Part shown: positions 1 to 64,000 of the stretch, in pieces
Position numbering within the stretch: position 1 is the first letter of the stretch
How the letters are laid out: the number at the start of each line of letters is the position of its first letter
NCBI GenBank assembly: GCA_902576785.1
Contig: CACGWC010000004.1
Coordinates: 16,340 to 80,339, forward strand
DNA from: an uncultured Pelagibacteraceae bacterium
Lineage (GTDB): Bacteria > Pseudomonadota > Alphaproteobacteria > Pelagibacterales > Pelagibacteraceae
DNA: 64,000 nucleotides
Direction: 5' to 3'
The notes under the pieces: model-generated
Seen by the model: only the letters and a program-made list of their open reading frames with translations
Databases searched by the model: none
Told to the model about the DNA's origin: nothing
Translations under genes and position numbers: made by a program

Positions 1-619
1 TAAGTGATGCTATTTTGATTTCATCTTTTTTTATCACAGCAAAATCGATTGGTGGACCAACAGTTAAATCACTTTTTAATGTAGAGTCCATTGATATCAA
101 AGCACATCTCGATGCATCTCCAATTGAAACTTTTGGTGTGATCACTCTATCTAAAATAGGTTTTCCATATTTAACTTCTCCTATGACCAAATATGGTTTG
201 CTATCTGCTGGACGAATATAATTACCCTGAGGGTAAACTAAGTATAATTCAGGAGGTTGATCTTTTATTTGACCACCGACAATAAATGTTGAGCCTAATA
301 ATACACTGTCAGTATTTATCCCTTGTGGAGAAGAATGTTCAATATTAAGCGAACCTATATATGATGCAATCTGCTCAAAATCACTACAAGTATTTAAATT
401 CATAATACCTGTTTCGCTTTTTAAATCTTTTTTGATGGAATTATAAACTGCTTGAGAAGTTCCAAGATTTCCTGATGTAACAATTACTATTGTTCTATCT
501 CCAACATCGTGTGTAAGCATTTTAGAATATATATTTACATTGTCCAATCCTGCATTTGTTCTGGAGTCTGATGCAAATACTAGTCCTGTCTCTGTTTTAA
601 TGCCAATACAATAAGTCAT
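1..619 (-). CDS. Anbu / proteasome-type Ntn peptidase, 3' end outside the window
   Basis: Translated by hand from ATG at 619: MTYCIGIKTETGLVFASDSRTNAGLDNV...SGNLGTSQ...GGQI...YPQGNYI...IGEVKYGKPILDR...SMDSTLKSDLTVGPPID. N-terminal Thr nucleophile; missing from the ORF track because it is truncated. Confidence 0.9.
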   Translation of the reverse strand, partial: MTYCIGIKTETGLVFASDSRTNAGLDNVNIYSKMLTHDVGDRTIVIVTSGNLGTSQAVYNSIKKDLKSETGIMNLNTCSDFEQIASYIGSLNIEHSSPQGINTDSVLLGSTFIVGGQIKDQPPELYLVYPQGNYIRPADSKPYLVIGEVKYGKPILDRVITPKVSIGDASRCALISMDSTLKSDLTVGPPIDFAVIKKDEIKIASL

Positions 620-734
620 ATTAAAGTTAACTATTTAAATTATATGTGGTTACAATAAAACCCATTTATTTCATATCAGATATCGAATTTAATCATTTGC
701 TTATTTAACTCTTATGTAAAAAAATTAAATTAAT

Positions 735-2183
735 ATGTCTGATTTTTGGAAAAATTACGATTCTAAATCAACTTTTGATGGATATATCAGTAAAGAGAAG
801 AAGTTAAGAAGTCATGCTAAGATCATTGCAGGTATACTTGAAAAATATGGAAAAAAAAAATTACAAGAAATAGAAAAAAATTGTCAAAGTACAATAAGCG
901 CTAGAGGAATAAATTTTAGAGTTTATGCTGCAAACAATAGAGCTGAAGAGAAAAAATGGCCTTTAGACATCATTCCTAGAATTATACCAAAGAGTCAATG
1001 GTTAAAGGTTGCAAAAGGACTTGCGCAAAGAGTTAAGGCACTAAATTTATTTATCGATGACGTCTATAATGCAAAAAAAATATTTAAAGACAAAGTAATA
1101 CCTAAAGAATTAATTTTTAATTCTCCTTTATATTTAAAAGAATGTGAAGGTTTCTCCCCAAAACACAAAGCATGGTCAAATATATCTGGGATTGATCTTA
1201 TAAAAAACATTGATGGGGATTTTTTAGTTCTTGAAGATAACTTAAGAGTTCCGTCTGGAGTTTCATATATGTTGGAAAATAGAATGGTGATGAGAGATAT
1301 TTTTCCAGAACTATTTACAAGATATAAAGTTTCTTCAGTTCATCAATATGCAAATAAATTATATAATTGCATGACAGAGTGTATTCCAAAGAAAACTACC
1401 AACCCACACATGGTTTTATTGACACCTGGTATTTACAATTCTGCTTATTTTGAACACTCTTTTTTAGCTGAACAAATGGGTATAGCTTTAGTGGAGGGCA
1501 AGGATTTATTTGTTGAAAACGATCACGTTTATATGAAAACCGTAAAAGGACCTTTAAAAGTAGATTGTATTTACAGAAGAATTGATGACAATTTCATGGA
1601 TCCTAAAGTTTTTTTCAAAGGATCATTGCTAGGTGTGCCAGGTGTTTTCAAATGTTGGAGAAAAGGAAATGTTGGAATAATAAATGCATTAGGTACAGGA
1701 GTAGCAGATGATAAAGCAGTTTATTCATATGTTAATAAAATGATCATTTATTATTTAGGAGAACAACCAATTATTGATCAAGTTGAAACTTTTCTGTGCG
1801 GAGATAAAAAAAATAGAGATCATGTTATAGATAATATATCAAAATATGTAGTTAAACCTTCAAATGCATCCGGCGGTTATGGAATTATGATTGGTCCAAA
1901 AGCTTCTAAATCTGAAAAAGAAGAAATGATAAAAAATATTAAGAAAAATCCAAGAAACTATATAGCACAACCTTTGGAAATTTTATCGACAGTTCCAACA
2001 ATTACGCCTGACAATATTGAGCCACGGCATTTAGATTTAAGACCTTTTATCTTAACTGGTAAATCTACTTATGTTACGACGGGGGGATTAACCAGAGTTG
2101 CACTTAAAAAAGGGAGCACAATTGTAAATAGTTCACAAGGTGGAGGTTCCAAAGATACACTAATTGTTGATAGTAGAAACTAA
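735..2183 (+). CDS. Circularly permuted type 2 ATP-grasp protein
   Basis: Motifs PLDIIPRII, VLEDNLRVPSGVSY, LTPGIYNSAYFEH, GVADDK, RHLDLRPF, GGLTRVAL, VNSSQGGGSKDT. Confidence 0.92.
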   Translation: MSDFWKNYDSKSTFDGYISKEKKLRSHAKIIAGILEKYGKKKLQEIEKNCQSTISARGINFRVYAANNRAEEKKWPLDIIPRIIPKSQWLKVAKGLAQRVKALNLFIDDVYNAKKIFKDKVIPKELIFNSPLYLKECEGFSPKHKAWSNISGIDLIKNIDGDFLVLEDNLRVPSGVSYMLENRMVMRDIFPELFTRYKVSSVHQYANKLYNCMTECIPKKTTNPHMVLLTPGIYNSAYFEHSFLAEQMGIALVEGKDLFVENDHVYMKTVKGPLKVDCIYRRIDDNFMDPKVFFKGSLLGVPGVFKCWRKGNVGIINALGTGVADDKAVYSYVNKMIIYYLGEQPIIDQVETFLCGDKKNRDHVIDNISKYVVKPSNASGGYGIMIGPKASKSEKEEMIKNIKKNPRNYIAQPLEILSTVPTITPDNIEPRHLDLRPFILTGKSTYVTTGGLTRVALKKGSTIVNSSQGGGSKDTLIVDSRN

Positions 2184-3373
2184 ACTATTACTTTTCTATA
2201 ATAAAAATCTTTAATCTGATCATCTTTGTAACCAAAAATTTGCATAACTTCTTTAGTATGTTCTCCTAAGTTTGGAGCACCTTTTGACTTTTCAGTTTTA
2301 CTTTTTGAAAATTTAATTGGCATACCAATAGCATTACTTTTACCTGCCTTTTTATTATCTACTTCTATAACCATTTCTCTTTCAATTGTTTGAGGATCTT
2401 TAAACATATCTGTTATTGAGTTTATAGGACCGCATGGTAATCCATTATCATCAAAAATTTTTAACCATTCGCTTGAAGTTTTTTTAATTAGTTCTTTGTT
2501 AAGAATATCAACTAATTCTTTTAAATTTTGTTTTCTATTTAAATTAGATGAAAACTTTTCATTTTCTTGCAAATCTTCACGACCAATTGCTTTGAGTAAC
2601 ATAAGCCAAGTATTTTGATTTGAAGCACCTACTGTTATCCATTTATCTTTTGTTTTAAATGCTTGATAAGGAGCTGTTAAAGGATGTGCTGATCCTAAAG
2701 GACCAGGTGACTCTCCTGTAGCACCTGCAATAGCTGACTGCCAGTATGTATGAACAATACCTGCTTCATATAAAGATGTATCAACTTTTTGTCCTTCACC
2801 CGTTTTTTCTCTATGAACTAATGCAGCTAAAATTCCACTAGCTGCAAGTAAACCAGCCGTTATATCTGTTATTGGTGCACCTACTTTCATAGGTGGTTTA
2901 TCTTTGCTTTCGCCAGTAACACTCATTAATCCACTCATTCCTTGTGCAACCAAATCAAATCCTCCTTTATCTGCATAAGGACCCGTTCTACCGTATCCAG
3001 ATATTTCACATAATATGATTTTAGGATTAATTTCTGACATAACATCATAACCAACACCTAATTTTTCTAATGTCCCTTTTCTAAAATTCTCTAAAACTAC
3101 ATCAGAATTTTTTACCATCTTCTTAAATATCTCTATTCCATCTTTGTGTTTTAAATTTAATGCGATACCTTTCTTATTTCTATTCATCATCATAAAAGCT
3201 GCAGACTCACCATTAATTTCTGGTGGTAAGAAGTTTCTAGTATCATCTCCGCCAGGTGTTTTTTCTATTTTGATTACCTCTGCACCAAGATCAGCTAATA
3301 ATAGTCCACAAGTCGGACCAGCCATTATTTGTGCCATTTCAAGTACACGAATGCCTTTTAATGATGCAGTCAT
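2180..3373 (-). CDS. Family III (CaiB/BaiF) CoA-transferase
   Basis: LKGIRVLE..QIMAGP, LADLGAEVIKIE, NRNKK, ENFR, GFDLVAQGMSG. Confidence 0.92.
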   Translation of the reverse strand: MTASLKGIRVLEMAQIMAGPTCGLLLADLGAEVIKIEKTPGGDDTRNFLPPEINGESAAFMMMNRNKKGIALNLKHKDGIEIFKKMVKNSDVVLENFRKGTLEKLGVGYDVMSEINPKIILCEISGYGRTGPYADKGGFDLVAQGMSGLMSVTGESKDKPPMKVGAPITDITAGLLAASGILAALVHREKTGEGQKVDTSLYEAGIVHTYWQSAIAGATGESPGPLGSAHPLTAPYQAFKTKDKWITVGASNQNTWLMLLKAIGREDLQENEKFSSNLNRKQNLKELVDILNKELIKKTSSEWLKIFDDNGLPCGPINSITDMFKDPQTIEREMVIEVDNKKAGKSNAIGMPIKFSKSKTEKSKGAPNLGEHTKEVMQIFGYKDDQIKDFYYRKVIV

Positions 3374-3376
3374 CTA

Positions 3377-4159
3377 TTACTTATTTTTGAATTTTGGTTT
3401 TGTTTTGTTTAAGAAAGATTGATATCCAATTTTAAAGTCTTGGGTATCGTAACATTTGTAACCTAGATTATTCATTTTTTCTGTGACTTTTCCATTTTTT
3501 AAAATGTTTCTCGCAAATTGTTTGTGCCATCTTGCAACTTTTGGAGCACCTTCACATATTAATTCTGCTGATTTATATGCTTCTTTTTCAACATCTTTAT
3601 CATTAACTACTCTGTTAACTAGTCTCTTCTGAAATGCTTCATCGGCTCCAAATACTCTTCCTTCAAATAATATTTCCATTGCGGTTGTGTAATTAGTTAC
3701 TTTTAAAAGCACCTCAAGTTCTTTTGCAGCCATTGTTAAGCCTAATCTTTTAATTGGAACTCCAAACCTAGAGCTTTTGCCACAAATTCTAATGTCACAA
3801 CATCCTGCTATTTCCAATCCACCTCCAACACATATCCCTTCAATCAAAGCAATTGTTGGTATTGGGCAATCAAAAATTGCTCCGAGTGTTCCGTGTAAAA
3901 ATTTACCGTATGATTTTGCTAATTTTGATGAAGACCTTTGTTTTTTAAATTCTCCAATATCATTTCCTGGTGAAAAAGATTTACCACCCTCTCCTCTTAT
4001 TATGATGCATCTTAAGTTTTTATTTTTAGATAACTTTTTGAAAACTTTGCCAAGCTCAATCCACATTGGCTTAGTCATTGCATTTAATTTTTCTGGTCTA
4101 TTAATAACTACTTCAACTAAATGTTTATTTTTTTTATTTACTTTAATTAATTTGCTCAT
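3377..4159 (-). CDS. Enoyl-CoA hydratase/isomerase (crotonase) family protein
   Basis: INRPEKLNAM, FSPGNDI, PTIALIEGICVGGGLEIA..CDIRI. Confidence 0.88.
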   Translation of the reverse strand: MSKLIKVNKKNKHLVEVVINRPEKLNAMTKPMWIELGKVFKKLSKNKNLRCIIIRGEGGKSFSPGNDIGEFKKQRSSSKLAKSYGKFLHGTLGAIFDCPIPTIALIEGICVGGGLEIAGCCDIRICGKSSRFGVPIKRLGLTMAAKELEVLLKVTNYTTAMEILFEGRVFGADEAFQKRLVNRVVNDKDVEKEAYKSAELICEGAPKVARWHKQFARNILKNGKVTEKMNNLGYKCYDTQDFKIGYQSFLNKTKPKFKNK

Positions 4160-5443
4160 TTAGCTCCTATAAAAAAACTCAACTAATGTCATTGGTATAG
4201 CTGGAACATAAGTTACTAACATTAACAATACTAATAATACACATATAAAGGATATATTAGATCTTGTTACATCCCATATGTCTGCTTTTGCAACAGAACA
4301 GGCCGTAACCAAAACACTTGCAACTGGTGGTGTTTGCTGACCAATTGCCAAATTTAAAGTTACAATTATACCAAAATGAACTGGATCAATTCCTACCGCA
4401 TTAACTAATGGCATTACAATTGGAACTGTTAAAATTATTGCAGCAACTGAGTGTAAAAAGAAACCTATTACTAGAAGAAATACATTTAGTATTCCTAAGA
4501 CAGCATATTTATTATTTGTAAAATCAATAATTGACTCTGCAACTTTTTGTGGAATTTGTTCAATAGTTAAAAATTCACCAAGTAATACAGATGCAGCTAC
4601 CAATAACATTACTGAAGCTGTTTGAATTGCTCCTTCACAAGCCGACTCGTATAATCTTTTAAAATCTATTTCTTTATAAATAAATCCAATAACTAATGAT
4701 GCTACAACTGCTAACCCTGCTCCTTCAGTTGCAGTTACTACTCCTCCAAAGATTCCACCTAGGATAATAATTGGTAATAAAAATGCTAATGCTGCATCTT
4801 TTGCAGTTTTCTTAACATTTGGAATATTAAATGTTTCTTCAACAGGAAAATTTTTACGTCTTGCAGTAATATAAGCTGCTAACATTAAGAAGAAGCCACC
4901 TATTACTCCAGGAACAATTCCAGCTACAAACAATTGTACTACGGAACTTTGAGCCATTACCGCATAAACAATCATTGGTATTGAAGGTGGAATAATTATT
5001 GCCAAAGACGCTGAGGATGAAGTTACTGCAGCAGCGAAAGGACCTGGATATCCTTTTTTCTTCATCGCTGGAATTAAAATAGATCCTAATGCAGCAACAT
5101 CAGCAACTGCAGATCCAGAAATTTCAGCAAAAAACATAGAGGTGGCAATGTTAATCATGCTAAGACCACCCTTGATAAATCCAACTAGAGCTGAAGCAAA
5201 AGCTATTAACCGTCTAGAAATACCAGCACTATTCATTATTGATCCAGCTAAGATAAATAAAGGAATAGCAATCAGTGGAAACTTCATTGATCCATCAAAC
5301 ATAACTATTGCAGTATCAATTAAAAAACTTGTTCCCGTTTTCAATACCATTGCAATAATTGTTGTTACTGCAAGGCCGATAGCTATAGGTACATTAATAG
5401 ATAAAAGAAGTAGTAGAACTGCAAACATTGTAAGAATTATCAC
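4160..5443 (-). CDS. dctM: TRAP transporter large permease
   Basis: AIPLFILAG, SGSAVAD, IIPPSIPMI, TATE, GIDPVHFG, TPPV. Confidence 0.93.
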   Translation of the reverse strand: MIILTMFAVLLLLLSINVPIAIGLAVTTIIAMVLKTGTSFLIDTAIVMFDGSMKFPLIAIPLFILAGSIMNSAGISRRLIAFASALVGFIKGGLSMINIATSMFFAEISGSAVADVAALGSILIPAMKKKGYPGPFAAAVTSSSASLAIIIPPSIPMIVYAVMAQSSVVQLFVAGIVPGVIGGFFLMLAAYITARRKNFPVEETFNIPNVKKTAKDAALAFLLPIIILGGIFGGVVTATEGAGLAVVASLVIGFIYKEIDFKRLYESACEGAIQTASVMLLVAASVLLGEFLTIEQIPQKVAESIIDFTNNKYAVLGILNVFLLVIGFFLHSVAAIILTVPIVMPLVNAVGIDPVHFGIIVTLNLAIGQQTPPVASVLVTACSVAKADIWDVTRSNISFICVLLVLLMLVTYVPAIPMTLVEFFYRS

Positions 5444-5952
5444 TAAATATCTCCTGTTTGCTCGTCACCTGTTGTTTGAAGAACTAAATTTTTATAATCT
5501 TCAGGAATTCTTAAAGTTTCAGATAAAATAAATAAACATGATGCAATTGGAATAACTGATTGCACAAAAGGTTGGGGAACCCACTCTAATGTTACTAAGG
5601 TTTCTCCTGTAATAAGAGTTAAAACCAAATAACCGTAGTAAGCCAATAATATTAAAAAACCATAAACAACTAATTTTGACACTACAAAGAAAATTTTTCT
5701 TAGTGCTAATGGAAATGCTTTAAAAATACTTGGAACACTTATATGAGAACCTTTTAAAGCTGCATACGCTGAACCATAATAAGTTATCCATGCAAGTTGA
5801 ACAGCTGCAACCTCATCATACCAAACTAAAGCACTGCCAGCAAAACGAAAAGTAACACCAAGTAAAACTGTTACTGCTAATGCTACCATCATTATAAACA
5901 GTATTAGTTTTAATATTTTTTCGTAAGAATTTATAAATTTTTGCAATGTCAT
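5443..5952 (-). CDS. dctQ: TRAP transporter small permease
   Basis: About 4 TM helices, W.DEVA motif, H(I)SV, lies between dctP and dctM. Confidence 0.88.
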   Translation of the reverse strand: MTLQKFINSYEKILKLILFIMMVALAVTVLLGVTFRFAGSALVWYDEVAAVQLAWITYYGSAYAALKGSHISVPSIFKAFPLALRKIFFVVSKLVVYGFLILLAYYGYLVLTLITGETLVTLEWVPQPFVQSVIPIASCLFILSETLRIPEDYKNLVLQTTGDEQTGDI

Positions 5953-5961
5953 TTTTTTTTT

Positions 5962-5984
5962 CAGGCCCTCTGATAGAGGGCCTG
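5962..5984 (-). terminator. Intercistronic stem-loop after dctP (mRNA stabiliser or attenuator)
   Basis: Perfect inverted repeat caggccctct-gat-agagggcctg; no U-tract on the coding strand. Confidence 0.55.
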
Positions 5985-5996
5985 TTACAAATTATG

Positions 5997-6971
5997 TTAA
6001 TTTGCTAAAGACGATACTTTATCAATTAACGCACCACCAGTTGGTACTTCTGACGCGAATTGATCGTATATTCCTTTACTTGCACTAATGAAAGCACCTT
6101 TGTCAGCTTCGTTGACTTGAACTCCAGCTGATTTGATAACTCCCAATAAAGATTTTTCAAGATTAGCAGCTTCAGCGTACACAAATTTTTGTGTATCTTT
6201 AGCAGCTTGCTCTAAAATACTTTGTACATCTGCAGGTAGTTTACTCCAGTGGTCTTTATGTACTGTTACATAAGCAGGAGTGTAAACGTGACCTGTAATT
6301 GATAAATATTTTTGAACTTCTTGGAATTTAGCACTAGCAATCTGAGCATATGGGTTTTCTTGTCCATCCATTGTTCCTGTTTTCAAAGCAGTAAATACTT
6401 CTGAGAAAGACATTGGAGTTGGGTTTGCACCATATGATTGGAACATTTTAACTCTCCATTTTGATTTAGGTGTTCTTAATTTAATTCCTTTTAAGTCACC
6501 AGGAGTGTTAATTGGTCTAGTGTTGTTTGTGATATGTCTAAAACCATTTTCCCAAACAGCAATAACTTTGTATCCAGTTTTATCTTCAAGATTTTTAAAC
6601 ATTCCTGGTAAAACTTGGCTTTCAACTTTATTCATGTGATTTCTGTCTTTAATAATGAAAGGCATATCAAATACACCAAACTCATCATGAATAGATGCCA
6701 TTACTGATGAAGGTAACCACATGTTAACTGTACCTAATTTTAGTTTTTGCATTCCTTGTTTGTCTTTACCAAGTTGCGAAGAACCAAAAACAGTTACTTT
6801 TCCTTTGCTGCCTAATCTCTCATTTGCAAGTTTAGCAAAATGATCAACTGATGCAGAAAATAAAGATCCAGGTTTTCCTACGTGTCCAAATTTTACTTCA
6901 GTTGAATTTGCTGAGAAACTTAAAAATAGAGACGATAATAAAACAACAATTATCTTAAAATATTTGTTCAT
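5997..6971 (-). CDS. dctP: TRAP substrate-binding protein
   Basis: Signal peptide, WENGFRH, DLKGIKLR, FSEVFTAL..GTMDGQENP. Confidence 0.93.
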   Translation of the reverse strand: MNKYFKIIVVLLSSLFLSFSANSTEVKFGHVGKPGSLFSASVDHFAKLANERLGSKGKVTVFGSSQLGKDKQGMQKLKLGTVNMWLPSSVMASIHDEFGVFDMPFIIKDRNHMNKVESQVLPGMFKNLEDKTGYKVIAVWENGFRHITNNTRPINTPGDLKGIKLRTPKSKWRVKMFQSYGANPTPMSFSEVFTALKTGTMDGQENPYAQIASAKFQEVQKYLSITGHVYTPAYVTVHKDHWSKLPADVQSILEQAAKDTQKFVYAEAANLEKSLLGVIKSAGVQVNEADKGAFISASKGIYDQFASEVPTGGALIDKVSSLAN

Positions 6972-7060
6972 ATTTCCCTCTTAAGTTTGTTTTTTTTAAA
7001 ACAGCTTATAGAAAATATGAATGCAGTGCTAGGGATTAAATTGGCGTATTGGAAAAAAAA

Positions 7061-7330
7061 TCATCTATCTTTAAATTCAAGATTGCCACGGGAGTCTACA
7101 CTCTTTTTAACATGCTGATAGTAGGTAGGATTATCAATCAATCTTGACATATCTATACCTTTATTCTCATAACGTCTTTTTATTGTCATTCTTGGGATTA
7201 TTACGAGGTTCATATTATCAATGAAGTCCTCGGTCCACTCTTTTTCTATCTTATCTTTAACCAATTTTTTCAAAAATACTCTCAGATCAGAGCAACTAAG
7301 GTGTTTAATTTTTTCGTTATACAATACCAT
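7061..7330 (-). CDS. Hypothetical protein
   Basis: 89-aa ORF co-oriented with neighbours; no motif recognised. Confidence 0.5.
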   Translation of the reverse strand: MVLYNEKIKHLSCSDLRVFLKKLVKDKIEKEWTEDFIDNMNLVIIPRMTIKRRYENKGIDMSRLIDNPTYYQHVKKSVDSRGNLEFKDR

Positions 7331-7354
7331 TTTGATGAATATATAATCTTGGTG

Positions 7355-8056
7355 TTATCTTGCAAGTTTAATGAATATATCTCCCATACCTGACTGAAGC
7401 TGATCTAATGGAGTATTATTTCTAAGTGTGCAATATCTACCTGTCACTTGGTGTCTATCTATGGCATTAACATTATATTGAGTGCAGGTTTTGGCTTTGT
7501 GTAATAAACCAATGACTAGTTTTCCATCTACTACTGAAACTTGTTTTGTATCTAAATCATTGCCATTACAAAAATATTTTTTGTTTACCCTTTCAGGAAA
7601 ATCTGTTTTCCCACAAGGATTTTCAATTGTGAAAACATAAAATTCTTTTTCTATACCTTTAAATTTATGTTTCATCTTAGTTGTTTTTGAATATTTCATT
7701 AAATCACAGGAGCACGGAATGCAGCATCTATAATATTCACCACATATCTTTTTGCCTGTATTGTTTTCAGTTAAATAAACATATTCTGGAACAGCATTTG
7801 GACTTATTAAAGAACCTGATACTGCACAATATAATTTATTATATTCTACAAAATCTTCATACGAGATGTCTTTATCAATTATATATTTAAAAAATTTAGG
7901 ACCTGCCGCATTTCTATTTCTGTCTGGGAAAATTTTATTCCAATCATTAACGATATCTTGATAATAGTTTTTTTCTTGAGAATTTGCCGAATTTATCGGA
8001 ATTGAAAAAAAAATAAAAAATATAATAAGACTAAGTATATTTTTAATACTGTACAT
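7355..8056 (-). CDS. Secreted cysteine-rich hypothetical protein
   Basis: Signal peptide; 10 Cys including CGEYYRCCIPCSC. Confidence 0.75.
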   Translation of the reverse strand: MYSIKNILSLIIFFIFFSIPINSANSQEKNYYQDIVNDWNKIFPDRNRNAAGPKFFKYIIDKDISYEDFVEYNKLYCAVSGSLISPNAVPEYVYLTENNTGKKICGEYYRCCIPCSCDLMKYSKTTKMKHKFKGIEKEFYVFTIENPCGKTDFPERVNKKYFCNGNDLDTKQVSVVDGKLVIGLLHKAKTCTQYNVNAIDRHQVTGRYCTLRNNTPLDQLQSGMGDIFIKLAR

Positions 8057-8067
8057 TAATTAATAAT

Positions 8068-8211
8068 TTAAAAACCCATATTTGACCAGTTACTTCGGTC
8101 TTGAGTTTTACTATTGAATTTTTTTAATTCTTCCTCAGATGGTTCTCTAAAAAGATACATTACAATTCCTGAAACAAATAATGCCAATAATGATAAAGAA
8201 CAAATAGTCAT
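8068..8211 (-). CDS. Small single-TM protein (47 aa)
   Basis: Hand translation MTICSLSLLALFVSGIVMYLFREPSEEELKKFNSKTQDRSNWSNMGF; fills a gap in a co-oriented run. Confidence 0.5.
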   Translation of the reverse strand: MTICSLSLLALFVSGIVMYLFREPSEEELKKFNSKTQDRSNWSNMGF

Positions 8212-8269
8212 AAGCTTGATATATAAAAGCTTTATAATTTTTCAACACTATATAATGAGTAGTATTGTC

Positions 8270-9703
8270 CTATAATTTTTGTCTAAATTCGTAAGTTTTA
8301 TTTAATTCATCTATATCAAATGTTTCTATTGATCCATCAGTCCATTTAATTTCAACTTTAAAGTCTTTTTCACCTTTTCTTATTCCATAATGAGCAACTG
8401 GTTCCATCTGACAAAGATAACCTGAGCCTGCATCAATTGTTTTTGAGTGAATTCTTTTATTAGATTTAATTGTTACTGTTGCACCTCTTGCAGGAGCTCC
8501 AAATTGATTAAGAGGCTTAATTCTTAAATAATTATAATTTTGTATATCTGCTTTATATAAAGTTAATGGTTGAAACCCTGACTCTCCATGTGAAACTAAT
8601 AGCTCTAAAATTCCATCGCCATCAACGTCTGCAACAGCTGCTCCAGTTCCAAGACCAACTGTCTCTAAACCATTTTCCATTTTAATTTCTTTAAATATTC
8701 CACCATCTAAAACTTTGAAAAGTTTATTAGGTTCTCCAATATTATTCATAAAAATTTCATCGTATCCATCATTATCAAAATCAGCTGAAATAACTGTTCT
8801 GATTTTTGTAGGATCATTGTATGGAGAAGTTGATATGTCTTTAAATTTATCTCCATCTAAAACGTATGCTCTATGCATTCCATCCCAGTTTGAAGATAAA
8901 ATATCTAATCTTCCTCTATACAAAAGGTCACTTAGAGCTGTTCCTCTGCCATTTTCAAATCTATCTTGAACTGCATACTCTTTAGCTACATCTTGGAAAG
9001 ATCCTTTAGAATTATAATATAAAAAGTTATCTCCTCTTTCATTTGCTGCAAAAATATCAGATCTATCTGAAAGAATGTGTCCAGACACAATGGCTCTGCC
9101 ACCAGTAATTTTATCGATCAATAATAATTTAGCCTGGTCTTTTATTCGATCTCTAATTAATTCATAAAATCGAGTAGGACCTCCATAATTTGCAACATAA
9201 ATACCATAAGCGCCATCTCCATTTCTATCTACACAAACAACAGATCTTCCAGCTGTTAAGTTTAATTCACTTTGATTAATTTCTTTTTCAAATAAATCCT
9301 CAAATTTATTATTATTTAAATCTATTAATCGATCTGAATAAATTTTTGATCCACTATATGTATCAGTATTTAAAAAATATATTTCTTCATAGCCATCTTG
9401 ATCGATATCACATGCGGCAACACCAATTGTTCTTCTTTCTTCATCTGTAAAAATTTTTTCATTTACAATATTTATTAATTTTCCATCTTTATAAGAAAGA
9501 GCTAGATTTTTGAAACCAAAGCCAGTTACCACAAAATCATATTTATTATCTTTGTTAACATCAGTAACTGAAACTCCATAGCTTAATCGGAACTCATTTT
9601 TTGCTATTTGATCAGTAATATTTAAGAAAAAATCTTTAGCGTTTGCATAACTAAATATTGATAAAATACTGAGAAAAACGAAGATAATTTCTTTCATATT
9701 CAA
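8270..9703 (-). CDS. CRTAC1-like protein (FG-GAP/VCBS repeats plus ASPIC/UnbV domain)
   Basis: Repeated DxN/DxDG Ca-binding motifs (DIDQDG, DRNGDG, DFDNDG, DVDGDG); C-terminal DAGSGYLCQMEPVAHYG. Confidence 0.88.
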   Translation of the reverse strand: MNMKEIIFVFLSILSIFSYANAKDFFLNITDQIAKNEFRLSYGVSVTDVNKDNKYDFVVTGFGFKNLALSYKDGKLINIVNEKIFTDEERRTIGVAACDIDQDGYEEIYFLNTDTYSGSKIYSDRLIDLNNNKFEDLFEKEINQSELNLTAGRSVVCVDRNGDGAYGIYVANYGGPTRFYELIRDRIKDQAKLLLIDKITGGRAIVSGHILSDRSDIFAANERGDNFLYYNSKGSFQDVAKEYAVQDRFENGRGTALSDLLYRGRLDILSSNWDGMHRAYVLDGDKFKDISTSPYNDPTKIRTVISADFDNDGYDEIFMNNIGEPNKLFKVLDGGIFKEIKMENGLETVGLGTGAAVADVDGDGILELLVSHGESGFQPLTLYKADIQNYNYLRIKPLNQFGAPARGATVTIKSNKRIHSKTIDAGSGYLCQMEPVAHYGIRKGEKDFKVEIKWTDGSIETFDIDELNKTYEFRQKL

Positions 9704-9747
9704 GCTCTTTATTGAAATTTAAAAATTAATATATGAGATAAATTAGC

Positions 9748-9945
9748 TTACTCGAGTAAGCCTAATATTGAATAAATAACTAACCCTATAATTGCAGCAA
9801 AGAAAATTAAAAAAGAAATTTGACTAAAAATATTATTCTTTGATCTAATTTCTCCCTTTTTATACTTTCTAATCTGAATTATACCAAACCTAATTACTAT
9901 CAAACCTAGAATTAGCAGTGATACTTTAAATAGAAATTCAATCAT
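9748..9945 (-). CDS. Small two-TM membrane protein
   Basis: 65 aa, two hydrophobic segments. Confidence 0.55.
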   Translation of the reverse strand: MIEFLFKVSLLILGLIVIRFGIIQIRKYKKGEIRSKNNIFSQISFLIFFAAIIGLVIYSILGLLE

Positions 9946-9967
9946 TTAATATTTTTTAAGTTTTTCA

Positions 9968-10498
9968 TTAGGGGTAAAGATCTATTGGACAATAACTAAT
10001 ATATGATAGATTATTTTTGTAGTCACCTGTGCATGGTAATTCTGTACAAGTATGAATATGAAGAATACCAATTTTTCCACTGTGTGGGCCTTGAGGATCT
10101 ACTATAACATAACCTAAATCTCTAGCTTTACCCCATCCACTGTCTGTTACACCAATATCACCAAGACTACCTTGGCTACCATATGGATTTTTAAATTTAT
10201 CCTTTGCAGCTTTTACTATAGCCTGAGTAATTTTTCCCATAGGATTACCTCCTGATCTATAATCAGACAAGATTGATGAAGCCGTTATATTGCCATCAAA
10301 CATACTATCAATTCCTAACTCAATTTTTTTTGTTTCTGCCATAACCCATTTGCAAACAGCACTATGATTAGACTTGGTTGAAGATTTTTTTGCTCCACTT
10401 GTATAACCGCTATAAGCAACAACACCTACGGCAGCTAAGATACCAATGATTGCTACTACGACTAAAAGTTCTATTAGGGTGAAGCCTTTATTTTTCAT
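9968..10498 (-). CDS. Type IV pilin-like protein with prepilin N-terminal methylation motif
   Basis: KGFTLIELLVVVAIIGILAAVG. Confidence 0.9.
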   Translation of the reverse strand: MKNKGFTLIELLVVVAIIGILAAVGVVAYSGYTSGAKKSSTKSNHSAVCKWVMAETKKIELGIDSMFDGNITASSILSDYRSGGNPMGKITQAIVKAAKDKFKNPYGSQGSLGDIGVTDSGWGKARDLGYVIVDPQGPHSGKIGILHIHTCTELPCTGDYKNNLSYISYCPIDLYP

Positions 10499-11037
10499 TT
10501 TTTATTTCTTTTATAATTTTCCATCCATTTTTTAAAAATAATTATAGCATCATTCATGTCGTTTGTTTTATTTGGATGATTTTTTGCCCTACCTAGCATG
10601 GTTGCAATAACATTTACTTGATATTTTATTGGTCTTTTTTTTATAGCTGAAACAGTAAATAATGCTTTTTCCTTATCTTTAAAACCTAAACCTTTTAAGG
10701 TTGTCTCTGGTTTATAATCTGAAAATAAAGAGAGATTTAATGGTTTAAATTTTTTATCTTTGATTAGTTTATTCATTGGCATTTTATCGACTATTTCAAA
10801 GATTTTTTTTGTATATGTTTTATCAAACTCAATTTTTATTGTGCCATCAAAACCAATTAAAGTAACTTTAAATTTTTTTGATTTATCTAATTTTGTAACT
10901 AATTTTATATATCTTTTGTGAAAAGCTTTAATTTCTTTTTGATACAAATCTTTTGATCTTTTATATTCTGAATGATTGTAATTAGGCGTATTGAGGACTA
11001 GCAATCTACATTTCCATAGATATTTTTTAAAACTCAT
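10495..11037 (-). CDS. DUF4174-like domain fused to an uncharacterised basic C-terminal domain
   Basis: N-terminal Y.WK.RLLV...F.V.LIG.DG..K...IF..VDKMPM resembles DUF4174. Confidence 0.6.
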   Translation of the reverse strand: MSFKKYLWKCRLLVLNTPNYNHSEYKRSKDLYQKEIKAFHKRYIKLVTKLDKSKKFKVTLIGFDGTIKIEFDKTYTKKIFEIVDKMPMNKLIKDKKFKPLNLSLFSDYKPETTLKGLGFKDKEKALFTVSAIKKRPIKYQVNVIATMLGRAKNHPNKTNDMNDAIIIFKKWMENYKRNKK

Positions 11038-11045
11038 TAAAAATA

Positions 11046-13637
11046 TTAATTGTAAATTTTGTCTCTTACAAGCTTACTTAATAAACTATATCCAAGTTCA
11101 TTCATATGTAGTGGATCTTCATCATAAAACTTATCATAACCAGCATTTATCATTGGTGTTGTAATATCAACATAATCCCACATTTTTAAATTGGTTAAGT
11201 GTTTTTTTATCTTTGAATTCGCATCTAAAATTGTTGTCATAAGATCTCTCCTAAAAGGACTGGGTTTAATAGATATAAAAAAACATTTTGCTCTTGGTAG
11301 TTTTTCTTCAACTTGATTAGAAAATAATAAAAATTCTTTTAACAATTCATCGCTATCCATTCCATAACCGATGTCATTATCTCCGGCATAAAAGAAAAGA
11401 TTAGATGGGTTTAAAGGAGCAACCAATCTATCAAAATATCTTCTACAAGAGACTAAAGTTGAACCCCCAAAGCCTAAATTATAAAGATTATTTATTGATA
11501 AATCGTTTTTGGCATTATCCCACAATTTAAAAGTTGAACTTCCATACAAGGCAACACTGTTATTTGTTTTCGTCTGTTGAAAGGAATTATGTTCTAATTC
11601 TCTAACATCTAATTCAAACTCTTCTTCAACTGGACTGACTAAATTTACGTTAGTTTTCAAATTCTCTATTTTATCTATGTTGTCTTGAATATTTTTAGCT
11701 AAATCAATAGCTTCTTCTACATAAGATCTAAATTCGGTTCTGTAATTTTCTAAAAAGTTTTTCATTTCCTCTTGATTTTCTGGATCTTTGACATGCTCAC
11801 TTATAGTTATTGGTTCCTTAATAACTGCAGAATATATTGTTTTAGAGACTGGATAATCAAAATTAGCAAGAGCAATTGGAATAAGTTTTGGTTTAGGATT
11901 AAGCTTAAATGCAAGATTAAATGCTCCAGCTTTAAATGGTCCTGGAGATGTTATTGTTTTGTTATCATCTGTTTCTGATGTTCCTTCAGGGGCAATTACA
12001 ATTGGTTGTTTTTGATTAAATACCTTTTGAGCTTCATCAAAAAGCTTTTGTTTTCTTATTTTCTTTTCTTCATCACTTTCATCCAACTTATCAGACTCTG
12101 GAGTATGAACAAAAATGTAATCTAAATTTTCATAGTAATTATATCTCCAAAATTCTGTGTTCCGACTTGTTCTAACGATACGTTGGCCTCCATCATTATA
12201 TTTTGGATGTAATATTTTTGAACTGATGAAATGACTATCGATTGAAAATGAATGCCCATTTGCAAGCTGATTATCATCTATCGCTGCTAAGTGATTGTAA
12301 AAAAAAATATTTGTTGGTTCATCTGGCAAATTTTCCCAACCCTTTATTACATATTTAACATTATCAAAAGCTTTGGTGAAATTTGAATTGGTTAACTCTC
12401 TTAATTTTTTTTTATCTGAGCTATTAGAAGAATTAGATACTCGATTATAAATAATATTTAATTGGCTGTGGAAACGAGACTCTCTTTCTAAATTATTTAA
12501 GGTATCTTTTATTAAACTAGATAATGATTTTTCTATCTCATTTCCTTTAATAAGTAGTTCGTAAACTACATCAAATGCCATTGCATATGTGTGAGTGCTC
12601 TTTAACAAGTGTGGAATACTATATAACTTAGAACTAGCAGGTATTCTTGCAGTATTATCTTTCAATAATAAATTAACAAATTCTAATTCGTTTTCCGCTG
12701 AATATTTTGTTAGACCAGTTGCACTTTGTTGGAAACGTCCTAGCTGCCACAATTGTCTTTTGAAAATCTTTATTGATAATTCAGGGTCAGAAATAATCAG
12801 ATTTTCAAGTGCTTCGTTAGAAATATGTAAAACTTTTGTATCCCTAGTAGATTTAATTGTATATGGATTAAAAAAATCACCTTTTCCTGAAGATAAAGTT
12901 AGAGCAATACCAGCTCTAGTTAGAGTTCTAAAATTTCTTCTTATTTTTCCATTAATAAAGTTATGGAATAAGCCATCAACTTTACCACTTAATAATATCT
13001 TTAAACCTTTAGAAACATCTCCCTCTTTAACTATATATTGATTTGATGAATACATCTTAATATTACCTAATTTAATAAACTTTTCTAAGTCATCATCAGT
13101 AAGTGTTGAAAAAAAAGTAGCAGATTTAATTCTATGTATATTTGTAATACTTTTTTCTGATGGGATGCCTGGAGAAATTTGTATTTCATCATCTTTATAC
13201 AAAGTGTTTAAATTTCTTGAAGAGACAAGCAGTTGGAAAGAAAAAAATGAAATGGCTGAGTATAATGTTGATATAAGTTTACTATTTTTTTGTTGTAAAT
13301 CTCTTAAATCATCTAGTTTTATCGAGATATATTCTGTTCCACCTTCAATAAATATTTCACCCATAAATCTATTGGGTTGATTAAGTCCAGATATACCTAA
13401 TGGTGTTGCAGGATTTGTTATTTTTGCAAAGGTTATGGATTTAGTTTCAAAATACTTGGTAAATGTAGCTTTGCCTTTAATTAAAAAATAAATGTTTTCT
13501 GAAATTTGATGCTGCTTTGCTAAAACTTCATCACTTTCAGCTATTATATGTTTTGATATTCCATCTATTAAATCAAAAGATTCTTTTAGATTGCCTAAAT
13601 CAAAGCCATTTTGCTGAAATAATTCAGATAATTTCAT
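11046..13637 (-). CDS. Multidomain protein: two cNMP-binding domains, PlsC-type acyltransferase, SGNH/GDSL hydrolase
   Basis: cNMP-like IYFLIKGK and IVKEGD..KGLKILLSGKV; acyltransferase FFYNHL, IAPEGTS, FKAGAF, IPIAL; SGNH blocks YGSST, GFGGST, YAGDND, DPLH. Confidence 0.75.
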   Translation of the reverse strand: MKLSELFQQNGFDLGNLKESFDLIDGISKHIIAESDEVLAKQHQISENIYFLIKGKATFTKYFETKSITFAKITNPATPLGISGLNQPNRFMGEIFIEGGTEYISIKLDDLRDLQQKNSKLISTLYSAISFFSFQLLVSSRNLNTLYKDDEIQISPGIPSEKSITNIHRIKSATFFSTLTDDDLEKFIKLGNIKMYSSNQYIVKEGDVSKGLKILLSGKVDGLFHNFINGKIRRNFRTLTRAGIALTLSSGKGDFFNPYTIKSTRDTKVLHISNEALENLIISDPELSIKIFKRQLWQLGRFQQSATGLTKYSAENELEFVNLLLKDNTARIPASSKLYSIPHLLKSTHTYAMAFDVVYELLIKGNEIEKSLSSLIKDTLNNLERESRFHSQLNIIYNRVSNSSNSSDKKKLRELTNSNFTKAFDNVKYVIKGWENLPDEPTNIFFYNHLAAIDDNQLANGHSFSIDSHFISSKILHPKYNDGGQRIVRTSRNTEFWRYNYYENLDYIFVHTPESDKLDESDEEKKIRKQKLFDEAQKVFNQKQPIVIAPEGTSETDDNKTITSPGPFKAGAFNLAFKLNPKPKLIPIALANFDYPVSKTIYSAVIKEPITISEHVKDPENQEEMKNFLENYRTEFRSYVEEAIDLAKNIQDNIDKIENLKTNVNLVSPVEEEFELDVRELEHNSFQQTKTNNSVALYGSSTFKLWDNAKNDLSINNLYNLGFGGSTLVSCRRYFDRLVAPLNPSNLFFYAGDNDIGYGMDSDELLKEFLLFSNQVEEKLPRAKCFFISIKPSPFRRDLMTTILDANSKIKKHLTNLKMWDYVDITTPMINAGYDKFYDEDPLHMNELGYSLLSKLVRDKIYN

Positions 13638-13748
13638 AAGTAAAATGAATAGATATACTTAATTTGAATTTATTGATTAAGAATAAATGCATATCTGGGT
13701 TGAAAAGTTATCAATAGTTTACCTAATTTTTTTTAGTATTTCGTAAGT

Positions 13749-13886
13749 GTGAAACGTAAATTAAAAAAAAATAAATCAACAAATAAATCTAAAACGCTGT
13801 CAAAAAAGCCAAAAGTAATAAACCCCACCTTTTTTTATTTTTATAATGAAAATGGAAAATTAGTTGGAATACCTTACGGTAATTAA
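13749..13886 (+). CDS. Possible small basic protein (45 aa)
   Basis: GTG-start ORF MKRKLKKNKSTNKSKTLSKKPKVINPTFFYFYNENGKLVGIPYGN ending just before the photolyase stop; no clear RBS. Confidence 0.3.
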   Translation: MKRKLKKNKSTNKSKTLSKKPKVINPTFFYFYNENGKLVGIPYGN

Positions 13887-13889
13887 ATT

Positions 13890-15347
13890 TTATCTTCTTT
13901 GAGATAAGCTCGCGTGTTTATTTAATACTTCAGCTGAAATAACTTTTGCTTCAGTTGTTTTCTTAACATTCCAGATTTTTTCTTTAGCTGTTTTTGTCGA
14001 TATTTTATTATCAACTATTGGTGATGGATAATCTTTACCAATTTTTAAATCTATTCCCTTTTGTTCAATGAATGTTAATTTCCATGGTTCATGAATTAAT
14101 TTTCCTGGAACATTTTTTAATTCTGGAACCCATTGTTTGATAAAATCTCCTGTAGGATCTTGATCAATTGATTGTTTAATTGGATTATAAATTCTTATTG
14201 AATTTATTCCTGTGGTTCCTGATTGCATTTGAAATTGTGAATAATGAATTCCTGGCTCATAATCGGTAAATAATTTTGCTAAATGTTTTGATGTTTTTTT
14301 CCAATCAAGCCATAATTGATAAGACGCAAATGAAACTAACATTGCTCTCATTCTAAAATTAATCCATCCATTGGTTCTGAGGTACCTCATGCAAGCATCA
14401 ACAAATGGATAACCAGTAGTTCCATTTTTCCATGCTAAATGATAATCTTCATTAAAATCATTTTCTCTTATTCCGTTATAAGCGCTATTCATATTTCTAA
14501 ATTCAATTTCTGGTTCATCATATAACTTTTGAATAAAATGGCAGTGCCAGGCTAACCTGCTTTTAAAAGCAATTAAGGATTTCTTTTTTGTAAAAGATAA
14601 ATTGGATTTTAACTTGTCGTTAGTTTTTTTAAAAATTTCTTTAATGGAAATATTTCCGAATGCAATATGAGGACTTAATCTAGAACAGGAAGTTTCTCCA
14701 GTTATCGGCGAAGACATTTCTTTTTGGTAATTTTCTGATCTGTCATTAAGAAAAGAATCTAAAAGTTGAAGTGCGTTTTGTCTTCCACCAATTTGAATTT
14801 TTCCATTTTCTAAATTGTTTGTTTCTACTTTCGATAAATCTTCTACATAATTATCTGAAATAAACTCACAATTTAAATTTGAATTAACGCTTTCACTATC
14901 TATAAATTTATTCCAATTATACGACCATTTATTTCTAATTCTATGATTTAGTTGAACGCCAAATTGATTTGATATTTTCCAATTAATATTTTTTTCTTTA
15001 AATAAAAAACTAACTTCTTTGTCTAAGTTAGTTATGTAAATGTTCTTGAATATTATATTTGAATAAACCTCATTTATTTTAAATTTATCAGTCAAATGAC
15101 TTAAAATTTCTAATGTATCTCCGTAATATATGTTAAGTTTAGAATTATATTTTTCACTTAGTGTTTTTTTCAAATCTTCTAATGATGATTTTAAAAAATC
15201 TAGATGGAATGAGCTTGATGTAGGTAATTTGTGATATTCTTTATCAAATATGTAAATTGGTAAAATCTTTCCTGATTTTACAGCCTCATTAAATGCATCA
15301 TTATTAGATACACGTAGATCGTTCCTGAACCATACGATTTTGTTCAT
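13890..15347 (-). CDS. DNA photolyase/cryptochrome family protein
   Basis: [58 protein letters not shown]. Confidence 0.92.
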
Positions 15348-15356
15348 TTTAAATAA

Positions 15357-15548
15357 TTAAAGACTGATTTTGAAAGTTCTTGAAGTTTTGTCGTCTGATA
15401 CTTTTAAAATTTTAAATTTTGAAGTTTTTTCAAGCTTCTGTCCTTTGTTTGTAACAAAAGATTTCATTTTCTTAACTTCACCCTCAGGCATTTTTCTGGT
15501 GTACTTTAGAGTATGTTTTTTTGATCCAATAACGAATATTGTTTTCAT
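15357..15548 (-). CDS. Small basic hypothetical protein upstream of photolyase
   Basis: 63-aa ORF, co-oriented, 9 bp before the photolyase start. Confidence 0.6.
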   Translation of the reverse strand: MKTIFVIGSKKHTLKYTRKMPEGEVKKMKSFVTNKGQKLEKTSKFKILKVSDDKTSRTFKISL

Positions 15549-15649
15549 GAGATTTTAATTACAAATATATCTATTGTCTGTCTCTGTGACATAAGTTTCA
15601 TTTAAGAGTTTGGGAATATTTTGATTATTTTGATATCGAGAATCTACTA

Positions 15650-15800
15650 AAGAGATAGGTTGTATTCAAATAATATATTTATAAAAAATAGAAATAAATT
15701 TGTTGAATACAACCAACCTAAAACTTATTTTTATAAGTGAAGGAGGTGCAAATGCTTAGAATAACGCCACCTGACACTTAGCTGGTGAGATATCACATAT
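15650..15800 (-). ncRNA. Candidate structured RNA (leader or sRNA)
   Basis: 12-bp inverted repeat 15658-15669/15703-15714 plus three smaller hairpins and an anti-SD CACCUCCUU in an unusually long intergenic region. Confidence 0.4.
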
Positions 15801-15817
15801 TAAAAATAACACAAACT

Positions 15818-15836
15818 AAATCCATTTGATGGATTT
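15818..15836. promoter_or_regulatory. Perfect palindrome, candidate operator
   Basis: AAATCCAT-ttg-ATGGATTT, in the spacer of a possible minus-strand promoter (TTGGCC...TAGTTT). Confidence 0.45.
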
Positions 15837-15850
15837 GGCCAAAATGGCAT

Positions 15851-15899
15851 AAAAAAAGGGGAGCTCTTTTGGTAATAACCAATTGAGCTGACCCCTTTT
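15851..15899 (-). terminator. Rho-independent terminator after the aminotransferase
   Basis: Minus strand aaaagggg-tc-agctc...gagct-cccc followed by a T7 run. Confidence 0.7.
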
Positions 15900-17046
15900 A
15901 ATAATTTTTAGACATAAAATCTTTAATTCTCTTAGCACCTTCTATTATATCTTTTGTGCTTCTTGCATATGAGAATCGGATAGTAGAATTTCCTCTTTTT
16001 TGATCAAAATCAATTCCTGGGGTTATAGCAACATTTGCTTCATCTAAAACTTTTTTACAAAAAGCTAAGCTATCATTTGAATATTCTGAAATATCAACAT
16101 AGATGTAAAAAGCTCCATCAGGTGGTGAAAATTTTTTTAATCCTGCTTTCGGTAATTCTTCTAAAAGTATCTCTCTATTTTTTTTATATACCTCAACATT
16201 CGATTGTAACTCTTCATTTGCATCTAAAGAAGCAAGAGCTGTAACTTGACTTGCGTGTGGAGGACAAACAAACAAATTTTGTGAAAGTCTTTCTACTTGT
16301 CTGACATGATCTTCTGGTACAACCATCCACCCTATTCTCCAACCGGTCATGGAAAAGTATTTTGAAAAAGAATTAATTACATAGCAATTATCAGTTATCT
16401 CTAAAGCTGATGTTGGATTATTTTCATATTGAATTCCATGATAAATTTCATCACTAATGAAACTTACATTATTCTCATTTGCAGTGTAAATTAAATTCTC
16501 TAAAGATTGTTTATCCAGCATAGATCCAGTTGGATTTGCAGGTGATGCAACAAGAATTCCATTTAAATTATTATTTGCAATATCTTCTGGAACAGGTTGA
16601 AATCTATTTTGAAGTTTGGTTTGAATATCTACAGTTTCCAAACTTAGTGATTTAAGTATTTGTCTATAGCTAGGATAACTTGGAGATCCAATTCCAACTC
16701 TGTCTCCACTGTCAAACAATGCAGAAAACGATAATATAAAGGCTCCGGAAGACCCTGTTGTAACTACTATTCTATTTGGATTTAAATCTAAATTGTACCA
16801 ATCTCCATATAATTTTGAAATTTTTGTTCTTAAAGCTGGTAGACCAAGTGATACTGTGTAACCAAGATTATTTTTATTTATCTCATTTGTAATATAATCT
16901 TTCGCAATCTTAGGTGCTGGTGTTCCCGGCTGCCCTACCTCCATATGAATTATATCTTTACCTTTTTCTTCAGCAATTCTAGCAGACTCCATTACATCCA
17001 TTACAATAAATGGATCAACATCTGATCTTTTTGATTTTTTCATCAT
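15898..17046 (-). CDS. PLP-dependent aminotransferase class I/II (AspAT-like)
   Basis: PFIVMDV, SPANPTG, SDEIYHG, NSFSKYFSMTGWRIG, PDGAFY. Confidence 0.92.
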   Translation of the reverse strand: MMKKSKRSDVDPFIVMDVMESARIAEEKGKDIIHMEVGQPGTPAPKIAKDYITNEINKNNLGYTVSLGLPALRTKISKLYGDWYNLDLNPNRIVVTTGSSGAFILSFSALFDSGDRVGIGSPSYPSYRQILKSLSLETVDIQTKLQNRFQPVPEDIANNNLNGILVASPANPTGSMLDKQSLENLIYTANENNVSFISDEIYHGIQYENNPTSALEITDNCYVINSFSKYFSMTGWRIGWMVVPEDHVRQVERLSQNLFVCPPHASQVTALASLDANEELQSNVEVYKKNREILLEELPKAGLKKFSPPDGAFYIYVDISEYSNDSLAFCKKVLDEANVAITPGIDFDQKRGNSTIRFSYARSTKDIIEGAKRIKDFMSKNY

Positions 17047-17249
17047 TTTATTTGATCTTCACAAAATTTTTTAATTTGTTCATTTGATAATCTGTCTTCT
17101 TTAGCTTTTTTGGAATCTAATTCAGATTTTCCAATTATACATGCTTTAATAGTTTTGCTTCTATTAAAATCATTATAATAGTTAGTTGAGATGTAAAGAG
17201 CAATAATTCCTAATACTAAAAAAACTATAAGCTTTAAATTTTTTTTCAT
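17043..17249 (-). CDS. Small membrane-anchored hypothetical protein
   Basis: N-terminal TM helix, two Cys; translationally coupled to both neighbours. Confidence 0.6.
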   Translation of the reverse strand: MKKNLKLIVFLVLGIIALYISTNYYNDFNRSKTIKACIIGKSELDSKKAKEDRLSNEQIKKFCEDQIK

Positions 17250-18553
17250 TAAATTTCAGTTTGAGCTTTTATCCTTTCGTAAGCTAATCTAGTGTAAATT
17301 CCCAAATTTAAAAAGGGTTGTGGTGGTAACCAGTTTGGTTTTTTTCTTTGTTGTATTATTTCAATTTCATTAGATTGTTGATTAGAGGCCATTAAGGCTA
17401 TTTGTTCACCGAATAGTGTTCCTACTCCAATGCCAGATCCATTGTAACAGCCAGCGCTAAAAATATTATCATCAATTTTTTCAAATATTTGAGAGCTATT
17501 ACCACTTCTACATACAATTCCCGACCAACTGCTCTCTATTATATTATCAGGTAATTGTTTAAATCTTTTCTTGATGCCTTCTTTATGAATTACAGCTCTT
17601 TTATTTAATTCATTTCTATTCATTGAAAAAGGGTTTCTTAACTCTGCAGTATTTCTTATAAGTATTCTCCTATCTTTAGTCATTCTTATAGTAGCACCCA
17701 TTGGTCTTATAGGAAGAACACCCCACTCTTTTGGAGAACCTATATCTTTAAATTCTTTATCTGTGAGTTTTCTCGTGAGACTAGCAGTTAATGTGATTGG
17801 GAAACTATAATTTTTTTTTACATTAAAATATTTCAAAAAACCATTTGTGCAAAAAATAATTTTTTTAGTAGTTATTTTGTGCTTTTTTGTAAAACATTCA
17901 ATTTTGTTATTAATCTTTTTCCAATTATAAATTTGAGAATTTTCATATAATTTTACATTATCTGGCAATGTATCAACCATTGCTCTAGCTAATTTACCAG
18001 GGTTTAAAAGAATTCCTCCTGAGGTAAAAACTCCAATTTTATAAAAAGGCGTTCCCAATTTTTCAGTTAACTCTTTGTTAAATAAAATTTTATTTTTAAA
18101 ACCAAGACTATTTAATAATTTGCTGAACGATTGAGCTTTTGTCTCATCTTGCTCTTTAGAAGAAGCAAAATATTTTCCACATTCGTTCCAATCACAATCG
18201 ACCTGATATTCTTTTATAAATTTTCTAACAGCTTCTATACCCAAGTGATATATTTTTGTTTTTTTTACATAATTCTCTTTATCGCTGTTAGATGTAAAAC
18301 CATCATTTAATGTAGTATCAACTAGATAGCCTGAATTTCTTGAACTTCCACCCTCGCCCGCTAACTGTGCATCAATGAGAATAATTTTTTTATCTTTCAT
18401 TATATCTGAAAGTTTTCTAGCAGCTGATAATCCTGTATACCCAGCCCCTACAATTAAATAATCACAGTAAATGTCTTGATCTAGTAATTTAAAATTACTT
18501 CTTTCAGGAAGTTGTCTTGTCCATCCACAGAAATTGTCGTTTATTAAATCCAA
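17249..18553 (-). CDS. FAD-dependent oxidoreductase (DadA/PuuB family)
   Basis: IVGAGYTGLSAA, GGSSRNSG, LNPGKL, CTNG, GCYNGSG. Confidence 0.88.
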   Translation of the reverse strand: MDLINDNFCGWTRQLPERSNFKLLDQDIYCDYLIVGAGYTGLSAARKLSDIMKDKKIILIDAQLAGEGGSSRNSGYLVDTTLNDGFTSNSDKENYVKKTKIYHLGIEAVRKFIKEYQVDCDWNECGKYFASSKEQDETKAQSFSKLLNSLGFKNKILFNKELTEKLGTPFYKIGVFTSGGILLNPGKLARAMVDTLPDNVKLYENSQIYNWKKINNKIECFTKKHKITTKKIIFCTNGFLKYFNVKKNYSFPITLTASLTRKLTDKEFKDIGSPKEWGVLPIRPMGATIRMTKDRRILIRNTAELRNPFSMNRNELNKRAVIHKEGIKKRFKQLPDNIIESSWSGIVCRSGNSSQIFEKIDDNIFSAGCYNGSGIGVGTLFGEQIALMASNQQSNEIEIIQQRKKPNWLPPQPFLNLGIYTRLAYERIKAQTEI

Positions 18554-18584
18554 TAATTATTTTTATAATGAAATTTTACTAATC

Positions 18585-20369
18585 TCAACTAACAAGAGAC
18601 TTTTGAGGTTTCATATCACTCTTGCTTATACCAGCTACTTTAACTGGTTTTTTCATAGCATCTCTTCTAAATGGCTCACCTAATTCTTGATTTAGAATTA
18701 TTTCGATAAATGTAGTAATGCCTTTTTTTTGATCTTCACATGATTGTTTTATAGCTTTAGTGGTTTCTTCCATTGTATTTGCAATAACACCTTTTAAACC
18801 ACATGCATTAGCAACTTTTGCATAACTTAATTCTGGATCTAACTCTGTTCCTACAAAATTGTCATCAAACCACAATATTGAATTTCTTTTTTCAGCACCC
18901 CATTGATAATTTCTAAAAATTACCATTGTTATTGCTGGCCACTCCTCTCTTGCACACGAACTCATTTCATTCATGCTTATTCCAAAAGCTCCATCACCAG
19001 CAAAACCTATAACTGGAGTATCTGGGCATCCAATTTTAGCTCCAAGAATAGACGGAAATCCATAACCACAAGGTCCAAATAAACCTGGTGCCAAATATTT
19101 TCTTGGTTTCTCAAACGTTGGGTAAGCGTTACCAATTGCACAATTATTTCCAATATCACTTGAAATTATAACATCTTCTGGCATCCCAGCTTGAATAGCT
19201 CTCCATGCTTGTCTTGGAGACATTCTATCTTTGTCTCTTTCTCTTGCTTCTTTATTCCAAACAGTTCCCGGATCATCATCCTCATGATCTAAACTTGTAA
19301 GAGTTTGCAACCATGCAGATTTTGTTTGATGAATTAGATTTTTTCTATCTTCTCTACCATTATCCCCAGCATTTGATGAAAGTTTTTCTAATATTTGTTG
19401 AGCTACCATTTTAGCATCACCACAAATACCAACTGTAACTTTCTTAGTTAAACCAATACGATCGGGGTTCATATCTACTTGAATAATTGTTGCATCCTTT
19501 GGCCAGTAATCAATTCCATATCCTGGCAATGTTGAAAATGGATTTAATCTTGTTCCTAACGCTAAAACTACATCAGCTTTTGAAATTAATTCCATTGCAG
19601 CTTTAGATCCGTTGTAACCTAATGGACCAACAGCTAATGGATGGCTTCCTGGAAAGCTATCGTTATGTTGATATCCATTACATACAGGTGCATCAAGCTT
19701 TTCTGCTAATTTTTTACAATCATCTATGGCATCACCTATAACAACTCCTGCTCCAGATAATATTACTGGGAATTTTGCTTCTGATAATAATTTCGCCGCT
19801 CTATCAACAGCATCTTTTCCACCACCTTGTCTTTCAAATCTTACAATTGGAGGTAATTCTATATCTATAACTTGTGTCCAAAAATCTCTTGGTACATTTA
19901 TTTGCGCAGGCGCTGAACCTCTAAATGCTTTTTCTATTACTCTGTTTAAAACTTCTGCCATTCTTGATGGGTCTCTAACTTCTTCTTGGTAACACACCAT
20001 GTCTTTAAATAAATTCATTTGCTCTACTTCTTGAAAACCACCTTGGCCCATAGTTTTGTTTGCAGCTTGAGGTGTAACTAATAATAGTGGAGTGTGATTC
20101 CAATAAGCAGTTTTTATTGGTGTAACAAGTCCTGTTATACCTGGACCATTTTGAGCAATCACCATTGACATTTTTCCAGTTGCTCTCGTGTAACCATCGG
20201 CAATCAATCCACCATTTGTTTCGTGAGCAACGTCCCAAAAAGTTATTCCAGCTTCTGGGAAAAGATCAGAAATAGGCATGAATGCAGAACCAATAATACC
20301 AAACGAATGTTCGATACCATGCATTTGTAAAACTTTTACAAAAGCTTCTTCGGTTGTCATTTTAGCCAT
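18585..20369 (-). CDS. xsc: Sulfoacetaldehyde acetyltransferase
   Basis: MTTEEAFVKVLQMHGI, GIIGSA, AQNGPG, SDIGNN, GDGAFG, QWGAEKRN, LGEPFRRDAM. Confidence 0.95.
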   Translation of the reverse strand: MAKMTTEEAFVKVLQMHGIEHSFGIIGSAFMPISDLFPEAGITFWDVAHETNGGLIADGYTRATGKMSMVIAQNGPGITGLVTPIKTAYWNHTPLLLVTPQAANKTMGQGGFQEVEQMNLFKDMVCYQEEVRDPSRMAEVLNRVIEKAFRGSAPAQINVPRDFWTQVIDIELPPIVRFERQGGGKDAVDRAAKLLSEAKFPVILSGAGVVIGDAIDDCKKLAEKLDAPVCNGYQHNDSFPGSHPLAVGPLGYNGSKAAMELISKADVVLALGTRLNPFSTLPGYGIDYWPKDATIIQVDMNPDRIGLTKKVTVGICGDAKMVAQQILEKLSSNAGDNGREDRKNLIHQTKSAWLQTLTSLDHEDDDPGTVWNKEARERDKDRMSPRQAWRAIQAGMPEDVIISSDIGNNCAIGNAYPTFEKPRKYLAPGLFGPCGYGFPSILGAKIGCPDTPVIGFAGDGAFGISMNEMSSCAREEWPAITMVIFRNYQWGAEKRNSILWFDDNFVGTELDPELSYAKVANACGLKGVIANTMEETTKAIKQSCEDQKKGITTFIEIILNQELGEPFRRDAMKKPVKVAGISKSDMKPQKSLVS

Positions 20370-20459
20370 ATCTAATCCTTCTTAATTCTATTTTTTAATT
20401 GTCAAAGTGCCCAATTCATATATAAATTGGATCGAATTTCAAACAAAGAAATCGTCACA

Positions 20460-20747
20460 ATGGCCGGCACAGATATTATAATCCACGATGAAAAAGACAA
20501 TGTAGGTGTTGTGGTTATTGAAAAAATTACTCCTAAACAAGACTGTGATTGCTGGATTATGGAAAATGATAAATCAGTAAAAATTCAATCGATGGATGAA
20601 ATACCTTTGGGTCATAAAATTGCTATGACCGATCTTAATGAGGGAGATACAATATTAAAGTACGGGCATGATATTGGCAAAGTCGTAAAATCAATTAAAA
20701 AAGGTGAGCATGTACATGTTCACAACGTAAAAACTAAAAAGTGGTAA
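20460..20747 (+). CDS. suyA: (R)-sulfolactate sulfo-lyase alpha subunit (SAF domain)
   Basis: [38 protein letters not shown]; ATG at 20460 preferred over the upstream TTG. Confidence 0.85.
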
Positions 20748-20748
20748 T

Positions 20749-21915
20749 ATGGAAATTCCAAAAACGTTTTTAGGATATAAAAGAGAAGATGGAAGAACAG
20801 GTACAAGAAATCACGTAATAATTTTACCTGTTGATGATATTTCAAATGCTTGTGCTGAAGCTGTAGCTAATAATATTAAAGGTACGATTGCCCTTCCGCA
20901 TTCTTATGGAAGACTACAATTTGGAGCAGACTTAGAGCTTCATTTTAGAACAATGATTGGAACAGGAAAAAATCCAAATGTTGCAGCAGTTATAGTAATT
21001 GGTATTGAGCCTAAATGGACAAAAAGAATTGTTGATGCAATTGCAACGACTGGAAAACCAGTTGAAGGTTTTAGTATAGAAGGTGTAGGAGATATAGACA
21101 CTATCGCAAGAGTTTCAAAGAAAGCTCAAGAATTTTCAATTTGGGCATCAGAGAAACAAAGAGAAGAACGTCCCATAAGCGACTTATGGATATCTGTTAA
21201 ATGTGGAGAGTCTGATACAACATCAGGATTAGCATCAAATCCTACAGTTGGAAATTTAATGGATAAATTAGAGCCCTTAGGTGTTCATTTGTGTTTTGGT
21301 GAAACATCTGAATTAACGGGTGCTGAAACTGTTTGTGAAAAAAGAGGAAAAACTCCTGAGGCTCAAGAAAAGTTTAGAAAAACGTGGAGTTCTTATAATG
21401 ATTTCATCTTAAAAGAAGCAACAGACGATCTTTCTGAAAGTCAACCAACAGCAGGAAACATAGCTGGTGGGCTTACCACAATTGAAGAAAAAGCATTTGG
21501 AAACTTTCAAAAAATTGGGGGATGTAAATTTATTGACGTACTAGAACCAGCAGAGGAACCAACTAAAGGTCCAGGCTTATACTTTATGGATACCTCATCA
21601 GCTGCTGCTGAATGTGTTACTTTACAAGCTGCAGGAGGATTTAATCTTCACCTATTTCCAACTGGGCAAGGAAATATAATTGGAAACCCAATTGAACCAG
21701 TAGTAAAACTAACTGCTAATCCTTTGACTGCTAGAACTATGAGTGAGCATATTGATGTTGATGTTTCTAAAATTTTATCAAGAGAAATGAATCTAGACGA
21801 AGCTGGTGATGAATTAATTAAAGCAACGATAAGAGTTGCAAACGGAAGATTAACTTGTGCTGAAGCACTAGGTCATAAAGAATTTGTTATGACTAAATTA
21901 TACAGAAGTGCTTAA
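20749..21915 (+). CDS. suyB: (R)-sulfolactate sulfo-lyase beta subunit (UxaA family)
   Basis: [56 protein letters not shown]; sulfonate context. Confidence 0.88.
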
Positions 21916-22997
21916 GCTTTAAGCTTAGCTTCTCTTGCTTTATTCCACTTAGAAATATAATTTCTTAAAACTGCAGCTCCAATTCCAAGAACTACTGCTA
22001 ATACAACTGATGTAAGTCCATAAAAAACTGGAAGGTCTTTAGAATAGTCTAAAATAAACTGTGCAATGTTTCCAAGGTTTTTAGTTCCATTTGCAACTGT
22101 TTCAACGATTACATCTTCTTTAATAAAAGTGTCATAAGCAATTGCAATTCCAACTAATAATAAAAGTACTGCTAAGATTGTTTTAAATTCTGAGCTATCA
22201 ACTTTTTCACCAATTTTTTGACCAAACTGGACACCAACAATTGAGCCAAGTATAAGTACAAAAACTAAAACAAGATCAATTGTTCCATAATTAAAAGCAT
22301 GAAGAACAGTTACGATTGCACTTACAAATATTGTAACAAACAAAGATGTTCCAGGAATTAGTTTGGTTGGCATTCCAATAATATAAATCATTGCAGGAAC
22401 CAATATAAATGCACCACCTACTCCCATAATTGCAGCGATATATCCTACAATTAAACCGATAATAATTGGAGTAAATGCGCTTTCATAAACCTTTGATTTT
22501 TTAAAACGCATTCGAAAAGGTAGTCCATGTATCCAATAATGAGTATGTAATTTTTTTCTAACAACAATTTTTTTTCTAGCCTTATCAATTTCAGATACTC
22601 CTTGAATAAGCATTAAAGTTCCAAGTATAGCTAAGATATACATGTAGGCTAAAGAGATAACGATGTTTATTTTTCCAATATCCTGAAAATAAGAAAAAGT
22701 TAGGATCCCTAGTAAGGTTCCAATGGTTCCTCCAACCACTATCATCAATCCCATTTTATAATCTAATGTTCCTTTTAAGTAATGGGTGGTTGAACCAGAT
22801 ACAGAAGTACCTAAAATATTGCTTGCTTCATTTGGCACTGCATAAGCTGGTGGAATACCTAAAAAAATTAAAAATGGTGTCATTAAAAATCCCCCACCTA
22901 CACCAAACAATCCTGAAAGAATACCAACTGCTAAACTTAAACCGAATATAAAGAGTATGTTAATTTCTACTTGAGCTATTGGAAGAAAATATTCCAT
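21912..22997 (-). CDS. Sulfite exporter TauE/SafE family
   Basis: [30 protein letters not shown]. Confidence 0.88.
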
Positions 22998-23048
22998 ATA
23001 ATCTAACTATTCCTCTCATAATCTAAAGTCAATGATTATAAGAATAAA

Positions 23049-23195
23049 TTAAATAAAATTTTGAAATGTTCCTAGGATTATAATTGCCCAAGTAAAAAAT
23101 ATAAAAAGATATAGAAAAGATTTAATTATTTTTGAAAGCTGATTTGAAACTAATAAAGGGATTTTCTTAATATTTTGATTAAAAGCTTGAAGCAT
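23049..23195 (-). CDS. Possible small single-TM protein (48 aa)
   Basis: Hand translation MLQAFNQNIKKIPLLVSNQLSKIIKSFLYLFIFFTWAIIILGTFQNFI. Confidence 0.35.
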   Translation of the reverse strand: MLQAFNQNIKKIPLLVSNQLSKIIKSFLYLFIFFTWAIIILGTFQNFI

Positions 23196-23246
23196 ACCCG
23201 CGAAATACCACAAGTTTTATTAAATGCAAATAATATTTAATTAAAT

Positions 23247-23597
23247 TTAAAAAATAGTTGCCCCGAAGACTTTGACCTCATCTCCCTCTTCTCCAAGGAC
23301 AAGTCGACCTAAAAAGTCTCCTGGTATCTCTGTACTGTTTTGTTTATAGATAACAGTTACGTACAAGCCTCTTCTTAGACAGCCTATAGCCTTACACCCC
23401 TCTTTAAGGCTTGAGATTAACTTATTGCTTGCCCATTGCTTGCCTAGCTCTACTTCGTTGGCCCCGTAAAGCATTTGTGATGATAAATCCCTGGTAAAAC
23501 CACCATAATCTTTCATGTTGGAACATCTAACCATGTTATCCCAGATAGGATCAGCAATTTTAATGATTTCTTCGTCTGATTTGTCGACAATACTCAT
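23247..23597 (-). CDS. Hypothetical protein directly downstream of aprA
   Basis: 116-aa ORF starting 9 bp after the aprA stop. Confidence 0.7.
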   Translation of the reverse strand: MSIVDKSDEEIIKIADPIWDNMVRCSNMKDYGGFTRDLSSQMLYGANEVELGKQWASNKLISSLKEGCKAIGCLRRGLYVTVIYKQNSTEIPGDFLGRLVLGEEGDEVKVFGATIF

Positions 23598-23606
23598 CTA
23601 AAATGG

Positions 23607-25466
23607 TTAGGAAGCTTGCTTCTTCTCTTTATCATCAACGATATGATAAACAGGCTTTTTCTCCATTTCAAATTTTCCAGTTTCAGGATCTCTTCTAGAA
23701 ACAGTTAAACAATGCCAGTTTTCATCATCAAGTTTCATATGATCACCTCTATAATAATAGCCTGGCCAACGCGTTTCTTCTCTAAATAAAGTATGATGAG
23801 CAACACATTCTGATGTTACAGCTCTATGCTTAAGTTCCCATGCTCTCATCAATTGGTGATAATCTTCAGCTCCTACATGATCTAAGTCTTCTTGAAGTAA
23901 TTGTAGCTGTTCTAAGCCTTTTTTAAGTAGATTATCATTTGTCATGTAATTATTTGTTAATCCACCACAATATTCATCCATAATTTTTTGTAGTCTTTGT
24001 AGTCCTTGTATAGGTAAAATATAGCTTGGAGAAACAGTTCCTCCAGTAATTTCATTTCTGCCAACTGTATAATTTTCAATTGGCTTAAATATTTCTTCTT
24101 TAAGCTTCTCTAATTGTGCATCAGAAACTTCGATATCATCAGCTTTTTTATCTTGAATATATTTAACAGCAGCTTTAGACGCTAACCTTCCTTCTGTGAA
24201 TGAACCAGATGAAAACTTATGAGCACTTCCACCAACTGCATCTCCTGCTCCAAATAATCCATCGATAGTCATCATTCTATTGTATCCCCAGAAATATTCA
24301 TCAGGCGCTATATCTTCTGGTCCACTGACCCATGCTCCTGAACATGTAGCATGAGATCCCATTACATATGGTTCTGAAGTTGTTAATTCAGGATTTGTGT
24401 ATTTTGGATCAATATTTTGAGATGCCCAAACTACCGCTTGTCCAACCGTCATTCCTAAGAAATTTTCCCATCCAACTGTTTCTAAGTGTGGGTCTTGGAA
24501 TGCTTCTTTTGTAACCATGTGAATTGGTCCACCACCTGCAGCTGTTTCTTGAATAAATGCGTGATTTCTTAAACAAGTTGGTGTTGGATGATGGTCTATA
24601 TATTCTCCTACTAATTCTTTAGTAGCTTCATACCATTTCTTTTCATAGTTCTCACCATTAGCATTTTGAGTATATGTTTTTAAATGAAGGAAATATGCTC
24701 CAACTGGACCATAACCATCCTTAAATCTACAAAGTACAATTCTATTTTCCATTTGAGTCATTTTTGCACCTGCTTGAATAGGTAATGCATAAGCAGATCC
24801 ATTACTCCAAGGTGCATACCATGTTCTACCCATACCTTCACCAACTGCTCTTGGTTTAAATATGTGCGATGCTCCTCCAGCAGAAACAACTACTGTTCTA
24901 GATTTAAATACGTGAAAATTTCCAGTTCTTACATTAAAGCCAACTGCACCAGCTATTCGATTTGGATTTTTTTCATCTTTTAAAAGATGAGTAATCATTA
25001 TTCTGTTATAAATTTTATCTGCAGATTTTTTTGCAGCTTCAGCTACAATTGGTTTGTAACTTTCGCCGTGTATCATTATTTGCCACTTACCTTCTCTTTG
25101 ATATCTTCCAGTTTCTTTGTTTTTCATCATTGGAAGACCCCATTCATCAAACATGTGAACAGTTGAGTCTACATGACGTGCCATGTCATAACCTAAATCT
25201 TCTCTAACAAGACCCATCAAGTCATTTCTAGCGTACCGTACATGGTCCTCTGGCATGTTCTCGCCCCACTGCATTCCCATATAACAGTTAATAGCGTAAA
25301 GACCTTGTGCAACGGCACCACTTCTATCTATATTTGCTTTTTCAACACAGATTATTTTTAAATCTCTTCCCCAGTGTCTTGCTTCAAAGGTAGCCCCTGT
25401 TCCAGCCATACCTCCACCGACAACTAGTACGTCACATTCTTCTATGATAGTTTTGTGCTTAGCCAT
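23607..25466 (-). CDS. aprA: Adenylylsulfate reductase alpha subunit
   Basis: GGGMAGTG, RSGAVAQGL.AIN, GKWQIMIHGESYK, RFKDGYGPVGA, HKFSSGS, EETRWPGYY. Confidence 0.97.
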   Translation of the reverse strand: MAKHKTIIEECDVLVVGGGMAGTGATFEARHWGRDLKIICVEKANIDRSGAVAQGLYAINCYMGMQWGENMPEDHVRYARNDLMGLVREDLGYDMARHVDSTVHMFDEWGLPMMKNKETGRYQREGKWQIMIHGESYKPIVAEAAKKSADKIYNRIMITHLLKDEKNPNRIAGAVGFNVRTGNFHVFKSRTVVVSAGGASHIFKPRAVGEGMGRTWYAPWSNGSAYALPIQAGAKMTQMENRIVLCRFKDGYGPVGAYFLHLKTYTQNANGENYEKKWYEATKELVGEYIDHHPTPTCLRNHAFIQETAAGGGPIHMVTKEAFQDPHLETVGWENFLGMTVGQAVVWASQNIDPKYTNPELTTSEPYVMGSHATCSGAWVSGPEDIAPDEYFWGYNRMMTIDGLFGAGDAVGGSAHKFSSGSFTEGRLASKAAVKYIQDKKADDIEVSDAQLEKLKEEIFKPIENYTVGRNEITGGTVSPSYILPIQGLQRLQKIMDEYCGGLTNNYMTNDNLLKKGLEQLQLLQEDLDHVGAEDYHQLMRAWELKHRAVTSECVAHHTLFREETRWPGYYYRGDHMKLDDENWHCLTVSRRDPETGKFEMEKKPVYHIVDDKEKKQAS

Positions 25467-25936
25467 TAATAATAAACGCCTTGCTTAAATGAATTCTTAT
25501 CTAAAGTTGGTAAATCTTTTTCAGTATTTAAACCATGTGGCTCATTATATAAAATTTGAGAATTAATCTCTCCTTGATTGGGAGTATCAGCTTCAGCTAA
25601 TTTTGGTATGAATTTTCCCCAAGGTTTTGTTGTTATTGGTGATACAAAATTCTTCTCTGTACCATTTCTAAATTTAATTCTCCAAGAGATGGTTCCTTTC
25701 TCTTCTTCTCTTCTTACTCTAACACTATGACCCATTGGGGCAAAGTCAGCATAGCCTCTTACATCAATTGCATGATTAGGACATGCCTTAACACATGAGT
25801 AGCATTCCCAGCAAAAATTTGGTTCTATATTTTTTGCTCTTCTAATAGTTTCGTCTATGTGCATGATATCTGATGGACATATATCTACACAATGACCACA
25901 ACCATCACATCTTGTCATGTATACAAAAGTTGACAT
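25466..25936 (-). CDS. aprB: Adenylylsulfate reductase beta subunit
   Basis: CDGCGHCVDICP and CWECYSCVKACP [4Fe-4S] motifs; RGYADF. Confidence 0.97.
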   Translation of the reverse strand: MSTFVYMTRCDGCGHCVDICPSDIMHIDETIRRAKNIEPNFCWECYSCVKACPNHAIDVRGYADFAPMGHSVRVRREEEKGTISWRIKFRNGTEKNFVSPITTKPWGKFIPKLAEADTPNQGEINSQILYNEPHGLNTEKDLPTLDKNSFKQGVYY

Positions 25937-25975
25937 ATCTACTTATTACCTTTCTTTAAAATTTTATCAATCATA

Positions 25976-26770
25976 TTAATAGTGCTTTGGTGCCTCACGT
26001 TTAATTCCAAGTCCAAATTGTTCTGGAGCGTCTGCAGGTGGAGGTAAATTATCTCTAGATCCATCTGCTTCTGCTAAATTTTTTTGGATTGCAGCACCTG
26101 GTTTGTAGAACATATGTGCAAATTTAGACCAGTAAACTCCTCCAAATAAAACTATGTTAGCAACCGCAAACAAAATTAAAAATAAAATACTTAAACCAGT
26201 AGATCCTGAATATTGGAAATAAGACCAAGCTAAACCAAACGTAGAAGATAATACTAAAGCTAAAACAAATAAATCTGCTTTTATGATTCTAAAAACTGAG
26301 TGAGCTTCAGCAGATACATCTACTCTTAAAAAAAACCAAAACCAATATGCTCCAAGGCAAGTTAAAATTGCACCAGCATGCCAAATGATTGGCCATATAG
26401 ATGGGGTTACAGCATTAGGAGAAGAATATCCAAATATCATAACACCTGACCCGATCCAAAATAATATCGTTCCATACATTCCTAATACATGCGCAAATCT
26501 TCTTTTGCCCAAACCTAATTCAGATGTAGTTCCAATATCATGTACTACTGTTTTAGAAATTATTGCTGTTTTCTCTCCAAGACTTAATTCTCTACTTGCT
26601 GCTTTTTTTGCTTTTTTAGCATTATTAAAAAAATATTTTACATTCTTCTTATGAATAATATCCATCAGTGTTCCAATCACTACCAATGCTAACATCAACA
26701 AAACAAATGCTTGCAAAGCAATTGAAGGAACTGTTGAGGAAAGGACAGCAAATGGATTTGTTGTGAACAT
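25976..26770 (-). CDS. aprM: APS reductase membrane anchor
   Basis: Multi-TM, D..HKK..KYFF, RR.AHVL.MYG, WSKFAHMFYKP; directly upstream of aprB. Confidence 0.9.
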   Translation of the reverse strand: MFTTNPFAVLSSTVPSIALQAFVLLMLALVVIGTLMDIIHKKNVKYFFNNAKKAKKAASRELSLGEKTAIISKTVVHDIGTTSELGLGKRRFAHVLGMYGTILFWIGSGVMIFGYSSPNAVTPSIWPIIWHAGAILTCLGAYWFWFFLRVDVSAEAHSVFRIIKADLFVLALVLSSTFGLAWSYFQYSGSTGLSILFLILFAVANIVLFGGVYWSKFAHMFYKPGAAIQKNLAEADGSRDNLPPPADAPEQFGLGIKREAPKHY

Positions 26771-26876
26771 GTTATTATCTCCGCTAAATATAATACTAAT
26801 CTAATCTCATAATCTATAAAAAATATTAGTTCAACTGACTAATAATCTCATCTGATGAAAAAAATGTTAATAAAGT

Positions 26877-27275
26877 TTACTTTTTCCTTACATAATGCTG
26901 TTTAGCAGAAATTACAGCTCGAACACCACCTTGAGGATTTTTAACATCATTTTTTCGTCTTGGAATCAGATGAATATGACAATGATTAATAGATTGTCCA
27001 GCAACCTTTCCTGAATTGGTACCAATATTAAAACCTTTTACAGATTTATCGTTCATTTCAATTTTTTTTTTAAGTTTCTTTATTAATTTATTGCACGCTA
27101 AGATTTCCTTTGAGGTCAGATCAAAATAATTTTTGACACACCGCTTTGGAATTATAAGTGAATGAAATTTTGATACAGGGTAAGTGTCAGTAGTTGCATA
27201 GGCTAGTTCGTTTTCAAAAAGATATTCCTTTTTCTTTGTAAAACAGAATATGCAAGGATTATTAGGATTTCTCAT
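26877..27275 (-). CDS. HIT family nucleotide hydrolase/transferase
   Basis: CIFC, YPVS..HSLIIPKR, GFNIG.N.G..AGQS, HCHIHLIPR. Confidence 0.92.
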   Translation of the reverse strand: MRNPNNPCIFCFTKKKEYLFENELAYATTDTYPVSKFHSLIIPKRCVKNYFDLTSKEILACNKLIKKLKKKIEMNDKSVKGFNIGTNSGKVAGQSINHCHIHLIPRRKNDVKNPQGGVRAVISAKQHYVRKK

Positions 27276-28048
27276 AAATAATTACTCAATTTTTTTTGTT
27301 TTAGTATTTTAGTTTGATATTTACTTACAAAAATTTCATAGGATTTATATTTTTTTCTATTCCAGTTTTTCTCTTTTATAGATGAAACAGTAGAAACTCC
27401 CTTTCCAGATCCAATTAGAAGTATCTCCTCGTATTGATTTAATTTATTTATATTAATATTAGTTTTTATTATCTTAAATTGCTTTTCAAAAAACTTTAGA
27501 TTAACTCCTCGATAAAATTTCTTGATAGGTGAATAGTATTTATTATCTTTTATAAAAATAATATTTGAAGTTCCTGTTTCTAAAATTTTTCCATTTGAGC
27601 AAAGAGCAATATCGGATTTTGTATTATCCATTTTAGATAAATTTTTTAAAATAAATTTATACTTTAGATTTTTATGTTCAGGTTTAATTCTATTGTAATT
27701 GACTAACTTTAACTTAAGATTTTTTTTAATTTTTAATTTATCTCGTAAAGATATAGAAATTAAACTTTTGGTTACTGCAATTCTCAATAAATGATTATAA
27801 TTTTTTTGTTTATTTAAATTTGATTTAATTATTTTAAATATATTTCTTTTTAAATTTCGATCATAAATTTTATAATTTTTAGTAGACTTAATGAGATTTG
27901 CTATGTGTTCTTTAAAAAATAAAATTTTTTGAGGCTTTCCATAGATCCACATAGTTGTGAAAACCCCGTGGGCATTCCATAGATCTTTAAATTCTTTTTC
28001 TTTAAGATCTTTTCGATTGTAAGATTTTTTTAATAAGAATTTTACCAT
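27272..28048 (-). CDS. pabC: Aminotransferase class IV (PabC-like aminodeoxychorismate lyase)
   Basis: GVFTT, HKNLKY, ILETGTSNI, GSGKGV; adjacent to pabAB. Confidence 0.7.
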   Translation of the reverse strand: MVKFLLKKSYNRKDLKEKEFKDLWNAHGVFTTMWIYGKPQKILFFKEHIANLIKSTKNYKIYDRNLKRNIFKIIKSNLNKQKNYNHLLRIAVTKSLISISLRDKLKIKKNLKLKLVNYNRIKPEHKNLKYKFILKNLSKMDNTKSDIALCSNGKILETGTSNIIFIKDNKYYSPIKKFYRGVNLKFFEKQFKIIKTNININKLNQYEEILLIGSGKGVSTVSSIKEKNWNRKKYKSYEIFVSKYQTKILKQKKLSNYL

Positions 28049-28568
28049 TTGTTGTTAAAAAAGATTCTGGATGAAATTGAAAACCATATACATCATCTCT
28101 TTTGTTTTCAAAAGCCATAGCAATATTAGTTTTAGCGCATCTCATAGTAATATCAAAATTTTCTTTAATAAATGGCTCTTGAAGCTTAAGTGAATGATAT
28201 CTTCCAACTTTAAATTTAGAATTCTTTCTAAAGATGGATTTATTTGAAACAACTTTTACTTCAGATTGATAACCATGAAATATTCTCCTTTGTTGAATAA
28301 TTTTGGCATTTTCACAATGTAATATTTGCTGATACCCCAAGCAGATTCCTATTATTTTTTTTCTTCCTTTAAATTTATTATAAATTTTTGATGTATTGGG
28401 GTAATCTTTGGGTGAACCAGGTCCAGGGGATAATACAATTGTATTAGATTTATTTAACAAACTGTTATTTATTTCAAAATAATTTGAACAATAAACTTTA
28501 TCAAACTGAGAAAATTGATGAACTACATTCCATGTAAATGAATCCTGGTGATCAATTATATAAATCAT
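28002..28568 (-). CDS. pabA: Aminodeoxychorismate/anthranilate synthase component II (glutamine amidotransferase)
   Basis: DSFT.N, LSPGPGSP, GICLG.Q, RYHSL, QFHPES. Confidence 0.85.
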   Translation of the reverse strand: MIYIIDHQDSFTWNVVHQFSQFDKVYCSNYFEINNSLLNKSNTIVLSPGPGSPKDYPNTSKIYNKFKGRKKIIGICLGYQQILHCENAKIIQQRRIFHGYQSEVKVVSNKSIFRKNSKFKVGRYHSLKLQEPFIKENFDITMRCAKTNIAMAFENKRDDVYGFQFHPESFLTTNGKILIKKILQSKRS

Positions 28569-29779
28569 TTAAATAATTCTAATAATGATTTTGCTTTGAT
28601 AAAGTTTTCATTAAATTCTTTTTTTGCTGCACTATCTAATACAACTCCAGATGCCGCAGATATTTCTGATGTATTTTTATAATTTAATATAGATCTTATT
28701 ATTATGTTAAATCTCATATCTTTATTAAATTTTATATAGCCAAAACTACCTGTAAAAATATTTCTATTCTCTTTTTCTTGTTGATTTAATAGTTCCAATG
28801 TTCTTATTTTAGGACAACCTATAACTGATCCACCTGGCATCATAGATCTGATAATATTTTTTATAGTCATGTTCTTTAATAAACTTCCAGATATAGTTGT
28901 AACATAGTGATATAAGTGCCTATATTCCTCAACATACTTTTCTTTATTAATTTTTACTGTTCCTGGAATACAAACTCTTGATAAATCACTCCTTTCCATA
29001 TCAACAATCATATTGTGTTCTTTGGTCTCTTTAGAATTATTTCTAAAAAACTTTAGAGCACTAGATCTGTTCGTTTTTTTACTTTTTCGTAATGTGCCAG
29101 CAATAGGCTTGGTAATGATTTTGTTACCTTTTTTTAATAATAAAGTTTCAGGTGAGCAGCTTACAATAGAATAGTTTTTATCTCTTATCATAAAAGATTC
29201 TGGTGAAGCATTTGACTTCATTAATCTCCAGAAAAAATTAATTGGATTTATTGAAGATTTATTACGATATTTTGTACAAATTTTTATTTGATATGTCTCT
29301 CCTTGTCTTATTTTTTTTGAAAAAATATCAAATATTTTTTTGTATTTTTGATATTTAATATTTAGTTTAAATGGTGATAAAATTTTAGTTGGTTTAAAAT
29401 AATTATTAAATTCGTGCTTTTTTTTATTTGAAAATATTGAAATATTATCTCTTATTTTAATGATTGTTTCTGGTTTGTAAAAAACTCCTTTATAAAAACC
29501 ATTTTTAGACTGTTTGCTAATTTTAATACCAAGTAAATAATTTAAAATTTCATATCCAAAAAAACCAACATATTGATCAGTTTCTTTTTTATATTTCATT
29601 TTCTCAAAAGAATTTAAAAATTTATGTATATTTTTTTTTGTTAAATTAATTTTTTTAGAAAAATCTGTATAAATGTCATAACCATTATCAACTTTGTAAA
29701 TTATCAGTGGCTTATCTGATTGATAAAGTTTTTCTAAATACGGGTTAAATTTAAGTTTATGCGATTTGCGGTCTTTCAA
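28565..29779 (-). CDS. pabB: Aminodeoxychorismate synthase component I (chorismate-binding)
   Basis: GETYQI, SPE, TKPIAGT, EHNMIVD.ER.DL, PGGSV.GCPK. Confidence 0.8.
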   Translation of the reverse strand: MKDRKSHKLKFNPYLEKLYQSDKPLIIYKVDNGYDIYTDFSKKINLTKKNIHKFLNSFEKMKYKKETDQYVGFFGYEILNYLLGIKISKQSKNGFYKGVFYKPETIIKIRDNISIFSNKKKHEFNNYFKPTKILSPFKLNIKYQKYKKIFDIFSKKIRQGETYQIKICTKYRNKSSINPINFFWRLMKSNASPESFMIRDKNYSIVSCSPETLLLKKGNKIITKPIAGTLRKSKKTNRSSALKFFRNNSKETKEHNMIVDMERSDLSRVCIPGTVKINKEKYVEEYRHLYHYVTTISGSLLKNMTIKNIIRSMMPGGSVIGCPKIRTLELLNQQEKENRNIFTGSFGYIKFNKDMRFNIIIRSILNYKNTSEISAASGVVLDSAAKKEFNENFIKAKSLLELFK

Positions 29780-30977
29780 TTGGCTTCTCTTTTATAGGTA
29801 AATGTATCAAACCAGCAAAAATAGATAATGCGATAGATATGTACCAAGCATAATCAAAATTGCCGTTAAGTTCGTAGAAAACTCCACTCAAATAAGCTCC
29901 TAAAAAAGATCCAATTTGATGACTTACAAAAACAATTCCATATAATAATCCGATATACTTAGTTCCAAATACCTTGCCTATTATTCCATTTGTTGGTGGA
30001 ACTGTTGATAGCCACAACATTCCAAAAGTTATTCCAAAGATTACTGAATTAAAAACACTTGGTGGTAGGAATATGAAATAAATAATTGATACTCCTCTTA
30101 GTAGATAAATTGCACTTAATAAAATTTTTTGACTGTATCTAGTTGCAAGATATCCACTTGTAATTGTTCCAACCATATTAAAAAGTCCAATTAACGCCAA
30201 AACCATAGCTGCACACCAATCTGGTAATCCTTTATCAATCATATAAGTGGGTATATGAGTTGCTACTAAAGCAATGTGCCAACCGCATACAAAGAAACCT
30301 AAAGTAAGATAGATGTAACTTTTATTTGAAAAAGCCTCTTTTAAAGCTTCTCTAGCTGTTTGATTGTTATTTTGATTTGTACCGACAGGTATTTTTGGTG
30401 TTGAAACAAATAATGCTACTATTAATCCTAGACCTAAAAAGAAACAGAAAAATAACATTGTATTTTCCCACCCATGTTCAACAAGTGAATATCTTGTGAT
30501 TAGTGGTGATATAAAATATCCAAAAGATCCTGCTGATGTTACTATGCCTGTTGCTATTGTTCTGCTTGATACTGGAAAATGTTTTGCAACAACTGAAACA
30601 GGTATACTGATTGCTGTGGATCCCAGTCCAACTCCAACTAATATTCCAATTGTTATAGTAAAATAATAACCAGTATTAAAACCTGAATAAAACAATAAAA
30701 TTGCTAACAAATAAAAAACAAATCCAATAAAAATTGCAATATTGCCACCATACTTGTCCGTAATAATTCCAAACATAGGACTGAAAACACCCCACAATAA
30801 GAGCTGTAATCCCATTGTAAAACCGAACTGTGTTATGGTGATATCTAAATCAGTCGCAAAATCAAAATAAAACATTCCAAAAGTTTGTCTTATTCCTAAT
30901 GCAATAATAACAACAACAGATGCAGCTATTACAGTAACTAATGCTTTTTTTGTTGGAAAAAATTTGGTGTCATTCAT
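29757..30977 (-). CDS. MFS transporter
   Basis: About 12 TM helices; GIRQTFG, G..TDKYG, GFFVCG.H, WLSTVPPT, SHQIGSF. Confidence 0.9.
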   Translation of the reverse strand: MNDTKFFPTKKALVTVIAASVVVIIALGIRQTFGMFYFDFATDLDITITQFGFTMGLQLLLWGVFSPMFGIITDKYGGNIAIFIGFVFYLLAILLFYSGFNTGYYFTITIGILVGVGLGSTAISIPVSVVAKHFPVSSRTIATGIVTSAGSFGYFISPLITRYSLVEHGWENTMLFFCFFLGLGLIVALFVSTPKIPVGTNQNNNQTAREALKEAFSNKSYIYLTLGFFVCGWHIALVATHIPTYMIDKGLPDWCAAMVLALIGLFNMVGTITSGYLATRYSQKILLSAIYLLRGVSIIYFIFLPPSVFNSVIFGITFGMLWLSTVPPTNGIIGKVFGTKYIGLLYGIVFVSHQIGSFLGAYLSGVFYELNGNFDYAWYISIALSIFAGLIHLPIKEKPIERPQIA

Positions 30978-32152
30978 CTTATAGATTTAATAGCCTGTTT
31001 AATGTCAGCAATCAAATCATTTGGGTCTTCTAAACCAATATGTAATCTTATAATATGTTCGTTATTACTCAGCTTTGTGTAGCTCCTGTTGCCCAGTGCC
31101 AATTTGTCTTGATATAAAGCAAGACTTTCAAATCCTCCCCAACTGTAACCATGGGCAAATAATTTTAATTTATTCAAAAATTTTATTACAGAGTTTTTAT
31201 TTTTAGAAATAATTTTTACACCCATTAACCCAGATGATCCTGAATAATACTTTTTCCACATTTTGTATTTTTTAATGTTTTTTTTAATTGGGTAAAAAAC
31301 CTCTTTAACTTTTTTTTGTTTGCTCAAAAAATTAGCTACCTTGATGGTATTTTCTTGATGTTTGTCTAACCTAATATCCAACGTTCTTAGTCCTCTAATA
31401 ATTAAGTAGGCATCATCAGGGCTTAGTCTTAAACCAACTGCTTTTTGACTTAATTCCACTTGCTTAAAAAGTCTTTTTTTAATAGCTAAACTGCCACCCA
31501 TGACATCTGAATGACCAGAGTAATATTTTGTCGCTGAAACTATAGACATATCAAAACCTAAGTCTAAAGGCTTGATTAAATAAGGTGTTCCCCATGTGTT
31601 ATCAATAGCTGTATAAATATTCTTATTCTTAGCAAAAGATAATATTTTTTTTAAATCTTGAAATTCAAATGTGTTACTTCCAGGGTTTTCAACAAAAATA
31701 AGTTTAGTCTTATTTGTAATTTTTTTTTTTAAGTCATCTAAGTTTTTTGGATCATAAAATACTGCTTTAATATTGAATTTTTTTAAATAGTCTTCGGTTA
31801 GAAATCTTGTAGGAGAGTATACCGAGTCTGTTATAATAATTTCATCACCAGGTCTTACAACACTAATCACTCCAAGAAAAACTGCACCAAATCCTGTTGG
31901 AGTTAAATAAACTTGATAAGCATTTTCAATTTTTCTTAACAGTTCTTGTAGTACAAAAGTTGTTGATGTTCCTTTTCTACCATAATCAAAATTTTTACTT
32001 AAAGGATTTTTTTTATAATTGCTTTGTGTTTTCTTTATATCTTGTAAAGTTTTAAATATTATTGTTGAAGCTCTTACTACTGGCGGATTAACTGATTGAT
32101 TTTGATAATCTTTTCCTACTTGTTTTAAAAAAGTTTTAACTGAATTAACCAT
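30974..32152 (-). CDS. metC: Cystathionine beta-lyase (Cys/Met PLP enzyme)
   Basis: VNPPV.RASTI, YGR.GT, DNTW, SATKY.SGHSD, GYSWGGFESL, RLHIGLED. Confidence 0.88.
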   Translation of the reverse strand: MVNSVKTFLKQVGKDYQNQSVNPPVVRASTIIFKTLQDIKKTQSNYKKNPLSKNFDYGRKGTSTTFVLQELLRKIENAYQVYLTPTGFGAVFLGVISVVRPGDEIIITDSVYSPTRFLTEDYLKKFNIKAVFYDPKNLDDLKKKITNKTKLIFVENPGSNTFEFQDLKKILSFAKNKNIYTAIDNTWGTPYLIKPLDLGFDMSIVSATKYYSGHSDVMGGSLAIKKRLFKQVELSQKAVGLRLSPDDAYLIIRGLRTLDIRLDKHQENTIKVANFLSKQKKVKEVFYPIKKNIKKYKMWKKYYSGSSGLMGVKIISKNKNSVIKFLNKLKLFAHGYSWGGFESLALYQDKLALGNRSYTKLSNNEHIIRLHIGLEDPNDLIADIKQAIKSIR

Positions 32153-32227
32153 AAAAAAATTGATTAGTTATATTTACAATGCTATATCCCTCGAATAAGT
32201 CAATAAAATTGTAAAACTAAGGAGATT

Positions 32228-32311
32228 ATGGGATACCCAAAAAAACATAGAGGTCGTAGAAAAATGGGCTCAAAAAAAAGAAGGGCAAGAAAAAAGAATA
32301 AGAAGAAATAA
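32228..32311 (+). CDS. Very small, highly basic protein (27 aa)
   Basis: AAGGAG RBS at 32219-32224, then MGYPKKHRGRRKMGSKKRRARKKNKKK. Confidence 0.6.
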   Translation: MGYPKKHRGRRKMGSKKRRARKKNKKK

Positions 32312-32320
32312 ATACCCAAA

Positions 32321-33100
32321 ATGAGCATACTTTCCAAAAGTAGATCTTTGGGGTTGCTAATTTTTATACTTTCTATTTTAAGTATAAATACAATATTAAT
32401 ACTTTCACAAATTTTTGAATTTAAAGAATTACCTACTCCCGGAAACTATTATAAAAATTTTAAAATATATAATGCGGGAGACGCTCTTCAAGACAAGCAA
32501 GGATTAAAAGAAAATGGTTTTGTAATTCCTTATATAGATGGATCAACCTCAATTAGTCGACTTGGAAGAGTTTTTCCAAATAATATTATTTTCAAACCAC
32601 TGATGATTTGCTCTGGTTTTTTAATTTGTATATTTTGGACTTACCAAAGAAAATTGTTTTCAGTTTTTAGTAATAATGAAAAATATTTAAAAAAAATGTA
32701 TATTTGTGGGGTAATCACAGGTATTTTACTTGTGATACACATCTCCTTATTAGGTTTCAAAATTGATAACGATTTTTATAAGTTATTTGTAAGGATTGTA
32801 CTTGGTCTATGTGTTTTGTCAGGAATTTTTAGTAAAATTTTATTCGTAAATAACATACAAAATCTTTTAAAAAAAAATATATTGCGGAACAACATATATT
32901 TTAAAATACAATTTTACCTAGTTTATTCTCTTCTATTAATATTATTAATATCAATTGTTTTAGCTTTATTTGGTTTACCTAAATCATTTGTATTAATTAT
33001 CGAGTGGAATTATTTTATTTTATTATTTTTTTTTTATTTTTTATATTTTCTCTCTTGGAAAAATTATTCTTTTATCCATCCCCCACCTAATACCTTATAA
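32321..33100 (+). CDS. Multi-pass membrane hypothetical protein
   Basis: About 6 TM helices, IPYIDG.TSISR motif, C-terminal IEWN. Confidence 0.7.
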
Positions 33101-34182
33101 CCAAATTGATCTTTTTTATAAAAAACACATGCCTGACCTGGGGATATACCATCTTCGGAGTCATCTAAATTTACTTCGGCGCTATCCTCATTTAAAAGAT
33201 TTATATTAGAACTTAATAACTTACCAGTAGATCTGACTTTAACCAGTATATTTTTACTTAATTCGTTTTTATCAGTTAGTAGATTTATATTTTTTAAATT
33301 AATTTTTTTTTTCCCAAGATGTTCTCTTCCTCCTACGATTATCTCGTTATTTTCTGCATCAATTTTAATTACATATAATGCTTCTTTGTCAGCTACTTTT
33401 ATTCCTTTTCTTTGCCCAATAGTAAAATTAACAATCCCATCATGTACACCGATTACTTCACCATTCAAATTTTTAATATTGCCTTTTTTTAATGATTCTG
33501 GTTTATATTTTTTTATTACAGATGAATAATCTCCGTTAGGAACAAAACATATGTCTTGACTATCCGGTTTATCTGCAACATTTAAATTTAGATTTTTTGC
33601 TATGTCTCTAGTTTCTTTTTTTAACATCCCTCCCAATGGAAAACGTAAATAATTTAATTGTTCTCTAGTTGTATTGAAAAGAAAATAACTTTGATCTCTA
33701 TTTTCATCTATTGCCCTATACATATTATTCTTTTTATTGATTGTTATGTTTTTTACATAATGACCTGTAATCAAAGCATCAGCTTTTAAATCTTTAGCAA
33801 CATCAAATAAATCTTTAAATTTAACAGTTTGATTACACTGTACACATGGTATTGGAGTTTCTCCTTTTAAGTAGCTTTCTACAAAATTATCAATAACTCC
33901 TTGCTTAAATTTATCTTGGTAATAAAGAATTTTATGATCAATATCTAACTTATGAGCAACTCTTTTTGCATCTATAACATCTTGTCCTGAGCAACAAACT
34001 TTTGATTTAACAACTTCTTTACTATCGTTGTACAGTTTTAAAGTTATACCAGTAACATTATAACCTTGCATTTTCATTAAACCTGCAACAGTAGATGAAT
34101 CTACACCACCAGACATCGCTACAATTACTTTTGTATCAGACGGTTTCTTGTTTAATCCAATTGAGTTTAACTCTAAATTCAT
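33064..34182 (-). CDS. mnmA: tRNA 2-thiouridine(34) synthase
   Basis: [49 protein letters not shown]. Confidence 0.96.
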
Positions 34183-34223
34183 GTGGTGGTATTTATACTC
34201 ATTTCTATTATAAGTAAAATCAA

Positions 34224-34391
34224 ATGATTTTAGATTTTGAACCAGGTGATAAGGTTATAAATCCTAATAACAAAGATTGGGGAATAGGACAAGTGCAATC
34301 TATTATTAAGGAAAAAGTAACTGTAAATTTCGAAAATGTTGGAAAAAAAGTTATCAATGCTAAAAATATCGAATTAGAAAAATTAGAATAA
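34224..34391 (+). CDS. DUF3553-like small protein
   Basis: Hand translation [55 protein letters not shown]; stop abuts the cysQ start. Confidence 0.8.
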
Positions 34392-35162
34392 ATGAAACAA
34401 ATCGAAATAAAAGAAGCTATAGAAAAACTGATTGATACTTTTTTATACGCAGGAAAAATCTCGATAGAATTAAGGGAAAAAGGATTAAAAAAAGAAATTA
34501 AAGAAGATAACACACCTGTTAGCAATGGTGATCTCGAAGTTAATAGAATTTTAACTGAAAGAATAAATGATTTAACTCCTCAAATACCTATTGTGTCAGA
34601 AGAAACTAGTCATAATAAATCCAAAAAAGATTTAAAAAATTTTTGGCTAATAGATCCAATTGATGGTACTTATGATTACATTAATGATCTTGACGAATTT
34701 ACTTTAAATGCTGGTTTAATTATTAATAATCGAGCAGTAGCAGGCATAATATATGCACCCGCTAAAAGTAGATTATTTTATTCTTATGAGAAAGGTTGTT
34801 CATTTGAAATAATTAATAATAAACATGTAAAATTAGACTGTTCAAAGACTTCAAATAATAAACTTAAATTTGTATCATATTCAAATAAACTAAAACCTGA
34901 AATTAACAAGATATATCAATCAATGAATGTTAGCGAATTTAAAAGGATGAAAAGTTCTTTAAAATTTTGTGTAATAGCTTCAAATGAATATGACGGATAT
35001 GTTGCAGAGCCTAGAGCATGTGAATGGGATATAGCAGCTGGGCATGCTATTCTTGAAAATGCAGGGGGTATAGTTACAGATTTTGAGGGAAATGAAATAC
35101 TTTACGGAAAAGAAAATTTTAAAAATCCCAGTATAATTCTGAAAAGAAATAAAAATATATAA
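34392..35162 (+). CDS. cysQ: 3'(2'),5'-bisphosphate nucleotidase (inositol monophosphatase family)
   Basis: SEE, WLIDPIDGT, SSLKFC, EWDIAAGHAIL..AGG. Confidence 0.85.
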   Translation: MKQIEIKEAIEKLIDTFLYAGKISIELREKGLKKEIKEDNTPVSNGDLEVNRILTERINDLTPQIPIVSEETSHNKSKKDLKNFWLIDPIDGTYDYINDLDEFTLNAGLIINNRAVAGIIYAPAKSRLFYSYEKGCSFEIINNKHVKLDCSKTSNNKLKFVSYSNKLKPEINKIYQSMNVSEFKRMKSSLKFCVIASNEYDGYVAEPRACEWDIAAGHAILENAGGIVTDFEGNEILYGKENFKNPSIILKRNKNI

Positions 35163-35311
35163 TGAGTGAACAATTAAGAATAATATTAATTATAATAGTT
35201 TCTGTATCAATTTTTGGATTAATAGTATTTGTGATTGTAAAAAACTATATCAAAAGTAAAATTCAGTATTATTTAGAAGAAAAGAATAAAAATTCTAAAG
35301 AAGATTTATAA
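35162..35311 (+). CDS. Small single-TM protein (49 aa)
   Basis: ATG overlaps the cysQ stop; MSEQLRIILIIIVSVSIFGLIVFVIVKNYIKSK... Confidence 0.5.
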   Translation: MSEQLRIILIIIVSVSIFGLIVFVIVKNYIKSKIQYYLEEKNKNSKEDL

Positions 35312-35858
35312 TTTTTAAATATTCCTCTTTATCTAGTTCCATTACTCTCCTAGAAACCTCAAAATCAAATCCAGATCTTGCCAATATACCAATATCTTTT
35401 TTATAGAATAAAGGTCTATTATCTTCAGTTCTTGAAGGACCAATTCTTTTTTTTTTACAAACTTTTATGGCAGAGAAAAAATCTTGATCTTCATTATTTT
35501 CATTAATTTGATCAATTGTATTTTTTATATATTTTTCTCCAACTCCTTTACTTATTAAATAATTTCTAATCTTATTTATTGATGAACCTCTTTGGATTAG
35601 ACTTTTTGCTTTTGTTTCTGAATAAAATTTATCATTTATAAATTTAGATTTTTCTAAATCTTCAGCTACAATCTCGATTAGATCTGAAATATTGCTTCTT
35701 TTAACGTTATCAACTTTAGATCTTAAATATTTCTTTAAAAGATATGTTTTTAGCTGTTGTTTTGACGGTGCAAATTTTTCTACATAATTAAGTGCAAAGT
35801 TGCGCATTTCATCAATTGTCGCTTCTAAGTTTTTTTTTTTATTTTTTATAGGAATCAT
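35295..35858 (-). CDS. recX: RecX family regulatory protein
   Basis: A..Y..K...S...L...L, INDKFY, RGSS..KI..YL..KGV, LARSGF; start placed at MIPIK. Confidence 0.8.
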   Translation of the reverse strand: MIPIKNKKKNLEATIDEMRNFALNYVEKFAPSKQQLKTYLLKKYLRSKVDNVKRSNISDLIEIVAEDLEKSKFINDKFYSETKAKSLIQRGSSINKIRNYLISKGVGEKYIKNTIDQINENNEDQDFFSAIKVCKKKRIGPSRTEDNRPLFYKKDIGILARSGFDFEVSRRVMELDKEEYLKIINLL

Positions 35859-35885
35859 TATTGCATTTAATATAATATAACCCGG

Positions 35886-36359
35886 ATGATTGAACAAATA
35901 TCTGCATTTTTCACAGTAGAAATGATCTATATGTGGTTGAACATAGGTGTAATACCTTTTTGGTTAATGCTTATTATTTTTCCACAAACTAAAGTTTGTG
36001 GTTTATTTGTTACATCAATAATTCCAACATTTATTTTGGCAAGTGTTTATGTTTATCTATTATATATATTCTTTTTTGTCGGATATGATTTTGATAAAAA
36101 CTTTATTTTATATTTAAGTTTTTATGATCTAGCTGAACTTTTTGAGAATAATGAGTTTTTAATTTTATTTTGGACGCACTTTTTAGCTATAAATTTGTTT
36201 TGTGGATCGTGGATTGTTAGAGATAGCCAGAGGTTTTATATGTCAAAAATTCTAGTCTTTTTTCCCTTAATAATCACATATTTTATTGGTCCTTTAGGAT
36301 TATTTATATATTGGGTGATAAGAATTTTTTTCGCAAAGAGAATAAGTTTATTTGATTAA
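35886..36359 (+). CDS. ABA4-like (DUF4281) membrane protein
   Basis: PFW.LI..P, WTHFLA.NLF.G.WI, GPLGL. Confidence 0.8.
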   Translation: MIEQISAFFTVEMIYMWLNIGVIPFWLMLIIFPQTKVCGLFVTSIIPTFILASVYVYLLYIFFFVGYDFDKNFILYLSFYDLAELFENNEFLILFWTHFLAINLFCGSWIVRDSQRFYMSKILVFFPLIITYFIGPLGLFIYWVIRIFFAKRISLFD

Positions 36360-36362
36360 TTT

Positions 36363-36749
36363 TTATTTCTCTACTTTAAAGCCACTGCTCTTCATTTGAG
36401 AAAAGCCACCATCTATATGTGAAATTTTTTCAAACCCCATATCTTTCAATGATTTTGTAGCTAGTGCAGATCTTAGTCCACCTGCACAAAATAAAACCAT
36501 TTCTTTGTTCATATCTATCTTGCCTTCTTTAAAGTAAGGACTATCTGGATCCATCCAAAACTCTAACATTCCTCTAGGAATGTGATGAGAATTTTCTATT
36601 CTTCCCATTTTCTCAAGTTCTCGAATATCTCTTATGTCAATTAAATTGCATTTATCACTGTTTACCATCTCTAATGCTTCCGTTGGGGAAAGTGTCTTGA
36701 TTTCTGTCAAAGCTTCTGCGACCAATGTTTGTGCTGATTTAATACTCAT
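36363..36749 (-). CDS. Rhodanese-like domain protein
   Basis: IDIRD..E, HIPRGMLEFW, FCAGGLRSALA, IDGG. Confidence 0.9.
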   Translation of the reverse strand: MSIKSAQTLVAEALTEIKTLSPTEALEMVNSDKCNLIDIRDIRELEKMGRIENSHHIPRGMLEFWMDPDSPYFKEGKIDMNKEMVLFCAGGLRSALATKSLKDMGFEKISHIDGGFSQMKSSGFKVEK

Positions 36750-36792
36750 AAAGGTTTAATACATCATTATAAATTTTAATCTACGAAAAAAT

Positions 36793-37242
36793 ATGGCAAA
36801 TAAAGCTCCTAATTTCAAAATCCCATCAACTAATTCAAAACTTTTAGAGTTAAAGAAAATCAAAAGCAAATATATAGTTTTATATTTCTATCCAAAGGAT
36901 AATACGCCAGGCTGCACAATTGAAACAAAAGACTTCAATTCTCTACTTTCACAATTTAAAAAATTAAACTGCGAAGTTATTGGTATTTCTAAAGATAGTA
37001 TGGAAAGTCACAAAAAATTTAGAGATAAATTTAAAATTAAATTTGATTTGGTAGCAGATGTAAAAAAAGAAGCGATTAAAGCTTACAAAGTTTGGGGTAA
37101 AAAAAAATTCATGGGTAGAGAATTTATGGGATTAATAAGAAGTACATTTTTATTAAAAGATGACAAAATTATTAAAGAGTGGCGTTCAGTAAAAGTTAAA
37201 GACCACGCAAAAGAAGTGTTAGAATTTTTAAAAACAGTTTAA
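36793..37242 (+). CDS. bcp: Peroxiredoxin Bcp/PrxQ
   Basis: YFYPKDNTPGCT.E, GISKD, RSTFL. Confidence 0.92.
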   Translation: MANKAPNFKIPSTNSKLLELKKIKSKYIVLYFYPKDNTPGCTIETKDFNSLLSQFKKLNCEVIGISKDSMESHKKFRDKFKIKFDLVADVKKEAIKAYKVWGKKKFMGREFMGLIRSTFLLKDDKIIKEWRSVKVKDHAKEVLEFLKTV

Positions 37243-37244
37243 TA

Positions 37245-37273
37245 AAAAAAGGCCCCATTTATGGGGCCTTTTT
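37245..37273. terminator. Bidirectional Rho-independent terminator between bcp and amtB
   Basis: aaaaaa-ggccccat-tt-atggggcc-ttttt. Confidence 0.85.
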
Positions 37274-37300
37274 AGTTTAACTTAAGGGAGGGAGTTAAAT

Positions 37301-38602
37301 TTAGTCTCTTATAGCGTAAGCTATTACACCAGTTTCAGTTACGTCTGTACCTTTCAGTTCAGCCTCTTTACTTAATCTGATACCCATAGTGTTTTTCATA
37401 ATTGCCCATACAATGTATGATACTACAAAAACAAATGCGTTGATCGAGATTACACCGATTAACTGTGCGCTAAAATTTGCGTCAGAGTTTGTTAATGGAA
37501 CAGCTAATGTTCCCCAAACTCCAGCAAATAAGTGAGCTGGTATTGCACCAACAACATCGTCAATCTTAAATGAGAATAATAGTTTTGTTCCAAACACTAC
37601 TATCAATCCACCGATTGCACCGATGAATATTGCTGCTATAGGTGCTGGCGCTAATGGTTCAGCTGTTATTGCAACTAATCCACCAATCGCACCGTTAAGC
37701 ATTTGAACTACATCAGTTTTACCATACATTAATCTAGTAATTACTGCTGCTGCTAAAACACCACCACACGCTGCTAAGTTTGTATTAATAAATATGTTTG
37801 ATACAGCTACTGCATCATCGAAAGTTCCCATAGCAAGCTGTGAACCACCGTTGAAACCGAACCAACCTAACCATAAAATAAATACTCCAACTGTTACCAA
37901 AGGTATAGAAGAAGCAGCAAATGGTCTCATTGGCTTAGCTGCACCTGATTTATCAAATCTTCCTGTTCTTGCACCTAACAACATAGCACCTGCTAAAGCT
38001 GCAGCACCACCAGTTGAGTGTACAAGAGTTGAACCAGCAAAATCAGAGAAACCTAAAGCGGCTAACCAGCCACCACCCCACTGCCATCCCATGACAATTG
38101 GATAAATGATTCCTGATAAAATTGCTGCAAATAAGAAGAAAGGCCATAATTTAATTCTTTCTGCTAACGTACCAGATACAATTGATACTGTTGTTGCACA
38201 GAATACCATTTGGAAATACCAATCCGAACCATCTGCATATCCTGTATCAACAGCACTTGCATCAGACCACGGAGTGAATGTTCCTATATAGCCACCTTCT
38301 GGAATTCCATATGCTAGATTATAACCTACCATCCAGAACATAATTCCAGCGATTGAAAATAATCCTATATTTTTTGCACAAATTACAGATACACTTTTTG
38401 AAGTTACCATTCCTGATTCTAGCATCGCAAATCCGCAAGCCATAAACATGACAAGAAAACCACAAACTAAAAATAGAAATGTATTAAAAATAAATCCAAC
38501 TTCTGCAGAGACTGTAGATTCGGCATAACCTACACTTGTCATGTTTAGTAAGAAAAACAAACTTACTAAAGGACCGACAAGTTTTTTTAAATGTTTAGTC
38601 AT
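37301..38602 (-). CDS. amtB: Ammonium transporter
   Basis: FQMVFCAT, SG.LAER, DFAGSTLVH, LWLGWFGFNGGS, NGAIGGLVAITA, DDVVGAIPAH. Confidence 0.95.
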   Translation of the reverse strand: MTKHLKKLVGPLVSLFFLLNMTSVGYAESTVSAEVGFIFNTFLFLVCGFLVMFMACGFAMLESGMVTSKSVSVICAKNIGLFSIAGIMFWMVGYNLAYGIPEGGYIGTFTPWSDASAVDTGYADGSDWYFQMVFCATTVSIVSGTLAERIKLWPFFLFAAILSGIIYPIVMGWQWGGGWLAALGFSDFAGSTLVHSTGGAAALAGAMLLGARTGRFDKSGAAKPMRPFAASSIPLVTVGVFILWLGWFGFNGGSQLAMGTFDDAVAVSNIFINTNLAACGGVLAAAVITRLMYGKTDVVQMLNGAIGGLVAITAEPLAPAPIAAIFIGAIGGLIVVFGTKLLFSFKIDDVVGAIPAHLFAGVWGTLAVPLTNSDANFSAQLIGVISINAFVFVVSYIVWAIMKNTMGIRLSKEAELKGTDVTETGVIAYAIRD

Positions 38603-38700
38603 TTAACCTCCATTGTTAAAAAGAGGTTCTTATAATTTTAAAATAAATAAAAACTAATGATTGTTGTTAAAAATAGATATGCAGTTTTTGCATGTAGAAA

Positions 38701-38740
38701 CAGCCTTTATTAAATGTTTTAGCATTCCTAATAAAGGCTG
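38701..38740. terminator. Stem-loop downstream of the HU gene
   Basis: 12-bp perfect inverted repeat cagcctttatta / taataaaggctg. Confidence 0.55.
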
Positions 38741-38751
38741 TTAAATGAGTT

Positions 38752-39027
38752 TTACTTGTTAAATACTTCTTTAAGTGCTTTAGCAGGCAAAAACTTTACC
38801 TTTTGAGAAGCAGCGATTTGGATTTGCTCTCCAGTTCTTGGATTACGTCCAATTCGGGCTTTTCTTTTAGCCACTTTATATGTACCAAAACCTGCAATCT
38901 TTACAGAATCGTCGTTTTTCAACGCATCTAGTATAGTATTCGTAATAGTATCAAAAGTACGCTCTGCATCAGCTTTACTTTGATTTAACGAACCAGCTAG
39001 CTTTGCTACTAATTGTTTTTTGTTCAT
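38752..39027 (-). CDS. hup: HU family DNA-binding protein
   Basis: MNKKQLV, GFGT, RKARIGRNPRTGE, F.PAK.LK. Confidence 0.95.
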   Translation of the reverse strand: MNKKQLVAKLAGSLNQSKADAERTFDTITNTILDALKNDDSVKIAGFGTYKVAKRKARIGRNPRTGEQIQIAASQKVKFLPAKALKEVFNK

Positions 39028-39116
39028 TTTAGCTCCGGTTTTAAAGGTTTATGAAACTATACTTAACAAAATCATTGATAATTCAAGCTTTTTTTTAGTA
39101 TATATTTTTTTTTGAA

Positions 39117-39132
39117 CAACAATATATAGTGG
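39117..39132. promoter_or_regulatory. NrdR-box-like palindrome upstream of HU
   Basis: caaCaAtATaTaGtgg matches the core of the consensus acaCwAtATaTwGtgt. Confidence 0.4.
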
Positions 39133-39179
39133 TAAAAAAAGTCAATAAATACAATGTTTTTTTAGCTATTAAAAAAGCC

Positions 39180-40289
39180 TTAAAATAAGCCTAAATCTTT
39201 AAGGTCGTTAAATGTTGCGAAAAACATCAAAGATAACAACAAAAACATTCCGATTCGAAAAAAACCTTCCTGTGTTTTTTGACTTAAAGGACGACCTAAA
39301 ACTTTTTCAAATGCGTAAAACATGAGATGTCCTCCGTCTAATAAAGGTATTGGAAATAAGTTAATTAATCCTAAACTTATTGAGATATAAGCCATCATAC
39401 TGACAAAGGGTATAATTCCAAATTCTGCTACTTGGCCAGAAATTTTAGCAATTCTAATTGGACCACCCAATTGAGAACTGTCCCCTGCTCCTGTAAACAT
39501 TGATCCAAGATATTTAAGTGATGAAGTTGTTACAAAATAAACTTCATTAAATGATTGAAGTAAAGCTTGTGCAGGTCCAAGTTTTTTGTGTGTTATTTGA
39601 TTGTTATAAGGACTAAGTTTAATGCCTACCATCCTTTTCTTTAATTTGTTTCCTAATTCATCAACGCTATCAACAAAATTTGGCTTTACTTTTAATATTA
39701 TCTCCTGGTCATATCTTGAAACTTTAAAATCGATAAATTCTGATGTTGACATTGCTATTAATTTAGAAACATCAAGAATACTCTCTACTTTTGTATTATC
39801 TATTTCAATAATAACATCATTTTTTTGCATACCGGCAACTTCTGCTGGACTATCTTTTAATACTTCATCAATTACAGCTGGTGTAAAATCTTTACCTGCA
39901 AACATGTATATGAAAGTAAAAATGACTAAAGCTAAAATAAAATTAGCCAATGGTCCTCCAGCAACAATTAAGGCTCTTTGGTAAAGAGGTTTTGTTACAA
40001 ACAATTTGTGTTGGTCTTCTTTGCTATATTTTTTTAGTAGTTCCTCTTGATCTGCTTGTGAAAATACATTCCTATCTCCGAAAAATTTTACATAACCGCC
40101 TAGTGGTATCCAACAAACTTTCCATCTTGTCCCTGATTTATCGTTCCATCCAAATAATTCTCGACCAAAACCTATCGAAAAATCTGTTACACCAACACCA
40201 TATCTTTTTGCAAAATAATAATGTCCATATTCATGAATGAAAACAACAACAACGATTAATACAATAAATGGTAATATAAAATTGAGCAT
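39180..40289 (-). CDS. rseP: RIP metalloprotease RseP
   Basis: HEYGH, FSIGFG, IPLGGYV, AGGPLAN, PDZ domain, NLFPIPLLDGG. Confidence 0.95.
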   Translation of the reverse strand: MLNFILPFIVLIVVVVFIHEYGHYYFAKRYGVGVTDFSIGFGRELFGWNDKSGTRWKVCWIPLGGYVKFFGDRNVFSQADQEELLKKYSKEDQHKLFVTKPLYQRALIVAGGPLANFILALVIFTFIYMFAGKDFTPAVIDEVLKDSPAEVAGMQKNDVIIEIDNTKVESILDVSKLIAMSTSEFIDFKVSRYDQEIILKVKPNFVDSVDELGNKLKKRMVGIKLSPYNNQITHKKLGPAQALLQSFNEVYFVTTSSLKYLGSMFTGAGDSSQLGGPIRIAKISGQVAEFGIIPFVSMMAYISISLGLINLFPIPLLDGGHLMFYAFEKVLGRPLSQKTQEGFFRIGMFLLLSLMFFATFNDLKDLGLF

Positions 40290-40330
40290 TTATTAAATTA
40301 TACAATAATTAGGTTTTTAATAAACATCAA

Positions 40331-41761
40331 TTATTTCAATTTCCATGCAATTATTGGTGATAAAGTTGCCGCAATAAATGAACAAAATAAAAGAGATTGA
40401 GAAACATACGATGGTGCTAAATTAATTGGCAAAATTACGCCAAATAGTATTGATTTAGAAAAATCTGGACTTGGAAAAAATAATAGCCCTGCAATTAATC
40501 CTATTAATATAGAAACATATGCATTTTTTTCATCATAAGATTTAGAATAAAAAGTATAAAAAACACTTAGAACAGCCGCACAACAAAATAAATCTGCAAT
40601 TAAAAATAAATAAAGAATACTAAATCCTTTTGACGCAACAAAAAAAGCTATGACCGAAAGAAAAATAACAAATTGTTTTGAAATATTTAAATGATTATTT
40701 TTTAAATTTAATACTTTATCTACATCTACTATTACCAAACTTGAAATAGCATTTATTAAAGTATCAATACTGCTTATTGTTAAAGAGATAGCTAAAATTA
40801 TTACAATGACTGAAAATATTATTAAATTTTCTTTTAACAAAATTGAGAAAAAAGCAAGATCAGGTATCACATTAGCGTCTTGAGAGACAGCTACTAAACC
40901 ACTAAATCCCATAAAAAAGACTATTGGTATTATTATTAAAAACGAAAATATTAAACTTTTTTTTAAAACTTCGTAATTTTTTGCAGCATAAACTCTCTGC
41001 CAATTACCTTGATGAAAAAGATTAGTTGCAGCAACAGCTATAAAGAAAGTTAAACCGGCAGTATAATTTGGAAGATAACTAAAACTTAACAAATGCGGAT
41101 TATTATTTTTAATAATTTCAAAGTTAAATTCGTTTGTTTCAATTGAGGTAATAAAAATTAAACTGATTATTAAAAGTGCTGTAAATACAAAAAATTGAAT
41201 GTTATCTGTGATTAAAGATGCTCTTAACCCACCATATAATGTGTAAAGTAACGAACATGATATTACAATTAAAGAGGTAATCCACAATTCAGTACCAGAT
41301 ATGTAATTAATTAAAAAAGCTACAGCAGTAACTTCAGCAATTAAAAAGATTGTCATATAAAAAATGGAAAAAACTAAAATAAGTTTATAAAGATTTGGTC
41401 CAAATCTTAATCTTATTATTTCAATAATACTTTTGCCTTGTGGATAACTAGTTCTAAATTTTTTACCAAGATAAATTAAAATAAAAAGCGGAAATGCAGT
41501 TCCTAGTGAATAACCAATCACTGCACCAATTCCTCCCCATGTTGCTGCTGATGCGGGTCCAAATAAAATCCATGCACCAAGTGCTGAAGCAACAAGACTT
41601 GTTGTTAAAGATAAAGAATCAATCGAACGGTTTGCAACTAAATAATTATTAAGTCCTTGAAATTTTTTTGAAAAATAAATTCCAACAAAAACAAATATTA
41701 AAGATATTAAAGTAATTAATATTATTGCTGATGATTGATTGATTATATTTAAATTATTCAT
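40331..41761 (-). CDS. thiV: Sodium:solute symporter ThiV (putative thiamine-precursor/HMP transporter)
   Basis: SSS motifs (YLVANR, ASALGAWIL, YT.YGGLRAS..TD, WQRVYAA) plus the upstream TPP-type riboswitch. Confidence 0.82.
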   Translation of the reverse strand: MNNLNIINQSSAIILITLISLIFVFVGIYFSKKFQGLNNYLVANRSIDSLSLTTSLVASALGAWILFGPASAATWGGIGAVIGYSLGTAFPLFILIYLGKKFRTSYPQGKSIIEIIRLRFGPNLYKLILVFSIFYMTIFLIAEVTAVAFLINYISGTELWITSLIVISCSLLYTLYGGLRASLITDNIQFFVFTALLIISLIFITSIETNEFNFEIIKNNNPHLLSFSYLPNYTAGLTFFIAVAATNLFHQGNWQRVYAAKNYEVLKKSLIFSFLIIIPIVFFMGFSGLVAVSQDANVIPDLAFFSILLKENLIIFSVIVIILAISLTISSIDTLINAISSLVIVDVDKVLNLKNNHLNISKQFVIFLSVIAFFVASKGFSILYLFLIADLFCCAAVLSVFYTFYSKSYDEKNAYVSILIGLIAGLLFFPSPDFSKSILFGVILPINLAPSYVSQSLLFCSFIAATLSPIIAWKLK

Positions 41762-41825
41762 TTTCCCTTTCTGAATTACCGGACAGGTTCTAAGGGTATT
41801 TCTCAGCCTTCTGGCACCCCATTTG
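41762..41825 (-). ncRNA. TPP (THI-box) riboswitch, compact variant
   Basis: Minus strand GGGGUGCCAGAAGGCUGAGAAAUACCCUUAGAACCUGUCCGGUAAUUCAGAAAGGGAAA directly before the AUG. Confidence 0.88.
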
Positions 41826-41829
41826 CAAC

Positions 41830-42585
41830 TTATTTCAAAGAATAAATGAAATCAATTATTAACTTAGCGCTACTAACAAGAATTAAAGCGTAAATGATAT
41901 TATAAAATAAATTTTCCTCAATTATTTTAAGTAATTTGTAACCTATAAAAATTCCAATAAGCGCTAGGGGAAAGAGAGTAACTGATTGATATAAAGTATC
42001 AAAATTCATCATAGATAAATAAACATACAGAGGAAGCTTAATTAGATTAACACAACTAAAAAAAATAATTCTTGTGCCAACATAAATTTCTTTTTTCATT
42101 CTTAGTGGAAGCAAATAAAGACTTGTTGGGGTTCCTCCCGCATGAACACAAAAACTTGAAAAACCAGCAATGGATGAACAAATAGCCCCTTTAAAAAAGT
42201 TTTTTTTTGCCGGTATAGTTTTTTCTTTTTTAAATAGAAAATAATGACCAGAAAATAAAAAACCCATTATTCCAACAATTAACTTAAGCAAATCCTCAGA
42301 AAAATAAGTAAATGTAAATGAGCCAATTATTATTCCAATAGCTGCAAATGGAACTATTAATTTAAGTGTCCCAAAATCAAACTCTCTTCTAAATCTATAA
42401 ACTGCAATAATGTCTGAAAAAATTAATATTGGTAAAATAATTGCAAGTGCTTGATTTAATGGCATTACTACTGTCATTAATGGAACTGAAATTAATGATA
42501 TTGATCCACCTAAACCTGATTTAGCAATTCCATATAATACGATAGCTGGAACAACGCTAACAAAGAATAATAAATTTATCTCCAT
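41830..42585 (-). CDS. Sulfite exporter TauE/SafE family
   Basis: GIAKSG.GG, VPLM, LPIL..SD, SF..HAGG.P, N..KLP.Y. Confidence 0.85.
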   Translation of the reverse strand: MEINLLFFVSVVPAIVLYGIAKSGLGGSISLISVPLMTVVMPLNQALAIILPILIFSDIIAVYRFRREFDFGTLKLIVPFAAIGIIIGSFTFTYFSEDLLKLIVGIMGFLFSGHYFLFKKEKTIPAKKNFFKGAICSSIAGFSSFCVHAGGTPTSLYLLPLRMKKEIYVGTRIIFFSCVNLIKLPLYVYLSMMNFDTLYQSVTLFPLALIGIFIGYKLLKIIEENLFYNIIYALILVSSAKLIIDFIYSLK

Positions 42586-42591
42586 TATAAA

Positions 42592-42756
42592 TTAGAAATA
42601 TAGTAATAAAGATAAAACCACTAATATTAAAACTAATATGATGACAGCTATGTAATTGAGTTTAATTTTAAATTTGCTTAATAAAAATTCATTAATTTTT
42701 TCCCAGAAAATAATAATTAAAATTAATAGTACTGCTGGAAGAATAAATTTAATCAT
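42592..42756 (-). CDS. Small two-TM membrane protein (54 aa)
   Basis: MIKFILPAVLLILIIIFWEK...; start moved to the ATG at 42756. Confidence 0.6.
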   Translation of the reverse strand: MIKFILPAVLLILIIIFWEKINEFLLSKFKIKLNYIAVIILVLILVVLSLLLYF

Positions 42757-42764
42757 AAATCTAT

Positions 42765-42932
42765 TTACATCAAAAAATACATCAATCCAAATATAACAAG
42801 TATAATTATTATCCAAATTGAAAAATTAGATATCAATTGTTTAATATTTGAGTTTGATCTGAGAAAATTAGGTAGAACTAATATTAAGACTAATATTAAA
42901 AATATTGCAGGAATTATCTGGTCAACAGTCAA
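42765..42932 (-). CDS. Small two-TM membrane protein (55 aa)
   Basis: TTG start just after the permease stop: MTVDQIIPAIFLILVLILVLPNFLRSNSNIKQLISNFSIWIIIILVIFGLMYFLM. Confidence 0.6.
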   Translation of the reverse strand: MTVDQIIPAIFLILVLILVLPNFLRSNSNIKQLISNFSIWIIIILVIFGLMYFLM

Positions 42933-42933
42933 A

Positions 42934-43701
42934 TTAATTTTTTATATTATAACCTTTTTTAAGTATAATTGAGACAAGAGTTACACATACAATTAAAAAT
43001 ATAAACATTGTAGAAATACTTATCCAAATATCAAAATCAGAAACTCCATAAAATGCAAACCTCAGCCCATTAATTAAATATACAACAGGATTAAAATAAG
43101 TGACTGTTTGCCAGAAACTTGGGAGCATATCTAGCGAATACAAACTTCCACCTAAGAATACCATTGGTGTTATGACAATTGTTGGTATTATAGACATTTG
43201 CTCGAAATTTTTACTAAGAAGTCCAATTAAAAACCCAAACAAAGCAAAAGTAAAAGCAACTAGAATTAATAAGAAAATCATTAGTAAAGGAAACTTTACA
43301 TTTACTTCTGCAAAGAAAAGTGAAGTGCAGAAAATTACTGCAGCAACAATTAAGGTTTTAGTTGCACCTGCTCCAACATAAGCAATTACAATTTCTACAG
43401 TAGAAATTGGAGCTGCTAAAATTTCATAAATTGTTCCATTAAATTTAGGAAAAAAAATTCCAAAAGAAGTGTTACTGATAGATTGCGTTAATAATGTTAA
43501 CATCAATAATCCTGGAACTATATAAGAGCCATAACTAATGCCATCAATTTTTTGTACATAATCCCCGATTACCGAGCCGAATACTATAAAGTATAATGAA
43601 GTAGATAAAACTGGAGAAAGAAGAGATTGTATTAATGTCCTTCTAAATCTGTCCATCTCATGAAAATAAATTGCTCTTAATGCGTAAAAATTAATCCTCA
43701 T
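42934..43701 (-). CDS. ABC-2 type transporter permease (YadH-like)
   Basis: QSLLSPV.ST.LYF.VFG, YIVPGL.M, TP..FLGG..YS, NPV.Y..NG.R. Confidence 0.9.
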   Translation of the reverse strand: MRINFYALRAIYFHEMDRFRRTLIQSLLSPVLSTSLYFIVFGSVIGDYVQKIDGISYGSYIVPGLLMLTLLTQSISNTSFGIFFPKFNGTIYEILAAPISTVEIVIAYVGAGATKTLIVAAVIFCTSLFFAEVNVKFPLLMIFLLILVAFTFALFGFLIGLLSKNFEQMSIIPTIVITPMVFLGGSLYSLDMLPSFWQTVTYFNPVVYLINGLRFAFYGVSDFDIWISISTMFIFLIVCVTLVSIILKKGYNIKN

Positions 43702-44626
43702 TATTTTCCTTTACCAATGTCACAAAAATCTTTTCAAGATTATTTTGCTCTGTTTTTAAATCTCTCATCCTCAAACCTGCATTTTTTAAATCTTGAAGCA
43801 TCTTTGTAATGCCTGTTCTTTCAGCATGTAAGTTATAGTTGTAAATTAATGAATAATTATCATTAGAGATTGATAGATTATATTCATCAAGTTCTGAAGG
43901 AATTTTTTCGACTTTATCCTGCAACTCAATAGTTAATTTTTTATGACCCATTTTTTTTAATAAATCTATTTTATTATCAACAACAATAATTTCTCCTTGA
44001 TTAATTACAGCAACTCGGTCTGCGATTGCCTCTGCTTCTTCAATATAGTGTGTTGTTAAAATTATGGTTACTCCAGTTTTTCTTAATCCCTCTACAACTT
44101 TCCACATATCTTTTCTCAATTCTACATCTACGCCTGCCGTTGGTTCATCAAGAAATAATATCGAAGGTTCATGAGATAATGCTTTTGCTATCATTACACG
44201 TCTTTTCATTCCTCCTGAAAGTTGATTTAACCTTAAATCTTTTTTATCCCATAAACTAAAATCTTTTAGAACTTTTTCTATATGTTGGGGGTTTGGCTTT
44301 TTTCCATATAAGCCTCTTGAATATGAAACATTGTTAAAAACCGTTTCAAATTGTTCTAGTGAAATTTCTTGGGGGACCAGTCCTATTCTTGATCTTGTTT
44401 CTCTATAATCTTTTATAATATCAAAACCATCTACTGTAATTACTCCAGAAGTTGGTTTAACTATACCACATACAATACTTATCAGTGTAGTTTTGCCAGC
44501 TCCATTTGGTCCAAGCATAGCAATAATTTCTCCTTGCTTTATATTTAGATTAACAGTTTTTAAAGCGTTAAATCCATTGTCGTATACCTTTGAAAGGCCA
44601 TCAATTGTTATTAAATCTTTAGTCAT
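43691..44626 (-). CDS. ABC transporter ATP-binding protein (YadG-like)
   Basis: GPNGAGKT, LSGGMKRR, LDEPTAGVD, LTTHY. Confidence 0.93.
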   Translation of the reverse strand: MTKDLITIDGLSKVYDNGFNALKTVNLNIKQGEIIAMLGPNGAGKTTLISIVCGIVKPTSGVITVDGFDIIKDYRETRSRIGLVPQEISLEQFETVFNNVSYSRGLYGKKPNPQHIEKVLKDFSLWDKKDLRLNQLSGGMKRRVMIAKALSHEPSILFLDEPTAGVDVELRKDMWKVVEGLRKTGVTIILTTHYIEEAEAIADRVAVINQGEIIVVDNKIDLLKKMGHKKLTIELQDKVEKIPSELDEYNLSISNDNYSLIYNYNLHAERTGITKMLQDLKNAGLRMRDLKTEQNNLEKIFVTLVKENNED

Positions 44627-44659
44627 TATCTGAGGTCTTAATTTGATATAGAGATGTTT

Positions 44660-45103
44660 TTAGTGACAAGCAATATTATATTTTTTTAATCTCCAGTAAT
44701 TGTAAGGCCATGGAGTTAAAAATCCAACTAAAAGCATTATTGGTACTACCCACCAATTTAAAATAGCTCCACCTGTTAAAATTACATCTGTGAGGTTCAT
44801 GGCTATTTCCATACTGACCATTGATATAAAGCTCATACCAAGTGCAGTCTTTAATGCTTTGGAAAAATCAAGTTTTTGTCTTAGTAAAATTATAGTTTCT
44901 AAAATAATACTTGTAATCAAACCATTTATAATTGCTAATGTCATGATGGCTAAAACAGGCCAGGGAATTCCTGTTATCTGAAAATACAATATAGTTCCAA
45001 AGTCACCAATTGCACAGCCTAGTAAACACCAAGCGGTATTTTTTGCGCTTCTTTTCCAAGTATGTTTGCATGACCAATTAAAATTAATTGCTTCTGAACT
45101 CAT
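44660..45103 (-). CDS. DUF4396 family membrane protein
   Basis: T.WCLLGCAIGD, MS..SM..ME.AMN, P.PYNYW. Confidence 0.8.
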   Translation of the reverse strand: MSSEAINFNWSCKHTWKRSAKNTAWCLLGCAIGDFGTILYFQITGIPWPVLAIMTLAIINGLITSIILETIILLRQKLDFSKALKTALGMSFISMVSMEIAMNLTDVILTGGAILNWWVVPIMLLVGFLTPWPYNYWRLKKYNIACH

Positions 45104-45528
45104 TGTTTGCTCATTTCTAAATGATATTCATAAATATCATCTTTCCAATAAGATTTAATGTATGAAAGAATGTTATCAATACCTTCATCACTTATTTTAT
45201 CACCAAAACCCATCATCTTGCCTTCATAATTTTTTATCAATTTAGCAAATCCATACTTTATCATTCTATGTAGTAACTCATCTGTATGATGCCAAGTATG
45301 ACCAGTTCCATTTAAAGGCGGTGCTTTTCTATGCCCATCTTCATCTAAACCTTGCCAATTTGTGGCTCCAGCTAAATTTGCTTGGTGACAAGAAACACAA
45401 TATTGATTGTATAATATCTTGCCATTTTTAATTGCTTCTAATGAATCTCTAGTTATGGGGTAGTGCGAATGAGAGAAAGCAGTATCTGCATAAAATAAAA
45501 CAATAAAAATAAAAAAATACTTTTTCAT
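45100..45528 (-). CDS. Periplasmic monoheme cytochrome c
   Basis: Signal peptide, CVSCH, APPLNGTGHTWHH, distal Met. Confidence 0.88.
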   Translation of the reverse strand: MKKYFFIFIVLFYADTAFSHSHYPITRDSLEAIKNGKILYNQYCVSCHQANLAGATNWQGLDEDGHRKAPPLNGTGHTWHHTDELLHRMIKYGFAKLIKNYEGKMMGFGDKISDEGIDNILSYIKSYWKDDIYEYHLEMSKQ

Positions 45529-45992
45529 TAGTGTGGAGCCCTATATCTGCTATGACAAGCTTTACAGCTCGACCACATATATTGTTTCAAAGCTGCTCTA
45601 AAATCATCTTGGTCTTCGATAATTGAAGCTAGCTTTATCATTTGATCAGATGATTTTTTCATTAGAGCATTAAATTCATCTTTTTCTTCCCAAATAATTG
45701 GTAAAGCCTCTGTTCCGTGTCCCTCTTTTGTATTTTCTGGAAATAAATTTAGTAATTCTAAATAATTATCACTCATTCTAATCATCAGTTTTTTTGAGTC
45801 CTCAATTTCAACTTCGTTAAGTAAAATACTAATTCTTTTTGCTAGTTTATAATTTTGACTGAATAAAGACTTTCTTTTCTTTATAATGTCTTTTGCGCTT
45901 TCTTCTGATAAAACATTAGAATTAAATGAAAAAGAAAGTGCTACAATAAACATTATTTTGAAAATATTATTTATTTTTATAAAATAGCTCAT
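45528..45992 (-). CDS. Cytochrome c' / c556 (class II); start uncertain
   Basis: II..RK..F, LFPE, TEALP.IW, C-terminal CKACH..YR; candidate starts at 45992 and 45953. Confidence 0.88.
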   Translation of the reverse strand: MSYFIKINNIFKIMFIVALSFSFNSNVLSEESAKDIIKKRKSLFSQNYKLAKRISILLNEVEIEDSKKLMIRMSDNYLELLNLFPENTKEGHGTEALPIIWEEKDEFNALMKKSSDQMIKLASIIEDQDDFRAALKQYMWSSCKACHSRYRAPH

Positions 45993-46518
45993 GTCTGACA
46001 GTATAACATTACAATATAGTTGGTTAGCTAAATTTTTCCATTGGTTCACTTTGCTCCTTCTAATTGCTCAGATACCAATGGGGTTTATTTTGGTCAGATT
46101 AGATTTTTCGGATTTAAGAATAACTATTGAAAATGTACATGTAATTGTAGGAATATCCATATTTTACATAACCTTATTTAGGTTAATTTATAAATTTTTT
46201 AGCAAGTCCCCAAAACTAATGCCTGAGGCATTCTTTGGACAAAACTTGATTGCGAAATTGAATCATTTCGCTCTTTATGTCGCACTTTTAACAATAACAA
46301 CATCAGGAATTTTAAAAAAGCTATTTAATGGTGAAAAACTAAATTTTTTTATTTTTAAATTAAGGATTGAAGATAACTTTGATTTAGCAGATCAATTTTA
46401 CAATGTTCATGTTATTTCAAATTATACATTAATAGTTTTAATCTCATTGCATATTTTAGCAGTTTTGTTTCATCAAATATTTTTGAAAGAAAACATCTTG
46501 AAAAGAATGACCAGATAA
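45991..46518 (+). CDS. Cytochrome b561
   Basis: Y...AK.FHW, H...G, H..LY, H, LHI.AV..H; four TM helices. Confidence 0.88.
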   Translation: MSDSITLQYSWLAKFFHWFTLLLLIAQIPMGFILVRLDFSDLRITIENVHVIVGISIFYITLFRLIYKFFSKSPKLMPEAFFGQNLIAKLNHFALYVALLTITTSGILKKLFNGEKLNFFIFKLRIEDNFDLADQFYNVHVISNYTLIVLISLHILAVLFHQIFLKENILKRMTR

Positions 46519-46531
46519 TTAAATAAAGCTC

Positions 46532-46906
46532 ATGAAAAAATATTTTGTCTTTTTTATTTTATTCTTGATACCAAATATCTCATTTGGTTTTGAAAAAACT
46601 ACAAATTTTGATCTGAAAAAATTATTAGAAATTCAAAAATCTGGTAAAACAATTGTTATTAATTCTTGGAACGAATATTGTTCAACATGTGCAGCACAAA
46701 CAAAAGTTTTCGATCAAGCAATGAAAGACTTTAAAGATGTTGAGTTTTTATTTTATGAGCAAACAGAACATGAAGATATTGCTAAAGCTTTAGCTGTTAA
46801 TTATTGGACCACAATAGTAGTTTTTAAAGGTGAAAAAGAAGTAGCAAGAGAAATTGGTTTAACTGACAAAGATCAAATATATAATTTAATAAACAAAGGG
46901 ATATAA
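46532..46906 (+). CDS. Exported thioredoxin-family protein
   Basis: Signal peptide, CSTC motif, T.VVFKG.KEV.R. Confidence 0.8.
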   Translation: MKKYFVFFILFLIPNISFGFEKTTNFDLKKLLEIQKSGKTIVINSWNEYCSTCAAQTKVFDQAMKDFKDVEFLFYEQTEHEDIAKALAVNYWTTIVVFKGEKEVAREIGLTDKDQIYNLINKGI

Positions 46907-46997
46907 TTCCTTTTTACCTCCCCTTTCGAGGAGGTGAATTCAACAAAAAAGAGAGAAATAAATGAATGTTAAATTCAGGAATAATTTTTTAAATTAT
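46904..46997 (-). ncRNA. Candidate small RNA with a three-way junction
   Basis: P1 auuccu/aggaau, P2 gaauuuaaca/uguugaauuc, P3 accuccuc-GAAA-ggggaggu; G-U pairs work only on the minus strand; upstream promoter. Confidence 0.6.
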
Positions 46998-47003
46998 AAC
47001 TGC

Positions 47004-47031
47004 TATATAGAATTAATTTTTTTTTTGTCAA
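47004..47031 (-). promoter_or_regulatory. Sigma70-type promoter reading into the candidate sRNA
   Basis: TTGACA (47031-47026), N16, TATATA (47009-47004); no minus-strand CDS follows. Confidence 0.55.
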
Positions 47032-47061
47032 TTTACGAAAAAGTAAGAGAAAATAGGGATT

Positions 47062-48180
47062 TTAATTAAGCAAAGCTTTGTGAGCTGGTAAATAATCGTG
47101 GCCAAATACATCAGCAACAGCTTTATGAGTAACGCCTCCTTTAAATACATTTAATCCTGCTTGAAAATTTTGATCATCATTTAAAGCTTTTAAGTAACCA
47201 TCTTTTGCTAATTTAGATAAAAAAGGAAGTGTTGCTTTATTTAAAGCAATTGTTGATGTTCTAGGAACACCACCAGGCATGTTTGCAACGCAATAATGAA
47301 TTATATCATCTATTATAAAAGTTGGTTCTGCAAAAGTAGTCGGTTTGCTGGTTTCAACACATCCTCCTTGATCAATTGCAACATCTACAATTACTGATCC
47401 CCTTTTCATTTTTTTTAACATATTCTTTGTAACTAATTTTGGTGCCTCAGCACCTGGTATCAAAACTCCACCTACTAACAAGTCACATTCAGAAATTAAT
47501 TTTTCTAAATCAGTTTTATCACTTAAATTGGGAATTATTTTATCTCCAAACATTTGGGTAAGTTCGTTTAATCTTTTTTCAGATTTATCTACAATATTAA
47601 CCTTAGCTTTCATGCCTGTTGCAATTATAGCAGCATTTTCTCCTACTACTCCACCTCCAAGTATAACTACATTTCCAGGCTCTACGCCAGGTGCTCCTCC
47701 TAACAAAAGACCACGACCTTTTTGATTTTTTTCTAAACAATGTGCACCTGCTTGTACTGACATTCTTCCAGCTACTGCACTCATTGGTGCTAACAAAGGA
47801 AGTCTTCCATTATTATCTGTAACTGTTTCATAAGCGATACATATTGATTTGCTGTCTATTAAACCTTGTGTCAGTTTCTTAGCAGCAGCAAGATGAAGAT
47901 ACGTAAAGACAACTTGATTTTCTCTTATCATTTTTACTTCGCTAGATTGTGGCTCTTTAACTTTAACAATGATGTCAGAGTCGTTAAATATATCTTCAGC
48001 TGTATTAACTATTTTTGCTCCACTTGATACATAATGATCGTTTTCAAATCCTGCTTCAAACCCTCCATTGTTTTCAATTAAAACTTCGTGGCCGTTTGAA
48101 GTCAATATCTTTACACTTTCGGGAGTGAGTCCAATTCTATTTTCCTGAGGCTTTATTTCTTTTGGAACCCCTATTTTCAT
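47062..48180 (-). CDS. ald: Alanine dehydrogenase
   Basis: IGVPKEIK..ENR, KVKEP, FTYLHLA, IAYETV, PMS.VAGR, DVAIDQGGC, CVANMPG. Confidence 0.96.
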   Translation of the reverse strand: MKIGVPKEIKPQENRIGLTPESVKILTSNGHEVLIENNGGFEAGFENDHYVSSGAKIVNTAEDIFNDSDIIVKVKEPQSSEVKMIRENQVVFTYLHLAAAKKLTQGLIDSKSICIAYETVTDNNGRLPLLAPMSAVAGRMSVQAGAHCLEKNQKGRGLLLGGAPGVEPGNVVILGGGVVGENAAIIATGMKAKVNIVDKSEKRLNELTQMFGDKIIPNLSDKTDLEKLISECDLLVGGVLIPGAEAPKLVTKNMLKKMKRGSVIVDVAIDQGGCVETSKPTTFAEPTFIIDDIIHYCVANMPGGVPRTSTIALNKATLPFLSKLAKDGYLKALNDDQNFQAGLNVFKGGVTHKAVADVFGHDYLPAHKALLN

Positions 48181-48189
48181 AGAATTAAA

Positions 48190-49533
48190 TTAATTTTTTT
48201 TGCTTTTTGAGTAGTTGGTTATACCAGTTCTTAGTTTCTCGATTATTTCATCAATATGTTTTTTTTCACAGATAAACATTGGAGCAATAATTAAACAATC
48301 TCCAGTCGCTTTAAAGTTAACTCCTGCATCATAGCAGTGTTTGAAACATGTAAATCCTGCTGCGCCAGGTTTTTTATGCATTTTAATATCAATACCACCC
48401 ATCATTCCATAACCTCTTATGTTATCAACAACATCAATATCTTTTAAAGACATTAAACCTTCTTGGAAATATGGAGATAAATTTTTTGCTCTATTAAAGA
48501 TATCATCTTTTTCAAAAATATCTTGAACCGCTAAGCCTGCAGCTACTGAGACAGGAATTCCTGAGTAAGTATAACCATGAAATAATTCTATTGTTCCTTT
48601 TGGAGATCCGTCCATAACCGTATCGTAAATTTCTTCTTTACACGCTACTGCACCTAAAGGACTTATTCCATTTGTTGTAGCTTTAGCCATTGTTATAATA
48701 TCAGGTGTAACTCCGTATTCTTGAGATGCAAAAGGCGAACCTGTTCTTCCCCAACCTGTAATAACTTCGTCAAAAACTAATAAAATACCATGCTTATCGC
48801 AAATTTCTCTTAGTCTTTGTAAATATCCTTTTGGTGGAACTAAAGTTCCTGTTGATCCAGCAATTGGTTCAACAATGCAAGCTGCAATATTTTCTGAACC
48901 AAAATTTGTACAAATTCTCTCAAGGTCTTCTGCCATTTCCGCACCAGTTTCGGGTTGACCTGAAACAAATTTATGTTCTGGTAAATGTGTATGTCTCATG
49001 TGAAGAACACCTGGCATCAAAACATTGGCAAATGTTTTCACGTTGTTAATCATTCCGCCAACAGAAGTAGCTCCGATATTCATTCCATGATAGCCTCTTT
49101 CTCTTCCAACAAACCTAAATCTATGTCCTTCACCTCTTGCTTTATGATATGCAACTGCAATTTTAATTGCTGTTTCAACAGCAGTAGATCCACAAATTGT
49201 ATAAAAAATTCTATTTAAATTTCCTGGTGTATGCTTAGAAATTTTTGTTGCAAGTTCAAATGAACCACCAAAACCTTGTTGAAATGGTTGAGCATAGTCT
49301 AATTTTTTTAATTGATTTGTAATTGCATTAATAATTTCTTCTCTTCCATGACCTAAAGGATTACAAAATAATCCCGAGCTTGCATCTATCTGAGTTTGAC
49401 CTTGATGATTTTTTAAATAAACGCCTTTTGCTTCTACAATTAATCTTGGAGACTCTTTAAAATCTCTATTAGATGTAAATGGCATCCAATGTTCATTTAA
49501 AGAATTTGGTATTTGAGGTTTTTCTGAACTCAT
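48190..49533 (-). CDS. Class III omega-amino-acid:pyruvate aminotransferase, probably taurine:pyruvate
   Basis: WMPFT.NR, SGLFC...GHGR, GYHG, EP.AGS.G, FDEVITG.GR.G, TMAK, HGYTYS; lies between ald and tauA. Confidence 0.85.
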   Translation of the reverse strand: MSSEKPQIPNSLNEHWMPFTSNRDFKESPRLIVEAKGVYLKNHQGQTQIDASSGLFCNPLGHGREEIINAITNQLKKLDYAQPFQQGFGGSFELATKISKHTPGNLNRIFYTICGSTAVETAIKIAVAYHKARGEGHRFRFVGRERGYHGMNIGATSVGGMINNVKTFANVLMPGVLHMRHTHLPEHKFVSGQPETGAEMAEDLERICTNFGSENIAACIVEPIAGSTGTLVPPKGYLQRLREICDKHGILLVFDEVITGWGRTGSPFASQEYGVTPDIITMAKATTNGISPLGAVACKEEIYDTVMDGSPKGTIELFHGYTYSGIPVSVAAGLAVQDIFEKDDIFNRAKNLSPYFQEGLMSLKDIDVVDNIRGYGMMGGIDIKMHKKPGAAGFTCFKHCYDAGVNFKATGDCLIIAPMFICEKKHIDEIIEKLRTGITNYSKSKKN

Positions 49534-49724
49534 AATTATGTTTCGATTCATAGACTAATTATATAAATTAACCAGTAAATTTTAGTCATACTTGCTATGT
49601 TAAATGACCGCAACTATAGGTTGTAACTAATGACTTTTGAAGCCTGTGTAATTTATTCATCATTTACTTAAAAGAAAATTTAAACTTAAATATCGATAAT
49701 TAAATTTAATTAACAGGAGATGAA

Positions 49725-50666
49725 ATGAAAAAAATAATTAGTTTCATTTTAGGAAGTTTATTTGCTCTAAACTTAACAATCACAGCAGCAAACTCTGCTG
49801 CGAACGAAGTTAGAGTTGCATACTTTCTAGAGTGGCCAAGTCCAAATTTAGAGGACATGCAAAAAAAGAATTTTGCTAAAGCTTTAGGAGTTCCAGTAAA
49901 ATGGACAAACTTCACAAATGGTGGAGCAATGACAGATGCAATGTTAGCAGGAGATATTGATATTTCTTACTCACAAGGTTTGGTACCATTTATTAATGCT
50001 GTAAAATCAAATGCACCTATCAAATTAGTTGATATTGCAATGGAATACGGGATGGGTGGAACAACTTGTGTAACATCTAATGCATCAGGAATAACAAAAG
50101 CGAATGCAACAGAATTAGAAGGTAAAAAAGTTGCTGTTCCGTTAGGTACTATGGCTGAGTACGTTTTCGACGAAAGTATGAAAGTTGTAGGAGCTGACAG
50201 AAGCAAAATGGATATTATTCAAATGGATCCTGAAGAAGGTGCGGCTGCATTAGTAAGTGGAGATGTAGTAATGGCATGTCTATTTGGTGGTAATTCTATC
50301 AAAGCTGCAGTTGCTGTAGGATCAAGACTTTTAACTGTTCAAGAAGCAAGAGATGCAGGTATTTTAGGAATAGATATTACTTCTGTAACTGACAAGTTTA
50401 TGAAGGAAAATCCTGGAATGTTGAGAACTTTTATTGAAGTAACTCATGAAGCAAATGAAAGATATAGAAATGGAAAAAGTGATATGAATTCTATGTCAAA
50501 AGCTTCAGAGATGAAAATTGCTGATATGAAAGAAACTTTAAGTGGTTTCAAATTCTTAACTCCAGAAGAAACTAAAAAATCTATGGAAAGCGGAAACTTA
50601 GATGCATTCTTAAAAGGAATGGGAACTCCAGGTGGAGCAGTAGACACTAGTTTCTTACCTTTATAA
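49725..50666 (+). CDS. tauA: Taurine ABC transporter substrate-binding protein
   Basis: Signal peptide, VAYFLEW, M..AM.AGD.DI.YSQG..PF, GKKVAVP.GT; operon context. Confidence 0.85.
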   Translation: MKKIISFILGSLFALNLTITAANSAANEVRVAYFLEWPSPNLEDMQKKNFAKALGVPVKWTNFTNGGAMTDAMLAGDIDISYSQGLVPFINAVKSNAPIKLVDIAMEYGMGGTTCVTSNASGITKANATELEGKKVAVPLGTMAEYVFDESMKVVGADRSKMDIIQMDPEEGAAALVSGDVVMACLFGGNSIKAAVAVGSRLLTVQEARDAGILGIDITSVTDKFMKENPGMLRTFIEVTHEANERYRNGKSDMNSMSKASEMKIADMKETLSGFKFLTPEETKKSMESGNLDAFLKGMGTPGGAVDTSFLPL

Positions 50667-50685
50667 TTTAAAGATTAGAATAATT

Positions 50686-50720
50686 AAATAGGCGCCAATT
50701 TTATTGGTGCCTATTTTTTT
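50686..50720 (+). terminator. Stem-loop with U-tract between tauA and tauB
   Basis: aaataggcgccaat-ttt-attggtgcctattt followed by more Ts. Confidence 0.7.
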
Positions 50721-50748
50721 AAGTAAATATTTTATATAAAGTCAACTA

Positions 50749-51546
50749 ATGAGTGATTTAATATCTCAAAACTTAAACATGATTTTCAAAACTCCAAAAG
50801 GAGAGACTGTTCATGCTTTAAAAGATTTAAATTTCAAATTAAAAAAAGGAGAACTTCTAACAGTTCTTGGGCCTTCTGGTTGTGGAAAAACAACTTTGTT
50901 AAATATTGCAGCTGGTTTCTTAAGACCAACATCTGGAAATATAACGTTGAATGGTAAAGAAATTGATGGACCTGGAGTTGAAAGAGGCATGGTTTTTCAA
51001 CAAGGTGCATTATTTGAATGGTTAACTGTTGCGGAGAACGTAAACTTTGGTCTTAGAATGAAAAAAAAAGATCCTATAGAAACTTCAAAAAAAGTTGATG
51101 AGTGGCTGGAGATTGTTGGCTTAAAAGGATTTGGAAATACCCCAACATATCAATTGTCTGGAGGAATGCAGCAAAGAGTAGCTCTCGCAAGGTGTTTAAT
51201 CAATGATCCTGATTTGATTTTAATGGATGAGCCTTTAGGTGCTCTTGATGCTCTAACAAGAGAAAAAATGCAATCTTTAGTTTTGAAAATTTGGAAAGAA
51301 ACTGGAAAAACAATTATTTTAATTACGCACTCAGTTGAGGAAGCACTACTGCTTGGTGAAAGATTGTACGTAATGGCACCAAGACCAGGTAGGATACATA
51401 AAGAATATAATCTTCCATTTGCAGAGATGGGATTAAAAGAAGATTTAAGAGAAATAAAAAAAAATAAAGATTTTTCATCAAAAAGAGAAGAAATTTTATC
51501 CATGATTTGGAACATGGAGGAAGAAATTATGGGAAAAGAAAATTAA
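50749..51546 (+). CDS. tauB: Taurine ABC transporter ATP-binding protein
   Basis: GPSGCGKT, ERGMVFQ, LSGGMQQR, MDEPLGALDA, ITHSVEEA, PRPGR. Confidence 0.9.
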   Translation: MSDLISQNLNMIFKTPKGETVHALKDLNFKLKKGELLTVLGPSGCGKTTLLNIAAGFLRPTSGNITLNGKEIDGPGVERGMVFQQGALFEWLTVAENVNFGLRMKKKDPIETSKKVDEWLEIVGLKGFGNTPTYQLSGGMQQRVALARCLINDPDLILMDEPLGALDALTREKMQSLVLKIWKETGKTIILITHSVEEALLLGERLYVMAPRPGRIHKEYNLPFAEMGLKEDLREIKKNKDFSSKREEILSMIWNMEEEIMGKEN

Positions 51547-53472
51547 ATGTTTACTCAAATAATAACAATATTAATTCTCGTATCAATTATCGGGTGCATA
51601 CTTTATGGAAGACGTTTAATAAAAACTGAAAAAGTTGATGCAGTTTTTGGAAATCCAGAAAGAGCAAAAGGTGGAACTCATTGGATAATTGTCGGAAGTA
51701 GTGCAATATTGTTAGTTTGGCTTTATTATTCTTGGGATATTGCAAAAGGATTTTATCCAAAATCAGCAAATGAATTATGTCAGGTCGCAAAAATAAATGA
51801 GTCTTTATTAGGATTAAAATATCAATTTCCAATTGAAGAAAGAGAATTCAAAAGTACTTCAATAATAAAAATAGAAAATAAAAATCTTAAAAAAATAAGT
51901 TTAGAAATTCAAAATTCGCCAGATTTAAGCAACATACAGAAAACTGCATTAGTTGGTTTTATTAATAAAACAAACAAATTAATTCCATTACTTACTAACG
52001 ATAATCTAATGGAGATTAACACAAAAATTAAAATAGATGAGATGACTGATGAAATTAGATTATTAAGTACTAATTTTCAAAAGAAAGATTATCCATTTGA
52101 AACACCAGAGCAAAAAAATGAAAGACAAAAAGCAATTGCTGAGCAAGGAAGCTGGGGCATAGTAACTGTAAGTGCCGGAACAGGATCAATAGAAAATACT
52201 ATTGAAGTGCCTTTAGTGCCTGAAACAGATAGAGGGTTGAAATTTCACGCTGCAGCTGAACAATTAAAAAAAATTAATGATAAATTTTTTAAATTAAGAA
52301 ACCATAATCCTCAATTCAAAAATGCAATAAAAGAACTTAAATCAGAGATAAAATTATATAGAAAAAATTTAGATGACACTGAGGAAGTGGCATCTACTTA
52401 CGCAAAAAACATTGTAAAAATTGCAAGAAGAATTGAATTTGCAAGTATTTATCCACCAAATGCTCTTAATGAAATGCAAAATGCAATTATTGAATTTGAT
52501 AATCTTCAAAAAACTGAGCAAGGAGGTTTAAGATTAATTGACATTCTTTTATTCCCTGCTGGAACTATAGTTGCAAGTGGTCCTAGTTGTTCTGAGCAAG
52601 GTTCAGGTAGATGGTTACCAAAACCCTCCGATACACTTAATAAATTTATTTTAATGTCTAAGCCAAGTGTAGGTTACAAAAATATCCCGCTTCTTTGGAT
52701 TGATATGATGGATGTAAGCCAGATAATTGGCTTTATATTGCCGGATTGGATAGCCGATGTTTTGCCTGGAGAATATCCGGTTCACACTAAAGACGGTGTG
52801 GTTAAGCAAAATTTTAAAGGTAAAGTTTTAAAAATTGTTACTGGTGATTTTAAATTATTTAAAATCCCTGTTCCTTATGGTCATATTTGGGATTCATTTT
52901 TAAGAGTTTTTCTAGGATTAGTTTTTGGAATATTGATTGGTGTACCATTAGGACTTTTTATGGGTTTAAATAGATTTGCTAAAGGTTTCTTTGATCCATT
53001 AATTGAACTGTATAGACCAGTACCCCCTCTTGCGTGGGCTCCTTTAATAATCTCGGTTTTAGGGATTGATAATACTGGAAAAGTATTTTTATTATTTATG
53101 GTTTCATTATCTATAATGATCATTTCAGCTAGAGCCGGAGCATCAGGTACACAGCTATCTAAAATACATGCAGCACATTCTCTTGGTGCTTCTAAAAGAC
53201 AGATACTTAGATATGTTATTTTTCCAAATTCTTTACCTGAAATTTTAACAGGTATTAGAGTAGCTGTTGGTATGTGCTGGGGAACTTTAGTTGCAGCAGA
53301 ATTTTTAGCAGGTACAACTGGAATTGGATTTGTTGAAAATGTTGCCAAAAAGTATTTTCAATATGAAGTAATTTGGATCACAATTTTTATAATGGGTATG
53401 TTGGGTCTTCTTTTTGACGTAACTTTGAGAAAAATTATAGATAAGACTATACCGTGGAGAGGTAAAGGTTAA
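51547..53472 (+). CDS. tauC: Taurine ABC transporter permease with a large N-terminal extension
   Basis: C-terminal H..DSF.RV, RPVPPLAW, AA.SLGAS, LPEILTG.R, TLVAAE, PWRGK. Confidence 0.85.
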   Translation: MFTQIITILILVSIIGCILYGRRLIKTEKVDAVFGNPERAKGGTHWIIVGSSAILLVWLYYSWDIAKGFYPKSANELCQVAKINESLLGLKYQFPIEEREFKSTSIIKIENKNLKKISLEIQNSPDLSNIQKTALVGFINKTNKLIPLLTNDNLMEINTKIKIDEMTDEIRLLSTNFQKKDYPFETPEQKNERQKAIAEQGSWGIVTVSAGTGSIENTIEVPLVPETDRGLKFHAAAEQLKKINDKFFKLRNHNPQFKNAIKELKSEIKLYRKNLDDTEEVASTYAKNIVKIARRIEFASIYPPNALNEMQNAIIEFDNLQKTEQGGLRLIDILLFPAGTIVASGPSCSEQGSGRWLPKPSDTLNKFILMSKPSVGYKNIPLLWIDMMDVSQIIGFILPDWIADVLPGEYPVHTKDGVVKQNFKGKVLKIVTGDFKLFKIPVPYGHIWDSFLRVFLGLVFGILIGVPLGLFMGLNRFAKGFFDPLIELYRPVPPLAWAPLIISVLGIDNTGKVFLLFMVSLSIMIISARAGASGTQLSKIHAAHSLGASKRQILRYVIFPNSLPEILTGIRVAVGMCWGTLVAAEFLAGTTGIGFVENVAKKYFQYEVIWITIFIMGMLGLLFDVTLRKIIDKTIPWRGKG

Positions 53473-53485
53473 TTTCATTCTATCA

Positions 53486-54496
53486 ATGTCTGTAAATAAT
53501 ACAAAAATTAAATCTATTATTAAAAAAATTTTTATAAAAAGAGGGTTGAAAACAAATCATGCTATTATTTGTGCAAATGCAATTATCAATGCGGAACTTG
53601 TGGGTGCGCCTTCACATGGATTGTCTCGTTTAAAAATGTATTGTGAAAGAATCTCAAAAAAAGTAATTAATCCTAGACCTAAAATAACTATAAAAAATAT
53701 ATCAAAATCTATATCAATAATTGATGCTGATAATTCTATTGGCTTTGTTGCGGCAGATGAAGCAATTAAAAAAACTATACAAAATGCAAAAAAAACAGGA
53801 ATTGGGTTAGTTGCTGTAAAAAACAGCGGACACTATGGTCTATCTGGATACTACGTTGAGCAAGCAGTTAAAAAAAATTTAATAACATTCGCATTTACAA
53901 ATGCACCTCCAGCAATTGCACCTTTTGGAGGAAAAAAATCAGTCTTTGGAACTAATCCAATATGTTTTGGAACTCAAACAAATAGCAATGTTCCTTTTAT
54001 ACTGGATACATCAATGTCTATGATAAATAGAGGTAAAATAAGGATTGCAGAAAAATTAGGTAAAAAAATACCATATGGGGTTGCTTTAAACAAACTAGGT
54101 AAACCAACTACAAATGCAAAAGAAGCTCTAGCTGGAGTACAACTTCCAATAGCTGGATTTAGAGGATCTGGATTAGCTTGGATGGTAGATATTTTAACTG
54201 GAGTATTTGTTGGAAGTAATCATGGTGGCAAAGTAAAAGACCCATTTGATGATTTCTCTGGGCCACAAAATATCGGTCACTTATTTTTAGCATTTAAAGA
54301 CAATCTATTTGTTAAAGATTATAAAAAAGAGATAAAAAAAAATATTAAAAGAATAAAAAAAATACCTAATTTAAAAGGACAAAAAATCTTTTATCCTGGC
54401 GAGCAAAAGTTTTTAAGAACAAAAACAAACTCTAAAAAATCTATAAAAATTCCAATAAATATTAAAAAGGATTTAGATATTCTCTTAGCTAATTAA
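53486..54496 (+). CDS. Ldh_2 family oxidoreductase (ComC-like sulfolactate/malate dehydrogenase)
   Basis: G..SHG.SRL..Y, NSGHYG, TNA, GTNPI, LD.S.S, GSGL, PGE. Confidence 0.85.
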   Translation: MSVNNTKIKSIIKKIFIKRGLKTNHAIICANAIINAELVGAPSHGLSRLKMYCERISKKVINPRPKITIKNISKSISIIDADNSIGFVAADEAIKKTIQNAKKTGIGLVAVKNSGHYGLSGYYVEQAVKKNLITFAFTNAPPAIAPFGGKKSVFGTNPICFGTQTNSNVPFILDTSMSMINRGKIRIAEKLGKKIPYGVALNKLGKPTTNAKEALAGVQLPIAGFRGSGLAWMVDILTGVFVGSNHGGKVKDPFDDFSGPQNIGHLFLAFKDNLFVKDYKKEIKKNIKRIKKIPNLKGQKIFYPGEQKFLRTKTNSKKSIKIPINIKKDLDILLAN

Positions 54497-54699
54497 CCTG
54501 CAAAATAACCTAGTATTCCGATAGATAGACAGACTGAAAGTATTATTATTTTTGACTGAAGTGCCTCTTTTTTCTTTTCAGTGATTACTCGTTTCTTTAG
54601 AACATCTATATTTACTTTACGAGGGGACATTCGAATTACTCTCGATTTTTTTTCGGGTATTTCAATATTAGATGTTCTGTTTAAGCTTTCAGTACTCAT
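54493..54699 (-). CDS. Small protein with a C-terminal TM anchor
   Basis: 68 aa; VNIDVLKKRV..EKKKE followed by a hydrophobic tail. Confidence 0.65.
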   Translation of the reverse strand: MSTESLNRTSNIEIPEKKSRVIRMSPRKVNIDVLKKRVITEKKKEALQSKIIILSVCLSIGILGYFAG

Positions 54700-54743
54700 A
54701 AAATTATTAAATCATATAGTAGAAAAATTTTATAGAATATAAC

Positions 54744-54790
54744 TGTTCAAAATGGGTTGACTCAAGTTTTAAAATTGTTCAAATTGGGTT
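54744..54790. repeat. Tandem 15-bp direct repeat, candidate operator pair
   Basis: TGTTCAAAATGGGTT (54744-54758) and TGTTCAAATTGGGTT (54776-54790), 32-bp period. Confidence 0.7.
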
Positions 54791-54800
54791 TTGATACATT

Positions 54801-55763
54801 ATGAAGCAGCTACCAAGTGTAAATTCCGAACTAGATGATGAACTGATTGATAAAATTTTCAAAAATCATTTTGATATTTTAAGTCCTTTTTTTTTAAAAC
54901 TTATGTCTGATTGGACAATCGGTGCTTATAAAGTGTTTAAAGATATAGATACTTACACAATTTTAATTTATTTGATTAGTAAGCAGTTTGATTTTTACAG
55001 ACGAAATAATTTAAATATTACTTTCAATAATTTTTATAAGAATAAAACATTAGAGATTGAGAAAATTAACCTTATAAGAATATCAAAGGATCTTCAAATA
55101 CCAAAAGAAAGTGTCAGAAGAAAAGTTATATCACTAGAAAAAAAAGGAATAATTAAAAAAAAAGGCAAGAACATTACTATAGATAGAAGTGCTTACAATT
55201 CAACACAGCCAAATGATACATTAAAAAATATATGCATGCTTTTATCTGTTTTTAGTCAAATTTTAAAAGAAGAAAAAGTTATAAAAAACGAAATGTCCAG
55301 TAATGAAATTAATAACTTAATAAAACATAATTTCTCATTTTGCTGGTATCAATTTTATAAATTTTTATTCCCTTACTGCTTAAGGTGGAAAAATTATTTT
55401 GGTGATATGGAAATATTTACTATTTTAGCAACTATAATTTTGAATAATAATTCAAAAATTGGAAGGCAACTTAAAGGAGTTGATAGTTATTTAGATAAAT
55501 GGAGAGATAAAATTATTAATAAAAAAATAAAAGGAATTAATGCAATGTCTATTTCTGAAATAACAGGGATTCCAAGACCAACGGTAGTAAGAAAAATCAA
55601 GAAATTAACAAAAAATAAATTTATTTCTTTAGATAAAAATAAATTGATAAATTTTGATGTCAGCAAACAAAATTTTAAAGATATGTCGATAATCCAAGAT
55701 GAAAATTTAAAATCAATAAATGTTTTTATAAAAAGAACCTATAATCAAATAAATCTTAATTAG
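54801..55763 (+). CDS. Putative regulator with two winged-helix HTH domains
   Basis: Internal duplication: INLIRISKDLQIPKESVRRKVISLEKKG and INAMSISEITGIPRPTVVRKIKKLTKNK. Confidence 0.72.
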   Translation: MKQLPSVNSELDDELIDKIFKNHFDILSPFFLKLMSDWTIGAYKVFKDIDTYTILIYLISKQFDFYRRNNLNITFNNFYKNKTLEIEKINLIRISKDLQIPKESVRRKVISLEKKGIIKKKGKNITIDRSAYNSTQPNDTLKNICMLLSVFSQILKEEKVIKNEMSSNEINNLIKHNFSFCWYQFYKFLFPYCLRWKNYFGDMEIFTILATIILNNNSKIGRQLKGVDSYLDKWRDKIINKKIKGINAMSISEITGIPRPTVVRKIKKLTKNKFISLDKNKLINFDVSKQNFKDMSIIQDENLKSINVFIKRTYNQINLN

Positions 55764-56604
55764 AATTTTTAAGAATATATATAAATATAAATCCAGTTAT
55801 ATACATTATTAATGCATAAGCAGCTGTGGGAACCATGTAAGCGACATCATTGAAAATTTGTGTTGCTACAAATACAGCTAAAGTTCCATTTTGTAATCCA
55901 CATTCTAAAGAAATACATTTTCTCTGTGGTATTCCAGTTGCAAAACCTTTTGCAATGTAAAATGCCAAAGTCATCATGACTAAGTTTAATATTAAAACAG
56001 CTAAACCCGCTTGACCTAAGTATGATATTATATTTTCTCTTTCCTCAATCCATATTGCTGCAAATACAACAATAAATAAAATGCCTGTAATTCTATTTAC
56101 AACATTAATATTAGAGGAAATAAAGTTTTCAGCGAATTTTCTAATTATCATTCCTAGAATTACTGGCACAGTTACAACAAGTGCCATTTTAAGAGCAATA
56201 CCAGTCATCGTAATATCTGAGGATAAATTAGTTACACCTAATAATTTTGCTGAAGAAAAAACAATAAATGGAACAGAAAAAATACTAATTAAACTACCTA
56301 CTGCTGTTAACGAAATAGATAATGCAACATCTCCATTTGCAAATTTTGTTAAGACATTTGATGTTACTCCTCCAGGAGCAGCAGCAATAATCATTAATCC
56401 TAAAGCTAATTCAACTGGTAATCTTAATATTAAAAGTAAAATATAAGCGACGATTGGGAGAAGGATTAATTGACAAATCATTCCGACTGTAAAATCTTTT
56501 GGATTATTTATAACTCTTAAAAAATCTCTAGTTGATAAGCCCAATCCCAGACCTAACATTATAAAGGCTAACGCAATAGGTGCAATTTTTGTAACTATCT
56601 CCAT
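55756..56604 (-). CDS. Bile acid:sodium symporter family protein
   Basis: M.GLGL, Q.ILLP, APGG.TSN, GDVALS.SLT, ECGLQN. Confidence 0.9.
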   Translation of the reverse strand: MEIVTKIAPIALAFIMLGLGLGLSTRDFLRVINNPKDFTVGMICQLILLPIVAYILLLILRLPVELALGLMIIAAAPGGVTSNVLTKFANGDVALSISLTAVGSLISIFSVPFIVFSSAKLLGVTNLSSDITMTGIALKMALVVTVPVILGMIIRKFAENFISSNINVVNRITGILFIVVFAAIWIEERENIISYLGQAGLAVLILNLVMMTLAFYIAKGFATGIPQRKCISLECGLQNGTLAVFVATQIFNDVAYMVPTAAYALIMYITGFIFIYILKNSN

Positions 56605-56688
56605 CGTTTATTCAATTTTAAACTATTTTTATATCGAACGTAATAAAAAATATTGATATTTAGAACCATAACAAATATTTAAACTCAT

Positions 56689-57600
56689 ATGTTATCTGAT
56701 AAATCTACAGTTTGCCCTGTTAATCTACTAAATATAGCCCATCAAAAAAGAGGTGTAAAAGCAGCCATTGTAAATGCAGGTAAAAAATTACCGATGATGT
56801 CAGTAATGGACGCTGTTTCAGAAAAACTGATCACCCCAATATTAATAGGTGACAAACAAAAAATACAAGAATGCGCAGATGAGCTTAAATTTGACATATC
56901 AAATTTTGAAATAATTAATGAGCCAGTTGAAAATAATACAGCAGGAATTGCAACAAAACTTGCATCAGAAGATAAAGTAAAAATTATTGTAAAAGGACAT
57001 ATCCATACTGATATATTAATGAAAGAAGTTCTTAAGAGAGAGTATAAATTAATCGGAAAAACAAGACTAAGTCATATTTGGCATATGACATTACAAAAAG
57101 ATGATAAACCATTAATAATAACCGACGGAGCATTGAATGTTTCTCCTAACCTAAAAACTAAAATGCATATTTTAAGAAATGTTATAGATTTTAGCCATAG
57201 AATTAATATTCCAAGACCAAAGATTTCTATCCTTTCAGCAACAGAAGAAGTAATTGATAGTGTACAGAGTTCTGTTGAAGCTAAAGAATTAACTGAATTG
57301 GCAAGTAAAGAAAATTTTAATGCTGATATTTTTGGACCCTTAGCATTTGACAATAGCATTTCAAAAAAATCTGCTTCTATTAAGGGAATTGAGAATATAG
57401 TTGCTGGGGAAGCTGATGTATTATTAGTTCCAAATGTCGAAACTGGAAATGCGCTTGTAAAAATGATGATTTATTTTATGGGAGCATGTGCAGCTGGCGT
57501 AGTTGTTGGAGGTAAAGTGCCTGTTGTTATAACAAGTAGGTCAGATGATGCGACAGCAAGACTTGCTTCTATAGCTGCAGCTGTTGTTTCTTTAGATTAA
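56689..57600 (+). CDS. pta: Phosphate acetyl/butyryltransferase
   Basis: KG.IHT, R.SH, TDGALN, LSATE, GPLAFDN, P.VETGN.L.K, P.VITSRSD. Confidence 0.85.
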   Translation: MLSDKSTVCPVNLLNIAHQKRGVKAAIVNAGKKLPMMSVMDAVSEKLITPILIGDKQKIQECADELKFDISNFEIINEPVENNTAGIATKLASEDKVKIIVKGHIHTDILMKEVLKREYKLIGKTRLSHIWHMTLQKDDKPLIITDGALNVSPNLKTKMHILRNVIDFSHRINIPRPKISILSATEEVIDSVQSSVEAKELTELASKENFNADIFGPLAFDNSISKKSASIKGIENIVAGEADVLLVPNVETGNALVKMMIYFMGACAAGVVVGGKVPVVITSRSDDATARLASIAAAVVSLD

Positions 57601-57659
57601 ACTTTTATTGAATAAACATCTTATATAATTTAAACATTTGTAAAATTTGAGGAAAAATA

Positions 57660-58946
57660 ATGGCAATTACTTATATAAAAAAAGCTGAAAAAACTGCATT
57701 TACAGGAGAAGATGAAACAAGAACTAAGGTAAGTTCTATTTTAAAAGATTTAGAAAAAACTAAAGATCAAGGTGTTAAAGATATTTTAAAAAAATTTGAT
57801 AATTATGAAGGTGATATAATTGTTAGCAAAGAAAAAATTGAGGAAATAAATAAAACTTTAGATCAGAAGATTAAAGATGATATTCAGTTCTCTCATGAAA
57901 GAGTAAGGAAGTTTGCAGAACATCAGCTTGAAAATCTTGGAAAAGACTCAGAAGTTGAATTATCGCCAGGTTTAATAGCAGGGCAAAAATTAATACCTGT
58001 AAATACCGTTGGGTGTTACGTGCCCGGTGGAAGATATAACAATATCGCCTCTGCTATAATGAGTGTGACAACTGCAAAAGTTGCTGGAGTAAAAAATGTA
58101 ATTGCAACAAGTCCGCCGAAAGATTCAAATGGTGCTAACCCAATTATAATTTATACAGCTAACCTTTGTGGTGCAGATGTAATTATGAACATTGGCGGTA
58201 TAGGAGCAATTGGTGCGCTTGCATATGGTTGCTTTGGTAATCCAGAAGTAGATATGATTGTTGGACCTGGAAATAAATTTGTAGCAGAGTCTAAAAGGAT
58301 TTTATTTGGAAAAGTTGGAATTGATTTATTTGCAGGACCAACCGAAATAGGCATTATTGCAGATCATACAGCTGACAAAGAAATAATCGCTTATGATTTA
58401 GTTGGACAGGCTGAACATGGTCCTGACTCTCCAGCTTGGCTTTATACTACTGATAAATCTTTATGTGATTATGTTATGAAAAGAGTTCCAGAAATTATTC
58501 AAGAACTACCTGAACATAACAGAAATAATGCTGATGCAGCATGGAGAGATTATGGAGAAGTAATTATGTGTGATACCAAAGAAGAAATGATGAAAGTGAG
58601 TGATGAATATGCACCTGAACATTTAGAGGTTCAAGCTGAAAACTTAGACTGGTATTTAAAAAATTTAAAAAATTATGGTTCTTTATTTTTAGGTGAAGAA
58701 ACAACAGTTGCATATGGAGATAAATGCTCTGGACCAAATCATATTCTACCAACAAAAGGTGCAGGAAAATATACTGGAGGCTTATACGTTGGAAAATTTA
58801 TAAAAACAGTTACTTACCAAAAGATGAATAAAGAATCTAACAAAGAAGTTGGTGCTGCAGCAGCTAGAATTTCTAGATACGAAGGTATGGAAGCTCATGC
58901 TAGAACTGGTGATGTAAGACTTCGAAAATATGGTTTTTCAAATTAG
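57660..58946 (+). CDS. hpsN: Sulfopropanediol (DHPS) 3-dehydrogenase, HisD paralogue
   Basis: HisD fold with HpsN-type features YIKKAEKT, CYVPGGRY, DLVGQAEHG..SPAWL, AAWRDYGEV, YGSLFLGEETTVAYGDK.SGPNH; no his genes nearby; sulfonate context. Confidence 0.82.
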   Translation: MAITYIKKAEKTAFTGEDETRTKVSSILKDLEKTKDQGVKDILKKFDNYEGDIIVSKEKIEEINKTLDQKIKDDIQFSHERVRKFAEHQLENLGKDSEVELSPGLIAGQKLIPVNTVGCYVPGGRYNNIASAIMSVTTAKVAGVKNVIATSPPKDSNGANPIIIYTANLCGADVIMNIGGIGAIGALAYGCFGNPEVDMIVGPGNKFVAESKRILFGKVGIDLFAGPTEIGIIADHTADKEIIAYDLVGQAEHGPDSPAWLYTTDKSLCDYVMKRVPEIIQELPEHNRNNADAAWRDYGEVIMCDTKEEMMKVSDEYAPEHLEVQAENLDWYLKNLKNYGSLFLGEETTVAYGDKCSGPNHILPTKGAGKYTGGLYVGKFIKTVTYQKMNKESNKEVGAAAARISRYEGMEAHARTGDVRLRKYGFSN

Positions 58947-58959
58947 AGAACTTTAGTTT

Positions 58960-60036
58960 TCAAGATTTAAAAATATCAATTCCGATCTGACTTAATATAT
59001 GCGCTAGATCTATCGGTACCCAATTTTCTCTGATTTTTCCCTCATCATGATGATAAAAATCCATAACTCTCATAGTTACTTTATTTTTATTTGAATTATA
59101 TCCTAGCCAATCATTTGAATCATACACTGCTTGTATACTGTGCCATCCAGCAGTAAGTGAAAATTTACCATCTCCTAATTCACAATAATGTCCTAATTCC
59201 CAGTAATTTCTTTCTTTAAATGTTTTTCTAAAAGGAAGTTGATGATGATCAATGAAACCTTCCAAAGAGCGTGCTGTTCCTATACCGCTAGGTCCATACC
59301 AAATCATTTTTTCATGCCAAAAATCTTTTTGTGGGTGATTAAGAAGTTTTTCTTTTAAATCAGAGTCAGATGATGCTTCTAATTCTGGTTTAATATTTAA
59401 ACTTCTTTGCATAGTAAGAGATTGATCTAGAGTGGCTTTTGAAACATCTAAATTGTTTTCGTAAAAATTTACACCATCTGTATTTATTGGTGTCATCCAA
59501 ATGCCCTCATACCCTCTTGAAGGATTTATTGGAAACTTCCCTACTTGATTTAGAAAATTTATTGTGTCGATTAAAATGTGACTTTCAATAATTTTATCGT
59601 TTTTTAATTCGTGTATCTCACAGCATCTTAAATTTACCATTTTAAAATTTGGCTCTACATTTAGCCATTTCTTTTTAAAAATTCCTGATAAGGTAGATAT
59701 TGTTCCAACTTGAAATTTATCTCTAAAGGCTCCGCCTATAACGAGTTGTTCTCTTCTCTCTAAATCAGGAAACGCATCAAAAAGTGGGGTCCAAAATTTA
59801 TCCCTAAAATTAGACAAACCTTTAAATTCATTTAATGGAAAAAAACATTTAATGTTTACATCTTCGCTAAAATATTTGCTTAAATTTTCTTCTATTTTAG
59901 ATGGTCCAAGCTTGTAAATATTGTTCAAATAATTTCTAACTATTTGTTTATTTTGTTTATTTTCTTCAGCTGTGATTTTTAATTCTTGAAAATTATTTTG
60001 ATTTTTAAGTCCTGTATCAAATTGTTCTATTTGCAT
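58960..60036 (-). CDS. Tandem SnoaL-like (ester cyclase/NTF2 fold) protein
   Basis: AFPDLERR, M.WYGP.GIG, F..HHQ.PF, MRVMDF, I.ENWV.ID; start placed at MQIEQ. Confidence 0.75.
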   Translation of the reverse strand: MQIEQFDTGLKNQNNFQELKITAEENKQNKQIVRNYLNNIYKLGPSKIEENLSKYFSEDVNIKCFFPLNEFKGLSNFRDKFWTPLFDAFPDLERREQLVIGGAFRDKFQVGTISTLSGIFKKKWLNVEPNFKMVNLRCCEIHELKNDKIIESHILIDTINFLNQVGKFPINPSRGYEGIWMTPINTDGVNFYENNLDVSKATLDQSLTMQRSLNIKPELEASSDSDLKEKLLNHPQKDFWHEKMIWYGPSGIGTARSLEGFIDHHQLPFRKTFKERNYWELGHYCELGDGKFSLTAGWHSIQAVYDSNDWLGYNSNKNKVTMRVMDFYHHDEGKIRENWVPIDLAHILSQIGIDIFKS

Positions 60037-60077
60037 AAATTGCAATTTATATTTAAATAGAGATAAATAACAAGAAT

Positions 60078-61016
60078 ATGATTGATAGATTAGCAAAATT
60101 TAATGAGCTCGTTCCGAGTAGCCTTCCTTTTGTAGAGGGTAGATTAGAAGGTCATAAAGAAAGAAAAAATTATACAATTATTGGACGTGGAGTTGCTGAA
60201 GATACCAAACAACTAATAAAAATACAGTCTTTACATGGGTATAATTTAGGAGCAGTGAGTGCTATGCCAAAAAATGGATCTGGTCTTCATAGTCATACTA
60301 CGGCTGAAGTATTTGTAATTTACTCAGGTAAATGGAGATTTTATTGGGGTGCTGATGGAAAACAAGAAACAATATTAGAAGCTGGCGATATAATTTCAAT
60401 GCCTACAAATATGTTCAGAGCATTTGAAAATGTTGGAGATAAAGAAAGTTTAATGTTCGTTGTATTAGGCGGAGATGATCCTGGTATAATAACATGGGTA
60501 CCAGAAATTTTAAAAAAAGCAAAAGAGACTGGTATGGCATTGCTTGATGATAATTCGTTAATAGATTTAAAAAAGGTTGAAGTACCTAACGGTAGAAAGA
60601 TGATAGAGCCTATCACTCAAGATGAATTAGAAAGATTTGATAATTATTTGCCAGAAGAATTAGAAAAAAATATTTATAGAAATAAACAAAAGAATGTCAG
60701 TGATGAAGTTAATGGTATTAAATTATATCAAGTATTAGGAAACAAATTTAATATAAAAACTTATGAACCTTCAATCAAACAAGATACTGGATTTAATTTA
60801 ACAACTTTAAATTCTATATCTGGTGAAATTAAAGATATTGAATGTATAAAGCCTACCGTTCTTTTTGCTCAAGAGGGTAATTGGAAAATAGTAATAGGAA
60901 ACTCAAATATAAAATTAGAAAAAGGAGATACTTTTTCAGTTCCTTTGAGTAGCAAAATAGATATCTCTTGTAATAATTCAGAAAATAGTATTTTAAATTT
61001 TGTTAGTCAGATCTAA
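60078..61016 (+). CDS. Cupin domain protein, bicupin-like
   Basis: HSH.TAEVF....G.WRF.WG, GD.IS.PT..FR.FEN. Confidence 0.8.
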   Translation: MIDRLAKFNELVPSSLPFVEGRLEGHKERKNYTIIGRGVAEDTKQLIKIQSLHGYNLGAVSAMPKNGSGLHSHTTAEVFVIYSGKWRFYWGADGKQETILEAGDIISMPTNMFRAFENVGDKESLMFVVLGGDDPGIITWVPEILKKAKETGMALLDDNSLIDLKKVEVPNGRKMIEPITQDELERFDNYLPEELEKNIYRNKQKNVSDEVNGIKLYQVLGNKFNIKTYEPSIKQDTGFNLTTLNSISGEIKDIECIKPTVLFAQEGNWKIVIGNSNIKLEKGDTFSVPLSSKIDISCNNSENSILNFVSQI

Positions 61017-61975
61017 TGAAAGGATTTGATAGTAATTATAAAAATTTAACTGATTACATTTTAAAAATTACTAAACAAATTTGGGAAGGGAAAGATGTCG
61101 AGTCAATATCCAAATATTATTCAGAGAATATCCCTGTAAGATCACCTTTTGGAGTAACCTATGGTTTTAAACCTGTTATTGATGCAACCTATAAAACTTT
61201 AGACGAATTTCCTGACAGACAATTATTAGGTGAAGATGTAATTTGGAGTGGAAATGATGATGAAGGATATCATTCATCTCACAGAATTCTTAGCAAAGCT
61301 ACACATTTAAATGACGGGTATTACGGAAAAAAAACAGGAAACAAAATTGTTTATAGAGTTATAGCCGACTGTGCATGTAAAAATAATCAGGTTTATGATG
61401 AGTGGATTGTGAGAGATCAAGGTGCAATGGTTCGACAGCTGGGTTATACACCTGAGCAATTTGCAAGGCATTTAATTGATAAAGAAGGTGGGGTATCTAA
61501 AGCTATCAAAGTTTTTAATAGATCTTCTGATAAAAAGTCAGATTATACTCCAGTTAAAGTTAATGAAGTTTCATCAGGTTATATATATTCCAATATTTTA
61601 AAGAAAATATTTAATAATAATTATGATTTTGAAGATTATGATAGAGCAGCCAGTCTATTTTGGCCAAGTAATAAAGTTGGAAATGGCAGTGAAGATATAA
61701 TTAAATATTGGAGCTCTTTAAAAAATATATTTTCTGAAATAAAGTTTACAATCGAACATGTTGCATCATTAGATGAAAAAAATAACAATCAAAAAGCTAC
61801 AATCAGATGGTTTTTAAGTGGTAAGCACTCTAAAGACAGTGAAGAATTCGGGAAAAAGACTGACAAAGATTTATTTATAATGGGTATAAATCATGCAGAA
61901 TTAAGAGATGATAAAATAATAAGAGAATGGGTATTGTTTGATGAAGTGGCTATTTGGAAACAAATATTAATGTAA
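61016..61975 (+). CDS. Tandem SnoaL-like (ester cyclase) protein
   Basis: DYI..IT..IWE, FPDR.LLGEDVIW, SSHRI, R.IADC, EW.VRD, EWVLFDE. Confidence 0.78.
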   Translation: MKGFDSNYKNLTDYILKITKQIWEGKDVESISKYYSENIPVRSPFGVTYGFKPVIDATYKTLDEFPDRQLLGEDVIWSGNDDEGYHSSHRILSKATHLNDGYYGKKTGNKIVYRVIADCACKNNQVYDEWIVRDQGAMVRQLGYTPEQFARHLIDKEGGVSKAIKVFNRSSDKKSDYTPVKVNEVSSGYIYSNILKKIFNNNYDFEDYDRAASLFWPSNKVGNGSEDIIKYWSSLKNIFSEIKFTIEHVASLDEKNNNQKATIRWFLSGKHSKDSEEFGKKTDKDLFIMGINHAELRDDKIIREWVLFDEVAIWKQILM

Positions 61976-61980
61976 AAACT

Positions 61981-63108
61981 ATGGATAAAATTAAAACCAC
62001 ACATGTTGGAAGTCTGCCAAGATCAAAAAAGCTATCTGAGATACTATTTAAAAAAGATAAAAATGAATTATTTGATCAAGGAGAGCTTGATAAGATAATT
62101 GAAGAAGATGTAAACAAAATTGTAAAAAAACAAATTAATATCGGAATTGACATTGTAAGTGATGGTGAAATGTCAAAAATCAGTTATGCTACTTATGTCA
62201 AGGATCGATTACATGGATTTAGTGGTGAAAGCGAGAGAAGAGCTCCTAAAGACTTAGATGATTTTCCATCATATAAAGAAAAAATTGCAAAATCAGGAGG
62301 CACACCTACTTATACAAGACCATGTTGTACTGCTGATTTAAAAATTAAAGATACTAAATCTTTAACTAAAGATATCAGTAATTTAAAATCTGCATTAAAA
62401 AAAAATAACCATTCTCAAGGATTTATAAACTCTGCATCACCAGGAGTAATTTCAAATTTCCTTCCAAACAAATTCTATAAGAATGACGATGATTATTTAG
62501 AAGCATTATCAAAAATGATGAAAACTGAATATGATGAAATAACAAAGAATGATTTATTTTTACAAATTGATTGCCCAGATCTAGCGCTAGCAAGACATAT
62601 GACTTTTAAAAATGTATCAGATGAAGAATTTTTAGTAAGAGCTGAAAAACAAATCGAATGTCTTAATGAAGCAATCAAAGATATCGATGCCTCTAAGTTG
62701 AGAATGCATATCTGCTGGGGAAATTATGAAGGACCTCATATTCACGATATTGGATTAGAAAAAATATTACCTATTGCTTTAAAAGCAAATATCCAAACTT
62801 ATTTAATTGAAGCCTCGAACCCAAGACATGCTCATGAATGGCAGGTTTTTGAGAATATTAGACTTCCTAATGATAAAGTAATAGCTCCTGGTGTAATAGA
62901 CTCAACCTCAAACTTCATAGAGCATGAAGAGTTAGTAAAAAATAGAATAATTCAGTATTCAAAAGTAATTGATAAAGATCAATTGATGGCTGGAAGTGAT
63001 TGTGGATTTAGTACTTTTGCAGGCTTTGGAAATGTTGATGAAAATATTGTTTACAAGAAATTTGAATCTTTGGTCGCAGGTGCAGAGCTTGCGTCAAATG
63101 CGATTTAA
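61981..63108 (+). CDS. Single-barrel MetE-like Zn thiol-alkyltransferase (methionine synthase II / epoxyalkane:CoM transferase family)
   Basis: TTHVGSLPR, DGE, QIDCPD, Zn ligands HICWGN, E and DCGF, PGVID; no N-terminal folate-binding barrel. Confidence 0.85.
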   Translation: MDKIKTTHVGSLPRSKKLSEILFKKDKNELFDQGELDKIIEEDVNKIVKKQINIGIDIVSDGEMSKISYATYVKDRLHGFSGESERRAPKDLDDFPSYKEKIAKSGGTPTYTRPCCTADLKIKDTKSLTKDISNLKSALKKNNHSQGFINSASPGVISNFLPNKFYKNDDDYLEALSKMMKTEYDEITKNDLFLQIDCPDLALARHMTFKNVSDEEFLVRAEKQIECLNEAIKDIDASKLRMHICWGNYEGPHIHDIGLEKILPIALKANIQTYLIEASNPRHAHEWQVFENIRLPNDKVIAPGVIDSTSNFIEHEELVKNRIIQYSKVIDKDQLMAGSDCGFSTFAGFGNVDENIVYKKFESLVAGAELASNAI

Positions 63109-63181
63109 AAACTACTTTTAAATTCCCTAAGGAATATATATCCTTTCATCCATAAATTTAAATTTAATGAGGGAAACAAAT

Positions 63182-64000
63182 ATGAAAAAAATATTAATAT
63201 CATTATTGTTTCTTCTTTTTGGAACTTCTGCTTACGCAGATTGTAACATTAAGAGTGGATCAATAAATATTTTAGCTAATGATTTTCCAGCTTTAAGAAC
63301 TTTCGTGGAAACAGCTAAAGGATGTAAAGGAAGTGCGGATTTTAAAGTCACACACTCATCTGAGCACAATAAAATTGCTGTGCCAGCTCTAACTGCAAAT
63401 CCATCAGAGTTTTCTGCAAGAATTGCAGCAAATAGCTCTATAGTTCCTTTAATGAACCAAGATTTAATTAGACCACTTGATGATCTTGTTAAGAAATATG
63501 GAAAAGGAATACAAGACTCTCAATTGATAACAATTGATGGAAAAATAATGGCAGTTGCTTTTATGGCAAACACTCAGCACTTATATTACAGAGAAGATGT
63601 TTTAAAAGAATTGGGTATCGCTGTTCCTAAAACATATGAGGAAGTAGTAGCGGCATCAGAAAAAATAAGAGCATCTGGTAAAATGCAATATCCTTACGCA
63701 GCAGCATACAAAGCTGGTTGGAATTTAGCAGAAGAATTCGTTAACATGTACATTGGACATGGAGGAGAATTCTTTAAAGCAGGAACTGCTCAACCAAGCA
63801 TTAACAATGCAAAAGGTGTAGCAACATTAAATATGCTAAAAAAATTAGCAGGTTTAAGTAACCCAGATTATTTAACTCACGATAGTGAAGCTATTAAAGT
63901 TGAATGGGAATCTGGAAATGTTGCATTAATGACTCTTTGGGCATCAAGATCAGGAACATTGCTTGATGATGATGGTGATGCAAAAATTACAGCTGCAACT
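63182..64000 (+). CDS. ABC transporter substrate-binding protein (family 1, carbohydrate-type), truncated by the window end
   Basis: RBS gaggga; MKKILISLLFLLFGTSAYAD..., LIRPLDDLV, IDGKIMAVAFMANTQHLYYREDVL..LGI.VPKTYEEV. Confidence 0.88.
   Translation, partial: MKKILISLLFLLFGTSAYADCNIKSGSINILANDFPALRTFVETAKGCKGSADFKVTHSSEHNKIAVPALTANPSEFSARIAANSSIVPLMNQDLIRPLDDLVKKYGKGIQDSQLITIDGKIMAVAFMANTQHLYYREDVLKELGIAVPKTYEEVVAASEKIRASGKMQYPYAAAYKAGWNLAEEFVNMYIGHGGEFFKAGTAQPSINNAKGVATLNMLKKLAGLSNPDYLTHDSEAIKVEWESGNVALMTLWASRSGTLLDDDGDAKITAAT

Follow-up and report, generated by a model that had tools for sequence, protein, structure and literature searches.

The DNA analysed here (the window) is a 64,000-nucleotide stretch of a SAR11 genome, and the element under study occupies the intergenic region between an alanine dehydrogenase gene (ald) and a convergent thioredoxin-family gene (trx). 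The convergent arrangement given in the initial annotation is confirmed, with trx ending at 46906 on the plus strand and the ald stop at 47062 on the minus strand. The features of the region are as follows.

46532–46906, plus strand: thioredoxin-family gene trx (Pfam PF00085), the convergent neighbour.
46906–46911, minus strand: 3' arm of helix P1, which takes in the final base of the trx stop codon.
46916–46935, minus strand: P3, a GC hairpin with a GAAA loop (helix 46935–46928/46923–46916).
46936–46976, minus strand: P2 hairpin with a UUAAC/GUUGA core stem (helix 46976–46967/46945–46936) and a 21-nt loop; its pairs are counted across the family below.
46946–46966, minus strand: exposed P2 loop, with a candidate anti-AUG CAU (46964–46962) and a candidate anti-SD seed AUUUCUCUCU (46959–46950).
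46977–46982, minus strand: 5' arm of P1, pairing with 46911–46906 in the computed fold as a clade-specific closing helix.
46983–47000, minus strand: variable A/U-rich leader, 15–18 nt long, with 7 of 18 sites variable.
47002–47009, minus strand: −10 region TATATAGC, read as TATATA 16 nt or TATAGC 18 nt from the −35 box.
47026–47031, minus strand: −35 box TTGACA; the A10 run after it is constant in length.
47062–48180, minus strand: ald (Pfam AlaDh_PNT_N/C), upstream of the element and co-directional with it.

The minimum free energy fold and the centroid coincide and reproduce the P1, P2 and P3 helices originally proposed, with an energy of −25.9 kcal/mol (z = −3.7; 1 of 200 shuffles is equally stable) and a predicted unpaired probability of about 0.9 for the P2 loop, and the conserved RNA fold is real at these coordinates. 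The choice of the minus strand also holds: the plus strand folds to only −17.8 kcal/mol, and the G-U pair argument is borne out by the L075 variant, which retains P1 through two G-U pairs on the minus strand and loses it on the plus. Two G-U-compatible changes in P1 occur in L047/L075, and the outer pairs are broken in L071 and L085. Other family copies have a terminator-type hairpin to which P3 is homologous, together with a U-tract that P3 lacks; no terminator-like U-tract is present on either strand at this 46.9-kb copy, which rules out a simple intrinsic terminator (a GC hairpin with a U-tract), the arrangement that is found at the amtB paralogue described below.

The plus strand carries a sequence resembling a start of the solute-binding-protein (SBP) type (GGAGG...AGAGAG-AUG), with 79% identity to dctP starts over 53 nt in five close genomes and, in the own genome, a 35-codon open reading frame after the AUG. 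It is very improbable, and the least probable of the explanations considered, that this captured start is what matters, as a mini-ORF or a decoy, and that the minus-strand fold is incidental. We rejected the mini-ORF because the length variation (15–18 nt) breaks its frame and L047/L075 have lost the AUG; the G-U-compatible variants and the fold energy favour the minus strand, and most family copies have no matching CAU/AUG in the loop.

The minus-strand box TTGACA-N16-TATATA is present as first described, and is omitted by a consensus promoter scanner because the scanner demands a T at the final −10 position. Among clade loci the A-run spacer is 10 nt in 51 of 51, and the −10 region is TATATAGC in 50 and TATACAGC in one. 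The box is a candidate promoter, with a putative start site near 46995. A TATAAT at 46998–46993 was considered as a −10 and discarded because it is unconserved, lying inside the variable leader; upstream regions of tRNA genes yielded no clean −10 consensus. No terminator was found in the interval between ald and the element.

Within the clade the element is under strong purifying selection. Variable sites number 4/77 in the element and 91/193 among nearby four-fold sites (64/158 in ald and 27/35 in trx) across 21 genomes that were picked by ald, include the own genome and, being kin, are not independent; in the same genomes the promoter box varies at 1/31 sites and its flanking spacers at 5/30 and 7/18. 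The sample was drawn from 200 genomes by way of their 30 best ald loci, one of which (L057) was left out with its ald not parsed, and the element is present in all 21 loci with ald at 98% identity or above and absent in eight at 85–90%. In genome G237 (locus L056) ald and trx abut directly with no element between, and the element is therefore dispensable as a junction between them. When GTDB species genomes are scanned for an exact 19-mer, 52 matches result, 51 of them in Pelagibacteraceae in the same context and one an unrelated chance match; the loop core UUUCUCUC is invariant in all 51 clade copies and the CAU is kept in 50. A BLAST search with the element returned full-length copies in just 4 of 100 relatives.

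Sixteen runs on record as RNA contain part of the stretch, and in six of the seven runs examined, from seven studies, unstranded contigs extend without a break from ald across the promoter region and into the element. Run X19 gave no coverage of the element and was of no use as a DNA control. The region thus occurs in RNA libraries, and the contigs are consistent with an ald 3' UTR; short RNAs are lost from such libraries. Contig ends at 46901–46934 were considered as transcript ends but have 30-nt overlaps at polymorphic sites and are treated as assembly breaks. In a further observation, a contig of run X3 turns back 189 nt within trx (46532–46720), possibly as an assembly or ligation artefact.

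The missing U-tract of this copy is the ground for a rival reading, antisense read-through, in which a cis-antisense RNA would run from the TTGACA promoter into the convergent trx–cytochrome b561 genes, with the element as its structured 5' end. No minus-strand terminator is present, and an RNA contig of run X1 spans 46657–46991 and ends near the inferred start, although it is a single unstranded contig. We consider this explanation improbable, given that the homologues end in terminator-type hairpins and adjoin other genes, and that the invariant loop would be left without a role.

A related UCUCU-loop hairpin followed by a GC hairpin occurs genus-wide, mostly directly 3' of amtB or in the gap between DUF924 and DUF952 genes. 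The clade model (R1) recovered the close clade only, together with one useful weak match that opened the wider family. A UUAAC-stem/UCUCUCU-loop pattern has matches in 65 of 150 genus genomes; those judged true lie after amtB with a bidirectional terminator, in the DUF924–DUF952 gap and, once, between a symporter gene and trx, and several others were rejected as chance matches in coding sequence. At E ≤ 0.1 a second model (R2) has matches in 93 of 106 genomes of the genus and in none of 20 from the other family; many of the weak matches are plain terminators, and one of the 93 genomes, G293, is counted in support of no claim. The window itself contains a paralogous copy, which scores 45.9 bits with R2 and 53.3 bits with a third model, R3:

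37244–37302, minus strand: paralogous family copy directly 3' of the amtB stop, a UUUAAC-UCCCUCCCUUA-GUUAA hairpin and a bidirectional terminator.
37301–38602, minus strand: amtB-type ammonium transporter gene (TIGR03644, above cut-off), following an HU gene and with the paralogue at its 3' end.

The stems of the family covary around a conserved loop, with 9 of 14 pairs changed on both sides and 93.5% of alignment cells able to pair, which exceeds all 500 shuffles and every slid control in an alignment that was fitted to the model and for a structure type, the terminator stem, that covaries generically. A model built without the window clade places the element third in its own genome, at 32.8 bits (E of 0.015 per genome), behind the amtB copy and a dctP terminator; under R3 a plain dctP terminator scores higher than the element. 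In pairwise alignments it beats 499–500 of 500 shuffles against three DUF924-type copies and 497, 485 and 268 of 500 against three amtB-type copies, and kinship is therefore good with the former type and moderate with the latter. We infer that the window element descends from a module of the amtB-3'/DUF924 type that lost its U-tract and gained P1 in the window clade.

As a motif-independent check, 20 new amtB 3' ends were picked by protein from 41 relatives; 15 have UCUCU, one has UCCCUCCC and four have neither, and all four are from genomes carrying a DUF924-type copy, these genomes being related and so perhaps representing one event. At amtB the loops of G197 and G237 are CCCUCC, and a search of these two genomes (83–84% complete) for a standalone copy was negative. 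Small A/U-rich hairpins preceding terminators are common at SAR11 3' ends (recA, dctP). Among 21 terminators in the own genome amtB alone has a family-type loop upstream. No convincing copy was found in the viral scan among 80 of at least 120 pattern matches rescored with R2; in the metagenome scan 80 loci among the matches listed were rescored, and 13 are family copies.

Several other observations concern these loci. The majority of the intrinsic terminators detected in the own genome (21 in all) map to positions that match the ends of SBP, amtB and groEL-type genes, and several are bidirectional. Upstream of the standalone copy in the DUF924–DUF952 gap, all 11 aligned loci (L160, L166, L174–L180, L213 and L262) have a conserved palindrome, GTGACA-N3-GTCA, and a CTATAAG box, a sequence arrangement that suggests a regulated promoter with a transcription factor. 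The amtB 3' UTRs of many genomes (for example L163, L256, L639, L645 and L647) contain an extra long GC hairpin between the stop codon and the family hairpin, with loops of CUCUCU or AUCUCCAU and of UUACUCAU/UAUCUCAU that are anti-SD-like and anti-AUG-like. In lineages of other genera or the other family (L307, L309, L310 and L314) the amt 3' loops are C-rich (UUUCCCU, CUCCCC, UUCCCC and CCAUCCCUUAUUUCAU), and dctP and amt starts of these lineages often have GGGGAG/GGGAG; loop type and SD type may co-vary at the genus level, with n small. In G320 a family-like hairpin (L206:1479–1560, minus strand; 24.2 bits) lies between divergent symporter and thioredoxin genes, so that a thioredoxin gene adjoins it as it does the window element. 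The leader of the window's own sodium:solute symporter gene (leader 41762–41830, minus strand; gene 40331–41761) closely resembles that of its orthologue in L206, for which the TPP riboswitch model gives 48.8 bits (cut-off 54.3). The window leader is probably TPP-riboswitch-like, missed at gathering threshold, and the gene a thiV-type transporter gene.

The amtB, ald and DUF924 copies all lie 3' of a co-directional gene. The family could accordingly be a cis-acting 3'-end element. Its hairpins would then shield the 3' end of the mRNA that carries them (aminotransferase–ald here, amtB elsewhere) or set where it lies, and the pyrimidine loop would be a site for Csp-type, S1 or Rho protein instead of mRNAs. 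The continuity of the RNA contigs with ald and the frequency of hairpin-before-terminator architecture at SAR11 3' ends fit such a role, and Csp proteins are implicated in SAR11 translational control in the available portion of PMC2864753. We nonetheless regard it as unlikely, since it accounts neither for the promoter box of constant spacing that immediately precedes the element, nor for the G320 copy, which lies between divergent genes, nor for a fit to SBP starts that exceeds shuffles (see below), and ald and trx manage without the element in G237. Pairing of the loop in cis with the host gene's own start was also considered and set aside: amtB starts have GGAGG irrespective of the loop, and no matching SD is present at the starts of the ald, aminotransferase and DUF924 genes.

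The initial annotation held that the P2 loop is complementary to start regions of SBP mRNAs, citing three examples in the window, and this is upheld by a genome-wide scan in which the loop was duplexed against 1164 start regions called by a simple script, 21 of them SBPs confirmed by Pfam, with further SBPs possibly missed. SBPs take ranks 1–5 and make up 6 of the first 10 and 11 of the first 25 starts, and an Amt start ranks 7th. Pairing with dctP was reproduced, with 12 contiguous pairs plus UGAA, and tauA and the SBP at 63182 are partial matches as reported (ranks 39 and 51); the genome-wide test is the stronger one because its five best targets are outside the window. The dctP site is:

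6967–6982, minus strand: predicted target in the start region of the TRAP gene dctP, rank 13 of 1164.

Much of the SBP signal is due to the strong purine-rich SDs of SBPs. The genome-wide AUC is 0.966 for the loop and 0.960 for a generic anti-SD probe, used in place of a native one because no 16S 3' end turned up in the assembly, and shuffled loops average 0.88. The generic probe places only one SBP in its top 10, however, and among the 150 strongest-SD genes the loop has an AUC for SBPs of 0.853, which none of 300 shuffles reaches; AAGAGAG is present at 6/21 SBP starts vs 2/1143 others. When target opening energy at 20 °C is included (120 genes re-ranked), SBPs make up only 2 of the first 10 and 6 of the first 25, and for several high-ranking SBP starts structure is predicted that would cost 9–12 kcal/mol to open. 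At dctP starts an AGAG-type motif is found in 9/23 from the own genus and 0/15 from sister genera, a comparison that leaves out two loci without an ATG, and the mean duplex energy is equal (−13.0) in genera without a clear copy by the model. DctP was not found in five genomes of the other family, and these genomes are therefore unusable as a target control.

A second anti-SD that had been placed in P3 does not survive: it is fully paired, puts no SBPs in the top 10 and is not kept in homologues, whose P3 is a terminator-type hairpin of different sequence. The two roles given to the P2 loop fare differently, since the anti-SD is family-wide and the anti-AUG CAU is kept in the clade and is not a conserved part of homologous P2 loops; the family seed is therefore the anti-SD UCUCUC. 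A conserved unpaired seed, as in trans-acting sRNAs, is thus present, with UUUCUCUC in 51/51 and predicted to be unpaired, and UCUCU in 15/20 at amtB. Hfq (PF17209) was found neither in the own genome (86% complete) nor in any of five near-complete relatives.

These results can be assembled into a mechanism in which the conserved hairpin exposes the UCUCUC loop on what is likely a small RNA, putatively about 90 nt long when free and working without Hfq, that is probably supplied by its own promoter or by the 3' end of the ald mRNA. The predicted partners of the loop are ribosome-binding sites of the AGAGAG(G) type in SBP and ammonium-transporter mRNAs. Pairing across the SD and AUG normally blocks ribosomes, so that such a duplex would block initiation and lower translation; we infer that pairing takes place in vivo and leads to repression rather than activation.

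The opposite sign, with the family acting in trans to stabilise or activate its targets by opening SD-hiding structure, or else serving as a sponge, seems very unlikely. The predicted cost of opening several of the top SBP starts would suit it, as would the rise, rather than fall, of the TauA, YhdW and OccT proteins on amtB induction in the accessible data of PMC3870248. The pairing nevertheless covers both SD and AUG, a position that normally blocks the ribosome in the AbcR1 and NfeR1 examples of PMC4152367 and PMC10746234, as far as the available parts of these papers go.

Repression by SD pairing would bear on a documented response of SAR11 to nitrogen limitation, in which, according to the accessible text of PMC3870248, the AmtB protein appears and the Amt protein (SAR11_1310) vanishes with amt mRNA unchanged, the authors invoking 5' riboswitch-like structures for the loss of Amt. 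In our genome amt lies in a sox-glnT-glt-amt cluster with the same gene order as at SAR11_1310, and its start ranks 2nd–3rd of 1164 for the amtB-type and DUF924-type loops. The orthologous Amt start has GAGAGA/AGAGAG in 26 of 30 loci; four Amt target sites are without AGAGAG, and the amtB-3' UCUCU loop persists in at least three of those genomes. We suggest, tentatively and as a possibility well short of even, an Hfq-free network in which CU-loop RNAs from the amtB 3' end and promoter-driven standalone copies read AGAGAG(G) as a dedicated address in the ribosome-binding sites of SBPs and the second Amt; if true, it would explain the AmtB/Amt protein switch under nitrogen limitation. Several SBP proteins rise under nitrogen limitation in the available portion of PMC3870248, and blanket repression by the amtB copy is therefore unsupported.

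SAR11 are the commonest ocean bacteria, and the element is likely a small regulatory RNA, predicted to lower the translation of their nutrient-uptake genes. They have few transcriptional regulators, and transcript and protein levels are repeatedly reported as uncoupled, for which the accessible parts of PMC3870248, PMC2864753 and 10.1101/2022.07.21.501054 put forward riboswitches and Csp proteins. A literature search found no trans-acting sRNA for SAR11. As judged from sequence, the copies make up a real, selected and undescribed SAR11 RNA family with a specific predicted target set. The family offers a concrete candidate, with a seed and a ranking of targets in which uptake proteins, the defining trait of the SAR11 lifestyle, dominate, and gives a specific prediction for the unexplained AmtB/Amt switch.

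No description of the family was found in openly readable papers; a 2009 ocean small-RNA survey may list this RNA. Rfam 15 gives no match in the window at gathering threshold, and as surmised in the initial annotation there is no family match to the element at either gathering or E-value thresholds; the best score over it is 25.3 bits to CRISPR-DR53 (cut-off 45), and no Rfam match over the motif in homologue loci exceeds 29.8 bits. Comparison with the available descriptions of the Pelagibacter motifs of Meyer et al. 2009 (PMC2704228) also gives no match. SAR11_0636, rhtB, pntA and babIM are likewise SAR11-specific intergenic structures, and SAR11_0636 is, like the element, a three-stem junction that was proposed as a separate RNA, but the consensus of these motifs differs and UCUCUCU is in none of the eight supplementary alignments searched. 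The available part of the same paper lists a 219-bp SAR11_0784/0785 gap with no RNA assigned, which is probably orthologous to the DUF924–DUF952 gap by its length and neighbours.

The proposed analogy to GcvB and AbcR stands for AbcR, which is closer, and only loosely for GcvB. GcvB represses many transporter binding-protein mRNAs, as is predicted for the element, but is Hfq-aided and targets C/A-rich enhancer sites rather than the SD (PMC4474525, accessible text). GlnZ, an sRNA from the 3' UTR of the nitrogen-limitation gene glnA of enteric bacteria, resembles the amtB-3' copies in its origin (10.1101/2022.04.01.486790 and PMC9731577, both available in part); it has another host gene and lineage, whereas the window element has no Rfam match, follows ald and has a promoter-like box. 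AbcR1 and AbcR2 of the Rhizobiales share with the element an alphaproteobacterial origin and a single-stranded anti-SD directed at periplasmic binding-protein mRNAs, as described in the accessible part of PMC4152367, and enrichment of such targets is seen here in silico (11 of the top 25, and 6 after accessibility correction). AbcR1, as described there, has UCCC in its modules M1 and M2, three hairpins and association with Hfq, whereas the element has one UCUCUC loop, no UCCC modules and no Hfq partner detected (PF17209 in 0/6 genomes). The alpha-r14/cuckoo RNAs (NfeR1, RSs0680) present their anti-SD in a hairpin loop on freely varying stems, as the element does (PMC4615179 and PMC10746234, in the parts available), and NfeR1 is an Hfq-independent, nitrogen-linked anti-SD-loop sRNA that silences periplasmic ABC components (accessible text of PMC10746234). 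These accounts give alpha-r14 RNAs 2–4 adjacent hairpins, each with CCUCCUCCC, whereas the element has a single loop without CCUCCUCCC, and the family in general has one loop, UCUCUC or UCCCUCCC (the amtB paralogue), usually at a gene 3' end. The element thus fails the Rfam models and the defining motifs of both AbcR1 and alpha-r14/NfeR1, and we lean, with somewhat more confidence than doubt, towards an undescribed Hfq-independent anti-SD riboregulator that would work like AbcR and alpha-r14 and be a member of neither.

Follow-up and report, generated by a model that had tools for sequence, protein, structure and literature searches.

Gene content of the cassette and the encoded proteins

The window, a 64,000-nucleotide stretch of DNA from an uncultured Pelagibacteraceae bacterium, ends in a gene block that continues past its right-hand edge (Table 1). 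A sequence-only reading had placed five genes here, for two tandem-SnoaL proteins, a cupin, a MetE-like enzyme and an ABC solute-binding protein (SBP), and all five are where it put them. However, the module is longer than those five genes and also includes two permeases and a HAD hydrolase; lysE, on the opposite strand, sets the end of the cassette. The SnoaL1 gene is convergent with hpsN and divergent from the cupin gene, 41 bases away. The cupin TAA stop and the SnoaL2 ATG start share one base (TAATG, 61014 to 61018). No ABC ATPase gene was found at the cassette locus, and promoter and terminator scans gave chance-level results only.

Table 1. Genes of the cassette and its neighbours. Positions refer to the window, or to C4 of this genome (G000) where so marked.
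Feature	Position	Strand	Remarks
Phosphate acetyl/butyryltransferase (pta)	56689..57600	+	Neighbour outside cassette
HpsN-clade dehydrogenase (hpsN)	57660..58946	+	Neighbour outside cassette
SnoaL1, tandem SnoaL/NTF2 protein	58960..60036	-	358 aa, PF07366 x2
Bicupin	60078..61016	+	312 aa
SnoaL2, tandem SnoaL/NTF2 protein	61016..61975	+	319 aa, two SnoaL domains
MetE-like single-barrel Zn enzyme	61981..63108	+	375 aa, PF01717 only
Carbohydrate-type ABC SBP	63182..64000	+	PF01547; clipped by window end, 406 aa in full
Permease 1	G000:C4:80787-81815		Past window
Permease 2	G000:C4:81816-82697		Past window
HAD hydrolase	about C4:82694-83356		Past window
lysE	After HAD hydrolase	Opposite	Sets cassette end

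The two SnoaL proteins are about 24% identical, over 132 residues only. No other orthologue of the module is conserved as widely as SnoaL2, which falls in a 22-row clade with a support of 100 in our tree. The top Foldseek rows for its model (pLDDT 94.8) are tandem epoxide hydrolases, a match at the level of fold (E 1.8e-10, TM 0.32, rmsd 18.9, 8% identity). A PDB sequence search with SnoaL1 gave no hits, and an Atlas search with a homologue returned uncharacterised SnoaL clusters only. Like Lsd19 and MonBI-MonBII, the module SnoaL proteins carry two SnoaL-fold domains per chain, whereas SnoaL, AknH and SnoaL2/AclR are single-domain proteins. However, they are at most 22% identical to any of these, and their domain arrangement differs from that of Lsd19 (rmsd 17 to 19). 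The known proteins serve polyketide biosynthesis, whereas the module SnoaLs neighbour importers and catabolic genes. We predict that SnoaL1 is a C-N (imine/enamine) hydrolase and that SnoaL2 is likewise a C-N hydrolase. Two SnoaL1 alleles, about 64% identical to each other, are found among genomes that otherwise share 95 to 98% identity. We also considered, and rejected, a gene-specific sweep at the cassette, because the flanking genes are equally similar (95 to 99%) among 51 close genomes.

The cupin model is a bicupin, like quercetin 2,3-dioxygenase and oxalate decarboxylase. The oxalate decarboxylase and quercetinase folds tied as matches (Z about 20, 12 to 17% identity), and since neither outranks the other, the fold gives no function. 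The sequence-only reading was right about the cupin and its stop/start overlap, but its metal site has to be corrected. The N-terminal site consists of H71, H73 and E77 (first motif, H-x-H-x3-E) together with Arg114. In 3-His-1-Glu cupin enzymes, among them quercetinase, oxalate decarboxylase and DddK, a second-motif His acts as a metal ligand; Arg114 stands where cupins usually have this third His and is invariant in 22 aligned sequences. The top sequence match is the cupin DMSP lyase DddK, a weak one (E 2e-4), and a PDB sequence search returned no informative relative. The cupin is predicted to be a ring-cleaving or isomerising enzyme.

The MetE-like enzyme resembles the core methionine synthases MesA to MesD, MesD most closely. 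It is a single barrel with no folate domain and a His/Cys/Glu/Cys zinc site, whose ligands H243, C245, E277 and C341 did not vary across 10 non-redundant homologues. In the alignment to MesD (3RPD), E63 falls on Glu73 and D197 on Asp188, both of them homocysteine-binding residues. S11, also invariant, lies in an H-V-G-S motif, and its correspondence to Ser22 falls outside the printed 3RPD alignment; taken together, the enzyme has the homocysteine-binding Ser/Glu/Asp set of the core methionine synthases. However, the match to MesD is weak (E 6.6e-6, 28.5 bits) and falls far short of the roughly 55% identity that defines MesD membership (PMC7857596). Unlike MesD, the enzyme has no mesX adjacent to it; a search for MesX (PF08908) drew a blank in this genome, though equally in all 14 control genomes. 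The enzyme also sits in an accessory catabolic cassette, with a small-molecule methyl donor predicted. As for a link to epoxyalkane:coenzyme M transferase, neither alkene monooxygenase nor CoM synthesis genes were found among the recurrent module neighbours or in the annotated plasmid regions examined. We predict that the enzyme is a substrate:homocysteine methyltransferase.

Distribution and fuller versions of the module

Within the genus, the MetE-like gene is present in 30 of 76 genomes, compared with 74 of 76 for hpsN. In 5 of the 20 cassette-less genomes checked, hpsN adjoins lysE within about 15 bases, and pta precedes hpsN in genomes without the cassette too. These counts and the empty hpsN-lysE sites show that the cassette is an accessory insertion between hpsN and lysE, and its adjacency to hpsN looks incidental. 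The cassette was also found in 16 of 28 sampled genomes of one alphaproteobacterial family.

We compared 82 non-Pelagibacter loci, fetched mostly as stretches of 20 kb or less. The MetE-like gene is present in 30 of them, a LacI regulator in 64, an esterase-like hydrolase in 37, and a HisD paralogue other than HpsN in 45, usually with an aldolase. Fuller versions also contain a KduD-like or polyol-type SDR. The aldolases are RraA-type (21 loci) or HpcH-type (14 loci) and never occur together among the 82, which points to one aldol step; the RraA protein matches CHA aldolase only weakly (E 0.0015, below the cut-off). Each locus encodes one to five SnoaL paralogues, a range that suits a compound family with a single core and variable amines. 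This recurrence supports the earlier proposal of uptake and breakdown, by a module that is conserved. The SBP has no close solved relative in a PDB sequence search (best E 1e-9).

Candidate substrates

We suggest, at somewhat better than even odds and with part of the fit being post hoc, that the cassette imports and breaks down mycosporine-like amino acids (MAAs), the UV sunscreens of algae, shinorine and porphyra-334 among them. MAAs would also fit the "cyclic metabolite" that the sequence-only reading had offered as an alternative. One sentence of a review, citing Dunlap and Shick, suggests that Vibrio harveyi hydrolyses Ser or Thr off shinorine and porphyra-334 (PMC3083659). From this report we predicted, before looking, that V. 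harveyi would encode a module-type tandem SnoaL, and it does (P0247). A plasmid of V. europaeus carries a 98% homologue of P0247 in a minimal cassette (MFS, SnoaL, porin, LacI) that is divergent from an L-serine ammonia-lyase gene. Of the Vibrio-type cassettes fetched, 11 of 17 lie beside a serine dehydratase gene, which is a third, extra copy in all four genomes tested; in one genome without this dehydratase, the cassette is directly upstream of kbl-tdh (threonine catabolism). The reported Ser/Thr release matches the SnoaL and serine dehydratase of the minimal Vibrio cassette, although the passage describes the activity and assigns no gene or enzyme to it. SnoaL1 of the window falls in the same large clade as the dehydratase-linked Vibrio SnoaLs, but in another subclade. 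It is a paralogue of P0247 (30% identity), and the SAR11 version adds an ABC importer, the cupin and the MetE-like enzyme.

Other features are also consistent with MAAs. Five loci bear amidase genes, and four of them, two being from leaf isolates, also have a second HisD-like enzyme. This pairing in leaf-associated versions suits mycosporine-glutaminol, a fungal amino alcohol that bears an amide (PMC4665425). SAR11 bacteria have no MetE or MetH and are glycine auxotrophs (PMC12478193). The MetE-like enzyme keeps its homocysteine-binding residues, which makes it plausible that the cassette feeds methionine synthesis, one of the two outlets proposed earlier.

Several observations argue against MAAs. 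The dehydratase is absent from 6 of the 17 Vibrio-type cassettes, these cassettes are kin only, and the kbl-tdh case is single. Genome G1108, in which a protein identical to P0247 is encoded, also has the fuller pathway next door, whereas the review has the V. harveyi conversion stopping at mycosporine-glycine (PMC3083659). Three of the seven loci with a second HisD-like gene have no amidase. This genome (86% complete) gave no match to the module esterase-like hydrolase or RraA and has no second HisD paralogue, so that the scheme proposed below has no next step for the cupin product. That scheme leaves the HAD hydrolase without a role, and we found no precedent in the literature for O-methyl transfer by a MetE barrel.

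Other amino acid-polyol conjugates, such as Amadori or opine-like compounds, are an unlikely substrate. Here the SnoaLs would free the amino acid, with the sugar moiety passing on to a 2-keto-3-deoxy acid aldolase. This would explain the serine dehydratase, kbl-tdh and amidase neighbours and account for the carbohydrate-type SBP, KduD-like SDR, HpcH aldolase and HAD hydrolase. However, under this reading neither the MetE-like enzyme nor the esterase-like hydrolase has a function and the V. harveyi report goes unexplained, and the Amadori and opine pathways known to us use oxidases, or a kinase plus deglycase, not SnoaL proteins. Lower in probability is a methylated sugar, cyclitol or cyclic-ether algal osmolyte, whose ring the SnoaLs would open or dehydrate and which the MetE-like enzyme would demethylate. 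The carbohydrate-type importer, the LacI regulator, the polyol-type SDR and the aldolases suit such a substrate, as does the Foldseek match of SnoaL2 to epoxide hydrolases; but that match is at the fold level only, and the dedicated serine dehydratase and the amidases go unexplained.

Less probable again is that the cassette takes up an organosulfur compound (a sulfonate or a sulfonium) and degrades it into the DHPS/sulfolactate route, as the sequence-only reading had proposed. The cassette is adjacent to pta, hpsN and tauABC, the same window has xsc, suyB and aprBAM, the cluster adjoins DMSP genes on one Marinovum plasmid, and DddK is the best match of the cupin; mycosporine-taurine exists and would join the sulfur and MAA views. 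In the neighbourhood check, however, suyB, hpsO, hpsP, comD, comE and pta were found in none of the 82 non-Pelagibacter loci (with xsc and cuyA outside the query set). The one locus with an hpsN has it roughly 13 kb off, within a distinct taurine-ABC cluster. In these stretches, hpsO and hpsP with a linked suyB or comDE are not a feature of the module, nor is an HpsN-clade dehydrogenase, and the hpsN of the window, like pta-hpsN, occurs without the module in most genomes. HpsN-dependent DHPS catabolism is encoded by hpsRNOUP-suyAB in Cupriavidus pinatubonensis and by hpsKLMNOP in roseobacters (PMC11382572, PMC11131964). Like these clusters, the fuller module has a LacI regulator, an importer, a HisD-fold four-electron dehydrogenase and an SDR. 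Unlike them, it has SnoaL, cupin, MetE-like and aldolase genes, which have no counterpart there, and no hpsO, hpsP, suyB or comDE alongside. Its dehydrogenase also belongs to a separate clade, 43 to 49% identical to HpsN. HpsN has a G-R-Y-A/S-H motif with the sulfonate-binding His126 (PMC11382572), whereas the module paralogue has G-K-F/Y-P-M/L, with Met (or Leu) at that His. The window hpsN does fall in the HpsN clade (55% identity to C. pinatubonensis HpsN), yet its motif is G-R-Y-N-N, with Asn at the His126 position, where other SAR11 HpsN proteins retain the His.

Very improbable is that the MetE-like enzyme, the sole PF01717 protein of this genome and one with its zinc and homocysteine-binding residues kept, is a housekeeping core methionine synthase among chance neighbours: its gene is in 30 of 199 family genomes only and follows SnoaL2 in 80 of 80 SAR11 loci examined, the genome has three homocysteine S-methyltransferase-family genes besides, and a core-MetE homologue, which may belong to another family, left P. 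inhibens methionine auxotrophy unrescued (PMC12478193). The enzyme probably has a role other than housekeeping methionine synthesis, as the earlier proposal requires.

Proposed route and implications

If MAAs are the substrate, the SBP and permeases would import them with an ATPase borrowed from elsewhere in the genome. The two tandem-SnoaL proteins would cleave both ring C-N bonds by hydrolysis, so that Ser or Thr (or a different C1 amine) and glycine come free and 4-deoxygadusol remains. The MetE-like enzyme would then transfer the ring O-methyl onto homocysteine to give methionine, and the cupin would open the enolic ring. The fuller version in other bacteria adds the esterase-like hydrolase, the SDR, the HisD paralogue and an RraA- or HpcH-type aldolase. 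The paralogue would act on a carboxylate analogue of DHPS, oxidising its CH2OH, and the aldolase would yield pyruvate and a C4 acid. What Pelagibacter retains may chiefly be the steps that yield glycine, serine and methyl groups, all of which it has to scavenge.

More tentatively, and at somewhat less than even odds, the gene family may be the missing microbial mycosporine/MAA pathway. The tandem SnoaLs would then be enaminone/vinylogous-amidine hydrolases of a new class, with each one adapted to an amine substituent, and the MetE-like enzyme would be a new methionine synthase drawing its O-methyl directly from deoxygadusol. The stripped SAR11 cassette would yield glycine, serine and the methionine methyl from sunscreens, and the SnoaL1 alleles would split MAAs among close relatives.

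As the sequence-only reading had supposed, we found no described pathway with this gene set in the literature searched (subscription papers and bioRxiv supplements lay outside its scope). Nor did we find any gene or enzyme for MAA conversion there, though bacterial conversion is reported. The supplements of PMC9873259 (except files 13 to 16) and of PMC4069834 hold nothing on the cluster, passages of PMC10890935 and PMC10203303 nothing relevant to it, and module-like neighbours are absent from R. pomeroyi SPO0981 (PMC8027193, supplement 4 part 11). What is new is the lack of any described pathway; the folds in the cassette are all known already. Because the Vibrio cassette has one enzyme and the substrates absorb UV, the question is tractable by plate reader. 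Whatever the substrate, a module HisD paralogue so close to HpsN suggests that loose counts of ocean hpsN may include a non-sulfonate enzyme.

According to the review, many algae, cyanobacteria and fungi produce MAAs, which also occur dissolved in seawater (PMC3083659). If our reading is right, it would put a name to the pathway in 30 of the 76 genomes from the genus Pelagibacter and in 16 of the 28 sampled from one alphaproteobacterial family, and would add two new enzyme activities. SAR11, the ocean's most abundant bacterium, would then have in this optional gene block an extra source of glycine or serine and of methyl groups.

Cassette anatomy and distribution

All five genes that the sequence-only reading placed beside hpsN were found in the window (see the table). 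Past the window end, the cassette continues with two permeases and a HAD hydrolase, followed by lysE in the opposite orientation. No ABC ATPase is present in the cassette or in this continuation; MalK-like genes occur elsewhere in the source genome, and at loci L055 and L067 SnoaL1 is followed by an ATPase, identified by visual inspection of its Walker A motif. The predicted structures are a tandem SnoaL (pLDDT 94.8) and, for the cupin, a bicupin (pLDDT 90.4). The cupin has the residues H71/H73/E77 and an invariant Arg at the usual position of the third His. Contigs from four RNA runs in four studies partly cover all five genes, which reflects presence in RNA libraries, not expression level.

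Cassette genes in the window
Gene	Position	Strand	Remark
SnoaL1	58960-60036	minus	
cupin	60078-61016		stop overlaps SnoaL2 by one base
SnoaL2	61016-61975		overlaps cupin stop by one base
MetE-like protein	61981-63108		375 aa
family-1 SBP	from 63182		

A scan found 339 relatives of SnoaL2. The best 80 of the 339 were all from Pelagibacteraceae, and among these 80 the MetE-like gene follows SnoaL2 in every case and the cupin precedes it in 76; of the other four loci, three are at a contig edge and one is rearranged. A SnoaL2 relative was also present in 23 genomes of a further set of 400 from the Alphaproteobacteria and in 24 of 400 from the whole phylum (16/28 in family f94), and plasmid records add Vibrio, Pantoea, Priestia, Deinococcus, and Halobellus. 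On the plasmid of the haloarchaeon Halobellus limi (L243:12911-19304), five consecutive SnoaL genes are followed by a MetE-like gene. Marinovum algicola DG 898 has the full cluster (MALG_05008-05022), and HTCC8051 is one of the Pelagibacter strains that carry the cassette. We tallied 82 loci outside Pelagibacter, picked for tandem SnoaL, with several loci from some genomes and stretches mostly of at most 20 kb. They contained LacI (64), cupin (50), HisD paralogue (45), SDR (40), hydrolase (37), SBP (35), MetE-like (30), RraA (21), and HpcH (14) genes. In genome G209 (L111:9229-12807), the module is flanked by translations resembling CysN, CysD, and CysQ of sulfate activation, read by eye. The cassette is real, widespread, and catabolic. 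It is so far undescribed: our literature search turned up neither an account of the cluster nor one of genes that break down mycosporine-like amino acids (MAAs); further reports may exist in subscription papers and closed supplements.

Two alleles of SnoaL1 with sharp boundaries occur (L003 to L053), sharing about 64% amino acid and 71% nucleotide identity; the allele other than the window's is carried by 22 of 45 close genomes. The switch is limited to the gene; the flanks are 93 to 100% identical, in genomes otherwise 95 to 98% identical here. The two alleles may differ in substrate preference. Between hpsN and SnoaL1 lies a hot spot for insertions (L017:5324-7894, L055:1639-7919, L062:7560-7925), with cargo that is a ProX-like betaine-type SBP plus a large permease, a rhodanese-like gene, or a second ABC system for sugars together with a gene resembling glucosylglycerate hydrolase.

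Relation to hpsN and sulfonate catabolism

The sequence-only reading saw the cassette adjoining hpsN and inferred breakdown of an organosulfur or cyclic metabolite that feeds the DHPS/sulfolactate route or methionine synthesis. The cassette is probably not tied to hpsN, which is present in 74 of the 76 genomes of the window's genus versus 30 of 76 for the cassette MetE-like gene, and in 116 versus 30 of the 199 genomes of the family (hpsN counts include one unpublished genome, G547). Of 20 cassette-less genomes fetched, five have no more than about 15 bases between the end of hpsN and lysE, which is the cassette's closing gene in the source genome; in a further four, lysE lies about 2 kb away or less. 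Of the 82 non-Pelagibacter loci, one has hpsN, and none has suyB, hpsO, hpsP, comD, comE, or pta. The organosulfur reading is weak. In layout, with a regulator, an importer, and a HisD-fold dehydrogenase, the module resembles an hps cluster, but by the features compared it does not qualify as one.

In a quick tree, the module HisD paralogues group in a clade of their own (SH-aLRT 98); the window's gene falls in the separate HpsN clade (99). The module paralogue carries G-K-F-P-M, versus G-R-Y-A/S-H in HpsN, in which His126 binds the sulfonate (PMC11382572). No genome of the family sample has a second match at E≤1e-90, so the paralogue seems to be missing from Pelagibacter cassettes. In the window's clade, Asn replaces His126 in 45 sequences, including the window's gene (57660-58946, G-R-Y-N-N). 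His126 is kept in all 20 cassette-less genomes and in more distant cassette-bearing genomes. The Asn126 HpsN may have altered DHPS activity; alternatively, it may moonlight for the missing HisD paralogue. According to PMC11131964, a SAR11 HpsN is active on R-DHPS and the hps genes are not clustered in SAR11.

About 32 to 40 kb upstream (window 18585-26770) are suyB, found by tblastn, and xsc-like, TauE-like exporter, and aprBAM-like genes, read from translations. The sulfonate route therefore needs no cassette gene to be complete. A Paracoccus alcaliphilus plasmid has a separate cluster (L149:14227-23125) with D-cysteine desulfhydrase, DegT aminotransferase, racemase, tauABC, hpsN, and a sulfate exporter, which we take to resemble cysteinolic acid catabolism.

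Predicted stripping of mycosporine-like amino acids

We propose, as a narrowly probable mechanism, that the cassette would import MAAs (algal UV sunscreens such as shinorine and porphyra-334), that the two SnoaL hydrolases would release Ser/Thr and Gly, that the MetE-like enzyme would move the O-methyl to homocysteine, and that the cupin would open the ring. Anatomy, motifs, distribution, and neighbors were observed directly, and we infer all of the reactions. The HAD hydrolase has no step in this scheme.

The zinc ligands of the MetE-like enzyme are invariant, and its E63 and D197 align with MesD Glu73 and Asp188, which bind homocysteine (PMC7857596). Its zinc and homocysteine site is like that of core methionine synthases, but the protein is not a MesD, from which it is distant (E 7e-6). 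The source genome has three genes of the homocysteine S-methyltransferase family. According to PMC12478193, SAR11 is a glycine auxotroph without MetE and MetH, and a core-MetE homologue did not rescue P. inhibens. We infer from sequence that the MetE-like enzyme is a homocysteine methyltransferase whose donor would come from the cassette.

RraA-type and HpcH-type aldolases never occur together at one of the 82 loci, suggesting one aldol step by two alternative folds. Chemically, deoxygadusol would be cleaved beside the methoxy carbon, its methyl ester hydrolyzed, and its CH2OH oxidized, giving 4-carboxy-4-hydroxy-2-oxoadipate (CHA), on which RraA-type aldolases act. The ring-opened intermediate would be a carboxylate counterpart of DHPS, and this would account for a sister enzyme of HpsN in the module. 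Esterases are the best solved relatives of the module hydrolase, and the module RraA protein matches CHA aldolase weakly. RraA, module hydrolase, and serine dehydratase had no match in the source genome (86% complete). On a Roseibium aggregatum plasmid (L152:11080-19669) and at L223, a TRAP transporter accompanies the lower pathway (HisD paralogue, SDR, cupin, hydrolase, aldolase); such a pairing would be expected were an anionic core, for example gadusol, imported alone.

Vibrio-type cassettes and amino acid neighbors

Dunlap and Shick suggested that V. harveyi hydrolyzes the hydroxyamino acids from shinorine and porphyra-334 to give mycosporine-glycine (review PMC3083659). A module SnoaL was expected in V. 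harveyi beforehand and is present: P0247, which belongs to a cluster of 215 members from V. alginolyticus and V. campbellii, among others. Window SnoaL1 is 30% identical to P0247 and falls in the same large clade, in a different subclade (FastTree, with a long-branch warning). Genome G1108 encodes a protein identical to P0247 plus the fuller pathway, an arrangement not predicted by the review, in which hydrolysis stops at mycosporine-glycine.

On a V. europaeus plasmid, a 98% homologue of P0247 is in a minimal cassette (MFS-SnoaL-porin-LacI) that diverges from a symporter and an L-serine ammonia-lyase. P0247 matches occur in 35 of 151 genomes from the family around G874, with 22 places above 90%. 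Serine dehydratase adjoins 11 of 17 Vibrio-type cassettes (16 of those 22 places and one 69% copy) and is absent at six. The cassette-side dehydratase is a third copy in all four genomes tested; G978, whose cassette is without one, has two copies, and this cassette is directly upstream of kbl and tdh. Because these genomes are kin, the linkage perhaps represents one or two events. In Vibrio pelagius and G761 (L146:1-5707, L213), SnoaL and ABC cassettes adjoin sarcosine-oxidase-like operons, and their substrates could bear methylamine or glycine.

Amidases are present at five of the 82 loci. Four of these (Pantoea and Priestia, both from leaves, Novosphingobium, and Roseibium) also have a second HisD-like enzyme, whose Q-A-E-H-D motif resembles that of true HisD, an amino-alcohol dehydrogenase. 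Fungal mycosporines bear glutaminol or glutamicol (PMC4665425). The second HisD-like enzyme occurs without an amidase at three loci, and Deinococcus carries a pair of HisD-like genes along with a carbon-nitrogen hydrolase.

Amadori-type conjugates as substrates would also explain the amino acid neighbors. MAA stripping, with its predicted substrate and reactions, is the best-supported explanation of the cassette, one we hold slightly probable on balance, and it is cheaply testable.
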